NCBI GenBank assembly: GCA_046727015.1
Contig: JBKPBU010000339.1
Span: forward strand, 1 to 48,544
Length of the DNA: 48,544 nucleotides
Origin: Candidatus Methylomirabilota bacterium
Lineage (GTDB): Bacteria; Methylomirabilota; Methylomirabilia; Rokubacteriales; CSP1-6
Reading direction: 5' to 3'
In this document: positions 1-48,544 of the stretch, one piece after another
How positions within the stretch are numbered: the first letter of the stretch is position 1
How the letters are laid out: each line of letters begins with the position of its first letter
Program-made: the position numbers and the translations under genes
The notes under the pieces: model-generated
Told to the model about the DNA's origin: nothing
Database searches by the model: none
What the model saw: only the letters and a program-made list of their open reading frames with translations

Positions 1-1
1 G

Positions 2-898
2 GGCGCCCTCAAGCACGGCATGCAGCTACCGACGGTGCGGCAGCTCGCGGGCTTCCTCCGGATCAATCCGAACACGGTGGCCCGCGCCCTCGCCGACCTC
101 GAGCGAGACGGCTATGTGGAAGGGCAGCAGGGGCGCGGCACGTTCGTGGCCGACCGTCCCACGCGCGAGGGCCGAGCGGCGCGGAGCCTCGAGCGCTTGG
201 TCGGCGAAAGCCTCGAGCGAGTGCGCCGGCTCGGCTTCACCCAGGACGAATTCCTGGCGGCGCTGGCCTCGAGCGCGCCGGTCGACCGCGTGGGCAAGGT
301 CGCGCGCCGTCGGGCCGTGCTGGTCGAGTGCAACGACGCGGAGCTGGCGCGCTACCGGGACGAGCTCGAGGCGGAGCTCCCGCTCCACGTGGACCGCATG
401 CTGGTCCACGAGTTCGAGGCGAAGGCCGCCCGCGATCCCGGCTTCTTGAAGGGTTACCGGGCCGTGATCACGACCTTCTTCCACATCCATGAGGTCAGGC
501 GCGTGCTGCCGCCGGACGGTCCGCCCGCGGTCGCGCTGCTGGCCGAGGCCAGCATCAAGACGCTGCTGCGACTGACCGAGCTGCCCGAGGGATCGACCGT
601 CGGCCTCGTCTGCACCACGGCCACGGGCGGTCAGAACCTGCTTCGCTCCGTCCAGTCGGCGGGGCTCATGCACGTCACCCCGGTGCTCGCCTCCACGGAC
701 GACGCCTGGTCGCTGGACCGCATGCTCGAGAAGACCCGCACCGTCGTCTGCTCCGAGCAGGCCGCCGCGCGCATTCGCCACAGCCTGCCGAAGGACGTGG
801 AGCTGATCGTGGCCGACCGGACGCTCGACCGGGGCGGTATCGAGCTGCTGCGCGACCTCCTCAGCCAGCCCGACGGCGAGCCGGCGCACGGCGGCTGA
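2..898 (+). CDS. GntR-family transcriptional regulator, 5' end cut by window edge
   Basis: The frame is open from the window edge. LPTVRQLAGFLRINPNTVARALADLERDGYVEGQQGRGTFV is a GntR-type winged HTH, which normally sits 15-20 aa into the protein, so the true start is probably upstream of base 1. Stop is TGA at 896-898. Confidence 0.75.
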   Translation, partial: GALKHGMQLPTVRQLAGFLRINPNTVARALADLERDGYVEGQQGRGTFVADRPTREGRAARSLERLVGESLERVRRLGFTQDEFLAALASSAPVDRVGKVARRRAVLVECNDAELARYRDELEAELPLHVDRMLVHEFEAKAARDPGFLKGYRAVITTFFHIHEVRRVLPPDGPPAVALLAEASIKTLLRLTELPEGSTVGLVCTTATGGQNLLRSVQSAGLMHVTPVLASTDDAWSLDRMLEKTRTVVCSEQAAARIRHSLPKDVELIVADRTLDRGGIELLRDLLSQPDGEPAHGG

Positions 899-901
899 GG
901 C

Positions 902-1537
902 ATGACGCAGAGCCCGCCCGTCTGCGTCTTCGACCTCGACCACACGCTCGTCAGCTCGCCGCTCGACATGAAGGCGGTGGGGCGCGAGATGGAAGCCTTC
1001 GTGCGCGAGCGGGGTCTGCCCCTGCCGCGACGTGAGCTCCGCTGGTCGGGGCCCGAGCTGTTCGATTTCGTGCGGGCCCAAGCCGCGCATCTCGAAACGG
1101 AGATTCTCGCCATTCCCCAGGCCCACGAGCGACGCGCCATGGAGCAGGCCGTGCTCGAACCCTTCGCGATCGAGGCGCTTACCGCGATGAGAGATCTGGG
1201 CTTCGCCACCGCCATCTGGACCAACAACGACCGGGTGGTCGCCGACTTTGTCCTGGCCCGCTTCGACCTGCTCCGCCACCTGGACCTGGTCGTGACCCGC
1301 GACGACGTCACCGCGCTCAAGCCCGATCCCGACGGCCTCCGCGTGGTCCGCGAGCGCTGGCCCGAGGCGCCCCACATCGTCATGGTCGGCGACGCCTGGG
1401 TCGATGGACTCGCCGCCCAGGCGGGCGGCGTGCCCTTCATCGCCTACCGCGCGGACGCGGCCGAGCTCGAGCGCCGCGGCGTCGGCGTCGCGGCCCGCAT
1501 CAGCTCGCTCCTCGACCTCCCCGCCGCGCTCGCCTGA
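902..1537 (+). CDS. HAD-superfamily hydrolase (phosphatase-like, subfamily IA)
   Basis: DxDxT motif I (VFDLDHTLV), WTNN motif II, and LKPDPDG ... VGDAWVDG motifs III/IV. Confidence 0.7.
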   Translation: MTQSPPVCVFDLDHTLVSSPLDMKAVGREMEAFVRERGLPLPRRELRWSGPELFDFVRAQAAHLETEILAIPQAHERRAMEQAVLEPFAIEALTAMRDLGFATAIWTNNDRVVADFVLARFDLLRHLDLVVTRDDVTALKPDPDGLRVVRERWPEAPHIVMVGDAWVDGLAAQAGGVPFIAYRADAAELERRGVGVAARISSLLDLPAALA

Positions 1538-1543
1538 CCGCTT

Positions 1544-1566
1544 CCCTCTCCCCTCAGGGGAGAGGG
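1544..1566. repeat. Perfect 23-nt palindrome CCCTCTCCCCT-C-AGGGGAGAGGG
   Basis: 11-nt arms are exactly complementary around one central base. It lies directly after the HAD stop codon. The same palindrome recurs at 36376-36398 with the central base complemented. Confidence 0.85.
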
Positions 1567-1570
1567 GAGG

Positions 1571-2926
1571 GTGAGGGGTGGTTCCTACAGGTATAATCCC
1601 GCCGTGGATCTTTTCGATCCTCCGCCGTCCGCCACCCCGGCCGCTCCCGCCCCGCTCGCGGATCGCATCCGTCCGCGCACCCTCGACGAGGTCGTGGGCC
1701 AGCAGCACCTGATCGGTCCGGGCAAGGTCCTCCGCCGCGCGCTCGAGGAGGGGCAGCTCCACTCCATGATTCTCTGGGGGCCTCCTGGCACCGGCAAGAC
1801 GACGCTCGCCTTCCTCATGGCGCAGGTCGCGGGCGCGCGCTTCGTCCCCTTCTCGGCCGTGCTCGCGGGCGTCAAGGAAATCCGCCAGGTGGTGGCCGAG
1901 GCCCAGGCGGACCGCGCCCGGGGCGGCAAGCGCACCATCCTCTTCGTGGACGAGATCCACCGCTTCAACAAGGGCCAGCAGGACGCCTTCCTGCCCCACG
2001 TCGAAAAGGGCACGCTGACCCTCATCGGCGCCACCACGGAGAACCCGTCCTTCGAGGTCAACGCGGCGCTCCTGTCGCGCTGCCGCGTCTACACGCTCCA
2101 GCCGCTCTCCGAGGACGACCTCGTGGCCATCCTCGAGCGCGCGCTCCGCGATCCCGATCGCGGCCTCGGTGCCACCGGCGCCACCGCGGACACCGACTCG
2201 CTGCGGCTCATCGCGCGGCTGTCGGGAGGCGACGCGCGCGGCGCGCTCAACATCCTCGAGCTGGCCGTGACGCTGCACGGAGGGGCGGTGACGGAGGCCG
2301 CGATCCGCGACGCCGTTCAGAAGAAGACCCTCCTCTACGACAAGTCGGGCGAGGAGCACTACAACCTGATCTCGGCCCTCCACAAGTCGCTGCGCGACTC
2401 CGACCCGGACGGAGCGCTCTACTGGCTCGGCCGCATGCTGGAAGCCGGCGAGGACGCGCTCTACATCGCGCGGCGGCTCGTGCGCTTCGCCTCGGAGGAC
2501 GTGGGCAACGCGGACCCGCAGGCGCTGCGGGTGGCCCTCGACGCCAAGGAGTCCTATCACTTCCTGGGCTCGCCCGAGGGAGAGCTCGCGCTGGCCCAGG
2601 CGACCTGTTACCTGGCGCTCGCGCCGAAGTCCAACGCGGTCTACGCCGCGTGGAATCAGGTCAAGCAGGACATCCAGGACAAGCCCGCCGAGCCCGTGCC
2701 GCTCCACCTCCGCAATGCCCCGACCGGGCTCATGGCCAACCAGGGCTACGGCAAGGGCTATCAGTACGCGCATGACGCGGCAGAGGCGCGCGTGGACCAG
2801 GAGCACCTGCCCGACGCCCTGCGCGGCCGCGTCTACTACAGGCCCGTAGACCGCGGGCTCGAAAAGGAATTGGCGGCGCGCCTCGACGGATGGAGGAAGT
2901 GGCGGGAGCAACAGGGCAAGCGGTGA
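1571..2926 (+). CDS. rarA: Replication-associated recombination protein A (AAA+ ATPase RarA/MgsA)
   Basis: [22 protein letters not shown], Walker [10 protein letters not shown], and Walker [13 protein letters not shown]. An alternative in-frame GTG start at 1604 lies 6 nt after a TATAAT hexamer (1592-1597). Confidence 0.9.
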
Positions 2927-4155
2927 GCGACCGCGCCTGGCTCGCGGCCATCTGCGCCTCCGAGCTCGGCACGCTCCTGGTCTTCTCGAACTTCTCCGCA
3001 CTCCTGCCCCTCCTCCAGCGGGAGTGGGGACTCAGCAACAGCGAGGCGGGGCTGATCGTCTCGTTCTACCAGTTCGGCTATATCGGCGCGGTCATGATCC
3101 TCGCGACACTCACGGACTACATGCCGCCACGCCGCATCTACCTCGCGAGCGCGTTCTGGACGGCAGCCGCGAGCGTGGGCTTCGCCGGCTGGGCCGACGG
3201 TTTTCTCTCCGCGGTGCTCCTGCGCGGCGCCGTGGGCCTCGGCCTGGCCGGCACCTACATGCCGGGCATGCGCATGGTGGCGGAGCGGTTCGCCCATGGA
3301 GGCCGCGGCTTCGCGATGGGCTGCTATATCGGCACGTTCACGCTCGGCACCGCGGTGTCTCTCTTCGTCACCGGCTGGGCCAATGGCCTCTGGGGCTGGC
3401 GCTGGGCCTTCGCGCTGACGGCGGCTGGGCCATTCCTCGCTGGCGCGATCGGCTTCTTCGTCCTGCCCCGGGGAATGGCGGCCGTGCCCGGGGCGGCCGC
3501 GCCCGGCCCGAAGCAGGAGCGCCTCGGCCCGGTGCTGAAGAACCGCGCCGCCGTGCGCCTCATCACGGCCTACGGCGCGCACACGTTCGAGCTCATGGGC
3601 ATGCGCGGCTGGATCGTGCCCTTTTTCACCGCGAGCCTCGTCGCCTCCGGCGCGGTGCTCGCCGAGGCGAATCAACGCGCGGCGCTGGCCGCCTCGGCGG
3701 TGCTGGCCATCGGCGCCCTGCCCCACCCCTTCACCGGGCTCCTGTCCGACCGCTTCGGACGGGCGAAGCCGATCAGCGTGCTCATGCTGCTCTCGGCCTG
3801 CTGCTCTCTCGCCATCGGCTGGGGGCTTGGCTGGCCTTTCCCCGCACTCGTGGCCCTCGGCCTTCTCTACGGCGTCCTCATCACCTCCGAGTCGGCCATC
3901 GTCTCGACGGGCATCGCCGACGCGGCCGAGCCCGCCTATCTCGGCAGGACCATGGCGCTCCAGTCCACGGTGGGGTTCACGGCCGGCGCGCTCTCACCGT
4001 GGGCCGTCGGCTTGGTCCTCGACTGGGCGCCTCGATGGGGCGCCTCGGGCGGCGGCAAATGGATCTGGGGCTTCGGGCTCCTCGGCGTCGTCGCGCTCCT
4101 CGGCCCGCTCACGGTCGGCTTCAAGGAGTTCACGCGCAGGCCTCGGCAGGTTTAG
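2923..4155 (+). CDS. MFS transporter
   Basis: Multi-pass hydrophobic protein with MFS-like loops ([22 protein letters not shown]). Start moved to the GTG at 2923, which forms a GTGA overlap with the rarA stop. The track start at 2890 would overlap rarA by 37 nt. Confidence 0.72.
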
Positions 4156-4164
4156 AGTAGGGCA

Positions 4165-5274
4165 ATGGCGAAGAAGCTGCGGGTGGGCGTGGTCTTCGGC
4201 GGCGAATCGGGCGAGCACGAGGTCTCGCTCGCCGGCGCGGCCTCTGTGATGGCCGCGATCGACCGCGAGCGCTTCGAGCCGGTGCAGATCGGCATCACCC
4301 GCGAAGGGCGATGGCTCGTGGGGGGCGATCCGCTCCGGGCGCTCGCCCAGGAGGCCGCGGGCAAAGCGCTCGGCGAGGGGGGAACTGAAGCGTCGGTCAA
4401 GCAGTCGCTGGCGGTGCGCGCGGGGAACGTCGGCACGACCACGGCGCTCCAGCGCATGGAGTCGACCGAGAGCCTGCCGCCGGGACTGCGCGAGCGGCTC
4501 GACGTGGTCTGGATCATGCTCCACGGCCCGCGCGGCGAGGACGGCACCATCCAGGGTCTGCTCGAGCTGGCGGGGCTGCCCTACGTGGGCGCGGGCGTGC
4601 TCGCCTCGGCCGTCGGCATGGACAAGGTCGCCATGAAGGACATGTTCCGCGCCCACGGCCTGCCCGTCGTGGACTATCTCGCCGTGAGGCGCCACGAGTG
4701 GCGGCGCGATCCCGCCGCGGTCGAGCGCGCGGTCGGGGAGGCCATCGGCTTCCCATGTTTCGCCAAGCCCGCCAATCTCGGCTCGAGCGTCGGCATCAGC
4801 AAGGTCAAGGCGCCCGAAGATCTGCCCGCCGCGCTGGCGCTGGCCGCCGGATACGACCGCCGCATCCTCGTCGAGCGCGCGGTGCAGGGGCGTGAGGTCG
4901 AGGTCGCCGTGCTCGGCAACGACCAGCCGCAGGCTTCCCTGCCGGGCGAGGTCTGCTACGCGGGCGAATGGTACGACTACGAGACCAAGTACGGCGCCGG
5001 GCACACGACCTTCAAGGTGCCGGCGCCGCTCGGACCCGAGCTGACCCGGCGGGTACGCGAGCTCGCGCTCGAGGCCTTCCGCGCCATCGACTGCGCCGGG
5101 CTCGCGCGCGTGGACTTCTTCATCGAGGGCGACGCGAACGTGCTCGTCAACGAGATCAACACCCTGCCCGGCTTCACGGCCACCAGTGCCTACCCCAAGC
5201 TCTGGGAGGCGTCGGGCATCTCCTACACCGAGCTGATCTCGCGCCTGATCGACCTCGCCCTCGAGCGGCGGTAG
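4165..5274 (+). CDS. ddl: D-alanine--D-alanine ligase
   Basis: MAKKLRVGVVFGGESGEHEVSL N-terminus, HGPRGEDGTIQGLLEL, and an ATP-grasp C-terminus NEINTLPGFT. Confidence 0.92.
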   Translation: MAKKLRVGVVFGGESGEHEVSLAGAASVMAAIDRERFEPVQIGITREGRWLVGGDPLRALAQEAAGKALGEGGTEASVKQSLAVRAGNVGTTTALQRMESTESLPPGLRERLDVVWIMLHGPRGEDGTIQGLLELAGLPYVGAGVLASAVGMDKVAMKDMFRAHGLPVVDYLAVRRHEWRRDPAAVERAVGEAIGFPCFAKPANLGSSVGISKVKAPEDLPAALALAAGYDRRILVERAVQGREVEVAVLGNDQPQASLPGEVCYAGEWYDYETKYGAGHTTFKVPAPLGPELTRRVRELALEAFRAIDCAGLARVDFFIEGDANVLVNEINTLPGFTATSAYPKLWEASGISYTELISRLIDLALERR

Positions 5275-5278
5275 GCGC

Positions 5279-5788
5279 ATGCCGCGCGGCTTCGGTCTGA
5301 TCTCGCTCCTGATCTCTCTCGTGATCGTCGCCACGCTCACCGGGATCATGCTCCAGGGGTACTTCCGGGCGAGCATGGAGCCGCTGACGCGCGACGGGCC
5401 GCCGGAGAGCGTCCGTCCCGACCAGGCCGCCCGGCTCGCCGAGGCCCACGCGCTCCTCGCGCGCTCCATGTCGGCGCTGACCCTCTGCGCCCAGCGCAAG
5501 AGCATGGCCGGCGGCGGTGGCTCGTGCTCGTTCGCCGACGTCTCGGGGAACGCCGGGGTTGGACCGACCGGGATCACCGCCGACGGCCGCTGGCAGGTCA
5601 CCGTGGCCCAGATCAGCATGAGCGGCAGCCCACCCGGGCCCATCGGCCAGGTCTCCATCGCCGGCGTGGGCGGCAATGCCAAGGGCCTTTCCGCCTCGCT
5701 CTTCGCCACGCCGGAGGGCACCGTCACCCGATGTGAAGCCACGGGCGACGCGCCGCCGACGAGCCCGGTCTCGGGCCAGGGCTGCTGA
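5279..5788 (+). CDS. Hypothetical protein with a type-IV-pilin-like N-terminus
   Basis: MPRGFGLISLLISLVIVATL resembles the prepilin leader plus G/F(T)LIELL hydrophobic helix, but has Ser where the conserved Glu+5 is expected. It has four Cys in the Gly-rich C-terminal part. I recognise no other family signature. Confidence 0.45.
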   Translation: MPRGFGLISLLISLVIVATLTGIMLQGYFRASMEPLTRDGPPESVRPDQAARLAEAHALLARSMSALTLCAQRKSMAGGGGSCSFADVSGNAGVGPTGITADGRWQVTVAQISMSGSPPGPIGQVSIAGVGGNAKGLSASLFATPEGTVTRCEATGDAPPTSPVSGQGC

Positions 5789-5793
5789 TCGGC

Positions 5794-6918
5794 GTGCGCG
5801 TCGTCATCGCCGGCGGCGGCACCGGCGGACACACGAGCGCGGGACTGGCGGTGGCGGAGGCGCTCGCCGCCGGCGGGGCGGAGGTCCACTGGATCGGCAG
5901 CCACGAGGGCATCGAAGCCCGGCGCGTGCCCGAGGCGGGCGTGCCCTTCTATCCCATCTCGACGGGCAAGCTCCGCCGCTACTGGGACCGCAAGAACGTC
6001 ACCGATCTTCTTCTACGCGTGCCCGCCGGCTTCGTGCAGTCGAGAAGTCTATTGCGACGCCTGAGACCGGCCGTACTCTTCTCGGCGGGCGGCTTCGTCA
6101 GCGTGCCGCCCGCTCTCGCGGCCCGCTCGCTCGGCATTCCCGTCGTGGTTCACGAGCAAACGGCGGTGCCGGGCCTCGCCAACCGCATCACGGCGCGCTT
6201 CGCGGCGCGCATCGCCGTCTCGTTCCCCCCAGTGTCCTTCCCCAGGTCGGGCGGCGGCTTTCCGGCGGATCGGGTCGTCGTGACGGGCAATCCGGTGAGA
6301 CGCGAAGTCCTGGGAGGCAGCCGCGAAGGCGCGCTCGCACAGTTCGGCTTCGACGCGGCCGTGCCGCTGGTCTATGTCACGGGCGGCGCCCAGGGCTCTC
6401 ACCGGATCAACCGGGTGGTGGGCAAAGCGCTGCCGCGACTCCTCGCGATCTGTCAGATCCTCCACCAGTGCGGCGACAGCGCCGAGACGGGCGATCACGC
6501 CTGGCTCCAGGAGCTGTCCCGCGCCCTGCCGCCGGCCTCCAGGGCGCGCTATGCCGTGACGCCGTATGTGGGCGCCGAGCTCCGCGATGTCTACGCGGCG
6601 GCCGCGCTGCTCGTGGGGCGCAGCGGTGCGGGCACGGTCACCGAGTGCTGCGGGCTCGGCGTGCCGGCCGTCTTCGTCCCGCTGCCCGGGGCGAGAGGTG
6701 ACGAGCAGACGGCCAATGCCAGACTCGTAGAGGCCGCGGGAGGGGCCGTGGTCCTTCCCCAGGGCGAACTCACGCCTGAGAGGCTCGTGGACACCCTCAC
6801 GCGCCTCCTGGCGGATCGCGCGGGTCTCCTGACGATGGGGGCGCGGGCGCGGGCCCTCGCGGTGCCGGACGCCGCTCAACGCCTCGCGAGGATCATTCGC
6901 GAGGTCGCCGTCCCCTGA
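5794..6918 (+). CDS. murG: Undecaprenyldiphospho-muramoylpentapeptide beta-N-acetylglucosaminyltransferase
   Basis: MRVVIAGGGTGGHTSAGLAVAEAL N-terminus (GTG start) and the C-terminal GAGTVTE ... DEQTANA signature. Confidence 0.9.
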   Translation: MRVVIAGGGTGGHTSAGLAVAEALAAGGAEVHWIGSHEGIEARRVPEAGVPFYPISTGKLRRYWDRKNVTDLLLRVPAGFVQSRSLLRRLRPAVLFSAGGFVSVPPALAARSLGIPVVVHEQTAVPGLANRITARFAARIAVSFPPVSFPRSGGGFPADRVVVTGNPVRREVLGGSREGALAQFGFDAAVPLVYVTGGAQGSHRINRVVGKALPRLLAICQILHQCGDSAETGDHAWLQELSRALPPASRARYAVTPYVGAELRDVYAAAALLVGRSGAGTVTECCGLGVPAVFVPLPGARGDEQTANARLVEAAGGAVVLPQGELTPERLVDTLTRLLADRAGLLTMGARARALAVPDAAQRLARIIREVAVP

Positions 6919-7558
6919 GGTCGAAACGCAGCGGACAGCCCTCGCAGCGGGGTCGCGCCCGGCAGTGAGCCTTGGCGACGGTCACCAGGAGCGCGTGGAG
7001 CTCGTTGAAGAGAGCCGGGTCGCGGGGCAGGTGCGTCTCGACATGGCGCCTGAGCGCTTCGTAGCCGATCGTGGCAGGCACGATGCGGTGGCGGGAGAGC
7101 ACGCGGCGCGCGTAGGCGTCGGCGACGAAGACGGGCCGCCCCAGGGCGTAGAGCAGGATAGCGTCGGCCGTCTCAGGTCCTATGCCTTGCACCGCGAGAA
7201 GCTGAGATCTGAGAGTCTCGAGCGGCGCCCCGCGCAGCCGCTCGACGCGGCCGCCGGCCCGCTCCAGGAAGAAGTCCGCGAGCGCGCGAAGGCGGCGCGC
7301 CTTGAGGCGCCAGGTCCCCGCGGGGCGGATGAGCCGTCCCAGCCGCGGGAGCGGCAGCCGGCGGAGCCGCCCGGGCGCGAGCCGCCGCGCGGCGCGGAGA
7401 TTGCCGATCGCCCGCGCGACGCCTGTCCAGGCGGTATGCTGGGTCAGCACGGCACCCACGGCGACTTCGAAGCGGCTTCGCGCAGGCCACCAGTCCTGAG
7501 GGCCGTAGCGGGCGTAGAGAGCCGTGTGGAGGCGCAGGAGACGGCTGCGCAGGCTCAC
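6893..7558 (-). CDS. HhH-GPD / endonuclease III-related base-excision repair protein
   Basis: YGPQDWWPA, LLAVQGIGPETADAILLYAL (helix-hairpin-helix) and a Cys-containing C-terminal segment (CRARPRCEGC). GTG start. The 3' end overlaps the murG 3' end by 26 nt. Confidence 0.75.
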   Translation of the reverse strand: MSLRSRLLRLHTALYARYGPQDWWPARSRFEVAVGAVLTQHTAWTGVARAIGNLRAARRLAPGRLRRLPLPRLGRLIRPAGTWRLKARRLRALADFFLERAGGRVERLRGAPLETLRSQLLAVQGIGPETADAILLYALGRPVFVADAYARRVLSRHRIVPATIGYEALRRHVETHLPRDPALFNELHALLVTVAKAHCRARPRCEGCPLRFDLRGRRPRE

Positions 7559-7569
7559 GGGGAGGCTCG

Positions 7570-8553
7570 ATGACGGGCGCGTGCTTGGGACTCTGGGCGG
7601 CGATCACCATCGCCGTGGCGGGACCGGCGACCTCGCCCGAGTACCTGCCTCTGCACGTCGCCCAGGCCGAGGGTTATTTCGCCAGCGAAAAGGTCGACGT
7701 CACGCTCAAGGTAGAACAGTCGGAGAGCGATGCCGCGCTGTCTCTGGCGCGCGGCCGCGCCGACGTCGCCGCCACCTCGCTGGACGCCGCGTACCGTCTC
7801 GGTCACGTCAACGGATCGCCGCCGCCGCTGCTCTTCGGGCTCACGGCCGCCGCGCCCGTGGCCGTTCTGCTGTCTCCGAATCACAAGGACACGATCCGTT
7901 CCCCCGCCGAGCTGCGCGGCCAGCTTGTGGGCCTGCCCGGCGTCGGCACGCCCGAGCAGGCGATGATCGCCACGATCTTGACGCGGGCGGGTGTGAAAAT
8001 CCACCAGGTGCCGCTCCGGACCTTTTCCAACCGCGGGCTCGCCGCCGCGCTCGCGCAGGGCGAGGTGGCGGCCGGCGTCATGGCGGATCCCTGGGTCACA
8101 CGGCTGGTGGAGGACCGCACGGCGTTCGTCCTCGCCGATCTGCGCAGCCGCTCCGATGCCGCCCGCTGGCTCGGAGCCGAGACGGTCCACGCGGCCGTGT
8201 TCGTCCGGGCCGGCGGAAAGCGCGACGACCAGGAGCTCGCAGCGCTGTCCCGTGCCCTGCTCCGCGCCGTCGCCAAGGTGGTCGAGACCCCGGCCGGGGC
8301 GCTCGCGTCCGTCCTGCCGGCATCTGTCACGGGCGGGGCTGAAGACTTTGCGGTGCGTGTGACCGGCGCCAGGCAGAGCTACCTGCCGCGCGGCCGGGTC
8401 ACGGAAGACATGCTCAAGGCCAGCCTTGCCCAAGCCCGCGAGCGCTCCCCTCTGCCCGCGGCCGTCAAGCTGCCCTGGTGGCGCTGGTCTCCCCTGCTCC
8501 TCACCGGGCTGCTGGAGCGGGCGGCCGGCGCGGGAGAATCGCCGCCCCGTTAG
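7570..8553 (+). CDS. ABC-transporter substrate-binding protein (NMT1/sulfonate-nitrate-like), orphan
   Basis: Signal-peptide-like N-terminus and an NMT1-like pattern (HVAQAEGYFASEKVDVTL ... AELRGQLVGLPGVGT). GGGGAGG lies 4 nt upstream of the ATG. No permease or ATPase gene is adjacent. Confidence 0.6.
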   Translation: MTGACLGLWAAITIAVAGPATSPEYLPLHVAQAEGYFASEKVDVTLKVEQSESDAALSLARGRADVAATSLDAAYRLGHVNGSPPPLLFGLTAAAPVAVLLSPNHKDTIRSPAELRGQLVGLPGVGTPEQAMIATILTRAGVKIHQVPLRTFSNRGLAAALAQGEVAAGVMADPWVTRLVEDRTAFVLADLRSRSDAARWLGAETVHAAVFVRAGGKRDDQELAALSRALLRAVAKVVETPAGALASVLPASVTGGAEDFAVRVTGARQSYLPRGRVTEDMLKASLAQARERSPLPAAVKLPWWRWSPLLLTGLLERAAGAGESPPR

Positions 8554-9143
8554 ACGACCCCCCACCGCTCCAGCAGTCTTCGGGTCGCCTCAACGGGCAA
8601 ACCGACCACGTTGGTGAAGCAGCCGTCCACCCGGGCAACCAGGTGACCGCCCTGCCCCTGGACAGCATAGGCGCCCGCCTTGTCGAGCGGCTCGCCGGTT
8701 GCCACGTAGGCCGCGATCTCGTCGTCGCCGGCGGCGATCATGGTCACCCGCGTCGTCACGGCGATGGTCTCCTCCCGGCCCGACGGCGCCTCGACCAGGG
8801 CCACGCCGGTGACGACCTCGTGGGTGCGGCCACCGAGCGCCCGAAGCATGAGGGCGGCGTCGGCCGCGTCGCGGGGCTTGCCCAGATAGCGACCGTCCAG
8901 AACCACCTCGGTGTCGGCACCCAGGACAACCGCCGGACCCCCGCTCCACTCGCGCGCGACGGCGCGCGCCTTGTCCCGCGCGACGGCGGCCACTGCCGAG
9001 GCGGGCGGCCCGGGCGGATGGACTTCCGCGATGCGGCTCGGCCGCACGGTGAACGGGATTCCGAGCCCCGCCAGGAGATCCTGGCGGCGGGGAGAGGCGG
9101 AAGCGAGGACGAGCGTTGGCCTGCGGCTCAGCTTGCTGCTCAG
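8550..9143 (-). CDS. maf: Maf-like nucleoside-triphosphate pyrophosphatase (septum formation protein)
   Basis: LVLASASPRRQDLLAGLGIPF ... GAYAVQG ... NVVGLP. The only canonical start (GTG 9356) would add 71 non-homologous residues and overlap speE by 216 nt. I placed the start at the CTG at 9143, which forms a CTGA overlap with the speE stop. The start is uncertain. Confidence 0.78.
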   Translation of the reverse strand: MSSKLSRRPTLVLASASPRRQDLLAGLGIPFTVRPSRIAEVHPPGPPASAVAAVARDKARAVAREWSGGPAVVLGADTEVVLDGRYLGKPRDAADAALMLRALGGRTHEVVTGVALVEAPSGREETIAVTTRVTMIAAGDDEIAAYVATGEPLDKAGAYAVQGQGGHLVARVDGCFTNVVGLPVEATRRLLERWGVV

Positions 9144-10060
9144 CTGACGATAAGCGGGTTCTTGTCCGTAATGACCCGGTCGTTCGTGGCCAGAGCATTG
9201 GTCAGGAACTTGGGCAGGTTGAACGAATGCAGGTGCGCGGCGCCGTTCCAGTAACCGAGGACGTCCGGGTTCATGCGCGAGGCTATCAAAGCGTCGATGT
9301 CGGCGGCCGTCTGTGTGCGCGGGTCCGTGCCCTTGGAGGCCAGGATGAAGCCCCACGGAGTGCCAAAGCAGGAGATGAAGCCCTGGTACGGCGCGACGAC
9401 CGGGAAGACTTCGTGGAGAGTCCGGTAGACGGCGCCGTAGAAGAACAACTCGTTGATCTTGGTCATGCCCGCCTGCATGGTCATGACCCCGTCGTCCGTC
9501 AGCCGGTCACGGATCAGGGTGTAGAACTCCGTCGTGAAGAGCAGACAGGCCGGGCCCTCCTCGAGCGGCTCCGGCAGGTCCACCACGATCAGGTCGAAGC
9601 GCTCCTTGGTCTTCTCGAGGTAGGCGCGGGCGTCCTCGTGGAGCAGACGCGTGCGCGTGTCCTCGAAGGCGCCCTGGTGCATCTCGGGCAGGTGCTTCTT
9701 GCACTCATCGACCACCTCGCCGTCGATGTCCACCATCAGGCAGTCGGTGATGGTCGAATGCCGCAGGATCTCCCGGACCGTGGCGCCCTCGCCGCCGCCG
9801 ATGACCATGGCGCGCACCGGCTTCGGGTGGGCGAGGAGGCCCGGCTGGACCAGGATCTCGTGGTAGATGAACTCGTCGTGCTGGCTGGACTGGATCCGGC
9901 CGTCGAGGACCAGGACCTTGCCGTAGGAATGCGTCTCGAAGATCTCCATGAACTGGAACTTGGTCTGGCGGGTGGCGATGGTGCGGGCGATGGCGTGCAT
10001 GTGGCCTTCGACGGGCGTCGTGCTCTCAAAGAACCACTTGTACTGCGGGGGACCACTCAT
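9140..10060 (-). CDS. speE: Spermidine synthase (polyamine aminopropyltransferase)
   Basis: FQFMEIFETHSYGKVLVLDGRIQSSQHDEFIYHE and VIGGGEGATVRE. Its ATG overlaps the speH stop (ATGA). Confidence 0.9.
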   Translation of the reverse strand: MSGPPQYKWFFESTTPVEGHMHAIARTIATRQTKFQFMEIFETHSYGKVLVLDGRIQSSQHDEFIYHEILVQPGLLAHPKPVRAMVIGGGEGATVREILRHSTITDCLMVDIDGEVVDECKKHLPEMHQGAFEDTRTRLLHEDARAYLEKTKERFDLIVVDLPEPLEEGPACLLFTTEFYTLIRDRLTDDGVMTMQAGMTKINELFFYGAVYRTLHEVFPVVAPYQGFISCFGTPWGFILASKGTDPRTQTAADIDALIASRMNPDVLGYWNGAAHLHSFNLPKFLTNALATNDRVITDKNPLIVS

Positions 10061-10479
10061 CCGGCGACAATAACCTTGGCACCGCCTGGCACCCGGGCGC
10101 CGGCCGGCTTGTGGGGCATGGGAGAGGACTGGAGGAAGATGCCGCGCTGGAGCTCGACGACGGAAGCACGCGCCGCGCCGAGCTGTTCCACGAGATAGTC
10201 AGCCGCCGTCTGGGGCTGGAGCACGTCACCGCAGGAGAAGATGTCAACCGCGGCGTAGCGGTACTCCGGCCAGGTGTGGATGGCGAGATGCGATTCGGCG
10301 ATGACGACGACGCCGCTGATGCCGAACGGGTTGAACTCGTGAAATACCACGTCGATGATGGTGGCCTGAGCGCGCTTGGCCGCCTCCACCATCGACACCT
10401 TGACGGTCTCGAGGCTGTTGAGAGCCTCGGCGTCGCAGTCGAACAACTCGAGCAGCAGGTGTCGCCCCAGTGCTTGCAC
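10057..10479 (-). CDS. speH: S-adenosylmethionine decarboxylase proenzyme, small pyruvoyl type
   Basis: LGRHLLLELFDCD ... VVIAESHLAIHTWPE carries the self-cleavage ES motif. Start set to the GTG at 10479, preceded by GGAGAGGAGGG. The 238-aa track ORF has a 98-aa non-homologous extension. Confidence 0.85.
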   Translation of the reverse strand: MQALGRHLLLELFDCDAEALNSLETVKVSMVEAAKRAQATIIDVVFHEFNPFGISGVVVIAESHLAIHTWPEYRYAAVDIFSCGDVLQPQTAADYLVEQLGAARASVVELQRGIFLQSSPMPHKPAGARVPGGAKVIVAG

Positions 10480-10539
10480 TCTTTCCCTCCTCTCCGTTAG
10501 TCGTTCGCTCGCAAAAAACTCGCGAGTGCGATTTTGCTG

Positions 10540-10568
10540 AATGTAGGGCCATGTTTTTGGCATTGCAA
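10540..10568 (-). promoter_or_regulatory. Candidate sigma70-type promoter for speH-speE
   Basis: On the minus strand: TTGCAA, 17-nt spacer, TACATT, about 60 nt upstream of the speH GTG, in the A/T-richer divergent intergenic region. Confidence 0.35.
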
Positions 10569-10720
10569 GGAAAAAATGCCCTGTCTGGAAACGCTCGGCG
10601 AGGCCACGGAGCCCGCCGCGGGCAGCTGCGGCGGTCACGGAGCGCCTGAACGAGTCGTCGCGGAGCGGTCGTGAGGCCCCCGCCCGAGCGATCGGAAGCT
10701 GGTCGGAGACCACTTTTCTC

Positions 10721-10748
10721 TTGCGTTCCACTCGCGAGCCGCTAACAT
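10721..10748 (+). promoter_or_regulatory. Candidate promoter for pdaD
   Basis: TTGCGT, 16-nt spacer, TAACAT, about 60 nt upstream of the pdaD ATG. The RBS GAAGGAGG lies further downstream. Confidence 0.25.
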
Positions 10749-10806
10749 GAGCGAATAAAATTTTTACCGGCACTTCACCTCAAGCGAAGGAGGCGAGGAG
10801 GAGCGA

Positions 10807-11289
10807 ATGGGCTGGAAACCGGTGACCAAGGCAGCCACGACGTCCGGAAGCGCTGAGGGCACGACCCCGCTCAACGCCTTCGACAACGCCCTCCTGGCGG
10901 CGGGCATCGGCAATATCAATCTCGTCAAGGTTTCCTCCATCCTGCCGCCCGAGACTGCCGTCGTCGATCTGCCCCGGCTCCGCCCGGGCGCGATCGTGCC
11001 CACGGCGTACGCCGCCATGACCAGTGAAGTGCCCGGAGAGGTCGTGGCCGCGGCCGTCGGCTGGGCCCGCCCCACCGATCCGAAGGCCAATGGCGTGATC
11101 ATGGAGTTTCACGACAAGGCCACACGGGAAGAGGCCGAGCGCGCCATCGTCCACATGCTGGAAGAGGCCTTCAGGGCTCGCGGCTGGACGGTGCGTGACA
11201 TGAAGGTCTGCGGCGTCGAGCATCGCGTCGAGCGCACCGGCTGCGCCCTCGCGGCCGTGACGCTGCTCTCCGACGACGACCTCGTCTAG
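10807..11289 (+). CDS. pdaD: Pyruvoyl-dependent arginine decarboxylase
   Basis: NLVKVSSILPP matches the PdaD self-processing Ser-Ser site context. Size (160 aa) fits, and an agmatinase gene follows. Confidence 0.85.
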   Translation: MGWKPVTKAATTSGSAEGTTPLNAFDNALLAAGIGNINLVKVSSILPPETAVVDLPRLRPGAIVPTAYAAMTSEVPGEVVAAAVGWARPTDPKANGVIMEFHDKATREEAERAIVHMLEEAFRARGWTVRDMKVCGVEHRVERTGCALAAVTLLSDDDLV

Positions 11290-11433
11290 CAGGCTGCCGA
11301 TAAGGGGCCATCTGCGACCCCTACGTAGTTACCTATTGGGGCGAGCTTGCGGCACCCCTCAACGTACAGCGAGTACGCCTCGGGGTGCCGCCGCGCTCGC
11401 CGCCTCGCATCTGACCCCTTCTCGACAGCCTGC
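11289..11433 (-). repeat. Hairpin-forming intergenic repeat, copy A (inverted orientation)
   Basis: GCAGGCTGCCGATAAGGGG ... CCCCTTCTCGACAGCCTGC terminal inverted repeats. Shares the blocks CAACGTAC-loop-GTACGCCTCG and CTACGTAGTTACCTATTGGGG with the other copies. Starts on the last base of the pdaD TAG. Confidence 0.85.
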
Positions 11434-11460
11434 ATCAGCATCCTGTCTAGTTAACCAGCC

Positions 11461-12318
11461 GTGAAGCTCGCAGACCCACGCTTCATCGCGTGCCGGGCTC
11501 CGTACCCGGAGGCCCGCATCGTCTTCTTCGGCATTCCCTTCGAAGGCTCGGTCAACCTCCGCACGGGAGCCGACCAGGGCCCGCGCGACCTCAGGACCGC
11601 CTCGGACTCCATCGAGACCTATTCGCCCTTCCTCGAGCGGGATCTGGAAGACCTCGGCATGGCCGACCTGGGCGACTGCGAGCTCGGTGGCGGCAGCCCC
11701 CGTGAGCAGCTGGCCCGGGCCCGTGAAGAAATCCGCGGCTTCTGGCATCCCGGCCTCCTGACCGTCATGCTGGGAGGCGATCACACCGCGACGCTGCCCG
11801 TGATCGAGGTGCTGGCCCCCGCCGTCCCCGAGCTGCGCATCCTCCAGCTGGACGCCCATCCCGATTTGAGAGAGGAATTCCTGGGTGAGCGCTACAACTA
11901 CGCCTCGGCGATGGCCAGGGTGATGGATGTGGTCGCGCCCGAGCGGGTCTATCAGGTCGGGATGCGGACGGGCGCGCGGGAAGAATACAGGCGGAAGGTG
12001 CCGCACCTCTATCCGGCCCACGCAATACACCCGGTCGAGGCGGTTCGGAGCCTCCTGCCCGAGCTCAGCCGGCACCCGCTCTACGTGACCATGGACGTGG
12101 ACGTGCTCGACCCGTCGGAAGCGCCCGGAACGGGGGCGCCCGAGCCCTGCGGGCTCCGGGCTTCGGAGCTGATCGAGATCATCAGGCTGCTCGAGCCCTG
12201 CACCATCGTGGGTACCGATCTCATGGAAGTCGCCCACGCCTTCGATCCATCGGGACGCACCGGCATCACGGCTTCCTGGATCCTCCGCGAGGCCATTCTG
12301 ACGTGGTGGGGAAAGTGA
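11461..12318 (+). CDS. speB: Agmatinase (ureohydrolase family)
   Basis: GGDHTATLP, LQLDAHPDL and MDVDVLDPSEAPGTG are Mn-binding ureohydrolase motifs. GTG start. The context with pdaD supports agmatinase. Confidence 0.82.
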   Translation: MKLADPRFIACRAPYPEARIVFFGIPFEGSVNLRTGADQGPRDLRTASDSIETYSPFLERDLEDLGMADLGDCELGGGSPREQLARAREEIRGFWHPGLLTVMLGGDHTATLPVIEVLAPAVPELRILQLDAHPDLREEFLGERYNYASAMARVMDVVAPERVYQVGMRTGAREEYRRKVPHLYPAHAIHPVEAVRSLLPELSRHPLYVTMDVDVLDPSEAPGTGAPEPCGLRASELIEIIRLLEPCTIVGTDLMEVAHAFDPSGRTGITASWILREAILTWWGK

Positions 12319-13088
12319 GCGAACGCGGGCAGTACTCGGCGCCACGCTACTACGAGATCGCTTTCGACATGAACCGGAAGCAAGAGGTGGACTTCCTCGC
12401 CCACTGCTTCCGCCGTTACGCCAAGCGCCCCGTCAAGGCCGTGCTCGACATCGCCTGCGGCACGGGCCCGCACCTGATCAGGCTCGGCCGCCGGGGCTAC
12501 CGGATGTCCGGCCTCGATCTCTCCCCCGAGAACATCGACTTCCTCCGGCACAGGGCGGCGGAGGAGAGCCTCGGCGTGAGTCTGCACGTGGCGGACATGA
12601 CCCGCTTCAAGCTGCCCAAGCCGGTGGACGCCGCCATCTGCATGCAGGACTCGCAGGGACACCTGCTCACGAATGAGGCCATCCTCGCCCACTTCCGTTG
12701 CGTGGCCAAGGCCGTCCGCAAGGGCGGGGTCTACGTCTTCGACCGCTACATGTGCTCATCGTGGACGGACCCGGCCCGGCGCTGGTCGTGGACCAGGCAA
12801 CGCGGGCGGGCAACGGTGCGCGCGACGTTCGAGGCCCTCAAGGACCTCAATCCGGTGACGCAGACGTTCTACGAGGACATGGAGCTCGAGGCCCACGAAA
12901 ACGGGCGCCGCCACGTCTACCACCAGCGCCACGCTTCGCGCATGGTCTTTCCACAAGAGCTCCGGGCCCTCGTCGCATTGGCGGGCGGCTTCGACCTGGT
13001 CGAGTGGTTCTACGGCTTCAAGCCCCGTTTGAAGCTCGACCGCGCTCACCACCCCCTGCTCATGGTCGTCGTCCTCCGGAAAAGATAA
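12315..13088 (+). CDS. Class I SAM-dependent methyltransferase
   Basis: VLDIACGTGPHLIRLGRRGYRMSGLDLS is the SAM-binding motif I. Start taken as the GTG at 12315 (GTGA overlap with the speB stop). The GTG at 12303 is an alternative. Confidence 0.7.
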   Translation: MSERGQYSAPRYYEIAFDMNRKQEVDFLAHCFRRYAKRPVKAVLDIACGTGPHLIRLGRRGYRMSGLDLSPENIDFLRHRAAEESLGVSLHVADMTRFKLPKPVDAAICMQDSQGHLLTNEAILAHFRCVAKAVRKGGVYVFDRYMCSSWTDPARRWSWTRQRGRATVRATFEALKDLNPVTQTFYEDMELEAHENGRRHVYHQRHASRMVFPQELRALVALAGGFDLVEWFYGFKPRLKLDRAHHPLLMVVVLRKR

Positions 13089-13105
13089 AGGGGCGCGCCG
13101 CTCCC

Positions 13106-14266
13106 GTGGCCAGGCTCGTTCTCAAGCGCGGCGCCGAGCAGCGAGTCAACGCCGGGCACCCGTGGATTTACCGGAGCCAGATCGCCGACCTCAAGGGCTT
13201 CTCCCAGGCCGGCGAGGCCGTCGAGGTGCTTGATTCGGGCGGCCGATATCTCGGCCAGGGCTTCTACAACCCCCGCCCGTCGCTCTGCTGCCGCCTGCTC
13301 ACCCGGCGTGACGAGGCCATCGACGCCGGATTCTTCATGCGCGGGCTCGAGGCCGCCTGGGAGTACCGCCGGACGGCGGGCCTGATCTCCGATGCCTATC
13401 GCCTCTGCTGGAGCGAGGCAGACGGGCTGCCCGGCCTCGTCGTGGACCGCTATGGCCCAGTGAGCGTGGTCCAGTGCCTGACGCTCGGGATGTTCAGGGC
13501 AGCGGAGTGGATCTCCGCGGCCCTCGCGCGACTCTTCCCGAACGGCAGCATCCACCGGCTCGATGAGACGACCGCGGCGCGCCTCGAAGGATTCGAGGCG
13601 CGCCAGGACCCCGCCGGAATCGAGCTGGTGATCACCGAGGGCAACTGCCGCTTCGGCGTCACCCCAGGCGCGGGCCACAAGACCGGCTTCTACCTCGACC
13701 AGGCCGAGAACCGCATCCTCGTGGCTCGGCATGCTGCCGGCCGGCGAATGCTCGACGCTTTCTGCTTCTCGGGCGCCTTCGCCTGCCACGCGCTCCGATC
13801 CGGCGCGACCCAGGCGCTCCTGCTCGACTCGTCCGCCGACACGCTCGCGCTCGCGCGACGGAACCTCGAGCTGAACGGCGCCGCGGACCGGGCCCTGCTC
13901 AGGGAGGGCAATGCATTCGATCTCCTCAGGGGTCTCGAGGCGACGGGCGAGCGCTTCGGCATAGTCGTCCTCGATCCTCCCCCCTTCACCCGGCGGAAGG
14001 ACTCGATCGACGCGGCGGCGCGCGGCTACAAGGAGATCAACATGCGCGGGCTCAGGCTCCTCGAGCCCGGCGGCGTGGTCGCAACCTTCTCCTGCTCCCA
14101 CCACATCACCCCCAGCCTCTTCGAAGAAATCTGCCGCGAAGCCGCCGGCGACGCAGGCGTCGCCGTCCGCGTCCTCCAAACCCTGAGCCAAAGCCGCGAC
14201 CACCCCGTCCTACTGACGGTCCCAGAATCCCGCTATCTAACCGGTCTCCTCCTCGAAGCCGTTTAG
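13106..14266 (+). CDS. rlmI: RlmI-like PUA-domain rRNA (cytosine-C5) methyltransferase
   Basis: LKRGAEQRVNAGHPWIYRSQI N-terminus, TGFYLDQ, and VVLDPPPF. Start set to the GTG at 13106. The upstream 136 aa of the track ORF are Arg/Pro-rich shadow sequence overlapping the previous gene. Confidence 0.8.
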   Translation: MARLVLKRGAEQRVNAGHPWIYRSQIADLKGFSQAGEAVEVLDSGGRYLGQGFYNPRPSLCCRLLTRRDEAIDAGFFMRGLEAAWEYRRTAGLISDAYRLCWSEADGLPGLVVDRYGPVSVVQCLTLGMFRAAEWISAALARLFPNGSIHRLDETTAARLEGFEARQDPAGIELVITEGNCRFGVTPGAGHKTGFYLDQAENRILVARHAAGRRMLDAFCFSGAFACHALRSGATQALLLDSSADTLALARRNLELNGAADRALLREGNAFDLLRGLEATGERFGIVVLDPPPFTRRKDSIDAAARGYKEINMRGLRLLEPGGVVATFSCSHHITPSLFEEICREAAGDAGVAVRVLQTLSQSRDHPVLLTVPESRYLTGLLLEAV

Positions 14267-14284
14267 TCCTCGGAGCGGCAGGTC

Positions 14285-14426
14285 GCAGGGCGTCGAGAAG
14301 GGTCCAGATGCGAGGCGGCGCCCGAAGGCAGCATGCGAGGCGTACTCCTGTACGTTGAGCGTGCTGCCGAGGGCGCCCCAATGTAACTATGTCTGGGTCG
14401 CAGATGGGCCCTTATCGACGCCCTGC
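14285..14426 (+). repeat. Hairpin-forming intergenic repeat, copy B1
   Basis: GCAGGGCGTCGAGAAGGGTCC ... GGGCCCTTATCGACGCCCTGC terminal inverted repeats. Internal complementary arms are GGCAGCA/TGCTGCC. Apical element is CGTAC-TCCT-GTACG. Confidence 0.88.
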
Positions 14427-14459
14427 TACTCGAAGCCGTCTAGCAAGCAGCGGAAAGTC

Positions 14460-14585
14460 GCAGGGCGTCGAGAAGGGTCCAGATGCGAGGCGGCGCCCGA
14501 GTGCCGCAGGTGAGGCGTACTCCTGTACGTTGAACCTGCGGCCGAGGGCGCCAACGAAGCAGATGGGCCCTTATCGACGCCCTGC
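14460..14585 (+). repeat. Hairpin-forming intergenic repeat, copy B2 (tandem to B1, internal deletion)
   Basis: Same termini as B1, with arms GCCGCAGG/CCTGCGGC. It lacks the CCAATGTAACTATGTCTGGGTC block. Its last base is the first base (on the plus strand) of the copD stop codon. Confidence 0.88.
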
Positions 14586-16171
14586 TAGCTCTCGCGGTAC
14601 AGCAACAACATCACGCCCACAAGCGCGAGGCCGACCGACCATACCTTCCCCGGCAGCGCCCTCTCACTGGGCGGCAGCCTGAGCTCGAGCCAGCGTCCCC
14701 AGCCCACGAGCATGGCGAGGACGCCCAGCGGCGCGTGCGTCACTTCGATGAGGTACTCGCTCTTGATGTTGAGCGAGGCGTGGGAGTGGGTCAGGAGCAG
14801 GGCGCCGCCGACCGAGCAGAGGATGGGAAAGACCAGCGCCGCCCGCGGCGAGCGGATCCGGCCGGTACGCACCATCCACTCGAACGTGCCGAACCCCAGC
14901 ACGAGAAGCACGAATATGCGGTGCTGCACCACCTCCGAGTAGCCCATGCCCTCCCAGAAGCCCTGCGGACCCAATGGCCAGGAGCCGGGATCATTGCGCA
15001 CGAGCAGGAAGGCCGCCAGCGCGAAGAAGACGAGGGGCCAATGCCGCGCCCACGGCACCCAGCCCGTGCGGTACAGGACGGCGAGGGTGCCCATGATCAG
15101 GACGATCAGGCCGGCCATGTGGTGGTTGAACTCGCTCCACTGCCTGTCCGCGTCGTTGCGCGGAGCCTCGCGATCCTCGAGGGGCATGTCGGCGAGCCGT
15201 GACGAGGTGAAGGACGGCGCGCGCGGCGTGAAGACGTGAGCGACTTCGGCGAGTGTGGCACGGTCGTTGACCACGTCCACGGCGGGCGGCAGCGAGGTGA
15301 GCGACGCCGCGGCGAAGAGCACGGTGATACCGAGGCCAAGCTCGACCTCCACGAAGCGGCGCAGGCGGAGCAGCGAGACCGGGTCGGCCGAGGGCAGCCG
15401 CCGCACGACGAAGAAGTTGAGCGCTCCCAACACCAGGATGAGCGCGAGCACCATCATCTTCGTCCCTACCATCATGCCGTACGCCGTGCCGGTGAAGCCC
15501 GGGACGCCGTCCACGTAGTAGTAGGTCAGCCCGAGGCCGGCCGCGACGAGGACGGCCACCGAGCAGAGCGCCATGGACGAGAAGCGCTTGAGCAGGAGCG
15601 CCGACCACGCGTCCCCGCCACGACCGTAGGCCGCGACCGTCAGATGCATGAGGCCGCCCACCCAGACGGAGGCGGCATACTGGTGCACGGCGTCCACGAA
15701 AAACAGGACGCCTCCGTGCTGGAGGCGCGCGGCCGCGTGGCTGATCGCCGCCGCGGTGGCGGCGAGCGCCACCGTCAACGCCACCATGACGGCCCACCAG
15801 CCAGGCGCGTCGGGACGCCGCCGCAGCCGGAGCGCGCCCACCACGAGCGCGCCACAGATCAGCACTCGGAGCGCGCTCGCCTGGAAGTAGGCCGTGCCGA
15901 GCACGAGGCGGATGGGCCAGTCTTGTCCGCCCGAGAGCACCATCTGCTGGACCGTGAGCGACAGGAGCTGGCCGGCGGTCACGGCGGCGGCGCCGGCAGC
16001 GACGAGGATCAGGAGCCGGCCCATCATGGACGAGAGTCCGGGGGGGGAGAGCTCGGGGCGCGGACGCAGGGCGGGCTTGAGCACGACGAGCGCGAAGAGC
16101 ACGCCTCCGATGGCGGCGGCCTGGCCGCAGAGGGCCAGGCCCCGGAGCAGGACGTCGGCGAATCCGGCCAC
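14585..16171 (-). CDS. CopD-family multi-pass membrane protein (copper resistance/export-like), long form
   Basis: 528 aa and very hydrophobic throughout. The N-terminal half resembles CopD. The C-terminal half possibly resembles caa3-type CtaG, which I could not verify. GTG start 3 nt after the upstream stop. Confidence 0.6.
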   Translation of the reverse strand: MAGFADVLLRGLALCGQAAAIGGVLFALVVLKPALRPRPELSPPGLSSMMGRLLILVAAGAAAVTAGQLLSLTVQQMVLSGGQDWPIRLVLGTAYFQASALRVLICGALVVGALRLRRRPDAPGWWAVMVALTVALAATAAAISHAAARLQHGGVLFFVDAVHQYAASVWVGGLMHLTVAAYGRGGDAWSALLLKRFSSMALCSVAVLVAAGLGLTYYYVDGVPGFTGTAYGMMVGTKMMVLALILVLGALNFFVVRRLPSADPVSLLRLRRFVEVELGLGITVLFAAASLTSLPPAVDVVNDRATLAEVAHVFTPRAPSFTSSRLADMPLEDREAPRNDADRQWSEFNHHMAGLIVLIMGTLAVLYRTGWVPWARHWPLVFFALAAFLLVRNDPGSWPLGPQGFWEGMGYSEVVQHRIFVLLVLGFGTFEWMVRTGRIRSPRAALVFPILCSVGGALLLTHSHASLNIKSEYLIEVTHAPLGVLAMLVGWGRWLELRLPPSERALPGKVWSVGLALVGVMLLLYRES

Positions 16172-16174
16172 GGC

Positions 16175-17254
16175 CTAGCTTTTCCCCCGCGGCCGGTCGG
16201 CCCAGAGCCGCACGAGCACGAAGATCGGTGTGCCGATCGCCACGAAGAAGATGAACCAGGCCGCCTTGCCGAAAAGCGACAACACCACGATCAGGTAGAT
16301 GAAGTCCCGGTTGGCGAGCGCGTCGGCCATCCTGGCCCCGGCTGAGCGCGCCGGCGGGGCCGACCGCGAGACCAGGTGGGGCGCCACGACGGAGGCGGCG
16401 AAGAGCGTGCCGGCGATGGCGACCGCTCCCAGGGCCAGCGGCCACGCCGAATGCGCGGAGAGGCTCCACCCGACGGCCATGCAGCCGAAGACCGCCACGT
16501 GCACGGTATTGTCGCCCCAGAAGTCCAGCGCCGCTCCGCCGGGAGATTCGAGGAATTTCAGCCGGGCAATCTCGCCGTCGCAGCCATCCAGGATCGAGTG
16601 CAGGAGGAACAGGAGCGCGCCGGCCAGCTGAAACGCCGGCGCCGAAGACAGGAAGAAGGGCGCCCCGGCCAGGCCGATCGCCACGCAGACGAGGGTGACC
16701 GAGTTCGGTGTCACGGAGGTTCGAACGAGGTACCGCGTGAGCGCGAGCGAGATCTTCCGCTCGACGTGGCGCGACATGACGCCTTCGGTGTCCTTGATGA
16801 GTCCGCGCAGCAGCCACGACTCGGCGGCGCCCAGGTCGCCCGCGGCTCTCAAGGGAAAGCGACCCTTCGCGTCCGCGGCGCCCTCCACTACCGTGAACCG
16901 CTCGCGCAAGGTCGCCACGCACTCCGCCACGCCGCGCCCCCGGCCCGCAGCGTCGAGCACCGGCTTGGGATCGCTGGTCTCCACGACAGCCACCTGCGCG
17001 GGATCCACCCAGAGCGTCTCGGGCTGGAGCGTCATGGCGGCCAGCGCCCGCAGCCACTGCGGCTGTGGGATGACGTTGGCGGGCAGGAGAATCAGCCGGC
17101 GAGGGCCGGGCTCCCAGGAGGCGGTCGTCGAGAGACCCGCGCGTGTCCCGGCGAGCGCGATGCGCTTCCCGAGAGGCAACCCCCCTACCATGGTCTCGGG
17201 CGTGATGTCGGGCGCCGCGTTGGCACCCACGACCACCAGGAGGCTCTCCCTCAC
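16175..17254 (-). CDS. CDP-alcohol phosphatidyltransferase with an about 190-aa soluble N-terminal domain
   Basis: Complete signature D-G-x2-D-G-x2-A-R-x8-G-x3-D-x3-D (LDGCDGEIARLKFLESPGGAALDFWGD) followed by TM helices. Start set to the GTG at 17254 (GTGA overlap with the upstream stop). Confidence 0.75.
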   Translation of the reverse strand: MRESLLVVVGANAAPDITPETMVGGLPLGKRIALAGTRAGLSTTASWEPGPRRLILLPANVIPQPQWLRALAAMTLQPETLWVDPAQVAVVETSDPKPVLDAAGRGRGVAECVATLRERFTVVEGAADAKGRFPLRAAGDLGAAESWLLRGLIKDTEGVMSRHVERKISLALTRYLVRTSVTPNSVTLVCVAIGLAGAPFFLSSAPAFQLAGALLFLLHSILDGCDGEIARLKFLESPGGAALDFWGDNTVHVAVFGCMAVGWSLSAHSAWPLALGAVAIAGTLFAASVVAPHLVSRSAPPARSAGARMADALANRDFIYLIVVLSLFGKAAWFIFFVAIGTPIFVLVRLWADRPRGKS

Positions 17255-18306
17255 CGCCGCGACTCCCGAAGCCGTGACCTTGAAACCGGGGCCGCGCCGA
17301 GTGGCAGCTGGACACCGCCGCGCCGGCTCGACTCGCGAGCCAGGTGCTCGATCTCGCAGCACAGCGCCGCCTCGGCAAGGTTGGCCTCGGCCCGGGCATC
17401 ACCCGCGACGGCGGCCAGGAAGCGCTCCGCCACCTTGTGGAACCACTCGGGATGATGCGAGCCGTCGGACAGCGCCGGTAGCCCCGGCCAGCGCCGCTCG
17501 CCATCCTTGCCCGTGAGCACGAGCGTATCCTCCTGCATCTCGATGCGCCCCTCCGTGCCGTGTATCTCCACGCGGTTACGCCGCTCCTCCGCCGCCCAGG
17601 TCAGGAGGATGTCGGCCGTCGCGTCGTCGAACACGAGCCGCACCGATGCCGTGTCCTCGACGGCGAAGTCCGTGTGCCGCCGCGTCTCGAGCCGCGCGCC
17701 GACGCTCCGTGGCCGCGCGCCGACCCAGGCCGGCACGACGTAGAAGACGTGCCAGCCGTGATCCGTGAGGACGCCGCCCCCTGCCACCGCGGGGTTGACC
17801 CGCCAGTTGCCCTCGCTGCCGTCGCCCGCCGTGGCCGGTCTCACCCGCAGCGTCTCCCAGACGATGCGCCGCACCTGGCCTATCTCGCCTTGGCGGATGA
17901 GCTCGTCCGTCAACGAGAGCATGGGCGCGTGGTGCCAGTTGTGCACGGTGTGGAGCACCCGGGCCGCTCTCGTGGCCGCCGAGGTGACGCGGGCCAAGTC
18001 TCCGTGCGAGCTGACGAGCGGCTTCTCGCACAGCACGTGAAGACCCCGACCGAGGGCGCTCCAGATGATCGGCGCGTGGCTCGAGGGAGGAGTGCAGATG
18101 TCCACGAAGTCCAGGGGCTCGCCGGCCAGCAGATCATCGGGTGAGTCGTACCAGCGCGCACCGGGCAGGCGCGCGTCGCATTCCGCGCGCTGGCCGGGGC
18201 GGGCGTCGGCGGCGGCCACGATGCGGACGTCAGGGCGGCCGAGCCACCCGGGCAGATGCCCGTGAATGGCGACATTGCCGAACCCGATCACGGCCCCGCG
18301 CAGCAT
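17251..18306 (-). CDS. Gfo/Idh/MocA-family NAD(P)-dependent oxidoreductase
   Basis: MLRGAVIGFGNVAIHGHLP Rossmann N-terminus and CEKPL motif. Start is the ATG at 18306, 1 nt after the aminotransferase stop. Confidence 0.8.
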   Translation of the reverse strand: MLRGAVIGFGNVAIHGHLPGWLGRPDVRIVAAADARPGQRAECDARLPGARWYDSPDDLLAGEPLDFVDICTPPSSHAPIIWSALGRGLHVLCEKPLVSSHGDLARVTSAATRAARVLHTVHNWHHAPMLSLTDELIRQGEIGQVRRIVWETLRVRPATAGDGSEGNWRVNPAVAGGGVLTDHGWHVFYVVPAWVGARPRSVGARLETRRHTDFAVEDTASVRLVFDDATADILLTWAAEERRNRVEIHGTEGRIEMQEDTLVLTGKDGERRWPGLPALSDGSHHPEWFHKVAERFLAAVAGDARAEANLAEAALCCEIEHLARESSRRGGVQLPLGAAPVSRSRLRESRR

Positions 18307-18307
18307 G

Positions 18308-19636
18308 CTACTGGAGCCGGTGCTCTCGAACGATCGTCCCCAGGGCCTCGTCGAGGATGGCGAGCCCATTGAGCGCGGTCTCTTCACGGATGATCAGCGG
18401 CGGGTTGATGCGCACCGTCGGGGAATAGGTCATGGCGGCGAGTCCGCGCCTGAGGCACTCCTTGTAGAGTGCTTTCGTCACGTCTTTGTCGAGCGGCTCC
18501 TTGGTGCCACGGTCCTTGACGAGCTCCATGCCCAGCATCAGCCCGCGGCCGCGCACCTCGCCCACGCAGCGGTACTTCTCCTTCATCGCCTGGAGCCGCG
18601 TGAGCATGACGGCGCCCACCCGGTCGGCATTCTTGACCAGATCCTCCTTGAGGATGATCTCGAGCGCCGCCAAACCCGCCGCGGCCGAGAGCGGATTGCC
18701 GCCGTAGGAAGACGAGCTGGCGGAGGGATTGGACCAGGGCTTGTGACCGGTCAGCTCGTCCGTCGAGATCACGGCCGAGAGCGGAAAGCCCCCGCCCATG
18801 CCCTTGCCGACGGTCATGACGTCGGGCACGACCCCGTCATGGTCCGAGCCCCACATGGAGCCCGTGCGCCCGAAGCCGGTGATCATCTCGTCGCAGATGA
18901 GGAGGGCACCCGCCTCCTTGGCGATCTGCTGGACGGCGCGGAGGAAGCCCTCGGGCGGGATGACGTTGCCGGCCGTGCCCTGCATGGGCTCGACGATGAT
19001 GGCGGCAATCTCGCCACCGGTCTGGTAGCGGATCACGTCGCGCACGAAGTCGGCGCAGGCGATGCCGCAGTCGGGATAGGTGAGCTTGAGCGGGCAGCGG
19101 TAGCAGTCGGCGTAGGGCGTGGAGTACTGCCCCGGCGTGAAGGGACCCAAGTGGTGCTTGAAGTCGCTGCCGAGGAGGCCCAGCACGCCGCCCGTCTTGC
19201 CGTGGAAGCCACCCCAAAAGCCGATGACCTCGTCCTTGCCCGTCGCGGCCTTCGCGAGTCTCAACGCAGCCTCGACGGCCTCGGCGCCGCCCGAGAACAT
19301 CTGGATGCGCGTCAGCCCCTCGGGCGTCACGGAGGCCACCAGCTCCAGGAAGCGCGCGCGAGTCTCGGTGGTGAAGCTGCCGAATTGGAGCGTCTCCACC
19401 TGCCGCTTCAGGGCCTCGACGTAGTGCGGGTGGCAGTGGCCGACGGAGCCGATGGCGATGCCGGCGATGAAGTCGATATACTCCTGGCCGTCCTCGTCCA
19501 CGAGCGTGCACCCCTGCCCGCGCGCCATGGCCAGCCCCGCGTAGAGGGCGAAGCCCTGCATGCCGGCCGCGGCATGGCGCCGCTCGCGCTCGACGATCTC
19601 CCTGGACCGTGGGCCCGGCTCGCGCATCTCGCTCAT
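18308..19636 (-). CDS. Class-III (omega) pyridoxal-phosphate aminotransferase
   Basis: IDFIAGIAIGSVGHCHP, SGGAEAVEAALRLA, LICDEMITGFGRTG, and VMTVGKGMGGGFP (PLP lysine). Start is the ATG at 19636 in an ATGA overlap with the ATP-grasp stop. Confidence 0.85.
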   Translation of the reverse strand: MSEMREPGPRSREIVERERRHAAAGMQGFALYAGLAMARGQGCTLVDEDGQEYIDFIAGIAIGSVGHCHPHYVEALKRQVETLQFGSFTTETRARFLELVASVTPEGLTRIQMFSGGAEAVEAALRLAKAATGKDEVIGFWGGFHGKTGGVLGLLGSDFKHHLGPFTPGQYSTPYADCYRCPLKLTYPDCGIACADFVRDVIRYQTGGEIAAIIVEPMQGTAGNVIPPEGFLRAVQQIAKEAGALLICDEMITGFGRTGSMWGSDHDGVVPDVMTVGKGMGGGFPLSAVISTDELTGHKPWSNPSASSSSYGGNPLSAAAGLAALEIILKEDLVKNADRVGAVMLTRLQAMKEKYRCVGEVRGRGLMLGMELVKDRGTKEPLDKDVTKALYKECLRRGLAAMTYSPTVRINPPLIIREETALNGLAILDEALGTIVREHRLQ

Positions 19637-20472
19637 TTCGGCCCCTCCCGGAAGCGCACCGAGAGGTACGCGGCGATGACCGAGGCCGCCTCCTCGCGGA
19701 AGAGCGCGAAGCTCGGCCACGCGTTGAGGTCGATGAGGACGAGCTCGCCCGAGGCGGTCACGATGCAGTCGCCGCCGTAGATCTCGAGGCCGAGCGCAGC
19801 GGCCGCCTGACGCACGAGGTGCCTGAGCGCGCGCTCATCGAAGGCGTGCCCGTTGAGCTGCTGGTCCTTGTGGTAAAACCACCGGAACCAGGGCGGCCCG
19901 CCGTGGGCGCGGTCGCCCGGCCCAATGCCGTAGAACTTGATCAGATCGCCGGCCACGTGCGGCTGGATGACGGCGCGGGGAATGGCGCGCGCCGCCAGCC
20001 CTTCGAGCGCGCGCGCGACGGCCGCGGCGTCCGCCGCGTAGACCACGTCGCCCTCCTGCGTGTTGTGGACGTCCGCGCGCTTCACCCAAACCGGCCGCGG
20101 CGCCGCGACGCGCTCGTCCGCGGTGGCCACCAGCCGGCTCGCGATGAACGGCACGCGCGCTTCCGCGAACTGCGCGATCATGCGGTCGCGATACGTGTTG
20201 AGCACGGCGCCCGGGGTGTTGACCTCGCGGGCCCCCGCGGCCTCCAGCGCCCCGAGCGCCCGGAGCGCGCCGGGCTGCTCGCACATGAGGAAAATGGCTC
20301 GCGGCCTGGCTTCGGTCTCCACTCCGAGCTCGTCCGGCGTCTTGAGGTCGACCTGGAAGCCCTTGGCCAGGAGGCCCTTCGCGGTCAGACGCAGGATCTC
20401 GGCGTCGTCGCTCTCGCGCCCTGGCGAGTGCGCCTCCTCCCGGAAGATGCCCCAGCAGTACGGATCCGTCAC
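19633..20472 (-). CDS. ATP-grasp-fold protein (ligase or kinase), family unassigned
   Basis: The C-terminal GGDCIVTASGELVLIDLNAWPSF is an ATP-grasp Mg/ATP-binding strand. Start set to the GTG at 20472, preceded by AGGAGG with a 6-nt spacer. Confidence 0.6.
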   Translation of the reverse strand: MTDPYCWGIFREEAHSPGRESDDAEILRLTAKGLLAKGFQVDLKTPDELGVETEARPRAIFLMCEQPGALRALGALEAAGAREVNTPGAVLNTYRDRMIAQFAEARVPFIASRLVATADERVAAPRPVWVKRADVHNTQEGDVVYAADAAAVARALEGLAARAIPRAVIQPHVAGDLIKFYGIGPGDRAHGGPPWFRWFYHKDQQLNGHAFDERALRHLVRQAAAALGLEIYGGDCIVTASGELVLIDLNAWPSFALFREEAASVIAAYLSVRFREGPK

Positions 20473-20490
20473 GCCAACCCTCCTGGCCAA

Positions 20491-20580
20491 GCGGCTGATA
20501 AAGGCCCATCTGCGTCATCTACCGAGGGGCGTGTTGGGGCACCCTCGGCCGCACGCTCAACGTACAGAGAGTACGCCTCG
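20491..20580 (-). repeat. Hairpin-repeat fragment, copy C (right half only)
   Basis: GCGGCTGATAAAGGCCCATCTGCG ... CTCAACGTACAGAGAGTACGCCTCG matches one terminus, one arm and the apical block. The other arm and terminus are absent. Confidence 0.6.
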
Positions 20581-20601
20581 CGCGCGGATACTGGTAGTCA
20601 G

Positions 20602-21306
20602 CTACGAGGCGCGCGCGGCCAACGCTTCGGCCAGCGCCACGTCCTCGGCTCGGTCCACGTCCACGACGGTCTCGATCACGTCCCCGTAGATCGGCTCGCC
20701 GGAGTCCACCAGCCAGGCCAGGTGCTCTCGCAGCCTGCCGAGGCCGGCCGCCGGCTCGATGCGCCGCACCCGCTCCGACAGCAGATACATTCCCGCCGTC
20801 ACGAGCGCCGGCGACTCGACACCGAGGGCGGTGATACGGCCCTCGCCGTCCAGCATCGCCCCCAGCGGCTTCTCGTCGGCGACGAGCGGCGTCACCGCCA
20901 GCACCGTCGCCTCGCGCGGCCGGCGGAGCGCGGCTTCCACAAAGCGCGCGAAGTCGGCGGCGCGGCACCAGGCATCCACCGTGGAGACCAGCATGCGCCC
21001 CGCCCCGGGACCGCCGGCGACCTCGCGGAAGCTTTCGAGCGACGAGGCGGTCGTCTTCACGGTGAGCCGGAGGTCGAGCTCAGGGAAACGCCGGCGGACC
21101 CAGGCCGCGCAGTCGCGCTCCCGCTCGTTGACGATGATGGACAGCCGCGTGATGCCCGCGGCGACGAAGTTCAGGATCGCCGACTCGATCAGCGGCACAC
21201 CAGCCACCAGCACCATGGGCTTGGGCACCACCCAGCCAGCTCGCCTCAGGCGGCTGCCTTCGCCCGCGGCGATGATGCCACCCAGCAGGCCCGGCTCGAA
21301 CGTCAC
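20602..21306 (-). CDS. Nucleotidyltransferase (sugar/alcohol-phosphate NTP-transferase family)
   Basis: GGIIAAGEGSRLR ... PKPMVLVAG is the NTP-transferase P-loop-like signature. Start is the GTG at 21306 in a GTGA overlap with the HAD stop. Confidence 0.7.
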   Translation of the reverse strand: MTFEPGLLGGIIAAGEGSRLRRAGWVVPKPMVLVAGVPLIESAILNFVAAGITRLSIIVNERERDCAAWVRRRFPELDLRLTVKTTASSLESFREVAGGPGAGRMLVSTVDAWCRAADFARFVEAALRRPREATVLAVTPLVADEKPLGAMLDGEGRITALGVESPALVTAGMYLLSERVRRIEPAAGLGRLREHLAWLVDSGEPIYGDVIETVVDVDRAEDVALAEALAARAS

Positions 21307-21977
21307 GGCAGCAATTCCTCCAGGTCGCGCAGCGACGGGATCACCCGGTCGCCCGGGCAGCATGGCCGCCCCTGGCGCGCCGGTTCCGGTGTGAGCCAGA
21401 TGTGCGCCATGCCGGCCGCCCGCGCTCCCGCCATATCCCGGGCCAGCGAGTCACCGACCATGACTGCTCGGCCTGGCTCAATCCCCAACGCATCCACGGC
21501 TGTCACGAAAATGCGCGGGTCCGGCTTGCTGATCCCGACCCGCGACGAGTCTACGATGACGCCAAAGTACCGCCGAACCTGCGCATTATCGCACACCGTC
21601 GTGAGATTGCCATAGAAGTTGGACACGATACCGAGGCGGTAGCGGCGGGCGAGCCGCTCCAGGATGGGCGCGTTCGTCGCGAAGCAGGCGCGGGCGTCGG
21701 CGAGGAAGCGCGTCGCGACCCGCGAGGCGACCGCCGCGTCGTCCGGTCGAAGCGCGCGCGCCACACCGTCGGCCACGCGCCGAACGGTGTCGTGGAGCGA
21801 GAGGCTCTCGGGGACGGCGCCGACGAGAGCGTCGTCGGCCGCATAGAAGGCCGGATCGAAGCGCGCGGGCTCGACGGCAACGCCCTCGTGCTCGAAGAGA
21901 CGGTGGAAGCGCTCCTTCCAGCTGAGACCCTCGGCGTCGAGCGTGCCTCCGAAATCGAACAGGACGGCGGAATCCAC
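21303..21977 (-). CDS. HAD-superfamily hydrolase (putative phosphatase)
   Basis: VLFDFGGTLD motif I variant, GIVSNF motif II, and KPDPRIF ... VGDSLARD motifs III/IV. Confidence 0.7.
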   Translation of the reverse strand: MDSAVLFDFGGTLDAEGLSWKERFHRLFEHEGVAVEPARFDPAFYAADDALVGAVPESLSLHDTVRRVADGVARALRPDDAAVASRVATRFLADARACFATNAPILERLARRYRLGIVSNFYGNLTTVCDNAQVRRYFGVIVDSSRVGISKPDPRIFVTAVDALGIEPGRAVMVGDSLARDMAGARAAGMAHIWLTPEPARQGRPCCPGDRVIPSLRDLEELLP

Positions 21978-21992
21978 GAGGGCGTCCGCGGG

Positions 21993-22697
21993 CTACGAGA
22001 GCCCGACCGAGCTGCGCGCCCGGGCCATGTGCTCGTCGAGGCGCCCGGCGGTCTCGGCGCTGATGTCGCCCAGGTCCTGCGCGAAGCGGATCATGTTGCG
22101 CACCTGGTTGAGCGCCCGGATGACTTCGGCCTTCTCGCCGCCAACGCCCCGCTGCATGGCGGCGAGAGCCGCCTGCTCGAGCGCAGTGCCGACCGAGACC
22201 CGCGCCTCGGGAGAGAGCGGCCGCGTGGAGCGAAACACTTCGAGGGCGAGCGTGTAGAGAAGGCCGGCCGGCGACAAGGGGCCTACCGGCGCGATCGGCG
22301 TCTCCGCGTAGTCGAGGCCGGGGGCGGAGGCGGCCAGCGCCTTCTCGATCGCGCGACCCAGGTAGTCGAAGTCAATGGGCTTGACGAGGTAGTCCATGGC
22401 TCCGAGGGCGAGCGCCCCCTTGGCGCGGTCCGCGTCCTCCCGCTCGGCCATGACGAGCACGCCCACCTGCACGTTGACCTCCCGGATGCGCCGGAGCGTC
22501 TCGAGCCCGTCGGCCTCGCCGAGCCGCATGCTGATGAGGACGGCATCGGGGCGCTCGCTCTCGAGCGCGGCCAGCGCTTCGTCGAGGTTGCGCGCGCGCG
22601 CGACGGCGAGCCGCTTGCCGCCGAGGTACTCGGAGAGCAGCTCGCCCGTGGCGGAATCGTCGTCGACGATGAGGATAGTGCCGCGCATGTCAGCCAT
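21993..22697 (-). CDS. Receiver-domain protein fused to a four-helix-bundle (23S rRNA IVS/Avd-like) domain
   Basis: ILIVDDDSATGELL ... YLVKPID is a CheY-like receiver, but the expected phospho-acceptor position reads LIS rather than D. The C-terminal LALEVFRSTRPLSPEARVSVGTALEQAAL ... FAQDLGDISAETAGRL fits the four-helix-bundle pattern. The track ORF (1024 aa) is a shadow extension. Confidence 0.7.
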   Translation of the reverse strand: MADMRGTILIVDDDSATGELLSEYLGGKRLAVARARNLDEALAALESERPDAVLISMRLGEADGLETLRRIREVNVQVGVLVMAEREDADRAKGALALGAMDYLVKPIDFDYLGRAIEKALAASAPGLDYAETPIAPVGPLSPAGLLYTLALEVFRSTRPLSPEARVSVGTALEQAALAAMQRGVGGEKAEVIRALNQVRNMIRFAQDLGDISAETAGRLDEHMARARSSVGLS

Positions 22698-22732
22698 CCG
22701 CTCTCGCGTCCTCCGGGGAGCGCCCGGGGGCC

Positions 22733-25420
<2,688 letters not shown>

Positions 25421-25439
25421 GGCGTCATTATACCGGGGC

Positions 25440-25973
25440 TCAGTCGGCCGGGGCGTCCCCGTCGGGACGCATGCCCGTGAGCGCCGCGAGCGTGCGCATC
25501 ACAAGCGCCGGCGGGTAGCCGCGGCGCACGAGGTAATCGCGAAGTCGCGGGGCTGCCCGCTCGGGCCCCGACCGCAGCAGAGCCGGCAGCCGGCGGCGAC
25601 CGGCCTCGAGGCAGCGCTCGGCCTCGGGCGCCTCCTCGAAGGCGGCGGCGACCGCGGCCGCGATCACGTCGCGGGGAATGCCCTTCTGGAGGAGCTCCTG
25701 GCGGAGACGACGGCTGCCGACCCGGCGGCCGCGCGCGCGCGACTCGGCCCAGAAGCGCGCGAAGGAGGCGTCGTCCACGTAGCCCCGCGAGACGAGCTCG
25801 GCGACGACCTCGCGGGCGATCTCGTCCGGCGCCCCGCGGCGCTTGAGCCGGCTGGTCAGCTCGCGGGCGCTCCAGGCTTTGCGGGCGAGAAGATCGAAGG
25901 CGGCCAGCTTGGCGGCCTTGGCGTCCAGCTCCCGCTGCTCCCGGGGCCCGCGCGCCGGGCGGCGGCCCCACAT
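25440..25973 (-). CDS. recX: Recombination regulator RecX
   Basis: Three-repeat helical protein: AFDLLARKAWSARELTSRLKRRG, SRGYVDDASFARFW, and RLRDYLVRRGY. Confidence 0.85.
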   Translation of the reverse strand: MWGRRPARGPREQRELDAKAAKLAAFDLLARKAWSARELTSRLKRRGAPDEIAREVVAELVSRGYVDDASFARFWAESRARGRRVGSRRLRQELLQKGIPRDVIAAAVAAAFEEAPEAERCLEAGRRRLPALLRSGPERAAPRLRDYLVRRGYPPALVMRTLAALTGMRPDGDAPAD

Positions 25974-26070
25974 CCTACGCGTGCCTCCAAGTAGGTTTCA
26001 TGTCCTCGCGAGAAGGAATGTTCCGCTTCGAGCGCCGGCTTCGCCGGCGCAAACTGTTTGGGGGAGGTTC

Positions 26071-26094
26071 GGAAGGGGGGCGGAGCCCCCCTCC
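26071..26094 (-). terminator. GC-rich hairpin downstream of pilT (weak terminator candidate)
   Basis: GGAAGGGGGG-CGGAG-CCCCCCTCC forms a 9-bp stem with one bulge and a 5-nt loop, 9 nt after the pilT stop. No U-tract follows on the minus strand. Confidence 0.3.
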
Positions 26095-26102
26095 GAGTTA
26101 CC

Positions 26103-27263
26103 TTAGGCCCGCTTGGCGGGGCCCGGCAGCCTGCCGACGGTGGGCGCGCCCACGAAGCCGGGGCTGCCCGCTTCCCAGGTCATCTCACCGGTCGAGAAGA
26201 TGCCCTTCACCTTGAGGTCGAAGTCGTCCGGGTTGGTCGCGGCGTCCCGCGCCGTCTCGTAGGTCACGAGCTCCTCGCGGTAGAGGCCCAGCAGCGACTG
26301 GTCGAAAGTCTGCATGCCGTACTGCGCCTGCCCAGAGGCGATGACGGTAGGGATCTGGGGCGTCTTGAGCTTCTCGCGGATGGACTCGCGAACGAGGCCG
26401 GTCATCATCATGACCTCGACCGCGGGCACCCGCCCCTTGCCGTCGGCGCGTACCACCAGGCGCTGGGAGACCACGCCCTGGATGACGGCGGAGAGCTGGG
26501 CGCGGATCTGGTCCTCCTGGTGCGGCGGGAAGATCGAGATGATGCGGTTGATCGTCTCGGTCGCGTTCAGCGTGTGCAGCGTCGAGAGCACGAGGTGGCC
26601 CGTCTCCGCGGCGTGCAGCGCCACCTCCATCGTTTCGGCGTCGCGCATCTCGCCGACGAGGATGATATCGGGGTCCTGGCGGAGGGCGGCGCGCAGCGCC
26701 TGCGCGAAGCTCGTCGAGTCCTGGCCGATCTCGCGCTGGCTGATCACGCACTTCTTGTCCTCGTGCACGAATTCGACCGGGTCCTCGATGGTGACGATGT
26801 GGTCGTTACGCGTCCGGTTCATGAAGTCGAGCATGGCGGCCAGCGTCGTGGACTTGCCCGACCCGGTGATGCCCGTGACCAGCACCATCCCGCGGCGCTC
26901 GAGGCAGAGGCGCTCGAGGACCTTGGGCAGGTGCAGCTCCTCGAAGGCGGGGATGCGCTCGGGGATGTGGCGGAGCACGGCGCGCACGTCGCCCTGGCAG
27001 AGGAACACGTTGATGCGAAAGCGCCCGATGCTCGGGACGCTGTGGGCGAGGTCCATCTCCTCGCCTTCCATCAGCGCGTTGTAGCGGATCTCACCCAGCA
27101 GCGTCATGGCCGTCTTGCGCATGAAGTCGCGTGTCACCGCCGGCAGGTCGTCCTGCGTCTCGAGATGGCCGTGCACGCGCACGATGGGGCGCGAGCCGGA
27201 CTTGAGGTGCAGGTCGGAGGCGCTGCGCTTCACGCACTCGGTCAGGAGCTGGTGGAAATCCAT
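26103..27263 (-). CDS. pilT: Type IV pilus retraction ATPase PilT
   Basis: ASDLHLKSGSRPIVRVHG, Walker A GITGSGKSTT, ILVGEMRD, and LVLSTLHT. The ATG lies 8 nt after the recA stop, with GGAGAG spanning that gap. Confidence 0.9.
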   Translation of the reverse strand: MDFHQLLTECVKRSASDLHLKSGSRPIVRVHGHLETQDDLPAVTRDFMRKTAMTLLGEIRYNALMEGEEMDLAHSVPSIGRFRINVFLCQGDVRAVLRHIPERIPAFEELHLPKVLERLCLERRGMVLVTGITGSGKSTTLAAMLDFMNRTRNDHIVTIEDPVEFVHEDKKCVISQREIGQDSTSFAQALRAALRQDPDIILVGEMRDAETMEVALHAAETGHLVLSTLHTLNATETINRIISIFPPHQEDQIRAQLSAVIQGVVSQRLVVRADGKGRVPAVEVMMMTGLVRESIREKLKTPQIPTVIASGQAQYGMQTFDQSLLGLYREELVTYETARDAATNPDDFDLKVKGIFSTGEMTWEAGSPGFVGAPTVGRLPGPAKRA

Positions 27264-27271
27264 TCGCTCTC

Positions 27272-28321
27272 CTACTTGGCCACTTTCTGGGGCTCCGTCG
27301 CCGGCGCGCCGCCCACCGGCCGCAGGCCGAGAGCGGCCCGCACCTTGACCTCGAGGTCCGCCATGAGCTTCGGGTTGTCCTTGAGGTACTTCTTGGCGTT
27401 CTCGCGGCCCTGGCCGATCCGCTCGGTCTTGTACGTGTGCCAGGTCCCGGACTTCTCCACGAGGTTCTGCTCGACCGCGGCGTCGAGGACGGAGCCTTCC
27501 CTCGAGATGCCCTCGCCGTAGATGACGTCGAACTCCGCCTCGCGGAACGGCGGCGAGAGCTTGTTCTTCACCACCTTGACCTTGGTGTGCACGCCCACCG
27601 ACTCCGTGCCGTTCTTGATCGTCTCCTGCCGCCGGATGTCGAGGCGGATGGACGAGTAGAACTTGAGAGCGCGGCCACCCGTGGTGGTTTCGGGCGAGCC
27701 GAACATGACGCCTATCTTTTCGCGGATCTGGTTGATGAAGATCACCGCGCCGCCCGAGCGCGCGATGGCCGCCGTGAGCTTCCGGAGCGCCTGGGACATG
27801 AGCCGCGCCTGCAGGCCCGGCAGCGAGTCGCCCATGTCGCCGTCGAGCTCGGCACGCGGCACCAGCGCGGCGACCGAGTCGATCACGATCACGTCCACCG
27901 CGTTCGAGCGCACCAGCGTCTCGGCGATCTCCAGCGCCTGCTCGCCCGTGTCGGGCTGGGAGATCAGGAGCTCGTCGGTGTTGACGCCCAGGTTCTTGGC
28001 GTAGATGGGATCGAGGGCATGCTCGGCGTCGATGAAAGCGGCCGTGCCGCCCCCGCGCTGGGCCTCGGCGATGATGTGCAGCGCCAGCGTCGTCTTGCCC
28101 GAGGACTCCGGACCGTAGATCTCGGTGACGCGGCCGCGGGGGATGCCCCCGATGCCGAGCGCGACGTCGAGAGACAGCGCCCCCGTCGGGATGACCGAGA
28201 TCTCGTCGAAGACGCCGCCCTGGCCCAGGCGCATGATGGCGCCCTTGCCGAACTGCCGGTCGATGGACGCGATCGCCAGATCGAGGGCCTGCCGCCGATC
28301 GCTCTTCGCCACTTCAGCCAT
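27272..28321 (-). CDS. recA: Recombinase A
   Basis: [22 protein letters not shown], Walker [13 protein letters not shown], and [17 protein letters not shown]. Confidence 0.97.
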
Positions 28322-28371
28322 GGATTCTCCTCCGAGGCGCGGGAACGCCCAATTCGACGAGCAGATTAATC

Positions 28372-28401
28372 ATTGTAGGGGCCCGTGGACCCCAAAGTCA
28401 A
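28372..28401 (-). promoter_or_regulatory. Candidate sigma70 promoter of recA
   Basis: On the minus strand: TTGACT, 18-nt spacer, TACAAT, about 50 nt upstream of the recA ATG in an A/T-richer gap. RBS is GGAGGAG. Confidence 0.5.
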
Positions 28402-28477
28402 TCGACGCGTCCGACGCACACATCCTGACGCACTCTTCCGGGCTGTCAATGTCCCGAAAGCGATACGCGGCGAGGAG

Positions 28478-29068
28478 TCACACGTCGTACTCGGAGGACA
28501 GCGGCACGGAGGCGATGCCCGTGTAGCGCGCCCCTGAAGTGTACAGATCGCTCCGCATGAGCGCGATCGACGTGACCGGCATGGTCCCGAAGGAAGCCGT
28601 CGCCCCGCGCGTCACCGCTGAGCGGAGCTCCGCCATGCCCTCGCGCCGCCAGCTCTTTTCGTCGGTGACCCGGCCGATGGTGACGTGCGCCTGCCAGGCG
28701 CGGGCTTCGATGGGCACGCCTCGCCGCTCGAGCGCCTCGGCCACGCGGGCCTGGAGCCGCTGCACCTCGGGCACGCCGTCGGAGATGCCCAGCCAGAGGG
28801 TACGCGGATGATCGAGACCGGGGAAGGCGCCCATCCCCTTGACGCTCAGCGTGAAGGTCGGCACGCCCGAGGCGGCCTCCTCGAGCGCCGGCACCACATC
28901 GGCCAGCTGCTCCTCCGTTTGGTCTCCCAGGAACCGGAGCGTCAGGTGGAGGTTGTGAGGTGGCACCCAGACGACGGCCTTCGAGAGCGGGCGCATCCGG
29001 TCGATCTGCGCGGAGACAGCCCGCCGGATCGGCTCGTCCAGGAGGACGGCGACGAAGGCGCGAGGCAT
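28478..29068 (-). CDS. thpR: RNA 2',3'-cyclic phosphodiesterase (2H family, ThpR/LigT)
   Basis: Two HxT motifs (HLTLRF and HVTIGR) in a 196-aa protein. The ATG shares one base with the cinA stop (TGATG). Confidence 0.8.
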   Translation of the reverse strand: MPRAFVAVLLDEPIRRAVSAQIDRMRPLSKAVVWVPPHNLHLTLRFLGDQTEEQLADVVPALEEAASGVPTFTLSVKGMGAFPGLDHPRTLWLGISDGVPEVQRLQARVAEALERRGVPIEARAWQAHVTIGRVTDEKSWRREGMAELRSAVTRGATASFGTMPVTSIALMRSDLYTSGARYTGIASVPLSSEYDV

Positions 29069-30291
29069 CAGCCCAGGAGCCGGCGGCGAAGCATGTCGAG
29101 CGCCGTCTGGGACGACTGCCACTTGATCGCCACGCGGTCGCCGGAGAACCGGCAGCGGAGCGTCTCGACCCCCGCCGGGGTCGCGCAGCCGATGTACACC
29201 GTGCCGACCGGCTTCTCCGCGCTTCCGCCGTCGGGGCCTGCGATGCCCGTGACGGCCAAGCCGCAGGAAGACCCCGAGATGCGGCAGACACCCGCCGCCA
29301 TCGCCTGGGCGACCGGCGCGCTGACGGCGCCGTGGGCCCGCAGGAGCGGCTCGGGGACTCCAAGAAGCTCTTCCTTGGCGCGGTTCGAGTAGACGATGAC
29401 GCCGCGCTCGACGTAGCGCGAGGAGCCCGCGATATTGGTCAGCCGGTGGCCGAGGAGCCCGCCCGTGCACGACTCGGCGAGCGAAACCGTCCATCCCCGG
29501 TCGAGGAGGAGTCGTCCGACCACGGCCTCGAGCAGGTCGTCGTCCTGTCCATAGCAGTCGGCGCCGAGCGCCGCGCGGACCTCGACCTCGACCGGTGCCA
29601 GCGCGGCCTCGGCGAGGGCGCGGGTGGCGCCGCGCGCGAGCAATCGGACGTTGACATCGCCCTCGGTCGGCACGCAGGAAACGGCGACGTCGCCCTCCTT
29701 GCCGAGCCATGAGCCGACGCGCGCCTCGGCCTCCGCCGCCGAGAGCCCGGTCGTCAGGAGCACGCGCTGGACCACCGCCTCCTCAGCTGAAAGCCCCGCC
29801 GATGCCTTGAGAAAGTCGCTCACCATGCTCCCGAGGTGAGGAGAGCCCGCGGGCAGGACGACGACGCTCCCGTTCTTCGTCGGGAGCGACCAGCCGTCCA
29901 AGCCGTCGGGAGCCGCGGGCAGGAGTTCGGCGCCCTTGGGCAGCAGCCCGAGCCGGTCGAGCCTCCTCGGCATGGCCTGGCCCCGCTGGGCGAAGGAGCT
30001 CTCGAGCAGCGCCAGGCGGCGCTCGTTGAGGACGAGGCGTGCGCCGGTGATGCGGGCCATCACGCGCGGCACCAGCTCTCCTGCCGAGCCGCCGGCAGCG
30101 CAGAGCACGACCGTGAGCCCGCCGGCCTCGAGCGCTCCGCGGAGCGCGGGCTCGAGCGCCGCCTCGCTCGGATCCACGATATGGCGGGACACGACCAGGG
30201 CGCCGAGGCCGGCAAGCGCGCGCGCCACCTCCCGGGCTGCCCGGTCGTCGGCGCCACCGTCCGATACCGTCAGCACGTGAGCCGGGCTCAT
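29068..30291 (-). CDS. cinA: CinA-family competence/damage-inducible protein (nicotinamide-nucleotide amidohydrolase domain)
   Basis: The C-terminal LAESCTGGLLGHRLT ... GLAVTGIAGP is the PncC-type domain, and an N-terminal MoCF-like domain is present. The ATG at 30291 forms an ATGA overlap with the pgpA stop. Confidence 0.85.
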   Translation of the reverse strand: MSPAHVLTVSDGGADDRAAREVARALAGLGALVVSRHIVDPSEAALEPALRGALEAGGLTVVLCAAGGSAGELVPRVMARITGARLVLNERRLALLESSFAQRGQAMPRRLDRLGLLPKGAELLPAAPDGLDGWSLPTKNGSVVVLPAGSPHLGSMVSDFLKASAGLSAEEAVVQRVLLTTGLSAAEAEARVGSWLGKEGDVAVSCVPTEGDVNVRLLARGATRALAEAALAPVEVEVRAALGADCYGQDDDLLEAVVGRLLLDRGWTVSLAESCTGGLLGHRLTNIAGSSRYVERGVIVYSNRAKEELLGVPEPLLRAHGAVSAPVAQAMAAGVCRISGSSCGLAVTGIAGPDGGSAEKPVGTVYIGCATPAGVETLRCRFSGDRVAIKWQSSQTALDMLRRRLLG

Positions 30292-30755
30292 CGCGGCACC
30301 CCGAAGAGCATGCGCGCGCCCATCACAAGCACGAGCGCGTATGTGCCCGCGATCAGGTCGTCCACCACGACGCCAAAGCCGCCGCGCAGGGACTGGGCCT
30401 CGCGCGCCGGAAAGGGCTTCCAGATGTCGAAGAGGCGAAAAAGGAGGAAGGCGCAGAAGAGGACGGCCGGCGTGCGGGGGAGCAGCGCCACCGAGACCAT
30501 CATGCCCGCCACCTCGTCGATCACGATCACGCCGGGGTCCTTGCGCTCGAGGACAGCCTCGACGCGGCTGGAGGCCCAGGTGCCGACGACCAGGACGGCC
30601 GCGAGCGCGGACCAGAAGCCGAATCCGGAGAACGGGATGAGCCAGAGCCCGAGCGCCGCGACCAGGCTGCCGGCGGTGCCGGGCGCAACGGGGAAATAGC
30701 CGGCTCCCGCGCCGCTGGCGATGGCAAAGGCCAGGCGGTCGGAGAATCGGATCAG
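30288..30755 (-). CDS. pgpA: Phosphatidylglycerophosphatase A
   Basis: YFPVAPGTAGSL ... DPGVIVIDEVAGMM. The homologous N-terminus begins immediately after the rimO TAG in the same frame. No ATG, GTG or TTG occurs until 30530, so the start is assigned to the CTG at 30755 (or the ATC at 30752). Confidence 0.72.
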   Translation of the reverse strand: MIRFSDRLAFAIASGAGAGYFPVAPGTAGSLVAALGLWLIPFSGFGFWSALAAVLVVGTWASSRVEAVLERKDPGVIVIDEVAGMMVSVALLPRTPAVLFCAFLLFRLFDIWKPFPAREAQSLRGGFGVVVDDLIAGTYALVLVMGARMLFGVPR

Positions 30756-32066
30756 CTACTCCCCCACGAGCTCGTAGCCGTCCACTTCGACGATGCGGAC
30801 CTCCGCGAAGCGTCCGGGCGCAAGCTTGGGATCGCGAAGATACACGACGCCGTCGATCTCCGGCGCCTGGCCCGCCGTCCTCCCCTCGAGCGGAAAGGCG
30901 GGGTCGGCGCTCTTGCCGTCCACGAGGACGGTCTGCTTCGTGCCGTACAGCGCCTTCTGGCGCTGCCAGGCCAGGCGGTCTTGAAGATCCTGGACCTGGT
31001 GCGCGCGCTCGGCCATCACGTCGGCGGGCACCTGGTCCGGCATGGTGGCGGCAGGCGTGCCCTCCTCGACCGAGTACGTGAACACGCCGAGGCGGTCGAA
31101 AGCCGCGTCTTCCACGAAACCGAGAAGGTTGTCGAAGGCGGTGTCTGTCTCGCCGGGGAAGCCAACGAGGACCGTGGTTCGGATCGTCACGCCGGGAATC
31201 GCGTCCCGGAATTGCGCGACGATGTCCTTCATCCGGCGGGCGGTCACCGCGCGGCGCATGGCGCGAAGGATAGCGTCGTCGCCGTGCTGCACCGGCATGT
31301 CCAGATACGGGACTACGCGCGCGCGGCGCCACTTGTCCACGAGGCGGTCGTTGACGTGCGCGGGATGCACGTACATGGGCCTGATCCACGGCATGCGGGT
31401 GTCGGAGAGCGCGAGGAGCAGGTCGCCGATGTCCCCGTTGCCGGGCAGCTCGCGGCCGTAGGCGAGCGTGTCCTGGGACACGAGCACGGCTTCCTGGATC
31501 CCCTGCCTGGCCAGCCCCTCGACCTCGGCGACTATGTCCGCGAGCCTGCGGCTCCTGTGCGCTCCCCGGAACTGCGGAATGGCGCAAAAGGTGCAGCCCA
31601 TGTCGCAGCCTTCGGCGATCTTCACGTACGCGTACGGGACGCGGGCGGTCAACAGCCGCGGCGTCGTCGCGTCGTAGAGATATCCGGGCGGCGCGCCCGT
31701 GATCCACTCCTGCCGGCTGTCCGCCTGATTGACGAGCTCCACGATCCGGTCGAGCTCGGACGTGCCGAGAATCGCCGTGACCTCGGGAATCTCGCTCAGG
31801 ATCTCGCCCCCGTAGCGCTGGGTGAGACACCCGGTCACGATGAGGGCGCGCGCGCGGCCGGCTTCCTTCACGCGCGCCAACTCGAGAATCGTCTGGACCG
31901 ATTCCTCGCGTGCCCGGTCGATGAAGGCGCAGGTATTGACGACAAGGCAGTCGGCGGCCTCCGCGGCATCCGTGATCTCGTGGCCGGACCGGGCAAGCAT
32001 GCCCAGCATCAGCTCGGAATCCACCTGGTTCTTCGGGCAGCCGAGGGTGGTGAAATGGACTTTCAT
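30756..32066 (-). CDS. rimO: Ribosomal protein S12 methylthiotransferase RimO (radical SAM)
   Basis: MKVHFTTLGCPKNQVDSE, radical-SAM CDMGCTFCAIP, and a TRAM-like C-terminus. Confidence 0.9.
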   Translation of the reverse strand: MKVHFTTLGCPKNQVDSELMLGMLARSGHEITDAAEAADCLVVNTCAFIDRAREESVQTILELARVKEAGRARALIVTGCLTQRYGGEILSEIPEVTAILGTSELDRIVELVNQADSRQEWITGAPPGYLYDATTPRLLTARVPYAYVKIAEGCDMGCTFCAIPQFRGAHRSRRLADIVAEVEGLARQGIQEAVLVSQDTLAYGRELPGNGDIGDLLLALSDTRMPWIRPMYVHPAHVNDRLVDKWRRARVVPYLDMPVQHGDDAILRAMRRAVTARRMKDIVAQFRDAIPGVTIRTTVLVGFPGETDTAFDNLLGFVEDAAFDRLGVFTYSVEEGTPAATMPDQVPADVMAERAHQVQDLQDRLAWQRQKALYGTKQTVLVDGKSADPAFPLEGRTAGQAPEIDGVVYLRDPKLAPGRFAEVRIVEVDGYELVGE

Positions 32067-32128
32067 GACGCGGCTTTATGATCCCACACCCCGTCATGGA
32101 GAGTCAAACAACCCTCGACGGAACAAGT

Positions 32129-32157
32129 TTGAGCGTGGCGCGTTACAGGTGTATGGT
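32129..32157 (+). promoter_or_regulatory. Candidate promoter giving a leaderless or near-leaderless transcript
   Basis: TTGAGC, 17-nt spacer, TATGGT, then 7 nt (ACCCGCC) to the ATG at 32165. There is no Shine-Dalgarno sequence. Confidence 0.35.
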
Positions 32158-32164
32158 ACCCGCC

Positions 32165-32557
32165 ATGTCAGGCCTGTTCCGATCGGCGAGACCGTTTGCT
32201 GTGGCACTCCTGACCGCGCTTCTCGTGCTCGGGGTCAACGGCTTCGAGGGCGCGATCCACTCGGTCCATCATCTGCCCGCTTCCCCCGCTCCCACCAAGG
32301 CCCCTGCTCACGACTACTCGAGCCACGGTCACGACGGGCACGGCGATGCGCCGGACCCCGGAAGGGAGGAGCCGTGCTCCATCGCTGCGGCCACCTCCCA
32401 TGCCTCGGCAGCCAGCGTAGAGCCGCCCACGGCTCTCGCCCCAGTGCCTATCGCGCTCGAGCCTGTGGCCCTCGGGGCGACCGATCCACCGCGCACCGCC
32501 TGGCGTGAGCCAGGGTCCGGACGCGCGCCTCCCTCCGTCGGCAGGATCTCGAGCTAA
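32165..32557 (+). CDS. Small exported His-rich protein, hypothetical
   Basis: Signal/anchor-like N-terminus (FRSARPFAVALLTALLVLGV), followed by HSVHH and HDYSSHGHDGHGD clusters. Start chosen at the ATG at 32165 rather than the track start at 32078. Confidence 0.4.
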   Translation: MSGLFRSARPFAVALLTALLVLGVNGFEGAIHSVHHLPASPAPTKAPAHDYSSHGHDGHGDAPDPGREEPCSIAAATSHASAASVEPPTALAPVPIALEPVALGATDPPRTAWREPGSGRAPPSVGRISS

Positions 32558-32643
32558 CCCGCCGCCACACCGGGAGCCCTCCGGCGACGTTTGCCGCGCC
32601 TCGGCGCCGCGGCAGCGTTTCCACCTTCGACTGGAGGACACCG

Positions 32644-33612
32644 ATGAGATCGCGCCGTCTTGCTGCAACAGCGGCCGCCGTGCTGCTGGCCTTCGGCTCG
32701 TGGCCCGCGCAGGCGATCGCGCACGGGCTGGCTGGCAAGCGCTTCTTCCCTTCCACGCTGACGATCGACGACCCGTTCGTCTCCGACGAGCTCTCGCTGC
32801 CGACCTTCCTGCTGTTCAAGGAGCCCAGCGACGGGGAGGCGCCGTCGAGCAAGACCGCGAACATCTCGGGCGAGTTCTCGAAGCGCATCTTCCCCAACCT
32901 CGGGCTGACGCTCGCCGGAGAATGGAACAACCTCGACCCGGCGCCGAACGACAGGACCGAAAGCGGCTTCGGCAATCTCGAGATGACGCTCAAGTACCAG
33001 TTTTTCACCAGCGCCGCCCACGAGACGATTCTCTCCGCGGCCTTCGGCTGGGAGGCGGGCGGCACGGGCCGGAAGAAGGCTGGCGCCGAATCCTTCGACG
33101 TCTTCAAGCCTGCCCTCCTCTTTGGCAAGGGCATGGGCGACCTGCCAGACGTGCTCAACTGGCTCAAGCCGTTCGCAGTCACCGGCATCGTCGAGGGCGT
33201 GCTGCCGTCCCGCAGCGGCAACAAGACCTACACGCTCAATGACGACGGCGATCTCGAGGTCGACATCGAGAAGAACCCCAACGTGCTGCACTGGGGCTTC
33301 GCGGTCATGTACAGCCTGCCGTATCTCCAGTCGTTCGTGAAGGACGTGGGGCTGCCGGCCGTGATCAGGCAATTGATTCCGCTCGTGGAGATCGACATCA
33401 ACAACCCGCTCGACCGCGGCTTCGCCGGCAAGACCACCGGCACGGTCAACCCCGGCATCATCTGGGCGGGCAAGTACTTCCAGCTCGGGCTCGAAGCCGT
33501 CGTGCCGATCAACGAGCGCACCGGCAAGGTCATAGGCGTCCGGGGCCAGATCCACTTCTTCCTCGACGACATCTTCCCCACGACGATCGGGCGGCCGCTG
33601 TTCAACTGGTGA
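32644..33612 (+). CDS. Putative outer-membrane beta-barrel protein
   Basis: Signal peptide ending AQA-IAHG, alternating amphipathic strands, and a C-terminal aromatic residue (PLFNW). GGAGGA RBS. Family assignment (possibly MetA-pathway/transporter-like) is not verified. Confidence 0.5.
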   Translation: MRSRRLAATAAAVLLAFGSWPAQAIAHGLAGKRFFPSTLTIDDPFVSDELSLPTFLLFKEPSDGEAPSSKTANISGEFSKRIFPNLGLTLAGEWNNLDPAPNDRTESGFGNLEMTLKYQFFTSAAHETILSAAFGWEAGGTGRKKAGAESFDVFKPALLFGKGMGDLPDVLNWLKPFAVTGIVEGVLPSRSGNKTYTLNDDGDLEVDIEKNPNVLHWGFAVMYSLPYLQSFVKDVGLPAVIRQLIPLVEIDINNPLDRGFAGKTTGTVNPGIIWAGKYFQLGLEAVVPINERTGKVIGVRGQIHFFLDDIFPTTIGRPLFNW

Positions 33613-33983
33613 GGATGAAGACGCTCGGCCCGGCTGTCGCGTTGGCGGCGCTCCTGTTCGGGTCGAGCGCGGCGTGGAGCCACGCCTTCCTCGAGCGCGC
33701 CGAGCCCCGCGTCGGCAGTACGGTCAAGTCGCCCCCGTCGCAGGTGCGCGCGTGGTTCACGCAGGAGCTGGAGCCCGCCTTCAGCACCCTCGAGGTGATG
33801 AACCAATCCGGCAAGCGGGTCGACCGTGGCCCGGCGCAGGTCGACGCGGCCAGCAGGGCTCTCCTCCAGGTGCCGCTCAACCCGCTGAGCCCCGGCACCT
33901 ACCGCGTCAAGTGGCGCGTGCTCTCGGTGGACACCCACGTCACCGAGGGCGATTTCACCTTCACCGTCTCCACCAGCCCTTAG
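33609..33983 (+). CDS. copC: CopC-domain periplasmic copper-binding protein
   Basis: Signal peptide, then a mature N-terminus HAFLERAEPRVGS, and TYRVKWRVLSVDTHVTEGDFTF, a typical CopC fold signature. The GTG at 33609 forms a GTGA overlap with the upstream stop. The ATG at 33615 is an alternative. Confidence 0.8.
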   Translation: MRMKTLGPAVALAALLFGSSAAWSHAFLERAEPRVGSTVKSPPSQVRAWFTQELEPAFSTLEVMNQSGKRVDRGPAQVDAASRALLQVPLNPLSPGTYRVKWRVLSVDTHVTEGDFTFTVSTSP

Positions 33984-33989
33984 CGCTCC

Positions 33990-34173
33990 GCAGGGCGGCG
34001 AGAAGGGTCCAGATGCGAGGCGGCGACCGAGAGCTGCGGGCGAGGCGTATGACTGTCTCAGCCCTCGCCTCGTGGCTTCGCCCCTCAGCTCGAACTGCCA
34101 CGAGCCCGCAGCCGAGGGAGCCCCAATAGGTAACTACGTCTGGGTCGCAGCGGGGCCCTTATCGGCGGCCTGC
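33990..34173 (+). repeat. Hairpin-forming intergenic repeat, copy D (expanded centre)
   Basis: GCAGGGCGGCGAGAAGGGTCC ... GGGGCCCTTATCGGCGGCCTGC termini, arms GCTGCGGGC/GCCCGCAGC, and a longer divergent central part. Its last base is part of the htrA-like stop codon. Confidence 0.85.
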
Positions 34174-35195
34174 TACTGCGTTTTGCCGCTGAGCTCGACG
34201 ATCTTGCCCGCGCGGAGGACCTTCATCGTGAATGGAGTGCCGGCAGCCGCGCCTGACAGCCGATGGCGGATCTTCTCTATGTTGTCGTCCGAGCCCACGG
34301 CCATGCCGTCGACTGACAGGATGACGTCGCCGCCCACCGCGATCTGCTGGCCGCCGATCGTGGCGATCTTCTCCCCGCCCAAGAGCCCCATGTCCCAACC
34401 GATCGAGCCCTGGGCCACCGTCTTGACGAGAAAGCCCGCGGGCTCGGGCAGATTGAAGATGGCGGCGAGGTCGCCTGTCAGCATCGTGCCGTCGATCCCG
34501 CTCCAGAAGGATTTCCCCTCGAGCAGGAGCCTCTTGGCCGTGTTGATAGTCACGACGAAGCCCAGTCCTTCGCTGCCGCCGGACTTCGAGATATTGTGGC
34601 TGACGATCCCGATCACTTCGGCCGCCATGCTGAACATCGGCCCGCCCGAGTTGCCCGTGTTGATCGTGGCGGTGGTCTGGAAGAACTCCGCCAGGGGCAT
34701 GCTCTTGTAGACGGTGTTGGGCGGCCAGCGGGCGCTGATCCAGCCCACGCTCATCGAGTGCGCCAGCCCATACGGCGCGCCGATGATCATGACCTGGTCG
34801 CCCACCCGGACGGTGCCCGAATCCGCCATCCGTGCCGGCGTCATGGCCTGGGGCACCCGCTCCATCTGGAGGAGTGAGAGATCGGCGGCGGGCTCGGAGG
34901 CGACGATCTTGGCCGGCACCCGCTCACCGCCGAGGGCCTCGACCGTGATCTCATCCATCGCGTTGACGACGTGCGCGGCCGTCATCACCTTGCCGTCGGC
35001 CGTGATCAGCACGCCCGAGCCCGTCTCGCTGAAGCGGGTGATGCCCACGTTGCTGACGTCCCTCCCTCTCGCCCGGATCACGACGACAGAGGGATTGGCC
35101 TTGCGGAAGACCTCGTTGAGGTTCTGGGACTGGGCAGGTGCGGCGAGCACGACCAGCGCCGATCCGGCGAGCGCGGCTGCGAAGAATCGCTTCAC
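34173..35195 (-). CDS. HtrA/DegP-family periplasmic serine protease with PDZ domain
   Basis: Signal peptide, TAAHVV (His), GNSGGPMF (Ser), and a C-terminal PDZ-like segment. Confidence 0.85.
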   Translation of the reverse strand: MKRFFAAALAGSALVVLAAPAQSQNLNEVFRKANPSVVVIRARGRDVSNVGITRFSETGSGVLITADGKVMTAAHVVNAMDEITVEALGGERVPAKIVASEPAADLSLLQMERVPQAMTPARMADSGTVRVGDQVMIIGAPYGLAHSMSVGWISARWPPNTVYKSMPLAEFFQTTATINTGNSGGPMFSMAAEVIGIVSHNISKSGGSEGLGFVVTINTAKRLLLEGKSFWSGIDGTMLTGDLAAIFNLPEPAGFLVKTVAQGSIGWDMGLLGGEKIATIGGQQIAVGGDVILSVDGMAVGSDDNIEKIRHRLSGAAAGTPFTMKVLRAGKIVELSGKTQ

Positions 35196-35202
35196 GGCGG
35201 CT

Positions 35203-35700
35203 CTAGGTGGACCGGTAGTTCGTGAACTGGAGTGCGACGCCCAGGTCCTTGGACTTGACCAAGGCGATGACGGCCTGGAGGTCGTCGCGGTTCTTGCCCG
35301 AGACGCGCACCTGCTTCTCCTGGATCGAGGCCTGGACCCGGATCTTCGAGTCCTTGATGAGGCGGACGATCTCCTTGGCCTTCTCCATGGGGATACCGTC
35401 CTGGAGCGTGATGCGCTGGCGCACGGTGCCGCCGGCCGCGGGCTCGGGGTCCTTGATCGTCAGCGCCTTGAGGTCCACGCCGCGGCGGTGGAGCTTGGAC
35501 TGGAGGATGTCGAGCACGGCTTTGAGCTTCATGTCGTCGGCCGAGGTCAGGACGAGGTCCATCTTCTCTTCGACGATCTCGTTCTTCGAGCCCTTCAGAT
35601 CGTAGCGCGTCTCCACTTCCCGCCTGGCCTGGTTGACGGCGTTGGCGACCTCCTGCATGTCCACCTTGCACGCGATGTCGAAGCTGTTCTCCGCGGCCAT
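35203..35700 (-). CDS. yajQ: YajQ-family nucleotide-binding protein (UPF0234)
   Basis: SFDIACKVDMQEVANAVNQARREVETRYDLKG, and the 165-aa size is typical. Confidence 0.85.
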   Translation of the reverse strand: MAAENSFDIACKVDMQEVANAVNQARREVETRYDLKGSKNEIVEEKMDLVLTSADDMKLKAVLDILQSKLHRRGVDLKALTIKDPEPAAGGTVRQRITLQDGIPMEKAKEIVRLIKDSKIRVQASIQEKQVRVSGKNRDDLQAVIALVKSKDLGVALQFTNYRST

Positions 35701-35708
35701 GACGGCTC

Positions 35709-36371
35709 CTACTTGATGTCCAGCGGGACTACCGCCGTCCCCTTGGGCGGCGCGAATGCGAAGAGGGTATCACTGAGGCCGGGGTTGAGGACAACCCGGT
35801 TGAACGTCATCGTCACGGTGTTCTGCAGCTGGTCGTAGAGCACAGCCTGGCGGACCAGGTAGTGGTCCTTCGGGTCGACCGTGAGGACCAGTCGCGTCAG
35901 CAGCGGTGTCGGCTTCTTGGGCGTGAGGTCGAGGACGGGCCGGCCGGAAGCGTCCGTCTTGTTGGCCGGGTTGAGGAAGCGCACGGAAAATTCCTCGCGC
36001 ACCTTCCCGAGCCCCTGCAGAAAGCTCCCGGCAGGGCCGGCGAGCGCCTTGGGCGCATCGCCCTTGTTGACCTGGTTGAGCTCCGGCGTGTAGACCCAGA
36101 GGTACGTGCCGTCGGAGATGATCTGCTGGGGCGCCGGACTCTTGTAGTCCCAGCGCATCTTGCCGCCCTTCTTGAGATAGACCGTGCCCTCGGCCTTGAC
36201 GTCCTGCCCGAGGCTCTTGTTCCGCGCCACCTGGTTGAACTCAGCCTGCAAGTCAGCCATCTTGCCGTAGGTCGCTTCGACCGCGTTCACGACCTGGTCC
36301 AGCTCCTGCGCGGGCGCGGAGACGGGGAAGAGGAGGAGACACGCCAGGACGAGGATCGAAGCGCCCCTCAC
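35709..36371 (-). CDS. lolA: Outer-membrane lipoprotein carrier LolA
   Basis: GTVYLKKGGKMRWDYKSP ... ISDGTYLWVYTPE. Start set to the GTG at 36371, which gives a clean signal peptide MRGASILVLACLLLFPVSAPA-QE. The ATG at 36449 would translate through two palindromic repeats. Confidence 0.8.
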   Translation of the reverse strand: MRGASILVLACLLLFPVSAPAQELDQVVNAVEATYGKMADLQAEFNQVARNKSLGQDVKAEGTVYLKKGGKMRWDYKSPAPQQIISDGTYLWVYTPELNQVNKGDAPKALAGPAGSFLQGLGKVREEFSVRFLNPANKTDASGRPVLDLTPKKPTPLLTRLVLTVDPKDHYLVRQAVLYDQLQNTVTMTFNRVVLNPGLSDTLFAFAPPKGTAVVPLDIK

Positions 36372-36375
36372 CCTG

Positions 36376-36398
36376 CCCTCTCCCCTGAGGGGAGAGGG
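36376..36398. repeat. Perfect 23-nt palindrome CCCTCTCCCCT-G-AGGGGAGAGGG
   Basis: Same arms as 1544-1566. Located in the ftsK-lolA junction. Confidence 0.85.
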
Positions 36399-36412
36399 TG
36401 GAAGAGGGACTG

Positions 36413-36433
36413 TCTCTCCACCGAGGGGAGAGA
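36413..36433. repeat. Related short inverted repeat TCTCTCC-N7-GGAGAGA
   Basis: 7-bp arms sharing the GGAGAG core, 14 nt from the 23-nt palindrome. Confidence 0.6.
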
Positions 36434-36448
36434 GTGACTTCGGCCGCA

Positions 36449-38623
36449 TCACTTGCCCCGCTTCGCCAGGTACTCGGGGCCGACGAGGATCTCGCGGGGC
36501 TTGGCGCCCTGGCCGGGACCGATGATGCGGTCCTGTTCCATCATGTCGATGAAGCGCGCCGCCTTCGGGTAGCCGAGTCCGAGGCGCCGCTGGAGGAAAG
36601 AGATCGAGCCGGCACGCTGGGAGACCACGAGCGTGACCGCGTCCCAGTAGACGTCGTCCCGGTCCTCGTCGCCGCCGCCGCCCTCCTCGGCGACCACGGG
36701 CAGCTCGACCTTCTCGTAGATCGCCGAGCCCTGCCTGCGCAGGAAGTCGCAGACGGCCTTGACCTCGTTGTCGGCGACCCAGGAGCCGTGCACACGCAGC
36801 TGGCGCGAGGCCCCCGGCGGCACGAAGATCATGTCGCCGCGACCCAGGAGCTGCTCCGCACCGTTGCCGTCGAGCACCGTGCGGGAATCCACCTTGCTCG
36901 CCACCTGGAAGGCGATGCGCGTCGGGAAGTTGGCCTTGATGAGCCCCGTGACCACGTCCACCGACGGCCGCTGGGTGGCGATGATGAGGTGGATGCCGAC
37001 GGCGCGCGCGATCTGCGCGAGGCGCACCAGCGAGTTCTGGACGTCGCCCGCCGACACCATCATGAGGTCGGCCAGCTCGTCCACGACCACGACCCAGTAC
37101 GGCAGCTTTTCCTCCGGCGCCACTTCCTTGTTGTAGCCTTCGATGTTGCGCACGGCCTTGGCCTGGAGCGCCTTGTAGCGCTCGTCCATCTTGCCCACGA
37201 TCCACTTGAGCCGCGCCGAGGCCTCCTTGGCGTCGGTGACCACGGGCGCGAGCAGGTGCGGAATGCCCTCGTACACGCCGAGCTCGAGCCGCTTGGGATC
37301 GATGAGCAGGAACCGCACGTCGGCGGGGGTCGCCTTGTAGAGGAGCGAACAGATCATCGTGTTGAGCCCGACGCTCTTGCCGCTGCCGGTCGAGCCCGCG
37401 ATGAGCAGGTGCGGCATGGCCGTGAGATCGGACACCACCGGGTTGCCGGTCGTGTCCTTGCCGAGGGCCAGTGGCAGCTTGCCCTTGGACTCCACGAACT
37501 CCGGCGAGACGAGGATCTCGCGCAGGTAGACCGTCGAGATCTCGGGATTCGGCACTTCGACGGCGACCGTGCCGCGCCCCGGGATGGGACCGATGATGCG
37601 CACCGCCGCTGCCTTCATGGCGAGCGCGAGGTCGTCGGCGAGATTGACGACCTGGCTGACCTTGACGCCGGCCGCCGGCTCGAACTCGTAGGAGGTGATG
37701 ACGGGGCCGGGGCTCGCCTGGACGATGTGCCCGCTGACGCCGAAGTCCTCGAGCTTCTTCTTGAGCGTCTGCGCGTTGGCTTCGAGCTCCTCGCGCGTGC
37801 GCTTGAGCTCGGTGGCGGGCGGGGCCTGGAGCAGGCCGACGGACGGCAGCTGGAAGGCGCGGGCGCCACCCTTGCCGAAGTCGAAGGTCTCCTGCCACGC
37901 GAGCCCCTTCTCGACGAGCGACCCCTTGAGCTTGGCCGGCTCCTTGACGACAAGCCTGGGCGGCTCCGTGGGCCCGTCGGGCTCGACGGCGGGATCGAGG
38001 CGGGCAGACGCTGCGGGCCTCGACGCCGGCAGCGCCGTCTTCCGGCCGCGGAGGAACGGCAGCGCCGATAGCCGGGCGCCGGCGGCGCGCGACATGGCAT
38101 GGAGCGACACTCGTGTGATGAACAGCACGGCGACGGGAATGATGGCGACGAGGACGATCCAGGCGCCCACGGAGCCGACCGAGACACGGAGGGCATCCGA
38201 CACGGCCCAACCGAGGACGCCGCCCTTGTGGATCCGCTGCTCCGAGAGGGTGTCGGACAGGCGCGTGAGGATGCCCGTGACGCTGATCAGGAGGAGCGCG
38301 AGGCCCGCCCCCGCCGGCCAGCCCGTGACCATGCGCGAGCGGATGAAGGCCGAGGCGCCGTAGCCGGCCAGGAGCAGCGGGAAGAGATAGCCCGCGTAGC
38401 CGAAAGCCCAGAAGAAGACCCATCCGAGCCAGACGCCGACGGGCCCGACCGGACTCGACTGGTCGAGCAGGTGCAGGGTCGGGTCGAAGGCATAGAGCGC
38501 CACGAAGCCGAAGCCCGACAGCGCGAGCGCCAGGATGCCCTTCACTTCCCGCACCCAGCGCCCCTGCTCGCGCTTGGCTCGGCTGGCCGCGCGCGCGGGA
38601 GTCTCGGCGGATCTGTCGGCCAT
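36449..38623 (-). CDS. ftsK: DNA translocase FtsK
   Basis: N-terminal TM helices, Walker A IAGSTGSGKSVGLN, VVVDELADLMM, and a C-terminal gamma winged helix (ISFLQRRLGLGYPKAARFID). Start is the ATG at 38623, sharing one base with the rnj stop. Confidence 0.92.
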   Translation of the reverse strand: MADRSAETPARAASRAKREQGRWVREVKGILALALSGFGFVALYAFDPTLHLLDQSSPVGPVGVWLGWVFFWAFGYAGYLFPLLLAGYGASAFIRSRMVTGWPAGAGLALLLISVTGILTRLSDTLSEQRIHKGGVLGWAVSDALRVSVGSVGAWIVLVAIIPVAVLFITRVSLHAMSRAAGARLSALPFLRGRKTALPASRPAASARLDPAVEPDGPTEPPRLVVKEPAKLKGSLVEKGLAWQETFDFGKGGARAFQLPSVGLLQAPPATELKRTREELEANAQTLKKKLEDFGVSGHIVQASPGPVITSYEFEPAAGVKVSQVVNLADDLALAMKAAAVRIIGPIPGRGTVAVEVPNPEISTVYLREILVSPEFVESKGKLPLALGKDTTGNPVVSDLTAMPHLLIAGSTGSGKSVGLNTMICSLLYKATPADVRFLLIDPKRLELGVYEGIPHLLAPVVTDAKEASARLKWIVGKMDERYKALQAKAVRNIEGYNKEVAPEEKLPYWVVVVDELADLMMVSAGDVQNSLVRLAQIARAVGIHLIIATQRPSVDVVTGLIKANFPTRIAFQVASKVDSRTVLDGNGAEQLLGRGDMIFVPPGASRQLRVHGSWVADNEVKAVCDFLRRQGSAIYEKVELPVVAEEGGGGDEDRDDVYWDAVTLVVSQRAGSISFLQRRLGLGYPKAARFIDMMEQDRIIGPGQGAKPREILVGPEYLAKRGK

Positions 38624-40326
38624 CAGACCTCCAGGACCAGCGGGATCACGACCGGCTTGCGATCGAAGCGCTGGTTGATGAACCGGCGCACGGCGCTGCG
38701 CACGACGGCGCCGATCAGCTCGCGATCGATCACTTCGGGCTCCTCGCGCGCGGCCAGCGCATCGCGGATGGCCCGCTTGACCTCCTCCATCAGCTCCTCC
38801 GACTCCTTCACATACACGAACCCGCGGGAGGCGATCTCGGGTCCCGCGACGATCGAGCCGGTGGTCTTGTCCACGGTGAGTGCCACCACCACCATCCCCG
38901 CCTCGGCCAGGAGCTGGCGATCCCGCAGCACCACCTGCCCGACGTCGCCGATACCCTTGCCGTCCACGAAGACGCGCCCCGCCGGGTAGCCCGCGAGGAC
39001 GCGCGCGCCGGTCTTCGACAGCTCCAGGCCCAGGCCGTCCTCGACGAGGAAGATGCGGTCCTTGGGGATGCCGGTGCCCTCGGCGAGCCGCGCGTGCTGG
39101 AGCAGGTGGCGGTACTCGCCGTGCACGGGCACGAAGTAGCGCGGCCGCGTCAGCTCGATCATCTGCTTGAGATCGTCCTCGCTCGCGTGGCCCGAGACGT
39201 GGACGAACGCGACGTCCTCCCAGAGCACCTCGGCGCCCCGGCGGAGGAGCGCGTTGATGGCGCGGCCGATCACGCGCTCGTTGCCCGGGATGACGCGGGA
39301 GGAGAAGATCACGAGGTCGCCCGGACCGACCTCGACGTACTTGTGCTCGCCGGCGGCGATCAGCGACACGGCCGAGTGGGTCTCGCCCTGGCTGCCGGTG
39401 GACAGGATGACCTGCTTTCGCGCCGCGAGGCTGCCCAGCTCGTCGAGCGAGACGAGGAGTCCCTCCGGCACCTTGAGGTAGCCCATCTCGGAGGCGACGG
39501 CGACGTTGGCGACCATGCTGCGTCCGAGCAGAGCGACTTTCCGGCCGCACGCCTGCGCCAGGCTCAGCACCTGCTGTATGCGGTGAATATGCGAGGCGAA
39601 CGTGGCGACGAGGATGCGGCCCGGCGCCTTGGCGAAGCGGCCCTGGAGCGCTTCACCGACCTCGGTCTCCGACCCGGTGCGCCCGGGGCGGCCGACATTG
39701 GTCGAATCCGAGCAGAGGCAGAGCACCCCCCGCTCGCCGAGGGCGGCGAACTTCGCGTAGTCGGGCTGCTCGGCGTCCACGGGACGCGGGTCGAGCTTGA
39801 AGTCGCCGGTATGGATGATCGTGCCCACCGGCGTCTCGATGGCGAGCCCGATGCCGTCGGCGATGGAATGGGTGACGCGGATCGGGATGACGACGAAGCC
39901 GCCCGCCCGGATCTCGTCGCCCGGCGCGTAGGGCCGCAGGTCCGCGCTCTCGAGAGCGCCGAGCTCGCTCAGGCGATGCCGGGCTATCGCGAGCGTCAGC
40001 GGCGTGCCATACACCGGCACGTTGAACTCCCGCAGGAGGTAGGAGAGCGCGCCGATATGGTCCTCGTGGCCGTGGGTCAACACCACGGCCCGGAAGCGCT
40101 TCCGGTGCTCGCGGAGGTAGGTGAAGTCCGGGATGACATAGTCCACCCCCGGCATCTCGTCGTCGGGGAAGAGGAGCCCGCAATCGACTGCGATGATGTC
40201 GTCGCCCGACTCGATCAGCATCATGTTGAGGCCGATCTCGCCGAGACCCCCCAGCGGGATCAGGCGGACGACGGGCTCGGCGGGGACATCGATCGGGACC
40301 GGCTCGGGTCGATAAAGGGTGCTCAC
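38623..40326 (-). CDS. rnj: Ribonuclease J (metallo-beta-lactamase / beta-CASP)
   Basis: VVLTHGHEDHIGAL, GDFKLD, and HVSGHASEDDL. GTG start. Confidence 0.9.
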   Translation of the reverse strand: MSTLYRPEPVPIDVPAEPVVRLIPLGGLGEIGLNMMLIESGDDIIAVDCGLLFPDDEMPGVDYVIPDFTYLREHRKRFRAVVLTHGHEDHIGALSYLLREFNVPVYGTPLTLAIARHRLSELGALESADLRPYAPGDEIRAGGFVVIPIRVTHSIADGIGLAIETPVGTIIHTGDFKLDPRPVDAEQPDYAKFAALGERGVLCLCSDSTNVGRPGRTGSETEVGEALQGRFAKAPGRILVATFASHIHRIQQVLSLAQACGRKVALLGRSMVANVAVASEMGYLKVPEGLLVSLDELGSLAARKQVILSTGSQGETHSAVSLIAAGEHKYVEVGPGDLVIFSSRVIPGNERVIGRAINALLRRGAEVLWEDVAFVHVSGHASEDDLKQMIELTRPRYFVPVHGEYRHLLQHARLAEGTGIPKDRIFLVEDGLGLELSKTGARVLAGYPAGRVFVDGKGIGDVGQVVLRDRQLLAEAGMVVVALTVDKTTGSIVAGPEIASRGFVYVKESEELMEEVKRAIRDALAAREEPEVIDRELIGAVVRSAVRRFINQRFDRKPVVIPLVLEV

Positions 40327-40387
40327 GGCGGCGCTGTCATCGTATCACCCCGACGCGCCCCGACGAAAAAACGGCCCCGGCGGGCGG

Positions 40388-41248
40388 TCAGTGCCCGGGC
40401 GCGTGGGCGAGCTCGGCAAACTCCGCGAGCGAAAGCGTCTCGGCCCGGCGGCCGGCATCGATGCCCGCGGCGGCGCACATCGCCCGCGCGCGCTCGGCCG
40501 AAAGGCCCAGGCCCGAGGCGAGGGAATTGGCGAGGCTCTTCCTGCGCTGGCCGAACGCCGCGAGGACGACCGCGCGCAGTCGCGCCGGATCGCCCACGGG
40601 CACCGGCGGCACCCGCCTCACGCGAAGGTGGACCACCGCGGAGTCCACCTGGGGAGGTGGGCGAAAGGCCCCGGGCGGGACCGTGAAGGCAAGCCGCGCC
40701 TCGCAGGAGAGCTGGGTCAGCACGGACAGGCTCCCGTAGGTCTTGCCCCCGGGACCAGCCGCGACGCGCTCGGCGACTTCCTTCTGGAGCATGAGCGCCA
40801 TCTCGTCGAGGACCGGCCCCGCCTCGACGAGGGCCTGGAGGATGGGCTTGCCCACGCTGTACGGGAGATTGCCCACGACGACGACGCGCCCGGTCGGGTG
40901 GGGCTTGAGGGCGGACAGCCCCGTGTAGTTAAAGGAGCGCGCGTCGGCCTGGAGGATCTCGACGTGGGGCGTATCCGCGAAGCGCTCGCAGAGCGCCGTG
41001 GCCATGACCTGGTCCACCTCGAGGGCGAGGAGCCGGCCGGCCGCGCGGGCGAGGCGGGCCGTCAGCGCTCCCAGCCCCGGCCCGATCTCGACCACGAGAT
41101 CCTGCTGCGTCGGCTGGACGAGGCCGACCATCCGCTCGGCCACGGCGTCGTCGCGGAGGAAGTGCTGGCCGAGCGCCCGCGTCTTTCCGGAGGCGGCATG
41201 ACGCTTGGGCCGCGGCGTCAGAGCCCGCGCGTTCCTGCGCGGGCTCAT
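40388..41248 (-). CDS. rsmA: 16S rRNA (adenine1518/1519-N6)-dimethyltransferase
   Basis: LGQHFLRDD, VVEIGPGLGALT, and VVGNLPYSV. ATGA overlap with the coaE stop. Confidence 0.88.
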   Translation of the reverse strand: MSPRRNARALTPRPKRHAASGKTRALGQHFLRDDAVAERMVGLVQPTQQDLVVEIGPGLGALTARLARAAGRLLALEVDQVMATALCERFADTPHVEILQADARSFNYTGLSALKPHPTGRVVVVGNLPYSVGKPILQALVEAGPVLDEMALMLQKEVAERVAAGPGGKTYGSLSVLTQLSCEARLAFTVPPGAFRPPPQVDSAVVHLRVRRVPPVPVGDPARLRAVVLAAFGQRRKSLANSLASGLGLSAERARAMCAAAGIDAGRRAETLSLAEFAELAHAPGH

Positions 41249-41874
41249 GCCCGGCGCCGCGCCGCCAGCTCGGCCAGGAGCGCGCGGTGGACCGCGCGCA
41301 CCTGGCGCTCCGTCTCCTCGCGCGTGCCCGAGTTGTCGATGACGTGATCCGCGAGCTTCGCTTTCTCGGCGATGGGCATCTGGCTCGCGATCCGCGCCCG
41401 GGCGTCGGCCTCGCGCAGGCCATCGCGCTCCATGAGCCTCCGGACCTCGATCTCGGGATCGGCGAAAACCACGACCACGCGGTCCATCTTGGCCACGCCG
41501 CCGGACTCGAAGAGGAGCGCCGCGTCCCAGAGGACGACGCCCTCGAAGCTCTCCTCGTCGAGGAGGGAGAGGATACGCTGCTGCCGCGCTCCGATGGCCG
41601 GGTGGGTGATCTCTTCTAGCCGCTTCCGCCTGGCCGGATCCGCGAAGACGATAGCCCCCAGGGCCTTGCGGTCCAGCGAGCCGTCGTCCTGGACGAGCTG
41701 GGAGCCGAACTCCTCGACGATCCGGGCATAGGCGGGCTGCCCGGGCATCACGACCTCCCGCGAGAGGAGATCGGCGTCGATGACGCGCGCGCCTTCGTGG
41801 GCGAACATCGCGCTCACGGTGCTCTTCCCGGTGGCGATGCTGCCGGTGAGGCCGACGAGGAGGAAGCGCCTCAC
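41245..41874 (-). CDS. coaE: Dephospho-CoA kinase
   Basis: LVGLTGSIATGKSTV P-loop at the N-terminus. GTGA overlap with the polA stop. Confidence 0.88.
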   Translation of the reverse strand: MRRFLLVGLTGSIATGKSTVSAMFAHEGARVIDADLLSREVVMPGQPAYARIVEEFGSQLVQDDGSLDRKALGAIVFADPARRKRLEEITHPAIGARQQRILSLLDEESFEGVVLWDAALLFESGGVAKMDRVVVVFADPEIEVRRLMERDGLREADARARIASQMPIAEKAKLADHVIDNSGTREETERQVRAVHRALLAELAARRRA

Positions 41875-44800
41875 GCCTGGGCCCAGTCGGCGCCCGTCTT
41901 GATGTCCACCTTGAGCGGGACGTCGAGCGACATCGCCGCCTCCATCACCTCACGGGCGAGAGCCTCGAGCCGCGGCACTTCGTCCTCGGGCGCCTCAAAG
42001 AGCAGCTCGTCGTGGACCTGGAGCAGCATGCGGCTCCTGAGGCCGCTCGCGGCGAGGGCAGCCGCCATGCGCACCATGGCGATCTTGGTCAGGTCGGCTG
42101 CCGTACCCTGGATCGGCGCATTGGTCGCCATGCGCTCGGCGAAGCCCCGGAGGTTCGGATTGCCGCTTCGGAGCTCAGGGATATAGCGACGCCTGCCGAA
42201 GAGAGTCTGGACGAAGCCCCGCTCCCGTCCCTCTGCGACCGTCCGCTCGAGGTACGCCTTGACCTTGGGATGGCGCTGGAAGAACCGGGTGAGGAATTCC
42301 TGCGCTTCTTTGGGCGTGATCGAGAGGCCGCGGGAGAGCCCGAAGGCCGTGACTCCGTAGATGACGGAGAAGTTGGTCGTCTTGGCCACGTCCCGCTGCT
42401 CCGAGGTGACTTTGTCCAGCTCGACGCCGAAGACTTCCGCCGCCGTGCGACGGTGGATGTCCTCCCCCGCGCGAAAGGCCGCGATGAGGCTTTCCTCGCC
42501 GGAGACGTGGGCAAGGATGCGAAGCTCGATCTGCGAGTAGTCAGCCGCGAGGAAGAGATGGCCCGGATCGGGCACGAAGGCGGCGCGGATGCGGCGGCCG
42601 AGCTCCGTGCGGATGGGGATGTTCTGGAGATTGGGACCAGAGGAATTGTGCACGACGATGCCGTCCGTAATGTACTGCTCCCCCTCCACCGCGATATCGT
42701 ACATGGGGACTGGCGGCTCCCACGCTACAGACCGCACGCGGATCTCGAAGTACTGTCCCGAGACCGCCTCTGACAGAAATGACGGCACCTTTTCACCGCT
42801 GCCCTCGAGCGCATTGATGATCCGCTCGGCCCGAGGCAGCGTGCACGTCACTCGTCCCGCGGCGTACTTATGCATGAAAACGTACAGCGCCTGGGGAACT
42901 TCCCCGTTTAGCCGTCGCTCGCTGTCGTACAGAGCCGCCTTGATGCCGAGGATCTCGTCGGATGTCGGGAGAGTCAGCACTTCAGCGCAGCTCTTGGCGC
43001 TCCGTCCGCCGATCAGCCGATCGAGCTGGGACCGTTTCTTGCTCGAGATGAAGCCGATCTGCTCCCGGAATCTCCATTTCGATCTATCGCCCAGAACAAT
43101 CAGGGTGTGTCGCGGTGCGTGCCCGCGAGGGTCCTCACCGCCGTTCGCAATGCTGGACGGAATTCCGAACATCGCGAGCAGATGATGAACGCCTTCCAGC
43201 ATGTCCCTCGATACTGACCGGACCGACAGAGTGTCGGAGGCCGTCCCGTCTCCCTCGAAGTATCCGCGGAGAAACGCGGCCACGATGTCCCGCGGCGCGA
43301 AGAATAGGCTCTGGGGTACCTGAATCACTTTGGAGGTGCCGCCGGCACCGAGCTGCTCGACCATGCCGCACACATCCATGCTCGACAGCTCCAAGACGGG
43401 ACAGGATCGGGCCTTTCGGTACGTCGGGCTCCTCCCGAACAATCTCTCCATGGCGCCGGCGAAGTGTCGAGCAACATCCTGCTCCGGCCAGTCGAATGAC
43501 AGGACAAGCTTCGCGGGCTTCCCGTTGTAATTACTGCGCGCGATATGGCCGTCGGCCATCGTGTATCCGACCATCTCCGCAAGGTCCGCAGACCATTCCG
43601 CCGGGAGCCCCGGAGTCTTGCGCGTGCGATAGGCCGCGGTTTGCTCCACGCGAAGCGCAGTGGAAGTGCCGAACAATCCCTCGGTAAAGCTCATGTACAG
43701 AGACACATCGGGCTTGAGGTCCGACGCTTCAACCCACCGGCCCGTTGTTCGGAGGCCATGGTCGGGACTGCAGCGGAGGATGATTCCCGTCGAGAGGGTG
43801 ATCGCCATCACTGGTTTCACACCGGTCATCTCCGCCGCCAGCACCCTCCGGGGGCCACGACAGGTCCGCACAAGATCCCCCACCTGGACAGTTTCGATGC
43901 CCACTAGCCCCCTTTGGGTATTTACCAGCGAGCCGGCGGGGAGGCAGGAAAGTCTTCCCGTTGCGGCGACGAGCTGATTGAAAGACGTGTGGATGCGTCC
44001 CGTCGCCGGATTGATCAAGGTGGGGAGCGAGTCGGCGTAAGTGGACTTGAGCTTGCTGAGCGTCCGGTGCTCGACGATCTTGGCCGGCAGCTCGTGGCCC
44101 AGCGCCAGCTGCTCCAGCACGTCGGCATCGGTCGAGTAGCCGGTCTTGGTCTTCTTCACGGGCGGGAGCTTCAGCTTCTCGAAGAGGATGCGCGCCATCT
44201 GCTTGGGCGAGCCGATGTTGAACTCCTCCCCCGCCAGGGCGTAAATGCTGCGCGTGATTTGCTCGAGCGACAGGTCGAGCTCCTTCGAGAATTCCGCGAG
44301 CCGAGCCGGATCTACCCGGATGCCGTGGCGCTCCATCTCTGACAGCACCGGCACGAGCGAACGTTCGACGTCTTCATAGAGGGCCAAGAGACCCACTTCC
44401 TTGAGCGCGCGCGGCAGCATCTCCCAAAGCTGCCAGACCCAGCGAGCGCGGCTGCCCGGCGCCGCCAGCCCCGGCCCTTCGCCCAGGAGCTCCGCGCACA
44501 CCTCGTCGAGCTTGTAGTTGGTCCGCGCGGGATTCAGGAGATAGGCGCCGAGCGCGGTGTCCTCGAGGGCGGGAGCGCTGCCGCCCCGCGCCGCCCACCA
44601 CTCGACGAGGTGCTTGACATCGTGGCCGATGAGCCGCCGGCCGCCGAAGTCGGGGAGCGAAGCGCCCAAGGGCAAGAGCGCGCGCTCCGCGGCCGGATGG
44701 TAGAGACCGAGGGCCGTCATGGACGGATCGGGAGAGGTGCCGTCCCCCACCCAGTCGACCGCGACGGGCGCGTCTGCGGGGACGGCCTCCAGCCATTGAC

Positions 44801-45719
44801 GGAGCGCCTCGGCGCCGTCGAGCACGGGCATGGGCTCTCCCGTCACCTGGACGGGCGCCGCGGCGGGGAGCTGGCGCAACAGGGTGTGGAACTCGAGCTC
44901 GGTCCAGAGCGTCCGGAGCCGCTCCCAGTCCGGCTCCTGACGCCTGAAAGCTTCGAGGTCCTGCTCGATCGGGACGCGCGTGCTCACGGTGGCCAGCTCC
45001 CGCGAGAGGAGCGCCTGCTGGCGATGGGCCGCGAGGATCTCGCGCGCTTTGCCCGTGACGAGCGTGAGATTGTCGTAGAGCCGCGCCACGCTGCCGAACT
45101 GCGAGATCAGCTTGACCGCGGTCTTCTCGCCGACGCCGGGCACGCCCGGAATATTGTCGATGCTGTCGCCCATGAGGGCCAGGAGGTCCGGGATGTGCTC
45201 CGGCCCCACTCCCCACTTCGCGGTGACGGCGGCCTCGTCGAACCATACGGGCTCACCCCGTACATTGGTCGCGAGCACCCGCACCTTCGGGCCGACCAGC
45301 TGGAGCATGTCCTTGTCGCCCGTGACCAGCACCATCTGGACCGGCTCCGCGCGCATCTTCTCGACGAGTGTGCCCATCACGTCGTCGGCCTCGAAGCCCG
45401 GCACCTCCAGGAGCGGGAGGCGCAGCGCCTCGAAGAGCGTCTTGACGTAGGGGATCTGGCTGCGGAGATCGTCGGGCGTCGCCGCACGCGTCTCCTTGTA
45501 GGACGGCAGCTTCTCCTCCCGGAAGGTGGGACCCGGCGGATCCCACGCCACCGCCACGTACTCCGGGTTCTCCTCGCGCAGGAGCTTCCAGAGCATCGTG
45601 GACATCCCGAAGATGGCATTCGTCAGCTGGCCCCTCGAGGTGCGGAAGTCGTACGGCAGCGCGTGGTAGGCGCGGTAGAGATAGCCCGGCGCGTCCACGA
45701 CGAAGAAGCGTGCGCTCAC
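41871..45719 (-). CDS. polA: DNA polymerase I, interrupted in frame by an intein
   Basis: 5'-nuclease N-terminus (GYLYRAYHALP, GFEADDV, GVPGVGEKTA). Polymerase motifs are ATGRLS / SSGPNLQNIP, DYSQIELR and QVHDELLFE. The protein is 1282 aa rather than about 850-930 aa because of the insert at 42645-43946. Confidence 0.93.
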   Translation of the reverse strand: MSARFFVVDAPGYLYRAYHALPYDFRTSRGQLTNAIFGMSTMLWKLLREENPEYVAVAWDPPGPTFREEKLPSYKETRAATPDDLRSQIPYVKTLFEALRLPLLEVPGFEADDVMGTLVEKMRAEPVQMVLVTGDKDMLQLVGPKVRVLATNVRGEPVWFDEAAVTAKWGVGPEHIPDLLALMGDSIDNIPGVPGVGEKTAVKLISQFGSVARLYDNLTLVTGKAREILAAHRQQALLSRELATVSTRVPIEQDLEAFRRQEPDWERLRTLWTELEFHTLLRQLPAAAPVQVTGEPMPVLDGAEALRQWLEAVPADAPVAVDWVGDGTSPDPSMTALGLYHPAAERALLPLGASLPDFGGRRLIGHDVKHLVEWWAARGGSAPALEDTALGAYLLNPARTNYKLDEVCAELLGEGPGLAAPGSRARWVWQLWEMLPRALKEVGLLALYEDVERSLVPVLSEMERHGIRVDPARLAEFSKELDLSLEQITRSIYALAGEEFNIGSPKQMARILFEKLKLPPVKKTKTGYSTDADVLEQLALGHELPAKIVEHRTLSKLKSTYADSLPTLINPATGRIHTSFNQLVAATGRLSCLPAGSLVNTQRGLVGIETVQVGDLVRTCRGPRRVLAAEMTGVKPVMAITLSTGIILRCSPDHGLRTTGRWVEASDLKPDVSLYMSFTEGLFGTSTALRVEQTAAYRTRKTPGLPAEWSADLAEMVGYTMADGHIARSNYNGKPAKLVLSFDWPEQDVARHFAGAMERLFGRSPTYRKARSCPVLELSSMDVCGMVEQLGAGGTSKVIQVPQSLFFAPRDIVAAFLRGYFEGDGTASDTLSVRSVSRDMLEGVHHLLAMFGIPSSIANGGEDPRGHAPRHTLIVLGDRSKWRFREQIGFISSKKRSQLDRLIGGRSAKSCAEVLTLPTSDEILGIKAALYDSERRLNGEVPQALYVFMHKYAAGRVTCTLPRAERIINALEGSGEKVPSFLSEAVSGQYFEIRVRSVAWEPPVPMYDIAVEGEQYITDGIVVHNSSGPNLQNIPIRTELGRRIRAAFVPDPGHLFLAADYSQIELRILAHVSGEESLIAAFRAGEDIHRRTAAEVFGVELDKVTSEQRDVAKTTNFSVIYGVTAFGLSRGLSITPKEAQEFLTRFFQRHPKVKAYLERTVAEGRERGFVQTLFGRRRYIPELRSGNPNLRGFAERMATNAPIQGTAADLTKIAMVRMAAALAASGLRSRMLLQVHDELLFEAPEDEVPRLEALAREVMEAAMSLDVPLKVDIKTGADWAQA
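42645..43946 (-). mobile_element. Intein with LAGLIDADG homing-endonuclease domain inside polA (434 codons)
   Basis: Begins with Cys (CLPAGSLVNT) directly after ATGRLS and ends VVHN directly before SSGPNLQNIP. Internal SPDH (block-B-like), LAEMVGYTMADGHI and VAAFLRGYFEGDGT (two LAGLIDADG motifs). Removing it restores ATGRLSSSGPNLQNIP. Codons are visibly more A/T-rich than the flanking polA sequence. Confidence 0.87.
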
Positions 45720-48544
45720 GCCGGCACCACACGGTCGTAGAGCGCGCGCACCCAGGCGGTGCGCCGCTTGTACGCCTCGAGGAACTCCTTGCGCGACGGG
45801 TACTCGAGGCTCTTGGCCAGGCGTGCGGGTATGGGGCCCGCCGGCTCCAGCGTGTCGGCGGGCCGCGCGCCGAAGAGCCGCAGGTCCGCCGACACTCGGC
45901 GGAGGAAACGGTAGTGCTCCGCGAGCGTCTCCGCGTCGTCGGGCGGCAGGAGGCCGGCCCTGCCGATGTGGCCGAGCGCGGTCACGGTATGGGGGCTCGT
46001 GATGGCCGGATGCCGCCTCCCGTGCGTCATCTGGATGGCCTGGGCGATGAACTCCACGTCCACCAGCCCCCCGCGACCGAACTTGACGTGGAGCCGTCCC
46101 GGCGTCTCCTTGCCGAGCTCCTTTTCCATCCGGCCGCGCAGCTCGCGCATCTCCTTGAGGTCGGGCGGCGGTGCATCCGGCCCATGGACGAGGGCGCGGA
46201 TCTCCCGCCTCACCGCGCGACCGAGCCGGCCGTCACCGCCCACGAGCCGTGCGCGGGTGAGAGTCTGGCGCTCCCACGGGTCCGCCCACTCGCGGTAGTA
46301 CTGGCCGAGCGCCTCGACACTGGACGCGAAGCCGCTGCCCTTGGAGCCTGGGCGGAGACGGAGGTCCACGGGCACGACGACGCCGGCCGCCGTCACGTCA
46401 CCCAGGATCGACGAGAGCGCCTCCACGGCCCGATCGTAGAACACATGAGCCTCGACCCGCTCGGATCCGTCCGTCTCCCCTGCCCCGCCATACACGACGA
46501 AAAGATCGAGGTCGGAGCCCGTCGACAGCTCGCGCCCGCCGAACTTGCCCAGGCCGATGATGCACGCGGGGATCAAACGGCCCGCGGCGTCCCGCGGCAC
46601 GCCGAAGGCCTCGGCCGTCTCGCCGAGGGCCATCAGCCACCCGGCTCCCAGCGCCGCCTCGGCGAGCGCCGTCATCTCGCGCGAGAAGCTCTCGGCATCC
46701 GTGACGCCCAGGAGCATCCTCCAGGTGATCCCGAGCTCCTCGGCCTGCTTGAGCCGGCGCAGCCGGTCCATCCGCTCGGGCAGCATGAGCCGCGGTCCCA
46801 GCGCCGGCGCCAAGGCCCGTCTGAACTCGGCGCGGCGGCGAGGAGCCGCGAAGGTCACCGGGTCAGCAAGGCCCGTCAGCAGCTCCGGCTGAGTCAGCAG
46901 GAGCTGAGTCAGGAGCTCGCCCCGGGCGCAGAGCTTGACCAGATTGGCGAGGAGGTCCGGGTGCCCGGCCAGCAGCTCGAGGTAGGCCGTGCGCGGGCCG
47001 GTGGCGGCCACGAAGCGCTCGAACTGGTTGAGCGCCTCGTCGGGGTCGGGGCTCTGCCAGAGCGCGTCGAGCAGCACGGGGAAGATCGCGTGGAGCGCGC
47101 GGCGCAGCGGCTCGGCGTACGGGACGAGCGGCCGTCCCTCGAGGACCAGTCGCAGGTTCTCGCGGGCGCGGTCGGGGTCGGCGAAGCCGGTCGCCTTGAG
47201 CGCGGTGTAGGTCGGGATGCGGGGCGCGGGCGCCCGCGCCTTGGGCGGGGCGGCGAAGAAATCGCTGAAAGCCCCGTGCACGCCGCGAGTCACGCGGCGG
47301 TATTCGGCCTCGAAGCCGCGCCGCGCGGCGACGGGCACCGCGGTGCTCCCGAGCCGGCGGGCGAGGCGCGCGAGGGCAGCCGGCTCCTCGGGCAGCGTGT
47401 GGGTCTGGAACTCGTCGACGATCTGGAGGCGGTGCTCGACCGTTCTCAGGAAGCGAAGCGCCTCGCCGAGGAAGCGCCCGAGCGACTGCGGCAGGTAGCC
47501 GCGCTCGGTCAGGCGGAAGATGGCGCGCAGGCTGTTCCGCTCGCGGAGCCACGGATCGTCCCCCGAGTAGAGGAGCTGGAGTGCCTGGACCAGGAACTCG
47601 ACCTCGCGGATGCCGCCCACGCCCAGCTTGACGTGGCGCCGCTGGACGCCCTTGGCGCGAAGGGACTTGTCGATCTGCGCCTTCATGCCGCGCACCTCGG
47701 CGACGATCTCGGGATCGAGCCCGGGGCGGAATACGAAGGGGCGGACGAGGTCGAAGAAGCGCGCGGCCACGCCCGGGTCGCCCGCGCAGAAGCGTGCCTT
47801 GATCAGCGCCTGCCGCTCCCACAGCTCCGCCCGCTCCTCGAGGTACCCGCGGTAACCGTCGAGCGAGAGGATGACGCCACCTGACCGCCCCTCGGGACGG
47901 AGGCGCAGGTCCACGCGGAAGGCATAGCCCTCGTCGGTTACGGACTCGAGCGCTTCCACGATGGCCCTCGCGCCGCGGGCGAAGTAGTCGCCGTTCGGCA
48001 CGCGCCCCTCGGAGCCGCCCGTGGTCAGGCCGTCGTCGCCGTACACGAAGATGAGGTCGATGTCGGAGGAGTAGTTCAGCTCGTCGCCGCCAAGCTTGCC
48101 CATGCCGATCACGGCGAGGCCGGTGGGGGTCCCGTCCTCCGCCCGCGGCTCCCCGTACCGTCGCCGCAGGTCCTCCTCGGCCAGGCGCCACGCCGCCCCG
48201 AGGCAGACATCGGCCAGCCGCGAGAGCTCTTCGGTGGTGACGGTGAGGTCGGCGTCGCCCAGGATGTCGCGACACCCGATGCGGAGAAGCTGGCGGTACT
48301 TGAAGCGGCGGAGCGCGTTCCAGCGCGCTTCGGGACGGTCGAAGGCTCGAACGCTCTGCTCGAGCTCGGTCTCGAGCTCGTCGGCGAGCCACTGCCGCAT
48401 GGTGTCGGGCTCGAGGAGCCACAGCAGCAGCGTGGGCCGGCGTCTCAGCGTGTCGGCCAGGAACTGGCTCGTGCCCCCGAGCTTCGCCAGGAGGTGGAGC
48501 GCGCCCGGGTGAGTCTCCAGCAGCCGGAACAAGGCGGCGCGCTC
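45716..48544 (-). CDS. glnE: Bifunctional glutamine-synthetase adenylyltransferase/adenylyl-removing enzyme, 5' end beyond window
   Basis: Two nucleotidyltransferase modules (GMGKLGGDELNYSSDIDLIFVY and GLGKFGGRELSTGSDLDLFVVY). The frame stays open to the window edge upstream of the track's TTG start at 48532. Confidence 0.9.
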   Translation of the reverse strand, partial: ERAALFRLLETHPGALHLLAKLGGTSQFLADTLRRRPTLLLWLLEPDTMRQWLADELETELEQSVRAFDRPEARWNALRRFKYRQLLRIGCRDILGDADLTVTTEELSRLADVCLGAAWRLAEEDLRRRYGEPRAEDGTPTGLAVIGMGKLGGDELNYSSDIDLIFVYGDDGLTTGGSEGRVPNGDYFARGARAIVEALESVTDEGYAFRVDLRLRPEGRSGGVILSLDGYRGYLEERAELWERQALIKARFCAGDPGVAARFFDLVRPFVFRPGLDPEIVAEVRGMKAQIDKSLRAKGVQRRHVKLGVGGIREVEFLVQALQLLYSGDDPWLRERNSLRAIFRLTERGYLPQSLGRFLGEALRFLRTVEHRLQIVDEFQTHTLPEEPAALARLARRLGSTAVPVAARRGFEAEYRRVTRGVHGAFSDFFAAPPKARAPAPRIPTYTALKATGFADPDRARENLRLVLEGRPLVPYAEPLRRALHAIFPVLLDALWQSPDPDEALNQFERFVAATGPRTAYLELLAGHPDLLANLVKLCARGELLTQLLLTQPELLTGLADPVTFAAPRRRAEFRRALAPALGPRLMLPERMDRLRRLKQAEELGITWRMLLGVTDAESFSREMTALAEAALGAGWLMALGETAEAFGVPRDAAGRLIPACIIGLGKFGGRELSTGSDLDLFVVYGGAGETDGSERVEAHVFYDRAVEALSSILGDVTAAGVVVPVDLRLRPGSKGSGFASSVEALGQYYREWADPWERQTLTRARLVGGDGRLGRAVRREIRALVHGPDAPPPDLKEMRELRGRMEKELGKETPGRLHVKFGRGGLVDVEFIAQAIQMTHGRRHPAITSPHTVTALGHIGRAGLLPPDDAETLAEHYRFLRRVSADLRLFGARPADTLEPAGPIPARLAKSLEYPSRKEFLEAYKRRTAWVRALYDRVVPA

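Follow-up and report, generated by a model that had tools for sequence, protein, structure and literature searches.

The window, meaning the whole 48,544-nucleotide stretch of DNA analysed here, has a G+C content of approximately 70% and carries genes that are all of the chromosomal housekeeping type (recA, recX, alaS, ftsK, polA, murG, ddl and those for RNase J and polyamine synthesis). Located among these genes are four full copies and one partial copy of a hairpin-forming repeat (Table 1), which are named below by their lowest coordinate. Copy 11289 separates pdaD from speB, copies 14285 and 14460 are arranged in tandem between convergent methyltransferase and CopD genes, and copy 33990 is found between convergent CopC and protease genes. 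The partial copy, 20491, resides in sense orientation between a nucleotidyltransferase gene and a co-directional 285-aa ORF. A search of the window for transposase or integrase genes found none. The GC skew across the window is too flat for assigning a direction of replication, and the pdaD protein has matches on JGI metagenome contigs.

Table 1. Positions of the repeat copies and of adjoining features in the window
Feature	Coordinates	Strand	Description
Full copy, 145 nt	11289..11433	-	77.5 bits with the covariance model; antisense between pdaD and speB
pdaD stop codon TAG	11287..11289		One-base overlap with the end of copy 11289
Extension and CTAG	11434..11450	-	Extension 11434-11446 and CTAG 11447-11450, on the far side of copy 11289
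Left extension, 18-nt spacer	14267..14284	+	Between the TAG stop of the upstream gene (14264-14266) and P1
Full copy, 142 nt	14285..14426	+	92.5 bits with the covariance model; otherwise of standard form
Duplicate of gene end, 15 nt	14429..14443	+	Repeats 14252-14266 (CTCGAAGCCGTYTAG), the final 15 nt of the upstream gene
Left extension of second tandem copy	14444..14459	+	Preceded by CTAG at 14440-14443
Standard copy, 126 nt	14460..14585	+	Best covariance-model match, 131.5 bits; -99.9 kcal/mol, z -12.8
Parts of copy 14460			Outer stem P1, P2 (AAGGGUCCA/UGGGCCCUU), tandem G.A loop, P3, internal loop GAGGC/AACGAA, P4-P6, 4-nt apical loop
CTAG at right junction	14585..14588	.	Provides the minus-strand CopD gene (14585-16171) with its TAG stop codon
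Partial copy	20491..20599	-	Apex and 3ˊ arm only (model positions roughly 33/42-122); 5ˊ arm absent
Full copy, 184 nt	33990..34173	+	Second small repeat nested in the apex, about 34050-34099
Stop codon of protease gene	34173..34175	-	Last base of copy 33990 opens CTA, the TAG stop codon of this minus-strand gene

Scoring of the window position by position with a covariance model recovers these five sites, with the remainder at the level of noise. Each of the two conserved end blocks matches at the four full copies and nowhere else, with no match in 100 shuffles, and a repeat search of the window connects the same sites. The partial copy is delimited by an nhmmer match (20589-20491) and a covariance-model match (20538-20599). 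The first-pass annotation had listed these copies, their gene contexts (pdaD-speB, the two convergent gaps and the co-directional nucleotidyltransferase pair) and the lack of a transposase gene, all of which hold. It had also quoted arm segments that differ between copies, and reading of the sequence confirms each pair as complementary: GGCAGCA/TGCTGCC, GCCGCAGG/CCTGCGGC, GGCACCCC/GGGGTGCC plus GCGAGC/GCTCGC, and GCTGCGGGC/GCCCGCAGC. Three of the four full copies fold at -100 to -104 kcal/mol (z -11 to -13), whereas the fold of copy 33990 is weaker (z -3.4) because approximately 50 nt are inserted at its apex.

An A/T-richer block, also noted in the first-pass annotation, is indeed present in three of the window copies (14378-14399, which is 22 nt, 11317-11340 and 34123-34146), where it takes the place of the usual AACGAA loop. 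Among the 114 full copies sampled, as represented in the matches listed, this block is confined to the organism of the window. The orthologous pdaD-speB copy in locus L085 has the same stems as the window copy and carries the standard loop, and the block must therefore have spread among copies inside the window lineage.

The two tandem copies are linked by a direct-repeat family with a spacing of 175. The last 15 nt of the upstream gene are duplicated between the copies, which shows that the pair originated when a unit of about 175 nt, target included, was duplicated. The spacer at 14267-14284, when compared with the extensions that are conserved in sub-families, looks like a degenerate copy of the 5ˊ arm. 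Beside the CTAG at 11447-11450, the sequence GTCTAG repeats the GTCTAG at the pdaD stop codon (11284-11289).

Host range and architecture of the repeat family

To find further copies, as the first-pass annotation had proposed, 185,579 species-representative genomes were scanned with a pattern of 21 specified bases from the 5ˊ block. The scan yielded at least 114 loci from about 60 assemblies, mostly of Rokubacteria/Methylomirabilota, and approximately three quarters of the loci listed are labelled Rokubacteria, Rokuibacteriota, Methylomirabilota or Methylomirabilia. Rokubacteria are abundant in soil and groundwater and are known from metagenomes alone. An nhmmer profile run over the loci listed and the window produced 159 matches that merge into 146 elements, of which 114 are full-length. 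Several copies are in bins labelled as archaea or other phyla. A few loci carry labels such as Nitrosocosmicus, Opitutaceae or Xanthobacteraceae, mostly on small contigs, and these are probably cases of mis-binning. An assembly labelled Myxococcales is different: it contains one young sub-family, with five copies on contigs as long as 248 kb. L085 bears an Opitutaceae label and shares 91-94% amino-acid identity with the pdaD-speB-methyltransferase operon of the window. Many pattern matches are located within 70 nt of a contig end, which is expected because a dispersed repeat breaks short-read assemblies. A repeat with this effect in Rokubacteria bears on both assembly and binning.

The first-pass annotation did not recognise any named family in the consensus, and broader searches agree. 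Rfam 15 has no match at the gathering threshold anywhere in the window, and lax filters applied to positions 14200-14650 return only chance-level matches (E ≥ 0.27). Collections of plasmids, phages and viral contigs that were searched have no match. A literature search returned nothing relevant on Rokubacteria repeats, and strings from the core sequence are absent from searchable papers. The repeat family is therefore apparently undescribed.

Structurally, the unit of about 126 nt is a rod-like hairpin on the GAGAAGGG strand, with one end on a TAG/CTAG stop-codon site. Lengths of 126-127 nt are the mode, and copy 14460-14585 has this form. The outer stem P1 has approximately 10 base pairs that vary between copies while retaining complementarity, and a G bulge or a G.A mismatch occurs inside it. 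Stem P2 includes a conserved U.G wobble and is followed by a symmetric tandem G.A loop, in which CAGAUG faces CAGAUG. Further inwards are stem P3 (UGC/GCA), the internal loop GAGGC/AACGAA, and the variable stems P4 and P5 with GAA/GAG between them. The apical domain is of two types, either GAGGCGUAC...GUACGUUGAG or CGACUGAGGCGUA...UACGCCGCAGGGAG. All internal loops are purine-rich on the GAGAAGGG strand, and the purine-rich, two-stranded core (GAGAAGGGUCCAGAUGCGAGGCG / CAACGAAGCAGAUGGGCCCUUAUC) is nearly invariant, including its 3ˊ block CAACGAAGCAGAUGGGCCCUUAUC, which is outside the search pattern. The apex is dispensable, as one copy consists only of a 62-nt core (L068), another lacks P5-P6 (L054), and other copies have insertions.

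These features modify two proposals of the first-pass annotation. It had described a terminal inverted repeat of about 20 bp, of which the inner 8-9 bp (GAGAAGGG/CCCUUAUC) are conserved, but the outer 10 bp change from copy to copy. It had also concluded that selection acts on the fold rather than on the sequence; the constraint on the fold is real, but the core strands, two stretches of 23-24 nt, hardly vary within the phylum and include conserved non-Watson-Crick features, and so the fold alone is not what is maintained.

Two other readings of the core were rejected. An ATG follows GAGAAGGG and could open a small ORF, but the downstream 'codons' fall in co-varying stems and there is no conserved peptide. 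A K-turn reading of the core loop proved to be a misfit when laid out by hand.

Covariation and the strand that folds

Covariation was assessed in 66 copies aligned with MAFFT, without fitting of the alignment to a structure. Standard pairs occupy 97.5% of cells compared to 83.8% in shuffled alignments, and 22 of the 37 pairs show both-sided changes, in a total of 299 cells. The covariation score is 0.366, which none of 500 shuffles reaches, versus 0.123 for shuffled alignments, and it falls to 0.04-0.09 when the partners are slid by 1-3 columns. The co-variation of the arms that the first-pass annotation saw in a handful of copies is thus borne out in this larger alignment. It also holds among orthologous copies. 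At the relA/spoT site, five species with RelA proteins that are 88-93% identical carry orthologous copies directly downstream of the gene, and these exhibit both-sided changes in 11 pairs with few broken pairs. Maintenance of pairing in these orthologues suggests a constraint on resident copies, which is not predicted for a purely selfish element.

The fold is specific to one strand, irrespective of the orientation of the host genes. With RNA parameters, the GAGAAGGG strand is the more stable of the two in 98 of 99 copies, the mean difference from its complement being 15.8 kcal/mol, and with DNA parameters one copy gives -52.1 versus -47.3 kcal/mol. Wobble cells in P1 show a corresponding asymmetry (49 G.U versus 11 A.C) that is equal in every class of gene context. 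Because this bias is independent of the strand of neighbouring genes, the constraint belongs to the element and not to a host transcript that crosses it. However, G.T is the most tolerated mismatch in DNA, and so the wobble bias does not separate RNA from single-stranded DNA. The folded molecule may be either DNA or RNA. With its fixed non-canonical features and its strand bias, the family lends itself well to the question of whether selection on bacterial palindromic repeats acts at the level of DNA or of RNA. The finding itself is real and statistically solid: the family is multi-copy and dispersed, its stems co-vary, and its purine-rich core is fixed. None of the three results that the first-pass annotation had named as refutations was obtained.

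Stop codons, CTAG sites and turnover of copies

Genes were called across the loci by means of a codon-usage model for which these data also served as the training set. Only one of the 114 full copies is inside a called gene. The gaps that carry an element are convergent in 30 cases, co-directional in 45 and divergent in 6, compared to a background of 70, 447 and 95 among gaps that lack an element, and so convergent gaps are enriched and divergent gaps depleted. When the strands of the upstream and downstream genes are expressed relative to the element, the classes are opposite/opposite (41), same/opposite (31), same/same (9) and opposite/same (7), with the downstream gene on the strand opposite to the element in 72 of 88 cases. 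Within co-directional pairs, 41 copies are antisense and 9 are sense. Three of the sense cases come from the Myxococcales assembly, and the one sense copy inside a co-directional pair in the window (20491) has lost its 5ˊ arm. The lost arm and the antisense bias fit selection against the hairpin in polycistronic transcripts, as far as can be inferred from these arrangements.

The element approaches its neighbours closely on one side. The median distance from its 3ˊ end to the stop codon on the opposite strand is 0 nt, and the upstream side is looser. The abutting stop codons are TAG (43), TAA (13) and TGA (8), compared to 432 TGA, 278 TAG and 68 TAA among all called genes. Six ORFs read through P1 and end at a TAA within GATAAGGG. 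The tetranucleotide CTAG is rare overall (0.00033 per nt, with 280 sites in 800 kb, 115 of them overlapping called stop codons), and 80 of these 280 sites are located in the 3.3% of the sequence that is within elements or no more than 45 nt from them, corresponding to an enrichment of about 9-fold. CTAG is found at the right junction of 30 of 98 copies, within 50 nt on the left of 19, and on both sides of 13, and its occurrences on the two sides are associated (odds ratio 7.9, p = 1.7e-4). On the opposite strand, the word at the right junction is CTAG in 26, GTAG in 13 and TTAG in 10 of the 98 copies, with another word or none in the remaining 49. Where a left CTAG is present, an extension of 13-25 nt that is conserved within sub-families separates it from P1. 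This left extension resembles a degenerate second 5ˊ arm and doubles as the spacer of tandem arrays.

Flanking sequences were also examined for signatures of insertion and expression. A longest-shared-word test for target-site duplication in the flanks gave only the chance expectation, and no promoter-like sites or terminator-like sites with a U-tract are predicted at the copies. Among the 12 nt past the hairpin, T makes up 16% on one side and 23% on the other.

Comparison of orthologous sites reveals gain and loss of copies. Between pdaD and speB, both the window and L085 (91% amino-acid identity) carry a copy, and the site is empty in L023 and L037, which have approximately 70% amino-acid identity to the window and in which the gap reads TAG CGG TTG or similar. 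Since the empty sites already have TAG, the element landed on an existing stop codon and did not supply it. At the post-methyltransferase site, L085 is filled with a copy of apical type A, L023 is filled with one of type B, L037 retains a truncated remnant, and the window is empty, which indicates replacement and loss. Copies are related by a median identity of 0.81-0.88 within a genome and 0.78 between genomes, and orthologous copies are mostly 85-97% identical. The five copies in the Myxococcales assembly are 96-99% identical at unrelated loci, suggesting a recent burst. Both vertical descent with compensatory change and turnover occur. In addition, tandem arrays of the element are found, and several copies harbour a second repeat within their apex. 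Copies have been gained, lost, replaced, tandemly duplicated and used as landing sites by this second small repeat. The filled and empty sites, tandem arrays, nested inserts and the burst point to mobility.

A source of this mobility was sought in the neighbouring genes. Clustering of proteins from the 800 kb of loci detected no transposase among recurrent or high-identity neighbours, where recurrent clusters were judged to be housekeeping genes or syntenic orthologues by reading the sequences and not by a family search. Matches to the left arm alone were considered as the ends of an autonomous parent, but these proved to be truncated or deleted copies of the element. This combination of stop-codon CTAG targeting with no linked known transposase makes the mobility a puzzle.

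Relation to known elements and possible nature of the repeat

Palindromic intergenic repeats are an ordinary kind of element in bacteria, and the unusual details of this family are its phylum-wide G.A-rich core, its variable ends and its location on CTAG at stop codons. ERIC sequences are imperfect palindromes of about 127 bp in enterobacterial or Vibrio hosts; they are intergenic, often transcribed and found in either orientation, with longer variants that carry internal insertions and with a sequence conserved across related genera. By description, ERIC and our element match in size, insertion variants and position. However, the element belongs to another taxon, its sequence is not known to be related to that of ERIC, and it differs in having a variable outer 10 bp, a strand-biased fold and abutment on TAG/CTAG stop sites.

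REP and REPIN elements are likewise dispersed extragenic palindromes that follow genes or lie between convergent or co-directional genes and form dimers and clusters. They are thought to be recognised as folded single strands by Y1/HUH enzymes, with a tetranucleotide tag beside the stem (PMC3733652). In contrast to the REP unit, which is an imperfect palindrome of 20-40 nt, and to the REPIN, which is two such units in inverted orientation, our element does not have this unit organisation. When it was treated as a REP dimer, its 51-nt arms folded alone no better than shuffles (z -0.07 to -0.96). At its right junction, a tag-like word is enriched (CTAG 26, GTAG 13 and TTAG 10 of 98, as noted above), but it is not a fixed GTAG or CGTC tag. 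No RAYT (Y1/HUH) gene is present in the window, and no multi-copy protein is encoded near the copies.

Correia/NEMIS elements and other bacterial MITEs resemble the family in being small, non-coding and multi-copy, in forming long hairpins, and in presence/absence polymorphism, which we observe at orthologous sites (pdaD-speB and post-methyltransferase). They differ in that our family lacks conserved terminal inverted repeats, as its outer ends are common to sub-families only, and in that we found neither a general target-site duplication, although CTAG is on both sides of 13 of 98 copies, nor a related transposase-bearing element. A MITE-like mobile repeat was the best fit among the roles listed in the first-pass annotation, although the conserved ends, target-site duplication and parent insertion sequence that mark a classical MITE were not found.

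The attC sites of integrons, such as the roughly 124-bp Vibrio cholerae repeats, are similar in length and conserve structure above sequence. In attC sites also, folding is a property of one strand and leaves some bases unpaired or bulged, apices differ in length, and the site is located just after an ORF with the folded strand antisense to it. However, the base of the stem in our element is variable and lacks RYYYAAC/GTTRRRY core sites, and its copies are scattered in both orientations among housekeeping genes with no cassette array or integrase. An intrinsic terminator is not supported, since no U-tract follows the G+C-rich hairpin on either side and no terminator-like site is predicted at any copy. 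The first-pass annotation had allowed a terminator role of this classical kind, which also finds no support in the independence of the wobble asymmetry from the strand of host genes or in the antisense orientation of approximately 80% of the copies in co-directional gene pairs. On the defining features that were tested, the element does not conform to REP sequences, classical MITEs, attC sites or intrinsic terminators.

The reading that we favour, and to which we give roughly even chances, is that the repeats are a new family of structured, non-autonomous, non-coding interspersed repeats that can be grouped broadly with ERIC, REPIN and hairpin MITEs. In such a family, an enzyme encoded elsewhere would copy or move the element. 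From the strand-specific fold, the conserved mismatches and the variable ends around a fixed core, we infer that a folded single strand is recognised. By analogy to the HUH/Y1-type transposases that act on REP, REPIN and IS200/IS605 elements, the putative enzyme might recognise the core and stems of this strand rather than conserved double-stranded ends. CTAG would be the preferred target, and the survival of this tetranucleotide mostly at stop codons in a genome of 70% G+C would explain why copies abut stop codons. A strong hairpin might be harmful inside operon transcripts, in which case copies within co-directional pairs would survive chiefly when antisense or else undergo truncation. Where a transcription unit ends, a copy would be tolerated and may act as a 3ˊ-end hairpin.

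Several observations sit uneasily with a mobile repeat. There is no candidate transposase in the window or among the neighbour proteins of the loci, a general test of the flanks revealed no target-site duplication, and the outer 10 bp, unlike the ends of classical transposons, differ among copies. The relA/spoT orthologues keep their pairing through the 11 both-sided changes. Moreover, CTAG abuts the 3ˊ end of the better-folding strand, whereas the target of IS200/IS605 elements is located 5ˊ of the active strand.

A more speculative proposal, for which we see a small chance, is that the repeat is the substrate of an undescribed single-strand system that is maintained across an uncultured phylum. 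This could be a new kind of single-stranded DNA transposition or recombination that would recognise a conserved G.A-rich rod instead of terminal sequences and join it next to CTAG, or a new class of multi-copy RNA with a dedicated binding protein.

Alternatively, the hairpin might be a host cis-acting RNA that ends or stabilises neighbouring transcripts or, from its place right behind the stop codon, slows terminating ribosomes in the manner of some E. coli REP sequences, in which case its spread would be secondary. We consider this unlikely, even though the copies are at gene 3ˊ ends with enrichment in convergent gaps and a median of 0 nt to the stop codon. REP sequences within 15 nt of a stop codon have been reported to stall ribosomes (PMC12306157). 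The compensatory changes in orthologous copies would also fit a host role at transcript 3ˊ ends, but such a role leaves the wobble bias unexplained. The abutted gene is on the opposite strand, and therefore its mRNA would contain the weaker form of the hairpin, with A.C mismatches and pyrimidine loops. Even among opposite/opposite copies, G.U exceeds A.C by 16 to 3, a preference for the other strand. The lack of a U-tract or a predicted terminator-like site at any copy, and the empty state of the same site in related genomes, also argue against this possibility.

A further alternative is a classical cut-and-paste MITE of a CTAG-targeting DDE transposon, with the hairpin as no more than a by-product of the long inverted ends. 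IS630/Tc1-like elements duplicate TA and IS5-like elements duplicate CTAG, and a parent of either type would be consistent with the strong, co-occurring enrichment of CTAG on both sides. One sub-family (CTAGAGCGAT...ATCGCTCTAG) has identical ends at no fewer than eight loci, mostly from one assembly, and three copies, taken with their extensions, are bracketed by direct repeats of CTAGC or CTAGAC. Nevertheless, we regard this origin as rather improbable. The left junction usually lacks TA or CTAG, the ends vary while the interior is fixed, and a parent insertion sequence was not found. A double-stranded recognition site would also leave unexplained the conserved mismatches between the arms, the wobble bias of one strand and the compensation in the inner stems.

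Least probable in our judgement is a multi-copy structured RNA gene or protein-binding RNA motif produced from the GAGAAGGG strand: the invariant core, the purine-rich internal loops of that strand, the conserved U.G wobble, the tandem G.A pairs and an apex that ranges from the minimal form of L068 to inserted forms, as in many RNA families, are set against the absence of a predicted promoter-like site or of anything conserved family-wide upstream of P1, the need to transcribe most copies antisense to operons, the lack of an Rfam match, and a pattern of gain, loss and tandem duplication that is unusual for RNA genes.

The second small repeat (GTTCGAGCTGAGGGGCGAAGCCACGAGGCGAGGGCTGAG on the opposite strand) that is nested in copy 33990 also occurs in the apex of copies in L027, L085, L093, L099 and L101, and it stands alone in L048, L072, L101 and L113.

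Repeats associated with the hairpin element

Two other repeats accompany the hairpin element at some of the loci (L numbers) recovered by the pattern scan of species genomes. Several hairpin elements carry the first, GTTCGAGCTGAGGGGCGAAGCCACGAGGCGAGGGCTGAG, of approximately 40-50 nucleotides, nested in their apex, and it is also found alone. The second, GTGATCGAGCGAAGCGAGGATCAC, is another small hairpin repeat that adjoins the copies located directly after relA/spoT, where its number ranges from one to four. At one of these sites (L019) it is arrayed in tandem, repeating every 50 nucleotides or so. The window additionally carries an intergenic repeat that is unrelated to the hairpin element, CCCTCTCCCCTCAGGGGAGAGGG...GGTGAGGGG, in which a stretch of 41 nucleotides is 93% complementary between the two inverted sites.

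Coordinates of accessory repeats and of the DNA polymerase I gene
Feature	Location	Strand	Remarks
GTTCGAGCTGAGGGGCGAAGCCACGAGGCGAGGGCTGAG repeat, nested	window 34050-34099; L027, L085, L093, L099, L101		hairpin apex
GTTCGAGCTGAGGGGCGAAGCCACGAGGCGAGGGCTGAG repeat, stand-alone	L048, L072, L101, L113		
GTGATCGAGCGAAGCGAGGATCAC repeat	L011 5240-5270; L019 1690-1870; L063 3900-3960; L114 240-265		
CCCTCTCCCCTCAGGGGAGAGGG...GGTGAGGGG repeat	window 1544-1584 and 36358-36398, also 36400-36440		two intergenic sites, mutually inverted
DNA polymerase I gene	window 41871-45719	minus	product 1282 aa

Stop codons and TTGAC sequences near element ends

At six loci (L036, L040, L082, L098, L107 and L112), the ORF called beside the element crosses the outer stem P1 and stops at a TAA within the conserved GATAAGGG, such that the hairpin element itself appears to provide the stop codon. 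The stop codon at the empty site following the methyltransferase gene (window 13075-13100) is spanned by AGATAAAGGGGC, whose similarity to the GATAAGGGSC arm of the element could be due to chance or could represent a remnant.

In the young sub-family from the Myxococcales assembly (L053, L073, L090 and L117), four of the five copies are followed on their 3ˊ side, after 5-15 variable bases, by TTGAC, and the following gene is co-oriented. This arrangement may reflect a preference for sites immediately upstream of promoters.

Bin labels and a polymerase intein

Typical Rokubacteria-type copies are also borne by contigs whose bins are labelled as archaea or as other phyla: L014, L096 (Nitrosocosmicus bin), L085 (Opitutaceae bin), L104, L105, L041 and L068. 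The amino-acid identity between L085 and the pdaD-speB-methyltransferase operon of the window is 91-94%, so that some contigs of this group, at least, appear to be mis-binned.

The DNA polymerase I encoded in the window contains an intein (approximately residues 629-1025) with a LAGLIDADG homing-endonuclease domain.

Follow-up and report, generated by a model that had tools for sequence, protein, structure and literature searches.

The window analyzed here, a stretch of 48,544 nucleotides, belongs to contig JBKPBU010000339.1 of assembly GCA_046727015.1, obtained from an uncultured soil bacterium of the Methylomirabilota (Rokubacteria). The host genome is a fragmented, 74%-complete MAG of 527 contigs. 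On the minus strand, positions 41871..45719 hold the polA gene, an ORF that encodes a DNA polymerase I precursor of 1282 aa and is matched by PF02739, PF01367, PF00476 and NF004397 (972 bits). The domain layout consists of a 5'-3' exonuclease, a Taq-like middle region and a family-A polymerase domain, the latter being interrupted by an intein. A PF00476 search of the genome returned just the two halves of this gene, and no second family-A polymerase was found in the 74%-complete assembly.

The interruption is an in-frame insert of 434 codons (polA residues 592-1025; 42645..43946, minus strand), as claimed in the initial annotation and as confirmed by the ORF and by the Pol I HMMs NF004397, TIGR00593 and PF00476, which are all broken exactly at polA 592/1026. 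Based on the sequence and the alignment to Klenow, the N-extein (residues 1-591; 43947..45719, minus strand) ends in FNQLVAATGRLS. The C-extein (residues 1026-1282 and the stop codon; 41871..42644, minus strand), delimited by the sequence and the Klenow/Taq alignment, begins with SSGPNLQNIP and holds motifs A (DYSQIELR), B and C (QVHDE). The first residues of the insert, CLPAGS, directly follow ATGRLS and its last residues are GIVVHN, so that the proposed Cys start and His-Asn end are both in place. Without the insert, polA aligns gaplessly with the Klenow fragment and Taq across the junction, in line with the earlier claim that excision restores a conserved motif. In a gapless alignment to Klenow chains, the Arg within FNQLVAATGRLS falls on the primer-contacting Arg668 of E. 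coli Pol I. As a cross-check of this numbering, the Asp of motif A maps to D705. The intein junction, located in Pol I "motif 2", lies two residues past the Arg668 equivalent and separates the counterparts of E. coli Ser670 and Ser671.

The insert is almost certainly a class-1 Hint-fold intein with a double-motif LAGLIDADG homing endonuclease, located in Pol I motif 2. This assignment (434 aa, Cys1 ... His433-Asn434, Ser at +1) draws on motifs, HMMs, alignments, an AF2 model and Foldseek. The N-terminal splicing (Hint) half, intein residues 1-95 (43662..43946, minus strand), was delimited by invariant alignment columns and modelled beta-strands. Its block A carries Cys1, and block B reads RCSPDH, with SPDH at intein residues 60-63. 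The T-x-x-H of block B thus appears as S60-P-D-H63, with Ser in the place of Thr. The C-terminal splicing half, residues 399-434 (42645..42752, minus strand), is supported by the alignments and by TIGR01443 intein_Cterm. It contains block F (VPMYDIAVEG) and block G (GIVVHN), and YDIAVEG...GIVVHN spans residues 416-434.

Two alignments of homologues (A1 and A2; 23 and 18 sequences, 47-91% identity) reveal the conservation of this architecture. Cys1 is invariant in 23/23 and 18/18 homologues, and both alignments also keep Cys59-Ser60-x-x-His63, Asp132, Glu231/Asp233 and His433-Asn434 unchanged. The same holds for Cys182 in all homologues of the two alignments. At +1, every close same-site homologue has Ser, and a distant copy, P0078 (30% identity), has Cys.

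The LAGLIDADG homing-endonuclease domain occupies intein residues ~96-320 (42987..43661, minus strand) and was recognized by PF14528 and by a structural match to I-DmoI. I-DmoI structures align to the intein model with a TM (target) of 0.73-0.81 in Foldseek. Together with the PF14528 score, this match points to a double-motif LAGLIDADG alpha-beta-beta-alpha-beta-beta-alpha fold in the predicted structure. Motif 1, LAEMVGYTMADGHI (43542..43583, minus strand), was identified from the alignments and is modelled as a helix (120-132) followed by a strand. It reads LAEMVGYTMAD132G, and the GYTMADGHI named in the initial annotation lies at intein residues 127-135. Asp132 and Gly133 are invariant, and the former is a candidate for the catalytic residue that binds metal. 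Motif 2, AAFLRGYFEGDGT (43242..43280, minus strand), also supported by the alignments, reads AAFLRGYFEGD233G and falls on a modelled helix (219-233). It includes the equally predicted LRGYFEGDGT at residues 226-235. Here, Glu231-Gly-Asp233-Gly is invariant, and Asp233 is the candidate for the second catalytic residue. A helical accessory region, residues 321-398 (42753..42986, minus strand), recognized by modelled helices at 302-397 and by gappy, poorly conserved A1 columns at ~310-410, separates the endonuclease core from the C-terminal splicing strands. This most variable part of the family may act in DNA binding. The intein as a whole has a dN/dS ratio of 0.15-0.16 and its endonuclease domain one of 0.17-0.21, which denotes purifying selection.

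Profile searches supported the endonuclease more clearly than the splicing domains. LAGLIDADG_3 (PF14528) reached 58.7 bits (cut-off 22.5), but Intein_splicing PF14890 (27.4 bits, cut-off 35.8) and Hint_2 PF13403 (19.5 bits, cut-off 28.4) stayed below their thresholds. TIGR01443 scored 15.6-15.9 bits, at its cut-off of 15.6, and an HMM search with the N-terminal intein model TIGR01445 gave no match in the insert. The PDB sequence search yielded weak matches (E 9e-5 to 4e-3), and a fold search was therefore needed. The AF2 model of the intein has a pLDDT of 90.4 and a pTM of 0.90. Its top Foldseek matches are 7qss, the TliVMA intein (E 5e-24, TM 0.70), followed by 1dq3 (PI-PfuI), 7qst, 2cw7 and PI-SceI, and the gp41-1 mini-intein 6qaz matches intein residues 6-85. 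The predicted structure thus appears to contain a Hint fold, and the best structural matches of the model are solved full-length intein-endonucleases.

Splicing-domain scores at or below threshold, in an assembly of 527 contigs, are what could be held in favor of an insert that is no intein at all, being either a permanent domain of the Pol I of this lineage or an assembly artefact. We regard this as extremely improbable, as the identical in-frame arrangement recurs in 18 named genome records and in ~60 protein clusters from independent assemblies, the splicing residues are all invariant and the modelled fold matches solved inteins. Five genomes of the same genus are intein-free and read TGRLSSS[A/Q/S]PNLQNIP at the site. 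This empty site, TGRLS|SS.PNLQNIP, removes the possibility of a permanent, non-excised domain, for which the segment would have to be conserved and never absent among close relatives. The identity proposed in the initial annotation, a LAGLIDADG intein, is hence upheld by the agreement of the splicing residues, PF14528, the modelled fold, the gapless spliced alignment and the empty sites.

According to the proposed mechanism, PolA would be made as a 1282-aa precursor, in which an N-S acyl shift at Cys1 would create a thioester, probably aided by Ser60 and His63 of block B, given their conservation. The N-extein would then pass to the side chain of Ser+1, and cyclization of Asn434, aided by His433, would free the intein. 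A final O-N shift would establish a normal peptide bond (...TGRLS-SSGPNLQ...) in an 848-aa Pol I, with TGRLSSSGPNLQ as the expected S-S junction peptide of the ligated exteins. Since no other family-A polymerase was found in the genome, the cell can have Pol I only if splicing works. The freed intein, or the precursor itself, would be expected to cut intein-free polA at the highly conserved coding sequence of TGRLSSS.PNLQ, and repair templated by an intein-bearing copy would copy the element in.

The position of the insert, two residues from the equivalent of the primer-contacting Arg668, implies that the precursor should be inactive. This would suit an intein co-opted as a conditional switch, with Pol I maturation gated by redox or another signal, for example through pairing of Cys59 or Cys182 with Cys1. 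Both cysteines are invariant in all aligned homologues, and documented cases of redox gating in inteins of other hosts are reviewed in PMC5874633. Such a switch is nevertheless very unlikely: the intein-free alleles of sister genomes indicate that the host can do without the element, the invariant cysteines may be purely structural and a disulfide is hypothetical here. Only a slim chance is given to the broader claim that the intein gates Pol I maturation by redox or stress, or, in a weaker version, that a never-catalogued S670|S671 allele is mobile now in ~9 MAG-labelled phyla. If gating were true, Pol I activity would be conditional in these soil bacteria.

Within the Methylomirabilota, ~9 intact and 2 broken copies were counted among 201 sampled genomes of the phylum. 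Broken relatives comprise a frameshifted copy (G027) and 5'-truncated ones (G185 and P0071). Beyond this phylum, the ~60 PolA protein clusters with the same intein at the same site include MAGs labelled as Acetothermia, Fraserbacteria, Chloroflexota, Acidobacteriota, Rhodothermota, Bacteroidota, Saccharibacteria and Patescibacteria (~8 phyla). In cross-phylum comparisons, the inteins are more alike than the exteins; for P0057 of the Patescibacteria, identity is 52.7% for the intein versus 40-43% for the exteins. The intein tree also has shorter inter-phylum branches. At least one public record names a PolA with intein "hypothetical protein"; the other names shown are "DNA polymerase", the intein being unmentioned.

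The codons of the insert are more A/T-rich than those of the rest of polA, as noted in the initial annotation: GC3 falls from 91-93% in neighbouring genes and 88.9% in the exteins to 75.6% in the intein (chi-square p = 8e-10). With amino acids matched, 311 G/C-ending codons were observed in the intein versus 368.5 expected. The horizontal arrival that had been read from this composition does not follow from it. Across 18 hosts with a GC content of 49% to 72%, the intein lies below its own exteins in GC in 17. Because the deficit holds whatever the GC content of the host, low GC alone is not evidence of recent arrival and was discarded as stand-alone proof of it.

The better evidence of mobility is the mosaic divergence of the gene, combined with an interleaved presence and absence. 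On the extein tree, intein-bearing and intein-free alleles interleave within the genus, requiring 4 parsimony changes, at least 3 of which are forced by well-supported branches. The gene itself is a mosaic, in which the N-extein is nearest to one relative and the intein is nearest to another, with a switch point near polA residues 540-600. Compared with P0004, dS amounts to 0.30-0.46 in the exteins and 0.69 in the intein, whereas the comparison with P0001 gives 0.56-0.74 in the exteins and 0.33 in the intein. Third-position identity also differs between intein and exteins in these comparisons (Fisher p = 6e-8 and 2.5e-6). All these sequences are metagenome assemblies, in which chimeric contigs could mimic a mosaic. 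The element is polymorphic in the genus and its history differs from that of the host gene, with signs of recent movement of the intein.

At greater depth, the intein tree largely tracks the host tree, among phyla as well as within the Methylomirabilota. Quick trees suggested a deep incongruence of intein and host trees for one Methylomirabilota sub-clade. As the host grouping withstood an AU test (p = 0.45), transfer at sub-clade depth is not claimed, and vertical descent with losses could explain much of the distribution. This clustering by host phylum and the broken copies in relatives would also fit an intein that still splices but whose homing has ceased, the endonuclease no longer cutting and the element being kept by vertical inheritance, since exact removal seldom happens and an inexact one would destroy an important gene. 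Such a loss of homing has an appreciable chance, but it is unlikely: both catalytic Asp residues and their surrounding motifs are invariant across phyla, and the endonuclease domain has a dN/dS of ~0.2. In addition, the synonymous divergence of intein and host gene is discordant in opposite directions for the two relatives, and presence and absence alternate within one genus. The element is a real class-1 intein that is probably still mobile.

A phage origin or vector was also considered and is unsupported by the databases scanned. By tblastn against 50,697 INPHARED records, just distant inteins (<=30% identity) were found, residing in other genes, and a pattern-limited scan of IMG/VR viral contigs retrieved relatives of 21-28% and none that were close. 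With no close relative in INPHARED and IMG/VR, no vector for the cross-phylum spread could be identified.

Selfish elements of this kind are well known, and the general understanding of intein function is unchanged by the one described here. In intein-bearing genomes, the annotation of polA should state that the gene encodes a precursor with an intein. The analysis adds a well-supported case of polymorphism of an intein allele inside a single genus, in a soil phylum that is uncultured. Its borders bear a recombination signature, which, along with the use of the same site in ~8 other MAG-labelled phyla, makes it useful for the study of the homing cycle and of gene flow among uncultured bacteria. 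A Cys1/Ser+1 intein from a mesophilic, GC-rich host, with an endonuclease predicted to recognize the near-universal coding sequence of Pol I motif 2, might be of interest to protein engineers.

In comparison with known systems, the polA intein is typical in its location, since most inteins reside in conserved motifs at the catalytic sites of proteins for replication or repair. Bacterial DNA polymerase I is already among the intein hosts listed by Novikova et al. 2016 (PMC4760082) and in a table of PMC5874633, and the host protein is therefore not new. These entries share both the host protein and the element class; the main text of the two papers gives neither insertion site nor species for Pol I, and the site counted there may be S670|S671 or another. 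Our literature search, which covered the main text of PMC4760082, found no paper naming the S670|S671 PolA site, and none linking inteins with Rokubacteria or Methylomirabilota.

The nearest counterparts are the same-site PolA inteins of Acidobacteriota (Pyrinomonadaceae), Acetothermia, Chloroflexota, Rhodothermota, Saccharibacteria and others, which have an identical insertion point (TGR[LIF]S|C...HN|S..PN.Q). They are homologous to the intein described here, at 47-65% identity, and have the invariant residues in common. In the intein tree, our element groups in a Methylomirabilota sub-clade. In some Acidobacteriota, the PolA gene has an additional intein at PIQG|C...N|TASD; this polA has none there.

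Among solved structures, TliVMA (7qss), PI-PfuI (1dq3), PhoVMA (7qst), PI-PkoII (2cw7) and PI-SceI (1vde/1lws) present the same layout of a Hint domain, a double-motif LAGLIDADG endonuclease and an accessory region, with Cys1 and the terminal His-Asn in common. The modelled polA intein matches them with Foldseek E values of 5e-24 to 1e-10 and a TM of up to 0.70, at an identity of 12-19%. Those structures are archaeal or from yeast and their hosts are V-ATPase, RNR and PolB, whereas the polA intein is bacterial and inserted in Pol I. Unlike theirs, its accessory region is predicted to be all-helical, with ~78 residues.

The polA gene (41871..45719, minus strand) is an open reading frame of 1282 aa, in which the motif ATGRLS (residues 586-591) is directly followed by Cys592. 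The motif GIVVHN ends at residue 1025, with SSGPNLQNIP next. This scripted motif location delimits a 434-codon in-frame insert (residues 592-1025; 42645..43946, minus strand), which is exactly the span, with the same initial Cys and the same terminal His-Asn before Ser, proposed in the initial annotation. The internal motifs listed there (SPDH, GYTMADGHI, LRGYFEGDGT and YDIAVEG...GIVVHN) were all found in the translation. The gene shares 4-nt overlaps with both neighbors, a glnE-like ORF upstream (45716..48532; overlap 45716-45719) and coaE downstream (41245..41874; overlap 41871-41874). The gene order glnE-polA-coaE-rsmA-rnj is kept in relatives (loci L066 and L067).

Conservation was read from two alignments of 23 and 18 homologues with 47-91% identity. 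In both, Cys1, block B Cys59-Ser60-x-x-His63 (Ser where Thr is usual), Asp132-Gly133 of the first LAGLIDADG motif, Glu231-Gly-Asp233-Gly of the second and His433-Asn434 are invariant. All close same-site copies have Ser at +1. The insert thus has the full class-1 intein set and retains both acidic residues of the endonuclease.

Two equivalog models of Pol I, NF004397 (972 bits) and TIGR00593, cover polA in two segments with the breaks at 592 and 1026, as does Pfam DNA_pol_A. The insert itself matches Pfam LAGLIDADG_3 (58.7 bits, cut-off 22.5) and the intein portions of several archaeal and bacterial intein-bearing equivalogs (aIF2, RpoA'', RFC, GyrA_w_intein, DP2 and DnaB). The profile search suggested at the outset was thus clear for the endonuclease and equivocal for the splicing domain: Intein_splicing scored weakly (27.4, cut-off 35.8), Hint_2 stayed under its threshold and TIGR01443 was at its cut-off. 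Structure prediction was therefore undertaken, using an 18-sequence alignment in which this intein was set beside translations of same-site inteins from retrieved loci. The AlphaFold2 model has a mean pLDDT of 90.4 and a pTM of 0.90. In a Foldseek search against the PDB, its top 15 matches are intein-homing endonucleases, including TliVMA (7qss; E 5e-24, TM 0.70), PI-PfuI, PhoVMA, PI-PkoII and PI-SceI. They are followed by I-DmoI, a free-standing LAGLIDADG enzyme that matches the central domain (target TM 0.73-0.81), and then by the gp41-1 mini-intein on the N-terminal strands. From these matches, the predicted fold is that of a Hint domain into which a LAGLIDADG endonuclease with two motifs is inserted.

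Joined without the insert, the flanks (residues 1-591 and 1026-1282) read ...QLVAATGRLSSSGPNLQNIPIR..., and the spliced sequence aligns without gaps to the Klenow fragment (E 8e-112) and to Taq and Bst polymerases. Excision thus restores the conserved family-A motif, as had been anticipated. In transferred E. coli numbering, the Arg is residue 668, the junction falls between Ser670 and Ser671, and residue 705 is the motif A Asp; the positions of R668 and D705 accord with the Pol I numbering. Arg668 of family-A polymerases touches the primer terminus. The unspliced precursor should therefore be inactive, as its 434 additional residues start two positions past this Arg. When the window's own genome (74% complete) was searched with PF00476, the halves of polA were the only two matches, so Pol I function in this organism presumably depends on splicing. 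The 3'-5' exonuclease domain PF01612 is not detectable in this Pol I (residues about 290-480; 44300-45000), as in Taq polymerase and unlike the intein-bearing PolA of several other phyla.

Alternatively, the insert could be a conserved domain that is never excised, a segment also kept in close relatives. This is ruled out by five other same-genus genomes, whose polA has an empty site (TGRLSSS[A/Q/S]PNLQNIP) and 85-89% identity to the spliced query. With the conserved residues and the predicted fold, these alleles bear out the initial reading: the insert is a genuine intein of class 1 that carries a LAGLIDADG homing endonuclease and very probably splices.

With the intein part as query against a 5.8-billion-protein collection, about 70 PolA clusters with a homologous intein were found, at 91% down to 46% identity. 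By regular expression, the insertion point is identical in about 60 of them (TGR[LIF]S/C...HN/S..PN.Q, slashes marking the junctions). Scanned at one genome per species, MAGs with the same allele are labelled Methylomirabilota/Rokubacteria, Acetothermia, Fraserbacteria, Anaerolineae, Chloroflexales (Oscillochloris, Roseiflexaceae), Acidobacteriota including Pyrinomonadaceae, Rhodothermales/Rubrivirga, Bacteroidota and Saccharibacteria; no cultured organism is among these named hosts. A sample of 201 Methylomirabilota genomes, in which a missing copy does not prove absence where the genome is incomplete, holds about nine intact copies, one frameshifted copy and one 5'-truncated remnant. Two public contigs, DATHSW010000221.1 and DASRWT010000041.1, are labelled 'Candidatus Deferrimicrobiaceae' and 'Candidatus Nitrosocosmicus' (an archaeon). 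Their polA is identical to that of two genomes (G123 and G186) placed in the window's family by the genome collection; these soil MAGs appear to be mislabelled at NCBI or to come from contaminated bins.

Alleles with and without the intein are interleaved on a tree built from the exteins of 22 Methylomirabilota alleles, most of them from the window's genus. Four changes are needed under parsimony, and at least three are forced by well-supported branches. For example, G200, which lacks the intein, is the sister of G073, which has it (SH-aLRT 100), and intein-free G030 and G190 group with intein-bearing G032 (support 99). Against the relative P0004, dS is 0.30-0.46 in the exteins and 0.69 in the intein; against P0001, it is 0.56-0.74 in the exteins and only 0.33 in the intein. 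Intein and exteins also differ in third-position identity, with opposite signs for P0004 and P0001 (Fisher p = 2.5e-6 and 6e-8), and the nearest relative changes around residues 540-600, at the N-terminal border of the intein. The gene is a mosaic relative to P0004 and P0001; all compared sequences are metagenome assemblies, whose contigs may be chimeric. The dN/dS ratio is 0.15-0.16 across the intein and 0.17-0.21 across its endonuclease domain.

Between phyla, inteins are more alike than their host polymerase domains, with 52.7% versus 40-43% identity for P0057 (Patescibacteria) and 47.8% versus 33-35% for P0065. Inter-phylum branches measure 0.14-0.35 in the intein tree versus 0.54-0.88 in the extein tree, and tip branches are longer in the intein tree. 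However, inteins still group by host phylum, which counts against mobility, and within Methylomirabilota an AU test did not reject congruence with the host tree (p = 0.45). Nor did phage and viral-contig collections yield a close relative. Taken together, interleaving, mosaic dS, selection and inter-phylum similarity point to a homing cycle that is, or recently was, active, plus older inter-phylum transfers; the intein was probably mobile in the recent past.

The more A/T-rich codons reported for the insert are real, with a GC of 62.1% versus 67.8% in the exteins and a GC3 of 75.6% versus 88.9% (91-93% in neighboring genes; chi-square p = 8e-10). Amino-acid-matched, 311 G/C-ending codons are observed versus 368.5 predicted from extein usage. 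Their use as a sign of horizontal arrival holds less well: in 17 of 18 hosts, with host GC from 49% to 72%, the exteins are richer in GC than the intein they carry, so this family-wide property alone gives no date of arrival in the window.

Decaying copies exist in relatives (L011/L038 of G027, L012 of G185, P0069 and P0071). One is frameshifted with three stops, and in two the N-terminal intein half is deleted or frameshifted, which should prevent splicing. Such copies may be true pseudogenes or may stem from errors in assembly. P0066 (L068:6001-8751, 916 aa), present on 13 contigs, is a free-standing protein of two tandem PolA-intein-like units (34% identity) without polymerase exteins. Its Cys1 and His-Asn are gone (units end ..VVND and ..VVTR), and the acidic residues of its LAGLIDADG motifs have degenerated. 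The protein may derive from an intein that was domesticated. The gene adjoins others with RE_endonuc, HATPase_c_3, SLFN_AlbA_2 and ParA-like domains, and the neighborhood looks like a defence island.

Three Acidobacteriota PolA (P0046, P0055, L028; 1777-1836 aa) carry the same-site intein plus an unrelated one downstream (NxPIQG/CLPY...SKN/TASD), just before motif C. The window's genome has a second intein (contig C230, ORF 310..3594, plus strand) in the active-site motif of a B12-dependent (class II-like) ribonucleotide reductase (ATNP/C...HQ/CGEQPL). It ends in His-Gln with Cys at +1, whereas the PolA intein ends in His-Asn, and the two share 29% identity over the endonuclease region.

In our full-text literature search, no paper found names a PolA intein site or ties inteins to Rokubacteria, Methylomirabilota or Acetothermia. 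Novikova et al. 2016 (PMC4760082) and the intein-host table of PMC5874633 count bacterial DNA polymerase I among the hosts of inteins, neither text stating an insertion site. Pol I is thus an already known host, and the same site is filled in many public, mostly unannotated metagenomic genomes; what is mainly added here is population-level evidence, from an uncultured soil phylum, that intein gain, loss and recombination are ongoing.
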